A DNA stretch of 20,000 nt from the IMG/VR virus record IMGVR_UViG_3300023174_009220. One strand, 5' to 3'. Shown in pieces: positions 1 to 20,000 of the stretch. A program made the position numbers and the translations under genes. Source of the DNA: an uncultured virus (IMG/VR IMGVR_UViG_3300023174_009220). Lineage: Duplodnaviria; Heunggongvirae; Uroviricota; Caudoviricetes. Positions within the stretch are counted from its first letter, which is position 1, and every line of letters begins with the position of its first letter. The notes under the pieces were generated by a model. It did not search any database. It was not told where the DNA came from and saw nothing but the letters and a program-made list of their open reading frames with translations.

Positions 1-2
1 CC

Positions 3-863
3 TATGCTAAACAGCAGGGTGGTGAAGTAGATGGGGTTAAAGTAGAGGGAAACATTCAAAGATATAAATCACTTGGTCCAGATGCTTATTACTTAATTAC
101 AAGTATCGATCAGAAATATAAGTATTACAAGTTTGTTGATGGTAAATTAGCTAAAAGAAAAGGTGACCGATACATTGTAAAAGAAAGTGTTGATAACAAA
201 TCTGAAGTTTCAAATATCGTAGATTGCATGTTAGATCTGATAGAAGATGGATATAACATAATGTTCAAATCACCTATTGGTAATATGACTTATCAACAAT
301 ACTTAGAAGGTGGTGGTGATTTTCATCCTGTATTCAAACCAAATGAGGCTTTACTTAGAAGTCAATTTACAATTAGAATTGGATCATCAGCTGAAAAGTT
401 TAAAACATATGATGATTTTGTCAAAATTATTGATGAGATGCAAGTGGTAATTTCTAGACTTTCGGATTATGATTGGATTCTTTCACATTTTGAAGTAGAT
501 AGCTACGAAGGGTCATATCAAAATTCTAATGAACCTAAACCGATGTTTAGAGCAGTTGAATATAAATTTGTTAGAAAAGACCAGAAAATAGAAGGAGATA
601 GAAAATTTGACTTAAAAAGTTTCAAAACGGATTTTGAAAATAAAACCGGTATGAATATAGACGGTTATCGAATGCTTACTCGACCTCACACCCCAAGGGG
701 TATGAGACGCGATGATGGAATCTCCATTGAGTTTTCAAGTAATTATTATGATGGGGAATTTCCTTCTGACTTAGATGATAGATTTAGTAAAATATGTGAT
801 AGATGGGGATTTGAAGAGTATGATTTTTCGGTGCCTGGAAAAGTTAGTTTTTTCTGGGAATAA
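3..863 (+). CDS. Hypothetical protein, 5'-truncated by the window edge
   Basis: The frame of ORF 228..863 is open without stops back to position 3 (YAKQQGGEVDGVKVEGNIQRYKSLGPDAYY...KESVDNKSEVSNIVDC-MLDL), so the true start is probably upstream of the window. No family recognised. Confidence 0.75.
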   Translation, partial: YAKQQGGEVDGVKVEGNIQRYKSLGPDAYYLITSIDQKYKYYKFVDGKLAKRKGDRYIVKESVDNKSEVSNIVDCMLDLIEDGYNIMFKSPIGNMTYQQYLEGGGDFHPVFKPNEALLRSQFTIRIGSSAEKFKTYDDFVKIIDEMQVVISRLSDYDWILSHFEVDSYEGSYQNSNEPKPMFRAVEYKFVRKDQKIEGDRKFDLKSFKTDFENKTGMNIDGYRMLTRPHTPRGMRRDDGISIEFSSNYYDGEFPSDLDDRFSKICDRWGFEEYDFSVPGKVSFFWE

Positions 864-865
864 AC

Positions 866-1081
866 TTAATCTAATAGTTTATCGATTTTATCATTTCTGA
901 TTTGGGAAACAGACATAAAATCAGAACGATAACATTGAATAGTTCTCCATCCAACAGAATTAGAAGGATCAATAATTTTAACCCAGACAAACTTAGGACC
1001 ACTTTCATGTCTGAAGATCTCATAAGTTTTACCTATTTCAAGTTCATCGTTCTGAGATGTATTGCTTACACAAATCGACAT
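866..1081 (-). CDS. Small hypothetical protein with C-terminal RNDKIDKLLD tail
   Basis: 71-aa ORF packed between its neighbours; the tail resembles that of ORF 2201..2422. Confidence 0.7.
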   Translation of the reverse strand: MSICVSNTSQNDELEIGKTYEIFRHESGPKFVWVKIIDPSNSVGWRTIQCYRSDFMSVSQIRNDKIDKLLD

Positions 1082-1103
1082 AATATAAAATAATATAAAA
1101 AGT

Positions 1104-1769
1104 TTATTTAACCTTCATCTTATAAGCCTTTTCTACTTTTGCTCCTCTTAAGTCATATTTAGATAAATCGACTTCTGTTATAGCACCTAAAGTTTTAATT
1201 TTGCCTAATTTATTTTCAATTGGTTTTGTTGAACAGAAAGCAATAGTTCCACCAACTTCCGATACCTTAGACTCCATTCTAGATGCCGTGTTTACTGCGT
1301 TTCCAAAAAAATCTTTTAAGTCGACTTTTTGTATACGGTATGTTTTTTGATCCATATGACCTTGGCAAACCCCGACTCTTAAATTGTAAGCGTTTTCACC
1401 TAAAATAACTTGTTTTGCGAAATTTACGGCATTAAATAAAGAATCTTCTGATGATTCAAAAAAAACCATAAAAGCATCTCCGATTGTTTTCACAATCCAA
1501 CCTTTGTTTTTTTCAGCAATTGATTCTACTAATTTATGATGACCTTCAAGTTGCTTAGCCATAGTTATGGGGTCATCTGACCACATTTTTGATGAACCAA
1601 CAACATCACTAAAGACCATTGCAGGCATTGGTCCAGATTTTTCTTTAACTTCTTGGCTATCTACGGACTCTTTTTGAGCTTGAGTTAAAAGTCTTTCTGA
1701 TCTTTTTGACCCTTCTTTAGACGATTCGTCAGCTTCGTTTATTTGATTCCAATTATTTAAGTATTTCAT
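1104..1769 (-). CDS. Class III adenylate/guanylate cyclase domain protein (adenylyl-type specificity residues)
   Basis: Motifs FSDVVGS (metal Asp), VKTIGDAFM (Lys + second Asp), LRVGV and DFFGNAVNTASRME (Asp, Asn, Arg). About 50 aa of low-complexity N-terminal extension; no sensor or TM domain. Confidence 0.92.
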   Translation of the reverse strand: MKYLNNWNQINEADESSKEGSKRSERLLTQAQKESVDSQEVKEKSGPMPAMVFSDVVGSSKMWSDDPITMAKQLEGHHKLVESIAEKNKGWIVKTIGDAFMVFFESSEDSLFNAVNFAKQVILGENAYNLRVGVCQGHMDQKTYRIQKVDLKDFFGNAVNTASRMESKVSEVGGTIAFCSTKPIENKLGKIKTLGAITEVDLSKYDLRGAKVEKAYKMKVK

Positions 1770-1785
1770 ATACTATATATTTAAT

Positions 1786-2130
1786 CTATAAATATAAAAA
1801 GCTTTGATATTTATCTTCATTTCTTAAATCCACTTTAATAGTCGTTTCTTTAAGTGGTGTGGTGAATGTAACCGTAACCGTTGTCAAATCAGAGGATTCA
1901 ACCCCTTCTAAAAGTTCCTCCAAGACAATTTCTCTTTGTTTATCCCTTGGCATTTGAATACCGGTATCGATTAACAAATTGATTTGCCAAGGTAGTCTTT
2001 TTTTAGTAAAAGAATAAACAGATTGTTTGTAAACCTCTGGTTGCCTAATCAATCTTTTATAGGTGAAAAGCGAAAATATTATAACTCTTACAATATAATT
2101 GTGATAGACTTCATTGATATCTAACTTCAT
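1786..2130 (-). CDS. Hypothetical protein
   Basis: 114-aa ORF preceded by TAATATATA; no family recognised. Confidence 0.7.
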   Translation of the reverse strand: MKLDINEVYHNYIVRVIIFSLFTYKRLIRQPEVYKQSVYSFTKKRLPWQINLLIDTGIQMPRDKQREIVLEELLEGVESSDLTTVTVTFTTPLKETTIKVDLRNEDKYQSFLYL

Positions 2131-2200
2131 AGTTAATATATATTAAACTATGATTAAGAGGTGGTCTAAATTTAATGAATCCAAACCCTAAAGATTTATT

Positions 2201-2422
2201 TTAACCCAATAGTTGATTAATTTTATCTTCTCTTTCTTCTGTTTTTAGAAATCTTTTCCATTCAGTTAGTGTTACAATCTCGTGTTCATAAAAATTAGAC
2301 TCCTTATATGAGTTTTCTACAAACCAAAGACATCTATAAACTCTATCTGAAATTCTTTCATAGACCGTCATTTTATTACCACCCGTCGTTTTGATAACAA
2401 TATCTCCAGGTTTATATTTCAT
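2201..2422 (-). CDS. DUF2158/YodC-like small protein
   Basis: YKPGDIV..TGGNKMTV....YRCLWF matches the YodC pattern (F.xGDxV.LKSGGPxMTV...CxWF), plus an added REDKINQLLG tail. Confidence 0.7.
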   Translation of the reverse strand: MKYKPGDIVIKTTGGNKMTVYERISDRVYRCLWFVENSYKESNFYEHEIVTLTEWKRFLKTEEREDKINQLLG

Positions 2423-2464
2423 AAATTATTTATAAAATATTGCCGCTTCCCTTCAAGTGTGTAG

Positions 2465-3367
2465 TTAAATAGAAAAGTCGAAGTCGTCTCCTTCTATAAT
2501 AACTGGCTTTTGTTCTTGTTGATGGGGTTTTCCATAATTCATAATTAGGAGTTCGGTGCCTTTTGTTTGAGATTTACCAGAGACCGCCATAGCTGTTTTA
2601 GCAAACTCTTTGTTTTGCCAACTAAATTCGTTTTTTGGAAACCACTGGTCTAGTTTATCAAAGTAATAATAACTCAGTCCAAATTTACCTTTGATTGACC
2701 TAAGTGATTGGGCCAGTCTTTTGTGAGTATCAAGTGTGAAATCGTGATTTGTGTAGTAGTTTTCGGTTAAAAAATATGGCGGATCACAATAGAAGTAAGT
2801 TTTTTTAGAATCGTATTTTTTTATAACCTCTTCAAAATCTAAATTCTCGATGTTTGTAATTTTATCAAAATATTTTTGCCATTTAACATCAATCAACTTA
2901 GTTCTAAATATTTCAAATTTAGATTTATAGAGTCCGTTTTTTGCAACATATCCACCGTTTTTTATAAGATTGCCCTTTTTTGGATCAGTCCCAGACCAGA
3001 CTTGACTAAGCACATAAGCATACTTATAAGCAATCTCAAAATCAGCCACCTTAGTATCTAATTTAAGGTCTGGATTGAAAATTTCAGATTTGAATTCTGC
3101 AAAAATTTTATCATCTTCAATAGGTAGATCTTTAGATAAATCCCATAATTTAACGCTTTCTTTTAGGCAGTTAAATAAATTGACATTTAGAGGATTTACT
3201 TCGTTATAGACAACTTTTTCTAAATTTTTATATCGCGATAACTCTAACTTGAAGAAAACCCAAAACATTCCTGAAAAAGGTTCTACATAAATTTTAGTGT
3301 CATTTGGAATATAATTTCTAATCCAATAACCAATTTTACTCTTTCCACCGATATATGATAATGCCAT
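2465..3367 (-). CDS. DNA adenine methyltransferase (Dam/D12 class)
   Basis: YIGGKS, YVEPFSG (SAM binding), YNE, YCDPPY (catalytic) and TELLIMNY. Start moved to the ATG at 3367 (MALSYIGGK), which removes the overlap with the upstream gene. Confidence 0.92.
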   Translation of the reverse strand: MALSYIGGKSKIGYWIRNYIPNDTKIYVEPFSGMFWVFFKLELSRYKNLEKVVYNEVNPLNVNLFNCLKESVKLWDLSKDLPIEDDKIFAEFKSEIFNPDLKLDTKVADFEIAYKYAYVLSQVWSGTDPKKGNLIKNGGYVAKNGLYKSKFEIFRTKLIDVKWQKYFDKITNIENLDFEEVIKKYDSKKTYFYCDPPYFLTENYYTNHDFTLDTHKRLAQSLRSIKGKFGLSYYYFDKLDQWFPKNEFSWQNKEFAKTAMAVSGKSQTKGTELLIMNYGKPHQQEQKPVIIEGDDFDFSI

Positions 3368-3383
3368 AAACTCTATTATTTTT

Positions 3384-4031
3384 TTATTTTTTCTTTTTCT
3401 TTTTAACCTCTTTTTTTGGCGTTTCCAACATTTGAATCCTATCTCTGAGTTCGGCAGCAATTTCATATTCTTCATTTTCAATTGCGTTATCAATTAGAAT
3501 TTGAAGTTCTTCAACCGATACAACTCTTTTATCATCATCATCATCACCGTCTATGAACTGGTCAAACTCATCTTCGTCTTCAAGTTCGACTCTTGGTGTT
3601 GCATGAGACTGAGTGCCATCATCATTTAGGATAACCCCGTATTGATTTAATATTTGAACATCACAGTAGATTGGGCATTTAAATATACAAGCAAGAGCAA
3701 TGGCGTCTCCAATCGTAGCATCTAAGGTAACGGATTCTAAACCATTTGATACAATAATCTGCGTATAAAAAACCCCTTCTAAGACGTTATAGATAAAAAC
3801 TTCTTGACAATCCATGCCAAATGAATCACAGATGGTTTTAATTAAATCGTAAGATGATGGTCTATTTGAAGAAATTCCTTCTAATTCCATCGCTATTTTT
3901 TGGGCTTCATTTGTTTTTATAATGATTGGAATCTTTCTATCGCCTTTTCTTTCAGAGACTACGCATATATAAGATCCAACTTGGGTTTGGTGATAGGAAA
4001 GTCCCAATATTTTTAACTCTTTTCTTTTCAT
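3384..4031 (-). CDS. Bifunctional nuclease family (DUF151/BFN) protein with C-terminal UVR domain
   Basis: RKIPIII..EAQKIA..LEG....RPSSYDL, GVFYTQI, LDATIGDAIALA...CPIY; C-terminal AIENEEYEIAAELRDRI (UVR). The architecture is typical of Bacteroidota homologues. Confidence 0.9.
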   Translation of the reverse strand: MKRKELKILGLSYHQTQVGSYICVVSERKGDRKIPIIIKTNEAQKIAMELEGISSNRPSSYDLIKTICDSFGMDCQEVFIYNVLEGVFYTQIIVSNGLESVTLDATIGDAIALACIFKCPIYCDVQILNQYGVILNDDGTQSHATPRVELEDEDEFDQFIDGDDDDDKRVVSVEELQILIDNAIENEEYEIAAELRDRIQMLETPKKEVKKKKKK

Positions 4032-4081
4032 TTTTTTATCATAGAATTATACAAATTTATATGGGCAAAGAGACATTTTGT

Positions 4082-4729
4082 TTACTCATCTAATAATAAA
4101 TCAGCCGCTGATGAACTGGCCGGACTGAGTGGTTTTGCCCAAGTTCTAAATCCTAAGCCTCTAAGCCACGGCACGAAACTTTTATAGGCTGAATATGATT
4201 TGTTTTTTGTAAAACCGTTATCTCCAGTTCCACCTTCAAATGGATTAAAGTCGACGTGTATATCTACTTTTCTAAAATCGACTAAGTCGCTTTCTGATAA
4301 AAAAAGTGAATTGGTAACTACTTCATCTTGATGCAGTGGTACATGCGAATATTTACCTTCACATTTCAACAGGTGGTATTTATACTTTTTTCTTTCTAAT
4401 GTGGTTAGATCAAGCCGGGTATAGGATTGTAATTCGGAATCTAAATAAATTCCTAAGTCATGTAGATATTGTGCTTCTTTGAATAACCTCTCATTGTTAT
4501 CTTTTATTTTGTCAGAACTTTCTCTAAAAAAAACTACGTGTGCTCCCTTTCTTAAATCACCATTATGAAACATAATTGTGATAGCATACATTGTTTTTTT
4601 ATGTTTTTGCTCTGAATCGCAACCAATTGATATGGTGACATCAGGTTCTTTTTTGATGAATTCATTTATATATTCAATGATGTTTGGAATATGATCTCCA
4701 CCAAATTTTTTGAAGCGGTCTAAAAACAT
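4082..4729 (-). CDS. RNase H-like YkuK (DUF458) family protein
   Basis: IGCDSEQ, RLFKEA, DIHVDFN and AKPLSPASSSAAD motifs. Confidence 0.8.
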   Translation of the reverse strand: MFLDRFKKFGGDHIPNIIEYINEFIKKEPDVTISIGCDSEQKHKKTMYAITIMFHNGDLRKGAHVVFFRESSDKIKDNNERLFKEAQYLHDLGIYLDSELQSYTRLDLTTLERKKYKYHLLKCEGKYSHVPLHQDEVVTNSLFLSESDLVDFRKVDIHVDFNPFEGGTGDNGFTKNKSYSAYKSFVPWLRGLGFRTWAKPLSPASSSAADLLLDE

Positions 4730-4941
4730 TACATGATTTTGTTAATTTTTATGTATGATTGTTTGACAATATCTGGCGGAAAAACTACAAAAGTTCCATC
4801 TTCTAAGGTCAATTCAAAACCGCCTTCAAGATAAAAGTTTTTTACTAGATTAATTAAGCCGTCATACTGATCTGTGGATATAGTCACTTGTTTTCCCCTG
4901 AATTCTCCAAAATGGTTAGTTAATACTATTTGAATTTCCAT
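4729..4941 (-). CDS. Small hypothetical protein
   Basis: 70-aa ORF whose stop overlaps the YkuK-like start (TAATG coupling); preceded by TTATATATA. Confidence 0.75.
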   Translation of the reverse strand: MEIQIVLTNHFGEFRGKQVTISTDQYDGLINLVKNFYLEGGFELTLEDGTFVVFPPDIVKQSYIKINKIM

Positions 4942-4980
4942 AACTACATGGTATATATAAATTTAATAATCAATAAAATC

Positions 4981-5010
4981 AAAAAAAAAGAGGGATGTAC
5001 TCCCTCTTTT
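4981..5010 (-). terminator. Rho-independent terminator after the AAA ATPase gene
   Basis: Minus strand AAAAGAGGGA-GTACA-TCCCTC followed by T9, immediately after the stop codon. Confidence 0.85.
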
Positions 5011-5013
5011 CTA

Positions 5014-6138
5014 TTACTTACTACCGGGTTTGTTGATTTTTTTGATAGTTCTAAGTAGGTCTTCAAATTGAAGTAAGAACCTTTTCAACTTTGGATTTGT
5101 AACATCACTCACATTATCAAGAATGAAAAGTAAGTAAGCTGTTTTCTCATCATCACCAACTCCTTTAAGAAAGCCAACACAATTTTGTAGCTGATTATCT
5201 GTTAACTTTGTGATATCAATTTCTTTAAGTGATTGAATTAACTCTGAATTTTTATCACGGTTATATTTCTCTAAATCTTTCTTAACTCGATCAAAGTCGT
5301 TAAGAACATCCTGGATTGAAATATTTAACATATCCTCGCAATATTGGATAAACTTCATAGCCGAATTTCCAACATATCCATTTGCGACTTCTTTAAGAAG
5401 CGGAAGGAAGTCTTTGGGTGAGGCATCCTGTCCCCAGTTTTCTGTAATGAACTTTGATAACATAGTCCAAGAACGCGGTGTAGCATAGGCGTCGGTATTA
5501 TCAGAGGCCTTGTACATTTGCTCGGGGTGTGCTTTAATAAAACCAGTGATAAGTTTATGACAGGCCTCTTCAGCAAAATCACCCATCCATTCATCGACCG
5601 AAAGTGTGTGTTTAATGTGAATTAATCGGTTTTTTAGAGCCGAGTCGAACTCTTCGACATCTGTTCCATCTTCATCGCCTAAGTTACCAGAAGCCATCAT
5701 AAGCACATTTTCGTTGAATTTGAACTCGCCGATTTCTCGCTCAAGCAGGATTTGTAGAGCCGCGTTTCTTACAAATTGTGGTGCCCGGTTTAACTCTTCG
5801 AAGTGAATAATAGTTGGTTTATTATTGGCATCAAAAGCCCACTTTGGAACCGCGTATCCAGAAACTTTGATTGTGGAACCCCCGTAGGTTTGGTCTTCAA
5901 GATAGGGAAATTTGAAATCAGATTCATCAGACATAGCCAATCGCATATCTATATAATTGAATCCCATTTTCTCAGCAATATCTCGACCAATTGCTGATTT
6001 AGCAACACCCGGTTTAGAGGTGATAAAAAGTACACCATACTTTGCCCACATAATAGCAAAATATTTCTTTTGTTTAGCAGTTAACAAATCTAACTTAGCT
6101 AACATTTCAGAGGACATGTTTTTTGGTTTCATTGACAT
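5014..6138 (-). CDS. MoxR-like / AAA_5 family ATPase
   Basis: Walker A variant SKPGVAKS, YIDMRLA, Walker B variant IIHFEELNRA, ASGN (sensor 1), DSALKNRL (Arg finger), ATPRSW (sensor 2). Confidence 0.88.
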   Translation of the reverse strand: MSMKPKNMSSEMLAKLDLLTAKQKKYFAIMWAKYGVLFITSKPGVAKSAIGRDIAEKMGFNYIDMRLAMSDESDFKFPYLEDQTYGGSTIKVSGYAVPKWAFDANNKPTIIHFEELNRAPQFVRNAALQILLEREIGEFKFNENVLMMASGNLGDEDGTDVEEFDSALKNRLIHIKHTLSVDEWMGDFAEEACHKLITGFIKAHPEQMYKASDNTDAYATPRSWTMLSKFITENWGQDASPKDFLPLLKEVANGYVGNSAMKFIQYCEDMLNISIQDVLNDFDRVKKDLEKYNRDKNSELIQSLKEIDITKLTDNQLQNCVGFLKGVGDDEKTAYLLFILDNVSDVTNPKLKRFLLQFEDLLRTIKKINKPGSK

Positions 6139-6156
6139 ATTATATTTTATTTAAGA

Positions 6157-6187
6157 CAAAGATAAGAATAAAAATTTGTTAAACAAA
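6157..6187 (-). promoter_or_regulatory. Bacteroidota-type primary sigma promoter upstream of the AAA ATPase
   Basis: TTTG (6187-6184), 19 nt, TATCTTTG (6164-6157); matches the -33 TTTG / -7 TAnnTTTG consensus. Confidence 0.7.
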
Positions 6188-6394
6188 TTATTTTTGAGGA
6201 TTTATCAAATTTTTTCTGACTTCTTTTCCTAAAACACCATCGTTGGGCAGGTTAATAACTATTGTATCTTTTGGGAAAGATTTTCGAATTTGTCGACCAA
6301 ACTCATAGTCGTTAGGAAATGATTTAGAAATTTGCTTTAACAATTCGATATTATCAGAAGAAAAAAGGGTTTTATCCATGTGGCTATTTTGCAT
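6188..6394 (-). CDS. Small hypothetical protein
   Basis: Part of ORF 6188..6436. Start moved to ATG 6394 (or 6379) because a consensus promoter lies at 6414-6444. Internal PND..(F/L)G+..RK duplication. Confidence 0.65.
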   Translation of the reverse strand: MQNSHMDKTLFSSDNIELLKQISKSFPNDYEFGRQIRKSFPKDTIVINLPNDGVLGKEVRKNLINPQK

Positions 6395-6413
6395 AACAAG
6401 TATAATTTTTTTA

Positions 6414-6444
6414 CAAATATAAAAATCAAAGTCCAATAATCAAA
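6414..6444 (-). promoter_or_regulatory. Bacteroidota-type promoter
   Basis: TTTG (6444-6441), 19 nt, TATATTTG (6421-6414). Confidence 0.65.
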
Positions 6445-6451
6445 GTTTTTT

Positions 6452-7189
6452 TCACCAGTAATTTCTATCACTGTGAAAAAAAGATTTATTTTTATGGTTA
6501 ATCAAACCAGTTAAAAATAATTTAGCCATATAGAAAATACCCTTATTTTCAAATCTTCTTGGCGGCGTAAACACCACTTTATTTATTCTTTTAAACTTAG
6601 ATGTTTTAATTTGTTTTGAAAAATGGTAATCTTCGGCGACTTTAACCCGTTCGTCAAAACCACCTAACTTTTCAAAAGTCTCTGTTTTAACCATCATAAA
6701 TCCGCCTAAACAAAACGGAGTAGTCCACTTAGACAATGTTTGTATCAAGTCAAATATCCTCCAAACCCAGTTAAATTTGAAATCGCTACTTCTAAATCTC
6801 ACCGTGACCAGGTCTAAATTTTTTGAGTGTATCTCTGTGATTGCCACTTTGATAACCTCGGGATCTAAAATAAAAACATCAGCGTCACAAAAAAGTAAAT
6901 ATGGGGTTTTTATTAATTGATTATTTTTAGAACTAATAAGATGAAATCCGAGATTTCTGGCAGTAGACGGTAAACCACCGTGTGATAAATTTAAATTAAA
7001 TCTATCGTGGTCATAACCTAATCTATCACATAAATCACCGTGAGTTATGCCGTCATCTGACGAGTCGCAAACAATTACCTGTACTCGATTAATTTCAGTT
7101 TGATAGTTTAAGAGATCAAGAGTTTTTTGAATAATCTCTTTTTCATTTTTACAAGGTATAATAATTGTCAGTAACTTATTTAGCTCCAT
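6452..7189 (-). CDS. Glycosyltransferase family 2
   Basis: TIIIPCKNE, IVCDSSDD, ARNLG, LFCDAD (DxD) and GGFDE....EDY motifs. Confidence 0.92.
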   Translation of the reverse strand: MELNKLLTIIIPCKNEKEIIQKTLDLLNYQTEINRVQVIVCDSSDDGITHGDLCDRLGYDHDRFNLNLSHGGLPSTARNLGFHLISSKNNQLIKTPYLLFCDADVFILDPEVIKVAITEIHSKNLDLVTVRFRSSDFKFNWVWRIFDLIQTLSKWTTPFCLGGFMMVKTETFEKLGGFDERVKVAEDYHFSKQIKTSKFKRINKVVFTPPRRFENKGIFYMAKLFLTGLINHKNKSFFHSDRNYW

Positions 7190-7281
7190 ACACTTATTTT
7201 TATTTAGTTTTTATGATTTAGTTTATGATATTTAAATCTTACTAAGAACAATGTAATATATATTATAAATATAATACTATT

Positions 7282-7530
7282 ATGAAAACCTTAATTTTTT
7301 CAATTTTTATAGTGCTTCTTCTAACTTGCTGTGGTGCTAAAAAGAAAGCAAACTGTGATGCTTATTCACAAAACGGCTTAAATCATATCGTGGTCGATAC
7401 TTTAACCAAACAGGCAGAGTTTTGGACAGATGAACAAAAAAAGGAATTTTCTGAAGTCTTCTTTATCGAAAGAGGTAAATTTAAGGTTCCAGAAAAACCA
7501 ATTCAACTCAAAAATTTTGATAGCAACTAG
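7282..7530 (+). CDS. Small putative lipoprotein
   Basis: MK + hydrophobic stretch + LLTCCG lipobox-like site. Confidence 0.65.
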   Translation: MKTLIFSIFIVLLLTCCGAKKKANCDAYSQNGLNHIVVDTLTKQAEFWTDEQKKEFSEVFFIERGKFKVPEKPIQLKNFDSN

Positions 7531-7958
7531 TGTATAAGAGAATATATTTTTTATTTTTTTATTTAATTTTTGCTCAATTTTCTTTTTCTCAAAAGTTAAT
7601 AATTGAGATTTTCGAAAGACAGGAATTGACCAGTTTTAGAAATACAACTATTGATTCTGTTATTATAAATCCTGATTTTGTAGATGAACTCGAAGTCACA
7701 AAAACAACTTATGTCATTGATTTTAATGAAAAGACATCTTCTTACTTTGTCGGCGAAGAGTTTCTAAGTGTTTTACCAATTGAAGTGGTTAAAACAACTG
7801 GTAGTTATACTGTAATAAAAATATTAGAAGAAGGATTTGATTATGGTCTAATTATAGACCTTACTTATGAAAACGAAAGTGTTTTATGGTATTGGAATGC
7901 TATTAACATGACGAGTGTTAAAAAAATAACAAAGTTCAATATTGTTAAATCTTCTTAA
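7530..7958 (+). CDS. Putative secreted protein
   Basis: GTG start overlapping the previous stop; signal peptide ending FSFS-Q (Gln at +1, common in Bacteroidota). Confidence 0.7.
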   Translation: MYKRIYFLFFYLIFAQFSFSQKLIIEIFERQELTSFRNTTIDSVIINPDFVDELEVTKTTYVIDFNEKTSSYFVGEEFLSVLPIEVVKTTGSYTVIKILEEGFDYGLIIDLTYENESVLWYWNAINMTSVKKITKFNIVKSS

Positions 7959-7965
7959 TCGAGAA

Positions 7966-8574
7966 TCAATAAACAAAATCAACAAAAAAATAAAAAATTC
8001 CATTGTCATAAAGAACACAAGTTGCCGCAATTGTGTTTGATTTATATCCTTTATCTAAAAAGTAAGTGTTATGTAATAAAGATCTTTGTGTACATCGGTG
8101 CATATATGATTTTTCCCAACACATAATCATGTGATCTGCCAATTGTTCATATGTATCCATTTTATATGTCGTATACCCACAATTTTCAGTTAGAGTTAAT
8201 TTAAATCCTTTGTTATTTGTTGGGTAAACTTCATCTAAAAATAAAAATTGATTATTTTTATCAATCCACCAGAGACTTCTATCAACATGAAATAGTTTTT
8301 TTTGTTTTACATTTTCAAGGGCATTTGGTAAAACAACAGTATCATACAAAAGTTCTGACCAACTTAGTTTCAACAACCAGTGATTACTTTTCAAAATAGG
8401 CCAAACCTCTTCGATGTCTTTACCGTAACCTGTTTTAGTTATAGTATCTCTAAAATCATTTAACTTATCAAATAATACTTTTGAGGCGTGTTTAGAATCA
8501 AAATTGTTGTAGTCGATTTTTTGAGAATAAACAATCTGGTTAATTAATATAAGTATCAGTAAGATATTTTTCAC
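7966..8574 (-). CDS. Secreted CAP/SCP-like domain protein
   Basis: LNDFR, LSWSELL, FH, ENCG and WEKSYMH resemble the CAP N..R / H / EN / W..SxGH motifs. Signal peptide ends VYS-Q; probable GTG start at 8574 (ORF track start 8601). Confidence 0.6.
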   Translation of the reverse strand: MKNILLILILINQIVYSQKIDYNNFDSKHASKVLFDKLNDFRDTITKTGYGKDIEEVWPILKSNHWLLKLSWSELLYDTVVLPNALENVKQKKLFHVDRSLWWIDKNNQFLFLDEVYPTNNKGFKLTLTENCGYTTYKMDTYEQLADHMIMCWEKSYMHRCTQRSLLHNTYFLDKGYKSNTIAATCVLYDNGIFYFFVDFVY

Positions 8575-8581
8575 ACTAATC

Positions 8582-9343
8582 TTAATTATATAAAATATCA
8601 ATCACTTCTCTATCAATAGGTGCATATTCTGTTGTTGTAGACCAACCTTGATAAAAAATACTTTCAGGATATTTGTAAGAATCATTAATAAGACCTAGTG
8701 ACTGTGTTAATTCTTCTCTTAGAAGATGTTTTTGTGCCATTTCATTTGTTGCTCTGTAAATATCAACACACATTATTCCATAATTATTCGGATACAACTC
8801 AAAATACCCCCAATTTGATTCCAATAAAGATGGGTAAACAACTTTGTAATTTTCTTGGAAATCCTGATACCCGCCAAGAAAAATAAAGAAATTTGCTTCA
8901 TCTTTATTTGACACTATCTCAATGTCAATAGGATCTATAATACTATTTAGTTCTGAAACAATTTTGTTTAATTCAGAACATAAAGATTTAGTTTTGGACC
9001 CATCAACATAAATCTTCATATTTGTAGTCCATTTTGTTGGTTTGGATTTTTTACCAGTGTATTCAGAATTTAAAGCAATTTCGTTAAAATACTCTATTGC
9101 TTCTTTTGAATGAAAAACTTTTTTTTGTTTTGGCTTTTCAACATATTCAGTTGTGCTGTTTTCAACGGTAGTGTTTTCATCACTACTATAATTTGAATTG
9201 TTTTTTGGTTTGTTAACTAACAGATGAGCTAATTCTTTGTCAGGATCAAATTCTATGTCATCTTTTCTCGTGATGATGCAAACGAAAACGAAATTGACGA
9301 TGGCAATTATTAAAATAAAGATTTTTAAAAATTTGTTTTTCAT
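8582..9343 (-). CDS. Membrane-anchored DUF2927-like (zincin-like) protein
   Basis: N-terminal TM helix, N/S/T/E linker, and HLLREELTQSLGLINDS....SIF motif. Confidence 0.75.
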   Translation of the reverse strand: MKNKFLKIFILIIAIVNFVFVCIITRKDDIEFDPDKELAHLLVNKPKNNSNYSSDENTTVENSTTEYVEKPKQKKVFHSKEAIEYFNEIALNSEYTGKKSKPTKWTTNMKIYVDGSKTKSLCSELNKIVSELNSIIDPIDIEIVSNKDEANFFIFLGGYQDFQENYKVVYPSLLESNWGYFELYPNNYGIMCVDIYRATNEMAQKHLLREELTQSLGLINDSYKYPESIFYQGWSTTTEYAPIDREVIDILYN

Positions 9344-9398
9344 GTTATTTTTTTAAAGTTTTTCTAATTCGTGTTTAACTTCTTCTCAAGGTTTCGTG

Positions 9399-9479
9399 TA
9401 TATAAATTATGTTGTTCTTCATAATTTAACTTGGTGGTCCCGCACGGGCTCGAACCGTGGACCTACTGATTATGAGTCA
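9399..9479. repeat. 81-bp perfect direct repeat, copy A (tRNA 3' part + trailer)
   Basis: Identical to 9920..10000 (offset 521). Contains the tRNA from position 29 to CCA plus a 33-nt trailer with an AATTATG/CATAATT hairpin. Confidence 0.97.
9432..9479 (-). pseudogene. 3' fragment of tRNA(CAU): anticodon loop, T arm, acceptor 3' strand, CCA
   Basis: TGACTCATAATCAGTAGGTCCACGGTTCGAGCCCGTGCGGGACCACCA with no adjoining 5' part. Confidence 0.9.
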
Positions 9480-9495
9480 TTTTCGTTTATGAAGT

Positions 9496-9897
9496 TCATA
9501 TTGTTATTTTTTTAACATTTTCTATTTCCATTTCTGGATTGTGGTATTCTCTGTGACAATTTGAACAAAGTAAGTCACATTTACTAACTTCTTCTAAGAT
9601 ATATTCCATTGATCTATTTGATAATGTTCTCATATCTAATTGAGAATCTTTCCCATTAGGGTCTCTGTGGTGAAACTCTAAAGCTGATAGATTCCTATCG
9701 TATTTACAAACCTTACAACATCCACCTAATAGTTCTATAAGATGTAATTTTCTCTTATAAGATCTTATCGTTTGTGAGTGATAAGTATTTGTTTGTTCTT
9801 TAACTCTGTCATAGTGATGTTTTTGTTTACAGTTATTTGAACAATACATCTTTTTCTGACCGGATAATTCATTATTACAAACTACACAATTTTTCAT
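9496..9897 (-). CDS. HNH endonuclease with N-terminal zinc finger (putative homing endonuclease)
   Basis: CVVC..YCSNNC zinc finger; CKVC...LEFHHRDP...KCDLLCSNCHREYH HNH core. Confidence 0.9.
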   Translation of the reverse strand: MKNCVVCNNELSGQKKMYCSNNCKQKHHYDRVKEQTNTYHSQTIRSYKRKLHLIELLGGCCKVCKYDRNLSALEFHHRDPNGKDSQLDMRTLSNRSMEYILEEVSKCDLLCSNCHREYHNPEMEIENVKKITI

Positions 9898-9919
9898 AAT
9901 AGTATTTAATTTTATACTA

Positions 9920-10000
9920 TATATAAATTATGTTGTTCTTCATAATTTAACTTGGTGGTCCCGCACGGGCTCGAACCGTGGACCTACTGATTATGAGTCA
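9920..10000. repeat. 81-bp perfect direct repeat, copy B
   Basis: Identical to 9399..9479. Confidence 0.97.
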
Positions 10001-10030
10001 GTTGCTACTAACCAACTGAGCTACAGGACC
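9953..10030 (-). tRNA. tRNA with CAT anticodon, most likely tRNA-Ile2 (lysidine type); CCA encoded; one extra T in the D arm
   Basis: GGTCCTG/CGGGACC acceptor, ACTGA-CTCATAA-TCAGT anticodon arm, CACGG-TTCGAGC-CCGTG T arm. Initiator hallmarks are absent (G1-C72 is paired, no triple GC pairs). Ile2 versus elongator Met is an inference. Confidence 0.9.
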
Positions 10031-10035
10031 AAATT

Positions 10036-10157
10036 TGGGAGTCGTTAGTGTTACCCTACTCCCACTCGTTACGTTGTCTAAGACAAGAGGCTTGACGAGG
10101 CCCATGGGCTACTTTTTACTTCGTGCGAAGTGAGTCGTGCTTGCGACCCCAGTAGCT
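10036..10157. ncRNA. Unidentified GC-richer structured segment (candidate ncRNA)
   Basis: Consecutive stems: TGGGAGT/ACTCCCA; CTCGTTA/TGACGAG enclosing TTGTC/GACAA; palindrome GCCCATGGGC; GCTACT/AGTAGC closing two hairpins (ACTTC/GAAGT and GTCG/CGAC). Confidence 0.45.
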
Positions 10158-10218
10158 AATTTCTGCTTTAGAATCATATCCTGCCTATATTTCATTATGT
10201 TATTCTCCATCGACTTTA

Positions 10219-10283
10219 GTTGCTCTAACCAACTGAGCTACAGGACCAAATTTGGTTGCTCTAACCAACTGAGCTATAGGACC
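10219..10283 (-). repeat. Two tandem 29-nt tRNA 5' fragments (10219-10247 and 10255-10283), period 36 bp
   Basis: GGTCCT(G/A)TAGCTCAGTTGGTTAGAGCAAC occurs twice, separated by the same CAAATTT leader that precedes the intact tRNA. Confidence 0.93.
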
Positions 10284-10290
10284 AATATTT

Positions 10291-10374
10291 CTAAGCTAAA
10301 AAAAGAGCCACTAATAGTATCAATGGTCCACAAGTAAGAATTAAAGCGATTGGTAAAAGATTTATATTTTTCAT
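10291..10374 (-). CDS. 27-aa hydrophobic peptide (not in the ORF track)
   Basis: MKNINLLPIALILTCGPLILLVALFLA*; the ATG lies 4 nt after a TATCTTTG -7 element. Confidence 0.5.
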   Translation of the reverse strand: MKNINLLPIALILTCGPLILLVALFLA

Positions 10375-10378
10375 ACAA

Positions 10379-10386
10379 CAAAGATA
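10379..10386 (-). promoter_or_regulatory. -7 element TATCTTTG, probably driving the peptide/tRNA(CAU) locus
   Basis: Matches TAnnTTTG; no clear -33 TTTG. Confidence 0.5.
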
Positions 10387-10427
10387 GTTATTTTTTTTAA
10401 TTAAAAAAATAAAATCATATTTTTTTA

Positions 10428-11348
10428 CTATTGGTAAAGAAAAAATCCTAAATCTTCTAATCCTCTACTCTCACCATACATAAGTGTAATTCCTTTATCT
10501 CTTATCCAATTTTCATCTGGCTCGATAAGTTCATTTTTATAGAAAAGATGACTAAAAACTAAATCACAAGCACTATTTCTAAACTCCTCAATTCCTGGAT
10601 CAGAAACAAAAGTTAAATTTTTCATATCAAACTCTTCGTCTTGGGTATCAATGTAGAATGTCCAATTGGTTATATCATCAAAATAGATAGTTACTTGTTC
10701 TTCTTTTGGTTGAGATTCTTCGAATTCGCTTAATTCAGAATATTCCAATCGACATGAAAGAAATGTAGCACCTACTTCATTTTTATTCCAGCTATAATAC
10801 TCATCTTCAGCATCAAAACCAAATTCTGAATTTAGGGATTTAAATTCATTTATTCTTTGAACATCACCATATTCTTCTGTTCCTTCTTCTACATCCTCAG
10901 CCCAAAATGTTTCACCATTACAGAAATCTTCAAGAGAAACTTCTTCTACCAAAGTTTTATCATCTACTAAAATAGAAATTTGAGCATCATTTTCAAATAG
11001 TGATATTCCATAGTAAGATCCATATTTTCTTAAATCAGGATTATCAAAAAGCCAATCTATCATTTCAAAATGACTACCCCCATTTTCAATAAAATTATTT
11101 ACTAACTCATTTAAATTTTTGAGTTTTTCTAAATCTTCCCTACTAATTGCGTTAAAAAGTGCTTCTTTTGGATCATCCCAACCATCTAAGGTAAGCGAGA
11201 AAATTAAATTTAGAAAATCATTTGCCGTTTCTACATCTTCGCCACAATATTGAAGAGCTTCTTTTACTTCATCTCTATATTCTTCTTTTAATACTCCAAA
11301 AAAATACTTTGGAATTCTACCCGATACGTTAATTTCTACTTGTGCCAT
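10428..11348 (-). CDS. Highly acidic hypothetical protein
   Basis: 306-aa ORF, very D/E-rich; no family recognised. Confidence 0.8.
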   Translation of the reverse strand: MAQVEINVSGRIPKYFFGVLKEEYRDEVKEALQYCGEDVETANDFLNLIFSLTLDGWDDPKEALFNAISREDLEKLKNLNELVNNFIENGGSHFEMIDWLFDNPDLRKYGSYYGISLFENDAQISILVDDKTLVEEVSLEDFCNGETFWAEDVEEGTEEYGDVQRINEFKSLNSEFGFDAEDEYYSWNKNEVGATFLSCRLEYSELSEFEESQPKEEQVTIYFDDITNWTFYIDTQDEEFDMKNLTFVSDPGIEEFRNSACDLVFSHLFYKNELIEPDENWIRDKGITLMYGESRGLEDLGFFLYQ

Positions 11349-11420
11349 AATTTAAAGTTTAATATCGATTTTATAAAAAATAAAAGAAAAGTTTAAATTT
11401 AGAACCACATTTTAATGGAT

Positions 11421-11453
11421 AAAAAAAAGAGACTCTTGGTGAGTCTCTTTTTT
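11421..11453 (-). terminator. Rho-independent terminator directly after tRNA-Arg
   Basis: AAAAAAGAGACTC-ACCAA-GAGTCTC followed by T8 on the minus strand; symmetric, so possibly bidirectional. Confidence 0.88.
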
Positions 11454-11454
11454 G

Positions 11455-11737
11455 TGATCCCGTTTGGATTCGAACCAAAGACCTACTGCTTAGACATACC
11501 ACTATAGCTTTCGCTACCATTTCTGTTTGTGGTCTGGACTATATCATCACCTTCAACATCACTTGTTAAGGTGCCTCCCCCTTAGTCTCTACACATTTCC
11601 TCATTTCTGAGGGTTAGCTCGGTATTACCATCACCCGAAGTGTTAAGGTTTCACCGAATTCGAGAAGTTCTATTTAATCATTTCTGACTAAACGCCCCCT
11701 TTGAGGCAGTTGCTCTATCCAGCTGAGCTACGGGACC
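11455..11737 (-). tRNA. tRNA-Arg(TCT) split by a group I intron; exons 11737-11704 and 11494-11455
   Basis: Spliced: GGTCCCGTAGCTCAGCTGGATAGAGCAACTGCCT^TCTAAGCAGTAGGTCTTTGGTTCGAATCCAAACGGGATCA, a canonical 74-nt cloverleaf; CCA not encoded. Confidence 0.93.
11495..11703 (-). ncRNA. Group I self-splicing intron, 209 nt, no ORF (IC3-like)
   Basis: 5' exon ends in U paired to G in P1 (GCCU^C/GGGGC); terminal G; P2 TTTAGTCA-GAAA-TGATTAAA; P AATTCGGTGAAA; Q AATACCGAGC; R GTAGAGACTA; S GATATAGTCC (P7 GACTA/TAGTC); P8 CACCTT/AAGGTG; P9 TAGC-GAAA-GCTA. Confidence 0.93.
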
Positions 11738-11763
11738 CAATATTTTAAGATTTTTCAAAGAGT

Positions 11764-11853
11764 TTACAACTCCCAGATACATCTTTTTTTTCGCCACTTT
11801 TTCATCCACCGATGTAGATAAATTGATAAGGCTATCTTTTTTATAAAATACAT
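11764..11853 (-). CDS. Possible 29-aa basic peptide (not in the ORF track)
   Basis: MYFIKKIALSIYLHRWMKKWRKKRCIWEL* fills the gap between the PspC-like gene and tRNA-Arg. Confidence 0.35.
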   Translation of the reverse strand: MYFIKKIALSIYLHRWMKKWRKKRCIWEL

Positions 11854-11869
11854 CTATTCTATCTATTAA

Positions 11870-12055
11870 CTAATTAAAGTTGGAAAATTCCTCCTCTTTT
11901 TCAATAAATATCCACATTAGTATATAAATCCAGAAACCAGATGGAACTAAGAAAAAAAGTAATCGAAAAAACCAAGGATTAATTCCAAAATAATTTGATA
12001 AACCACCACAAACTCCACCGATTATTTTATTTTTAGTTGACCGTTTAATTTTCAT
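11870..12055 (-). CDS. pspC: PspC domain protein
   Basis: RSTKNKIIGGVCGGLSNYFGINP...RLLF...YILMWIFI is the PspC signature. True start at ATG 12055, 4 nt after TATATTTG. Confidence 0.88.
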   Translation of the reverse strand: MKIKRSTKNKIIGGVCGGLSNYFGINPWFFRLLFFLVPSGFWIYILMWIFIEKEEEFSNFN

Positions 12056-12059
12056 ACTA

Positions 12060-12067
12060 CAAATATA
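12060..12067 (-). promoter_or_regulatory. -7 element TATATTTG before the PspC-like gene (near-leaderless)
   Basis: TATATTTG-TAGT-ATG, the same geometry as 10386-10372. Confidence 0.55.
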
Positions 12068-12110
12068 AAAAAAAGATTTTAATTTTAATATATAAAACAA
12101 AAAAGATTTT

Positions 12111-12629
12111 ATGAAACATATAAAAAATTTCAACAGCTACAAACCAGTCAATGAAGGTTTGGGATTGGCTCTTTTAGCCGGAGCTGGTTTGGCAATGTTT
12201 GCTCCGGCATTATATACTTCAGCAAAAAATTTCTGGTCTAAAAACGTAGTAGGTTCGAAATATTCAGAAACTGGAAATAAAAAACAAGTAGTTTGTAAAT
12301 TTAATAGAGATAACATTAGTCCAGCAGTAAGTTCACTTACCGAGAGTGAAAGACAATCAGGTCAAACAACTATTGAATTAAAAGAATACAAAGATATGTT
12401 TGGAAATATCTACTATGGATACGATCACGTTATCGGCGACGAAATGGGCGCAGGCGCTTTATATACAGCTATGTATAAAGCAGAAGATTGGGCAACTCTT
12501 GAATCTTGGTTAGCGGACGGTAAAAGATATGAAGGAAAAGGTTCTAAATTAGAAGTAAATCCAGTGGATTTGATATATGTAGATGATGTCAAAAATGTTA
12601 ATAGTTCTGGAACTCCAATTTCACAGTAA
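12111..12629 (+). CDS. Hypothetical protein with MKHIKNF..VNE leader and a hydrophobic G/A/L segment
   Basis: 172-aa ORF preceded by TAATATATA (12086-12094) and followed by a terminator. Confidence 0.8.
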   Translation: MKHIKNFNSYKPVNEGLGLALLAGAGLAMFAPALYTSAKNFWSKNVVGSKYSETGNKKQVVCKFNRDNISPAVSSLTESERQSGQTTIELKEYKDMFGNIYYGYDHVIGDEMGAGALYTAMYKAEDWATLESWLADGKRYEGKGSKLEVNPVDLIYVDDVKNVNSSGTPISQ

Positions 12630-12646
12630 AATTAAACAATAAAAAC

Positions 12647-12676
12647 AAAAAGAGAGACTTGGAGTCTCTCTTTTTT
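12647..12676. terminator. Bidirectional terminator between convergent genes
   Basis: AAAAAGAGAGACT-TGG-AGTCTCTCTTTTTT. Confidence 0.85.
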
Positions 12677-12900
12677 TATTTGATATGGCTAGGATTTTTG
12701 CAATTGCCTTTATGTGATCCCCATCTGTGGCTTCCTTGACCAGCTATGATATACTCACAGTTATCATAAATCACAATATCGACATAATCGTCAGATAATA
12801 CAGGGGGTTCTGTTGAAATTTCTTTTTTACTTGATTCACAAGCTGAGAAACCTATAATTAAAAATAAACAAAAAAAAGTGAAGTAAGCAAAAATTTTCAT
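12676..12900 (-). CDS. Small putative lipoprotein
   Basis: Signal peptide with FSA-C lipobox; C-terminal CEYI...HKGNCKNPSH. Confidence 0.72.
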   Translation of the reverse strand: MKIFAYFTFFCLFLIIGFSACESSKKEISTEPPVLSDDYVDIVIYDNCEYIIAGQGSHRWGSHKGNCKNPSHIK

Positions 12901-12937
12901 AGGTATTATATTGGAAAGTTATCAAAATGTTTATTAT

Positions 12938-13555
12938 TTATCCCCTGATAACTTCAACATTTTTCAAAGAAACAACAGGTCGAACTGATTCAAACACCTC
13001 TGCAACATCACCATACTGGTTCAATTTGTCGATGGTGCCTTTGGCGACAGCATATTTTGTAGTGGCTTTGATGATTTTCTCACGGTCAGCGTCTGCGATA
13101 TCCGGACAATTCTCGATAAGCATTGAGAGAACTTCGCCATATTTTTCGATCATTTGTGAATCAAAGCTAAAAGTGGTTTCTTCTTCAACGATTTCTTCAC
13201 CAAAAGTCTCACGGAGTTCTTCAGCGCGCTCTTCAGATACAGAAATATATTTATCACTTGGGACATACATAAAACTTGCGGTATCTTCTAAAACAGTCTG
13301 CACAATCATAACAGACTCTGGATTCTTTTTAGTCCTTTCAAATTCAGCAATCCACTCAGCTTTTGCGAGATCTCTCAATTCATCTGATATCATATCTGCT
13401 TGAGCCTTAGCTGACTTGAGTGTATCATTAAGTTGCTCTAATTTTTCAACTTTAGAGAAGAAGTTAGGATCAGCTACTTGAAGTCTAACCTTTTTATCTT
13501 TTGCACTTTTAGGTTTTTCAACTTGATTTTTTTTAGCTTTGGCAAATAAACTCAT
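12938..13555 (-). CDS. Hypothetical protein (basic N-terminus, coiled coil)
   Basis: 205-aa ORF with normal composition and a full consensus promoter upstream. Confidence 0.82.
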   Translation of the reverse strand: MSLFAKAKKNQVEKPKSAKDKKVRLQVADPNFFSKVEKLEQLNDTLKSAKAQADMISDELRDLAKAEWIAEFERTKKNPESVMIVQTVLEDTASFMYVPSDKYISVSEERAEELRETFGEEIVEEETTFSFDSQMIEKYGEVLSMLIENCPDIADADREKIIKATTKYAVAKGTIDKLNQYGDVAEVFESVRPVVSLKNVEVIRG

Positions 13556-13592
13556 AATTTTCTTATTTTTTGTAGTGATTAATTTTCTAATA

Positions 13593-13624
13593 CAAATATA
13601 AGAAGTTTTTAGACTTTGACCAAA
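13593..13624 (-). promoter_or_regulatory. Bacteroidota-type promoter
   Basis: TTTG (13624-13621), 20 nt, TATATTTG (13600-13593). Confidence 0.7.
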
Positions 13625-13705
13625 CTTTTTTGATAAATTTTTTTTATATCACAAAAAAAAAAATGAATAAAATTAGTCCAGAAATAAAAATAATTGAACT
13701 GCTAT

Positions 13706-14224
13706 TTACCAACCAGTTTGAGTATCGTCGTCGTTAAATGAAACTTCACTTAAAATAGAATAAAGAATAACTGATACTATAGCACCGACAACGAAAAGAA
13801 GACCATTAGAAATCAATAACCCAGTAAAAGCCGCAACAGCTGGCGCAAGCACTGACAAAACTACAAGTGATACTCCAGAAATACGAGCTATTCTTCTAAA
13901 AATTGAATTAACTTCTTCTTCTTCGTCTTCTTGATTAGATTCCACTACTAAAGGTTGTAGTTGACTAGGTTTTCCAACAAAGTATTTGCAAAATCTTAAT
14001 AACTTCATTACTTCTGACTTACCCACTTGAAGAAAACCATTTTTTATTTTCTCTAAAACATCTCTATTTTTCTCTAAATAATCTTTAGCCCACTCAGCTC
14101 CGGATTTAATCTCTCCAGATAATTTAGACATCCAATTATTGAATTTGTCTTTAATCCAACTTAGGGCTTGATTAAACCAATTTTCGTTGATTTCAAATTT
14201 TTCAAAAGTTTTGATATATCTCAT
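13706..14224 (-). CDS. Hypothetical membrane protein with MRYIKTFEKFEINE leader
   Basis: Amphipathic helices followed by two C-terminal hydrophobic segments; TAATATATA upstream (14250-14242). Confidence 0.8.
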   Translation of the reverse strand: MRYIKTFEKFEINENWFNQALSWIKDKFNNWMSKLSGEIKSGAEWAKDYLEKNRDVLEKIKNGFLQVGKSEVMKLLRFCKYFVGKPSQLQPLVVESNQEDEEEEVNSIFRRIARISGVSLVVLSVLAPAVAAFTGLLISNGLLFVVGAIVSVILYSILSEVSFNDDDTQTGW

Positions 14225-14274
14225 AATAACTTGTTTTTTTATATATATTAAAAGTTATTGTCAAAAAAATGATT

Positions 14275-14385
14275 TTATTTCTTTTTCTTTATATCTTCAA
14301 TCCACATGGAGATAGCAGAAGTTAAAACTATAACAATAAAGAAAGCAGGCACAAACCAATCTGATAGAAATTTTAATATTTTCAT
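14275..14385 (-). CDS. 36-aa single-TM peptide (not in the ORF track)
   Basis: MKILKFLSDWFVPAFFIVIVLTSAISMWIEDIKKKK*. Confidence 0.5.
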   Translation of the reverse strand: MKILKFLSDWFVPAFFIVIVLTSAISMWIEDIKKKK

Positions 14386-14408
14386 TTTTTTATTTTATTT
14401 TTATCAAA

Positions 14409-17400
14409 TCATCTTAATAAATTAACATGACCTGTAAGTGTAATTAATTCCGCCTGATTTGTGGGTCTATATGATATTTTATAAGTATAAGTTCCACTTT
14501 GACAATCTAATCCTTCAATTCCATAAGATCCGTCCCAACCTATTTGTGGGTCTAACGATTCAAATAGAATTTCTCCCCATCTATTGTAAATCAACATTTT
14601 GTAGTCTTCTTTTGAAACACCGTTAGAAAATGTCGGAACAAATGTTTGATTGAACTTATCACCATCTGGTGTAAAAGTATTTGGAATATAAAATTGAACT
14701 GCTAAATTAGCCGGTATCAAAACCGATATACTGTCCTGACAACCCATCTGTGTTGTAGCAATTAGAGTGACTGTAAATCCACTGGTTGTTCCAGAGAAAA
14801 GATGCGAAGGATATTGTTGGCTCGAAAAAGTGCCGTCTCCAAAATTCCAAACCAGTCCAGTTGCACCAGAAGAGGTATTATTAAAATTTACCAATTGATT
14901 AATCTCCGTAAACACGGGTGGATTTGGTATAAAGCTGGCAGTAGGATAGTCTTCAACGCAAATTAGATTAGTTTGGGTAGTAGAGTTTATACATCCACCT
15001 TGATTAGCAGTTAAGGTAATGCTATAGCAACCCCCATTATTGAATGTCATATTAACTTGTGGACCACTGGCCACCGCACCAGAAGTAGAAGACCAATTAT
15101 ACACCGCCAGTTGACCTACAGTATCGGCTTCAAAATTCACAGTAACCGGAACGCAACCAGTTAGTGTATCCGCTACAAAACTGGCATTTGGAAGAGAATT
15201 AACAACTATTTGTGAACTTACTGGATTACTTTGACACCCATTTGCCGTGTATACCACGCTATAAGAAGTGGTGACCTGTGGACTTTCAGTAATTTGAGAA
15301 GTAGTTGAACCCTGTGACCAAAGAAATGTACCACCGGCCGGATTTGCGTTAGCAATTAGCGTTGCGGATTGTCCTACACAAATTGACACCGGATTGACCA
15401 CAACTTGTGGAAGAACAGTAACAATAACTTGAGTAGAAAACGTTCCACTTTGGCACCCATTTAAGGTGTATTGACAACTCCAAGAGGTATTAATTTGTGG
15501 ACTAACTGTAATAGTTTGAGTTGTTTGACCAGAAGACCATAACCAACTACCACCTAATAGATTCGGAGTCGCCACTAATTGAGTGGTCTCTCCAAAACAA
15601 ATTGTGTCGGTTGATAAATTTAATTGTGGTATTGGATTCACCGTTACTAAAATGTTTGCAAGGGCTTGACAACCGTTCCAGGTATAAAGAATGCTATATT
15701 GAGTCGTAGTATTTGGACTAACTGTAATAGATTGTGTTTGTTGACCGGTCGACCAAATAACTTGACCTGACGCAGGGAAATATTGAGGAGTCAGTGTTAC
15801 AGTTTGACCAGAACAAATTGTAGTATTTGAAGTAGTAATCTGTGGCACCGGAGCAACCGTTATAATGACTGAAGCACTGTCTACACAACCATTAGCCGCC
15901 GTTACAACAACTAAATAGGTTCCGGCAGTTGAAACCGAAACCATTGATTGAGTTCCTAAATTTTGATTCCACTGGTATGTTCCACCACCAGTTGCTTGGA
16001 GAGTGATGGTTGGTGAGTTACAGTCAATAATTGTTGTTCCAGAAATATTTGTGATTGCAGCAATAGGTGGTGTGATATTTTGAGTTATTGTGATGGTTTG
16101 TGAAACTGGGCAACCATTTGGGTCTATCATATTTACTGTATATGTTCCTGGTGTAGTTATTATATTGGTGTCATTTTGAGGAGTCAATCCACCAGTCCAA
16201 ACATATGAAACACCACCAGTTGCTTGGAGTGTGATAGATGGATTAAGACAAGTTAATGTTGTAGTTGCTGTTAGATTTAATATTTGAACCGGTAACTGAC
16301 TTAAAGATAACACAACTGCCGATTGAGAAGTAGCCTGACACCCATTTGCATCTTGAATAGTTATTTGGTAGTTTCCTACCCCTAAATTTGAAATGTTTTG
16401 AGTAGTAAGACCATTAGACCATAAAAAAGTGTAAGGTAAAACTCCACCAGACACGGTTGAATTAACACTACCCGTGCCTCCAGCACATAAGATATTTTGA
16501 GGCTGAGTGGTTACAAAAACTGCAGATTGTGGTTGACTTATTATCACAGAAGTAGTTGCCACACAACCATTGGCATCGGTAACGGTGACTTGGTAAGTCC
16601 CAGCGGATAATCCTGTTGGGTCTTCAACTGTTGAGCCGTTGCTCCAAAGATAAGTGTAAGGAGAAGTTCCACCAGCTGGTGTTAAATTGATAGATCCTGT
16701 AGCATTTCCAAAACAAAGAACATCTATATGAGTTGTTTGGAGTGTTAACGGGTTTTGTGGTTGGTTTATTGTCACAGAAGTAGTTGCCACACAACCATTG
16801 GCATCAGTAACGGTGACTTGGTAAGTTCCAGCGGATAATCCTGTTGGGTCTTCAACTGTTGAGCCGTTGCTCCAAAGATAAGTGTAAGGAGAAGTTCCAC
16901 CAGATGGTGTTAAATTGATAGATCCAGTGGTGTTTCCAAAACAAAAAACATCTATATGAGTTGTTGTTAAAGATAGAGCGGCCTGTGGTTGGTTTATTGT
17001 CACAGAGGTAGTTGCCACACAACCATTGGTATCAGTAACGGTGACTTGGTAAGTTCCAGCGGATAGACCGGTTGGGTCTTCAACTGTTGAGCCGTTGCTC
17101 CAAAGATAAGTGTAGGGAGAAGTTCCACCAGCTGGTGTTAAATTGATAGATCCTGTAGCATTTCCAAAACAAAGAACATCGATATGAGTTGTTTGGAGTG
17201 TTAACGGGTTTTGTGGTTGAGTTATAGTGATTGAAACAGGAGAAGAAACGCAACCATCTATACTTGTTGCAAAGTAAGTATAGGTGCCTGGTGACAAATT
17301 AGTAGTTGGTGATCCACCATAAGTGTAAGGCGCATTGGCTTGTGAAGCTTGGAGTATGACACTTCCAGTTCCACCAAAACAAAGAACATTACTAGAACTA

Positions 17401-20000
17401 ACAGATAAAACCGGAACTGGATAAACTATAAACTGAGATGTAGTCGAACATCCGGTATTGGTAAGATAAGTAATCTGAGTGACTCCAGGTGACACTCCAG
17501 TAACTACACCGGACTGTGATACAGTAGCAACCCCAGGATTTTGACTACTCCAACTTCCAGAAGCAACCGGATTTGATAGTTGTGAAGTCTGACCAACACA
17601 ACTTTGCAGGTTCCCAGAAATTGGCTGTAGTGGATTGACAATAACGGTGGCTTGAGAAGATACATTTGGACAAAGTGGCACTGAATAAGTAACTGTATAG
17701 GTGGTTGTTTGATTTGGTGTGACATTAATTTGAGAACTGGTCAAACCAGTTGGATTCCAAAGCCAGGTTCCACCACCAACAGTAGATGTCGCCAAAATAG
17801 TGGCCTGTTGACCTAAACAAACAGTATCTCCAATTGTAGTGACTTGGGGAATCGGGTTAATTTGAACCGTAACCGGAACTAATTGTGAGGTGCAGTTTTG
17901 AGCATTTTGACCAGAAACCCAAAATTGAGTTGTTGTTTGTAAAGTTTGAGTGGTCCAAGTGGCAGTATTTGCTACTTGACCAGTTCCATTTTGATTAGAA
18001 AACCAAAGATAAGTGTTTAGACCAGAAGCAGTTAAAGTGGCTTGACCAGGACCACAAAGTGTTTGGTTTGCTACAGTTGGTGGATTCGGTATAGCATTGA
18101 CCGTAACTAAAACTGTCTGAGTAACAGAAGCACAACCTGGAACAGTGTAGGTAACCGTGTATTGTTGAGTTGAATTTGGAGAAACTGTGATCTGAGAGCC
18201 GGATAAATTTCCTGGTTGCCAACTCCAACTTCCACCAGGTGTTGTAGAAGTTGCGGTAAGTTGAGCAGTTTGACCCTGACAAATAGTAGCACCCGAAGTG
18301 TTAATAACAGGAATAGGATTTACAGTAACTGTGACCGGAGTAAGTTGTGAAGGACAACCGGCATTTATGTTCCAACTGATGGTGCCGCTGCCATTTCCGT
18401 TGCCAACTCCAGGTGTAGTAGATCCACCAACAACTCCTCCAATAAACGAAGAACCGCCGCCGCCGCCAGCAGACCAACCTTGGCCGTGATTTTGTGTTGA
18501 TGTTCCACCACCACCACCCCAGTATCCGCCTCCGCCACCTCCACCACCTGCGGCGTTATACCCAGTAGAACCAGCACCACCTTGTCCTAAAGTCCCATTT
18601 GTTGCCCCTCTAGTCAGTGTCCAGGCTAATCCACCGGCTACTTGTGTTCCACCAGTTCCACCATATCCAGAAGAAAAGTTAGCAGATGCGGTTCCTGAAG
18701 TTCCACCACCAACACCAGTAGCCCCGTCTCTTCCACCACCGGCTCCACCAGCGGCAACTATAACTCGATTAGCAAGAGCCGTTCCACCCACTCGTATATC
18801 CGAAGCACCACCGCCACTTCCTGCGTGTTGACCGGCGCCGATGTCAACACCACCCTGGCCGCCACCATTCCAACCAGGCAGTCCACCAGAATTTCCACCC
18901 TGGCCTCCAATATAAATGTTTATTGTTTGACCGGCGGTAAGTGCTAGAGAACCAGTCGCTTGACCACCAAGACCACCTTGTGTATTTAATCCGTTTCCAC
19001 CACGAGCTCCTGTTAAAGTGATGGTATAGTTTCCAGTAGCCGGTGCAGTAAATGTTTGAGGAGCACCAGTATAATTGAAGGTTTGTTGACCGGTTGATAC
19101 CCCTGCGCCAGCAATTCCAACATAATAAGTAGTAGTGTTTTGTAAAACTGGTGTAGTATATTGTTGTGTATTAGCCAATTGACCAGTGCCATTTGAATTA
19201 GCACACCAAACATAATTTGCACCTCCGGTTGCCGTTAAAGTAGCTTGACCTGGACCACAAAGTGTTTGACCAGAAGCTTGTGGAGCCAAAGGCGCAGCGA
19301 TAACTGTAATTGTAACCTGAGCACAACTGGGACTAAAATTTCCACCACTAAAATTATTAACAAAATAAGTAGTTGTTACCAAAGGTGTGACGGTGATGTT
19401 TTGACCAGTTCCAATTTGAGTACCTTGACAACTGCCGGTATACCAAGTCTGTGTTCCAACAGCACCATTAGCCGTAAGTGTAACAGTTTGACCAGAACAT
19501 ATAGTATTTGACGAGGCGGTAATACTTGTTGGTGGGCTGACACCACCAGCACAATTAGTAGAACGATATCCTAGGACTCGGCTAAGTCCACAAGCACAAG
19601 TAGCACCCTGTGCCCAGCTACCAAGTTGAATATAATAGGTGGCGGTGGCAGGAGCGGTCCAAGAGATATAAGAACCCAATCCGCAGTAATCATCATTTGA
19701 AGTTTGTATACCAGTAGTTGGTTGCGAGTTTATTGTTAAATAGGTATCACCAGTATAAGAGGCACCAGGTGCAGTAGATTGGCAATAAGTAAATTGATAG
19801 GTACACCCAGCCTGAGCTTGAAATGATAAGTATCCGTGGCAGGTTTGTGGATAATACTGCCAGGTTAAATTTGGACTTATTGAGCCTAAATTTGTAGCAC
19901 AGCAACATTGAGCTAAGGTATTTTGTGAGAATAAAAAAAGAAAAGTAAATAAGAAAATTGTAGACAGTTGTCGAAACAAAAACGATTCTAATCCCTTCAT
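14409..20000 (-). CDS. Large secreted adhesin-like protein: Ig-like repeats, glycine-rich domain, SprB repeats, PKD domains, T9SS type-B (gliding-motility-associated) C-terminal domain
   Basis: Signal peptide ending TLA-Q; FNYTGAPQTFTAP..GGGGGGGYWGGGGG domain; CFGNATGSINLTPAGGTSPYTYLWSNG SprB repeats; WNFGDG PKD; C-terminus YIPNTFTPDGDKFN..IYNRWGE..GWDG..GTYTY..GHVNLLR. The ATG is at the window edge, so the start is not certain. Confidence 0.92.
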   Translation of the reverse strand: MKGLESFLFRQLSTIFLFTFLFLFSQNTLAQCCCATNLGSISPNLTWQYYPQTCHGYLSFQAQAGCTYQFTYCQSTAPGASYTGDTYLTINSQPTTGIQTSNDDYCGLGSYISWTAPATATYYIQLGSWAQGATCACGLSRVLGYRSTNCAGGVSPPTSITASSNTICSGQTVTLTANGAVGTQTWYTGSCQGTQIGTGQNITVTPLVTTTYFVNNFSGGNFSPSCAQVTITVIAAPLAPQASGQTLCGPGQATLTATGGANYVWCANSNGTGQLANTQQYTTPVLQNTTTYYVGIAGAGVSTGQQTFNYTGAPQTFTAPATGNYTITLTGARGGNGLNTQGGLGGQATGSLALTAGQTINIYIGGQGGNSGGLPGWNGGGQGGVDIGAGQHAGSGGGASDIRVGGTALANRVIVAAGGAGGGRDGATGVGGGTSGTASANFSSGYGGTGGTQVAGGLAWTLTRGATNGTLGQGGAGSTGYNAAGGGGGGGGYWGGGGGTSTQNHGQGWSAGGGGGSSFIGGVVGGSTTPGVGNGNGSGTISWNINAGCPSQLTPVTVTVNPIPVINTSGATICQGQTAQLTATSTTPGGSWSWQPGNLSGSQITVSPNSTQQYTVTYTVPGCASVTQTVLVTVNAIPNPPTVANQTLCGPGQATLTASGLNTYLWFSNQNGTGQVANTATWTTQTLQTTTQFWVSGQNAQNCTSQLVPVTVQINPIPQVTTIGDTVCLGQQATILATSTVGGGTWLWNPTGLTSSQINVTPNQTTTYTVTYSVPLCPNVSSQATVIVNPLQPISGNLQSCVGQTSQLSNPVASGSWSSQNPGVATVSQSGVVTGVSPGVTQITYLTNTGCSTTSQFIVYPVPVLSVSSSNVLCFGGTGSVILQASQANAPYTYGGSPTTNLSPGTYTYFATSIDGCVSSPVSITITQPQNPLTLQTTHIDVLCFGNATGSINLTPAGGTSPYTYLWSNGSTVEDPTGLSAGTYQVTVTDTNGCVATTSVTINQPQAALSLTTTHIDVFCFGNTTGSINLTPSGGTSPYTYLWSNGSTVEDPTGLSAGTYQVTVTDANGCVATTSVTINQPQNPLTLQTTHIDVLCFGNATGSINLTPAGGTSPYTYLWSNGSTVEDPTGLSAGTYQVTVTDANGCVATTSVIISQPQSAVFVTTQPQNILCAGGTGSVNSTVSGGVLPYTFLWSNGLTTQNISNLGVGNYQITIQDANGCQATSQSAVVLSLSQLPVQILNLTATTTLTCLNPSITLQATGGVSYVWTGGLTPQNDTNIITTPGTYTVNMIDPNGCPVSQTITITQNITPPIAAITNISGTTIIDCNSPTITLQATGGGTYQWNQNLGTQSMVSVSTAGTYLVVVTAANGCVDSASVIITVAPVPQITTSNTTICSGQTVTLTPQYFPASGQVIWSTGQQTQSITVSPNTTTQYSILYTWNGCQALANILVTVNPIPQLNLSTDTICFGETTQLVATPNLLGGSWLWSSGQTTQTITVSPQINTSWSCQYTLNGCQSGTFSTQVIVTVLPQVVVNPVSICVGQSATLIANANPAGGTFLWSQGSTTSQITESPQVTTSYSVVYTANGCQSNPVSSQIVVNSLPNASFVADTLTGCVPVTVNFEADTVGQLAVYNWSSTSGAVASGPQVNMTFNNGGCYSITLTANQGGCINSTTQTNLICVEDYPTASFIPNPPVFTEINQLVNFNNTSSGATGLVWNFGDGTFSSQQYPSHLFSGTTSGFTVTLIATTQMGCQDSISVLIPANLAVQFYIPNTFTPDGDKFNQTFVPTFSNGVSKEDYKMLIYNRWGEILFESLDPQIGWDGSYGIEGLDCQSGTYTYKISYRPTNQAELITLTGHVNLLR
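16536..17219 (-). repeat. Three near-identical 228-bp (76-aa) SprB repeat units
   Basis: Anchor GTAGTTGCCACACAACCATTGG recurs at an exact 228-bp spacing (16552, 16780, 17008). Confidence 0.95.

Follow-up and report, generated by a model that had tools for sequence, protein, structure and literature searches.

A tRNA gene cut in two around a complete copy of itself and a nuclease gene raises the question of how such an arrangement came about and what keeps it in place. We analyzed a locus of this kind in a stretch of 20,000 nucleotides from an uncultured virus of the Caudoviricetes (IMG/VR record IMGVR_UViG_3300023174_009220), hereafter called the window. The locus is probably a homing-endonuclease cassette: it disables the gene it targets and brings a replacement along. 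All the pieces described by the initial annotation were found (Table 1). Joining the inner halves, 10247-10219 (29 nt) and 9479-9432 (48 nt), reproduced the exact 77-nt tRNA that had been claimed, which equals the 78-nt intact copy minus base 10007; this extra T in the D arm is the sole difference between cargo tRNA and split gene. The two 5′ fragments differ solely at position 7, where the outer one has an A unable to pair with the present 3′ half, and no 3′ half matching the outer fragment was found anywhere in the window. The inner 5′ fragment and the intact copy have a leader of 7-8 nt in common, and the two trailers are identical over 33 nt. The placement of the junction at positions 28-29 holds, but it is ambiguous by one base (28/29 or 29/30) since the base on either side is a T (10218 and 9479).

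Table 1. Features of the split tRNA locus, in transcription order (the Ile2 type is the assignment argued for in the text).
Feature	Position	Strand	Remark
Outer 5′ fragment, tRNA-Ile2(CAU) gene positions 1-28	10255..10283	-	also in the X16 empty allele
Leader, 7 nt, equal to the cargo tRNA leader	10248..10254	-	
Resident tRNA-Ile2(CAU) 5′ half, positions 1-28; left flank of the element	10219..10247	-	
Inserted element, 739 bp	9480..10218 (equally 9479-10217; one-base ambiguity)	-	9478 joined to 10218 in X16
188-nt piece 5′ of the cargo tRNA	10031..10218	-	
Intact cargo tRNA(CAU), Ile2 type	9953..10030	-	
33-nt trailer with palindrome TTATG-N8-CATAA (9945-9928); candidate operator	9920..9952	-	
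HNH endonuclease ORF, 133 aa	9496..9897	-	
Resident tRNA 3′ half, position 29 to CCA; right flank of the element	9432..9479	-	
Trailer copy 2, 33 nt, same palindrome (9424-9407), no HNH gene after it	9399..9431	-	

The HNH gene is the only ORF of at least 50 aa wholly within the 739-bp element, in which neither an integrase nor terminal repeats were found (ORF list). Integrative elements that target tRNA genes insert into the gene, duplicate tRNA sequence, encode an integrase and rebuild the target through the att core. We considered such an element here and rejected it, since there is no integrase, the halves stay apart and at most one base is duplicated.

Runs from three studies contain at least 0.97 of 349 sampled words of the region, and four of these runs may be the source of the window itself. 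Contigs were compared for 4 of the 22 listed runs, those with small word shares being left out. Results showed that contigs from runs X3, X7 and X16 cross the junctions, the one between the HNH gene and the 3′ half being crossed with 30 letters on one side where the rule of the tool is 31, and that depth in X7 was similar over the insert, the HNH gene and the flanks (8.1, 5.4 and 6.7-10.4). In run X16 (study P7), position 9478 is joined directly to 10218 in one contig, so that exactly 739 bases are missing; the contig then runs ungapped through the outer 5′ fragment to 10900 with 10 differences; a contig of run X10 (P4) ends in the same uninterrupted junction. Therefore, an uninterrupted gene exists in a near-identical phage, and the element measures 739 bp, duplicates one base at most and lies at 28/29 or 29/30. 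The outer 5′ fragment, being also in the empty allele, therefore belongs to an earlier event and is an older scar. An assembly artefact from collapsed strains could draw on the 84-nt and ~31-nt repeats in the locus and on the fact that no single contig spans the whole 9390-10290 stretch, but it is hardly credible in view of the junction-crossing contigs, the even X7 depth, the empty allele in other studies and the same layout in unrelated phages, including RefSeq NC_055901.1. The questions that the initial annotation had raised, of misassembly and of an uninterrupted allele, were both answered in its favour, and the split tRNA locus is confirmed as real.

The holders of the window HNH are freshwater metagenomes; it was recorded on 7 contigs, the longest of 492,847 bases, and the source would be a jumbo phage. 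As close relatives with an empty allele and an intact target exist (X16, X10), presence of the HNH gene is optional. The empty alleles of these relatives carry different sequence 3′ of the trailer, below 9388, with two variants in X16, and the spot 3′ of the tRNA-Ile2 gene is therefore a variable insertion site.

The HNH protein has an N-terminal four-cysteine motif and an HNH core, and H76, H77, H115, H119 and the cysteine pairs are invariant in 49 aligned relatives, out of the 120 homologs listed. PHROG HNH families matched it (best E 3e-21) and Pfam gave no HNH match. Its structural model (pLDDT 85) had weak fold matches, many of them HNH nucleases (Foldseek best E 0.15; best Z 4.1, rmsd 4.5 with 62 aligned in a further fold search). 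Many relatives are 85-99% identical. Judged from these features, the gene appears to encode an intact nuclease of a homing family, lying outside any intron or intein.

We then collected 251 loci with an HNH gene of this family, counting the window and some duplicates. Pattern labels put 34 of them in a tRNA(CAU) intron, 19 reversed in such an intron, 63 adjacent to one, 39 free next to a CAU or UAU tRNA and 74 in other settings; hand labels added 16 nested loci and 6 with one orphan half. Among bacterial genome loci with identity of at least 52%, the HNH ORF lay in an intron after anticodon base 36 of tRNA(CAU) in 30 of 36, and the Rfam group I core RF00028 exceeded its threshold in 2 of 3 intron loci checked (L290, L328), the third being cut by a contig end. 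In viral and metagenome loci, CAU and UAU calls made up 43 of 153 tRNA calls within 300 nt of the HNH gene versus 25 of 258 at greater distances. The HNH family is tied to the tRNA-Ile2(CAU) gene. Several bacterial loci were recorded in addition. In Bacteroidota (L289-L323, among them L290 Hymenobacter and L312 Runella), chromosomal tRNA-Ile(CAU) genes have group I introns of ~670-710 nt that encode the HNH near their 5′ end. The HNH is free, divergent and beside an ORF-less intron in Gammaproteobacteria L325, L330 and L335, and reversed within an intron after U33 in Chloroflexota L328 and L333.

Because of its sequence features, the intron site and the UAU replacements in relatives, the tRNA(CAU) of the window appears to be of the AUA-reading Ile2 type and not a tRNA-Met. 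Its CUCAUAA loop, A73, C4-G69 and C5-G68 fit the identity rules of AUA-reading tRNA-Ile2; in relatives, the same type of gene has anticodon-loop introns and several cassettes carry a UAU anticodon. Beside the HNH genes, the target core was kept in 5 of 27 distinct CAU arms of intact tRNAs, 2 of these being the window's own, and 17 neighbouring anticodon arms read UAU. Conversely, none of 84 distinct phage Ile2 genes keeping the core, picked by the core pattern, had an HNH gene of this family within 1.5 kb. The presumed site is thus lost in the split allele and the arms of the neighbouring tRNAs are altered in relatives, whereas the cargo copy in the window retains the whole presumed target core. 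The extra T was considered as a mark of HNH exposure and was unsupported, the same variant being found in 9 of the 84 phage Ile2 genes with no HNH nearby; immunity of the cargo remains presumed for this reason. A cargo with its core kept and one common T added is the weakest point of the homing reading.

Some cargo tRNA-like genes have an unusual shape (L249:1841-1921, L002:2842-2923, L144, L164, L134, L140, L382). Their anticodon arm, reading UAU or CAU, lies near the acceptor stem with a D-loop-like motif behind it, and standard ARAGORN missed them. In L174 and L202 (~110-240 nt 5′ of the HNH gene) and in L381 (Lak-B1), the anticodon loop is broken by a tRNA-like insert of ~80-100 nt, the HNH gene lying outside the interrupted tRNA, directly downstream.

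Nested halves around a spare tRNA and an HNH gene were found in L002, L212, L233, L160/161, L206/220/224/242/249, L216 and L164. Halves flank the HNH gene in L156, where no spare tRNA was seen; L255 shows the nested design in a tRNA-Arg gene, and RefSeq crAssphage cr130_1 has the layout with a decayed HNH. Among 5 records inspected, no cultured phage with an intact nested cassette was found. A quick tree of 59 of the 184 distinct HNH sequences needed 4 changes of the Ile-type nested label and rejected one clade (p-AU 4.7e-5), so that a single origin is rejected at p=5e-5 after rounding and the nested layout arose more than once. The nearest relatives of the window HNH, L130 and L001, stand free, each preceded by an intact tRNA(CAU) and the palindrome seen in the window.

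Junctions were read by eye in 10 Ile-type nested loci. The 5′ pieces end at positions 25-31, and the 3′ pieces start at 29-37 in 8 loci and near 47-49 in 2; three loci had lost no bases at the junction, whereas seven had lost from ~3 to more than 20. Breakpoints in relatives scatter over positions 25-37, and the initial annotation overstated its case in taking a single exact position to mean that insertion is site-specific. The scatter is what a site-specific cut with sloppy capture and later homing would leave, and it speaks against site-specific recombination and splicing. In five gut-phage loci, one cassette, 95-98% alike, sits at one and the same 29/30 junction, with flanks that are unrelated (~50%, except for 66% in one upstream pair), and in at least two tRNA alleles. 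This related cassette has spread; the window cassette may do likewise. The halves in L220 and L249 yield mismatched anticodon stems, as co-conversion during homing would leave. In L206, L220, L242 and L249, the first ~14 bases of the cassette are an inverted copy of the target anticodon arm, which may be a scar left by fold-back or may serve as another binding site.

The 188-nt piece in front of the cargo tRNA is partly structured (z -1.9) and matched no Rfam family. Its 3′ ~75 nt have one likely homolog, 5′ of the tRNA(CAU)-HNH pair of L001, with an alignment score that 3 of 1500 random windows also reached. Viral contigs, scanned three times by pattern, returned 0, 3 and 1 stretches, among which only L001 was plausible. 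The piece is absent from the other nested loci and therefore looks like captured neighbouring DNA, so the RNA that had been proposed as a component of the cassette is not a general one. The free-standing arrangement of L130 and L001, together with the L001 homolog, points to capture of a pre-existing RNA-tRNA-HNH segment; a search for a donor allele bearing the exact 188-nt piece found none. Ribozyme readings of the piece were judged by eye and dropped. An RNA-guided HNH of the OMEGA/HEARO kind, which would have a conserved guide RNA next to the gene and the domains of IscB, was also rejected, there being no Rfam hit, an RNA piece with one likely homolog and a protein of 133 aa.

The locus-specific 188-nt piece could also be taken as the mark of a one-off repair scar, in which the same nuclease made the same break, the captured piece was accidental and homing was lost because the enzyme is off or the cargo is still cut. 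Junctions that differ among relatives, a cargo that is nearly the same allele as the target and an older scar directly adjoining would agree with such an accident. We consider it unlikely, since the catalytic residues of the HNH are intact and relatives at 85-99% are many, the three studies hold almost all the sampled words of the region (with the reservation on the four runs given above) and the related cassette recurs at one junction between unrelated flanks. The empty allele and the HNH-tRNA ties bear out the proposal of an integrase-free cassette of ~740 bp that lies in a tRNA gene and brings a spare tRNA of the same type. Repair of a nuclease break, which the initial annotation had offered as the alternative, becomes part of the same story, with the outer fragment as an earlier event.

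Another way to keep the split gene useful would be rescue at the RNA level, by an intron of unknown type or by excision and ligation of the halves, so that the outer tRNA is still made. The exact join in the window, the partly structured RNA at the start of the insert and a true group I intron in a tRNA-Arg gene of the same phage speak for this reading. Against it, the element has no Rfam intron match: RF00028 was absent from it at E≤10 (9200-12200 searched), a search of limited sensitivity because it also missed the tRNA-Arg intron, which a narrower search found. The element ends in A (or T) within the anticodon stem and lacks the U/G boundaries of group I introns. A mobile group I intron was rejected on these three grounds: no matched core, wrong ends and a site in the anticodon stem. 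The 40-nt ends of the element form a duplex of -8.1 kcal/mol, which is unremarkable as 28 of 500 shuffles were as good. Split tRNA genes that yield tRNA halves are reportedly found in Nanoarchaeum; trans-splicing of this kind was rejected here, the halves being without complementary flanks. The loss of bases in most nested relatives and the mismatched stems of L220 and L249 also weigh against RNA rescue. A tRNA inside a longer transcript is cut out by normal tRNA processing, which would excise the internal tRNA here. In RNA run X3, which covers the locus, we saw no contigs joining the outer halves, although contigs cannot prove absence, strand or level; a spliced product of the outer halves has no support. 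RNA-level rescue is accordingly very improbable. A Sigma-70 promoter scan gave 3 sites versus 4.9 expected.

The palindrome TTATG-N8-CATAA ends 30 nt before the start of the window HNH gene. TTATG-N-CATAA was present within 170 nt upstream of an HNH match in 40 of 177 distinct loci versus 7 of 2330 AT-matched windows, and in a second scan of 231 distinct loci the spacer was 8 in 34 of 34 such sites. The half-site is the anticodon plus AA (positions 34-38) and thus repeats the target anticodon loop. A GTT-type palindrome occurred in 8 loci, 7 of them beside tRNA-Asn(GUU), which is a neighbour in 22 of the 231 loci (hypergeometric 2e-7), and a TCT-type palindrome in 2 loci, both beside tRNA-Arg(UCU). 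Overall, palindrome and tRNA matched in 34 of 55 cases versus 22.7 on average and 32 at most in 2000 permutations, in statistics that count kin loci and so are not independent; the CAT type stood beside CAU in 25 of 34, only slightly more than the 60% base rate. The palindrome is absent from most loci, including 31 of 33 that are intron-encoded. T4 intron endonucleases have operators that resemble their own homing sites (PMC2988022). The palindrome may likewise be an operator, from which specificity and a cut near 29/30 could be predicted. When the CAT half-site is laid on the target, the centre of the 8-base spacer would fall at 29/30, where the loss-free junctions fall; the target anticodon arm itself is not palindromic, and this dyad argument is read from the DNA pattern alone. 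Presence of the palindrome in both window trailers suggests that the resident allele once had an HNH neighbour. An HNH remnant after the outer trailer, an idea formed by eye, was looked for in a single translated frame, where nothing was convincing.

We propose the following course of events. The HNH would be a DNase that recognizes a specific site in the anticodon arm of tRNA-Ile2(CAU) genes, and its palindrome, copying the target anticodon loop, would probably serve autorepression. Its usual state, as seen in free-standing loci, would be just 3′ of an AUA-reading tRNA gene that is left uncut. In a mixed infection, the HNH would cleave a close relative's intact allele around positions 28-31. 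Closure of the break would then come not by ordinary gene conversion but by capture of the 739-bp donor piece, made of upstream DNA, tRNA, trailer and HNH gene; illegitimate break repair has been described for T4 enzymes (PMC2988022). The resident gene would thereby become two dead halves, with AUA decoding supplied by the cargo tRNA. The halves might act as homology arms through which the cassette homes into other unbroken alleles, much as an intron does but complementing the gene rather than being spliced out of it, and the outer 5′ fragment would be the scar of an earlier round at the same site.

The partners of the free-standing copies, nearly always an AUA-reading tRNA with an altered arm, also bear on a different use, in which the HNH is a weapon kept for cutting the Ile2 gene of hosts or competing phages, the phage's own tRNA being a resistant antidote and the self-split a side effect. 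A pattern search found no intact canonical Ile2 arm in four intron-bearing Bacteroidota genomes, so Ile2 is single-copy there, and 90 of the 306 Ile codons in 13 window ORFs are AUA. The same pattern would be expected from homing alone, however, and we regard the weapon as quite improbable. Parts of it enter a wider scheme that we offer as a speculation, with a smaller chance of being right than of being wrong. In this scheme, a family of ~130-aa HNH proteins would read tRNA anticodon loops in DNA, the specificity of each lineage being declared in the upstream palindrome (anticodon + AA half-sites). It would build natural home-and-rescue drives in phages that attack the one Ile2 gene of a host or a rival phage as well, so that AUA decoding comes to depend on the cassette tRNA. 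It would further supply the endonucleases of bacterial tRNA-Ile group I introns, the free, intron-adjacent, intron-encoded and complementing forms being one cycle.

Returning to the cassette reading, the closest known counterpart is SegB of the T4/T6 tRNA cluster, a free-standing GIY-YIG homing endonuclease that cuts within tRNA genes and spreads itself together with neighbouring tRNAs (PMC2330249; PMC13096335). Both are free-standing nucleases that adjoin tRNA genes and are absent from relatives. SegB recognizes a motif in the T arm that many tRNAs share, has no preference for an isotype and is located between tRNA genes, whereas the HNH family is tied to one isotype, has breaks in the anticodon arm and has its gene inside the target with a spare copy. 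Aeh1 mobE in nrdA and T4 mobA in gene 60 are endonuclease insertions that split genes (PMC2988022), and like them the window has a non-intron endonuclease gene in a critical part of a host gene, left in two pieces. The pieces around mobE and mobA still form a working enzyme, whereas in the window a second whole gene apparently restores function. The same source has free-standing homing endonucleases cleaving hundreds to thousands of bases from their insertion site (PMC2988022); the window HNH lies inside its presumed target with breaks clustered there and, if confirmed, would depart from this feature.

The tRNA-Ile(CAU) gene of Azoarcus has a compact group I intron of 205 nt (PMC13168695), too short for this HNH ORF. 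The likeness is in the tRNA type, and HNH relatives 53-66% identical lie in or beside group I introns, the anticodon-loop intron hosts being Bacteroidota and Gammaproteobacteria. Unlike these introns, the window element has no ribozyme core and sits ~7 bases upstream of the intron site. In the HomeR design, a nuclease is reportedly directed against a needed gene and the rescue is built into the drive, which is synthetic, Cas9-based and made in flies. It is described as an engineered home-and-rescue gene drive (PMC7968924), and its likeness to the window cassette is an analogy of design, not kinship.

The HNH cassette, then, works like a free-standing homing endonuclease but sits inside its target and complements it. 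In literature that covered subscription journals thinly, we found no description of the nested layout, of the HNH family in tRNA-Ile introns or of the palindrome. Besides splicing and genes in pieces, the cassette would represent a third way in which a homing endonuclease can persist within a gene that is needed, by ruining it and supplying a replacement. Part of phage tRNA gene turnover, as well as the UAU and unusually shaped AUA readers, could be explained in this way. With one family in free-standing, intron-adjacent, intron-encoded and nested states at a single target, 'collaborative homing' as a route to mobile introns becomes testable in one system, and the palindrome allows the target and cut site of very small nucleases to be predicted from sequence. 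Standard annotation picks up the cargo tRNA alone and misses the halves.

Other genes of the window were recorded in passing. The tRNA-Arg(UCU) gene at 11737-11455 (minus strand), missed by ARAGORN, holds an ORF-free group I intron of 209 nt (11703-11495; RF00028, 68.6 bits) after U33. On the same strand, Pfam found an adenylate/guanylate cyclase domain, a D12 adenine methyltransferase, a bifunctional nuclease with a UVR motif and RNase H-like and AAA genes between 1104 and 6138. An ORF of 1863 aa at 14409-20000, also on the minus strand, has a signal-peptide-like start and glycine-rich and repeated segments, and by eye resembles a Bacteroidota surface protein.
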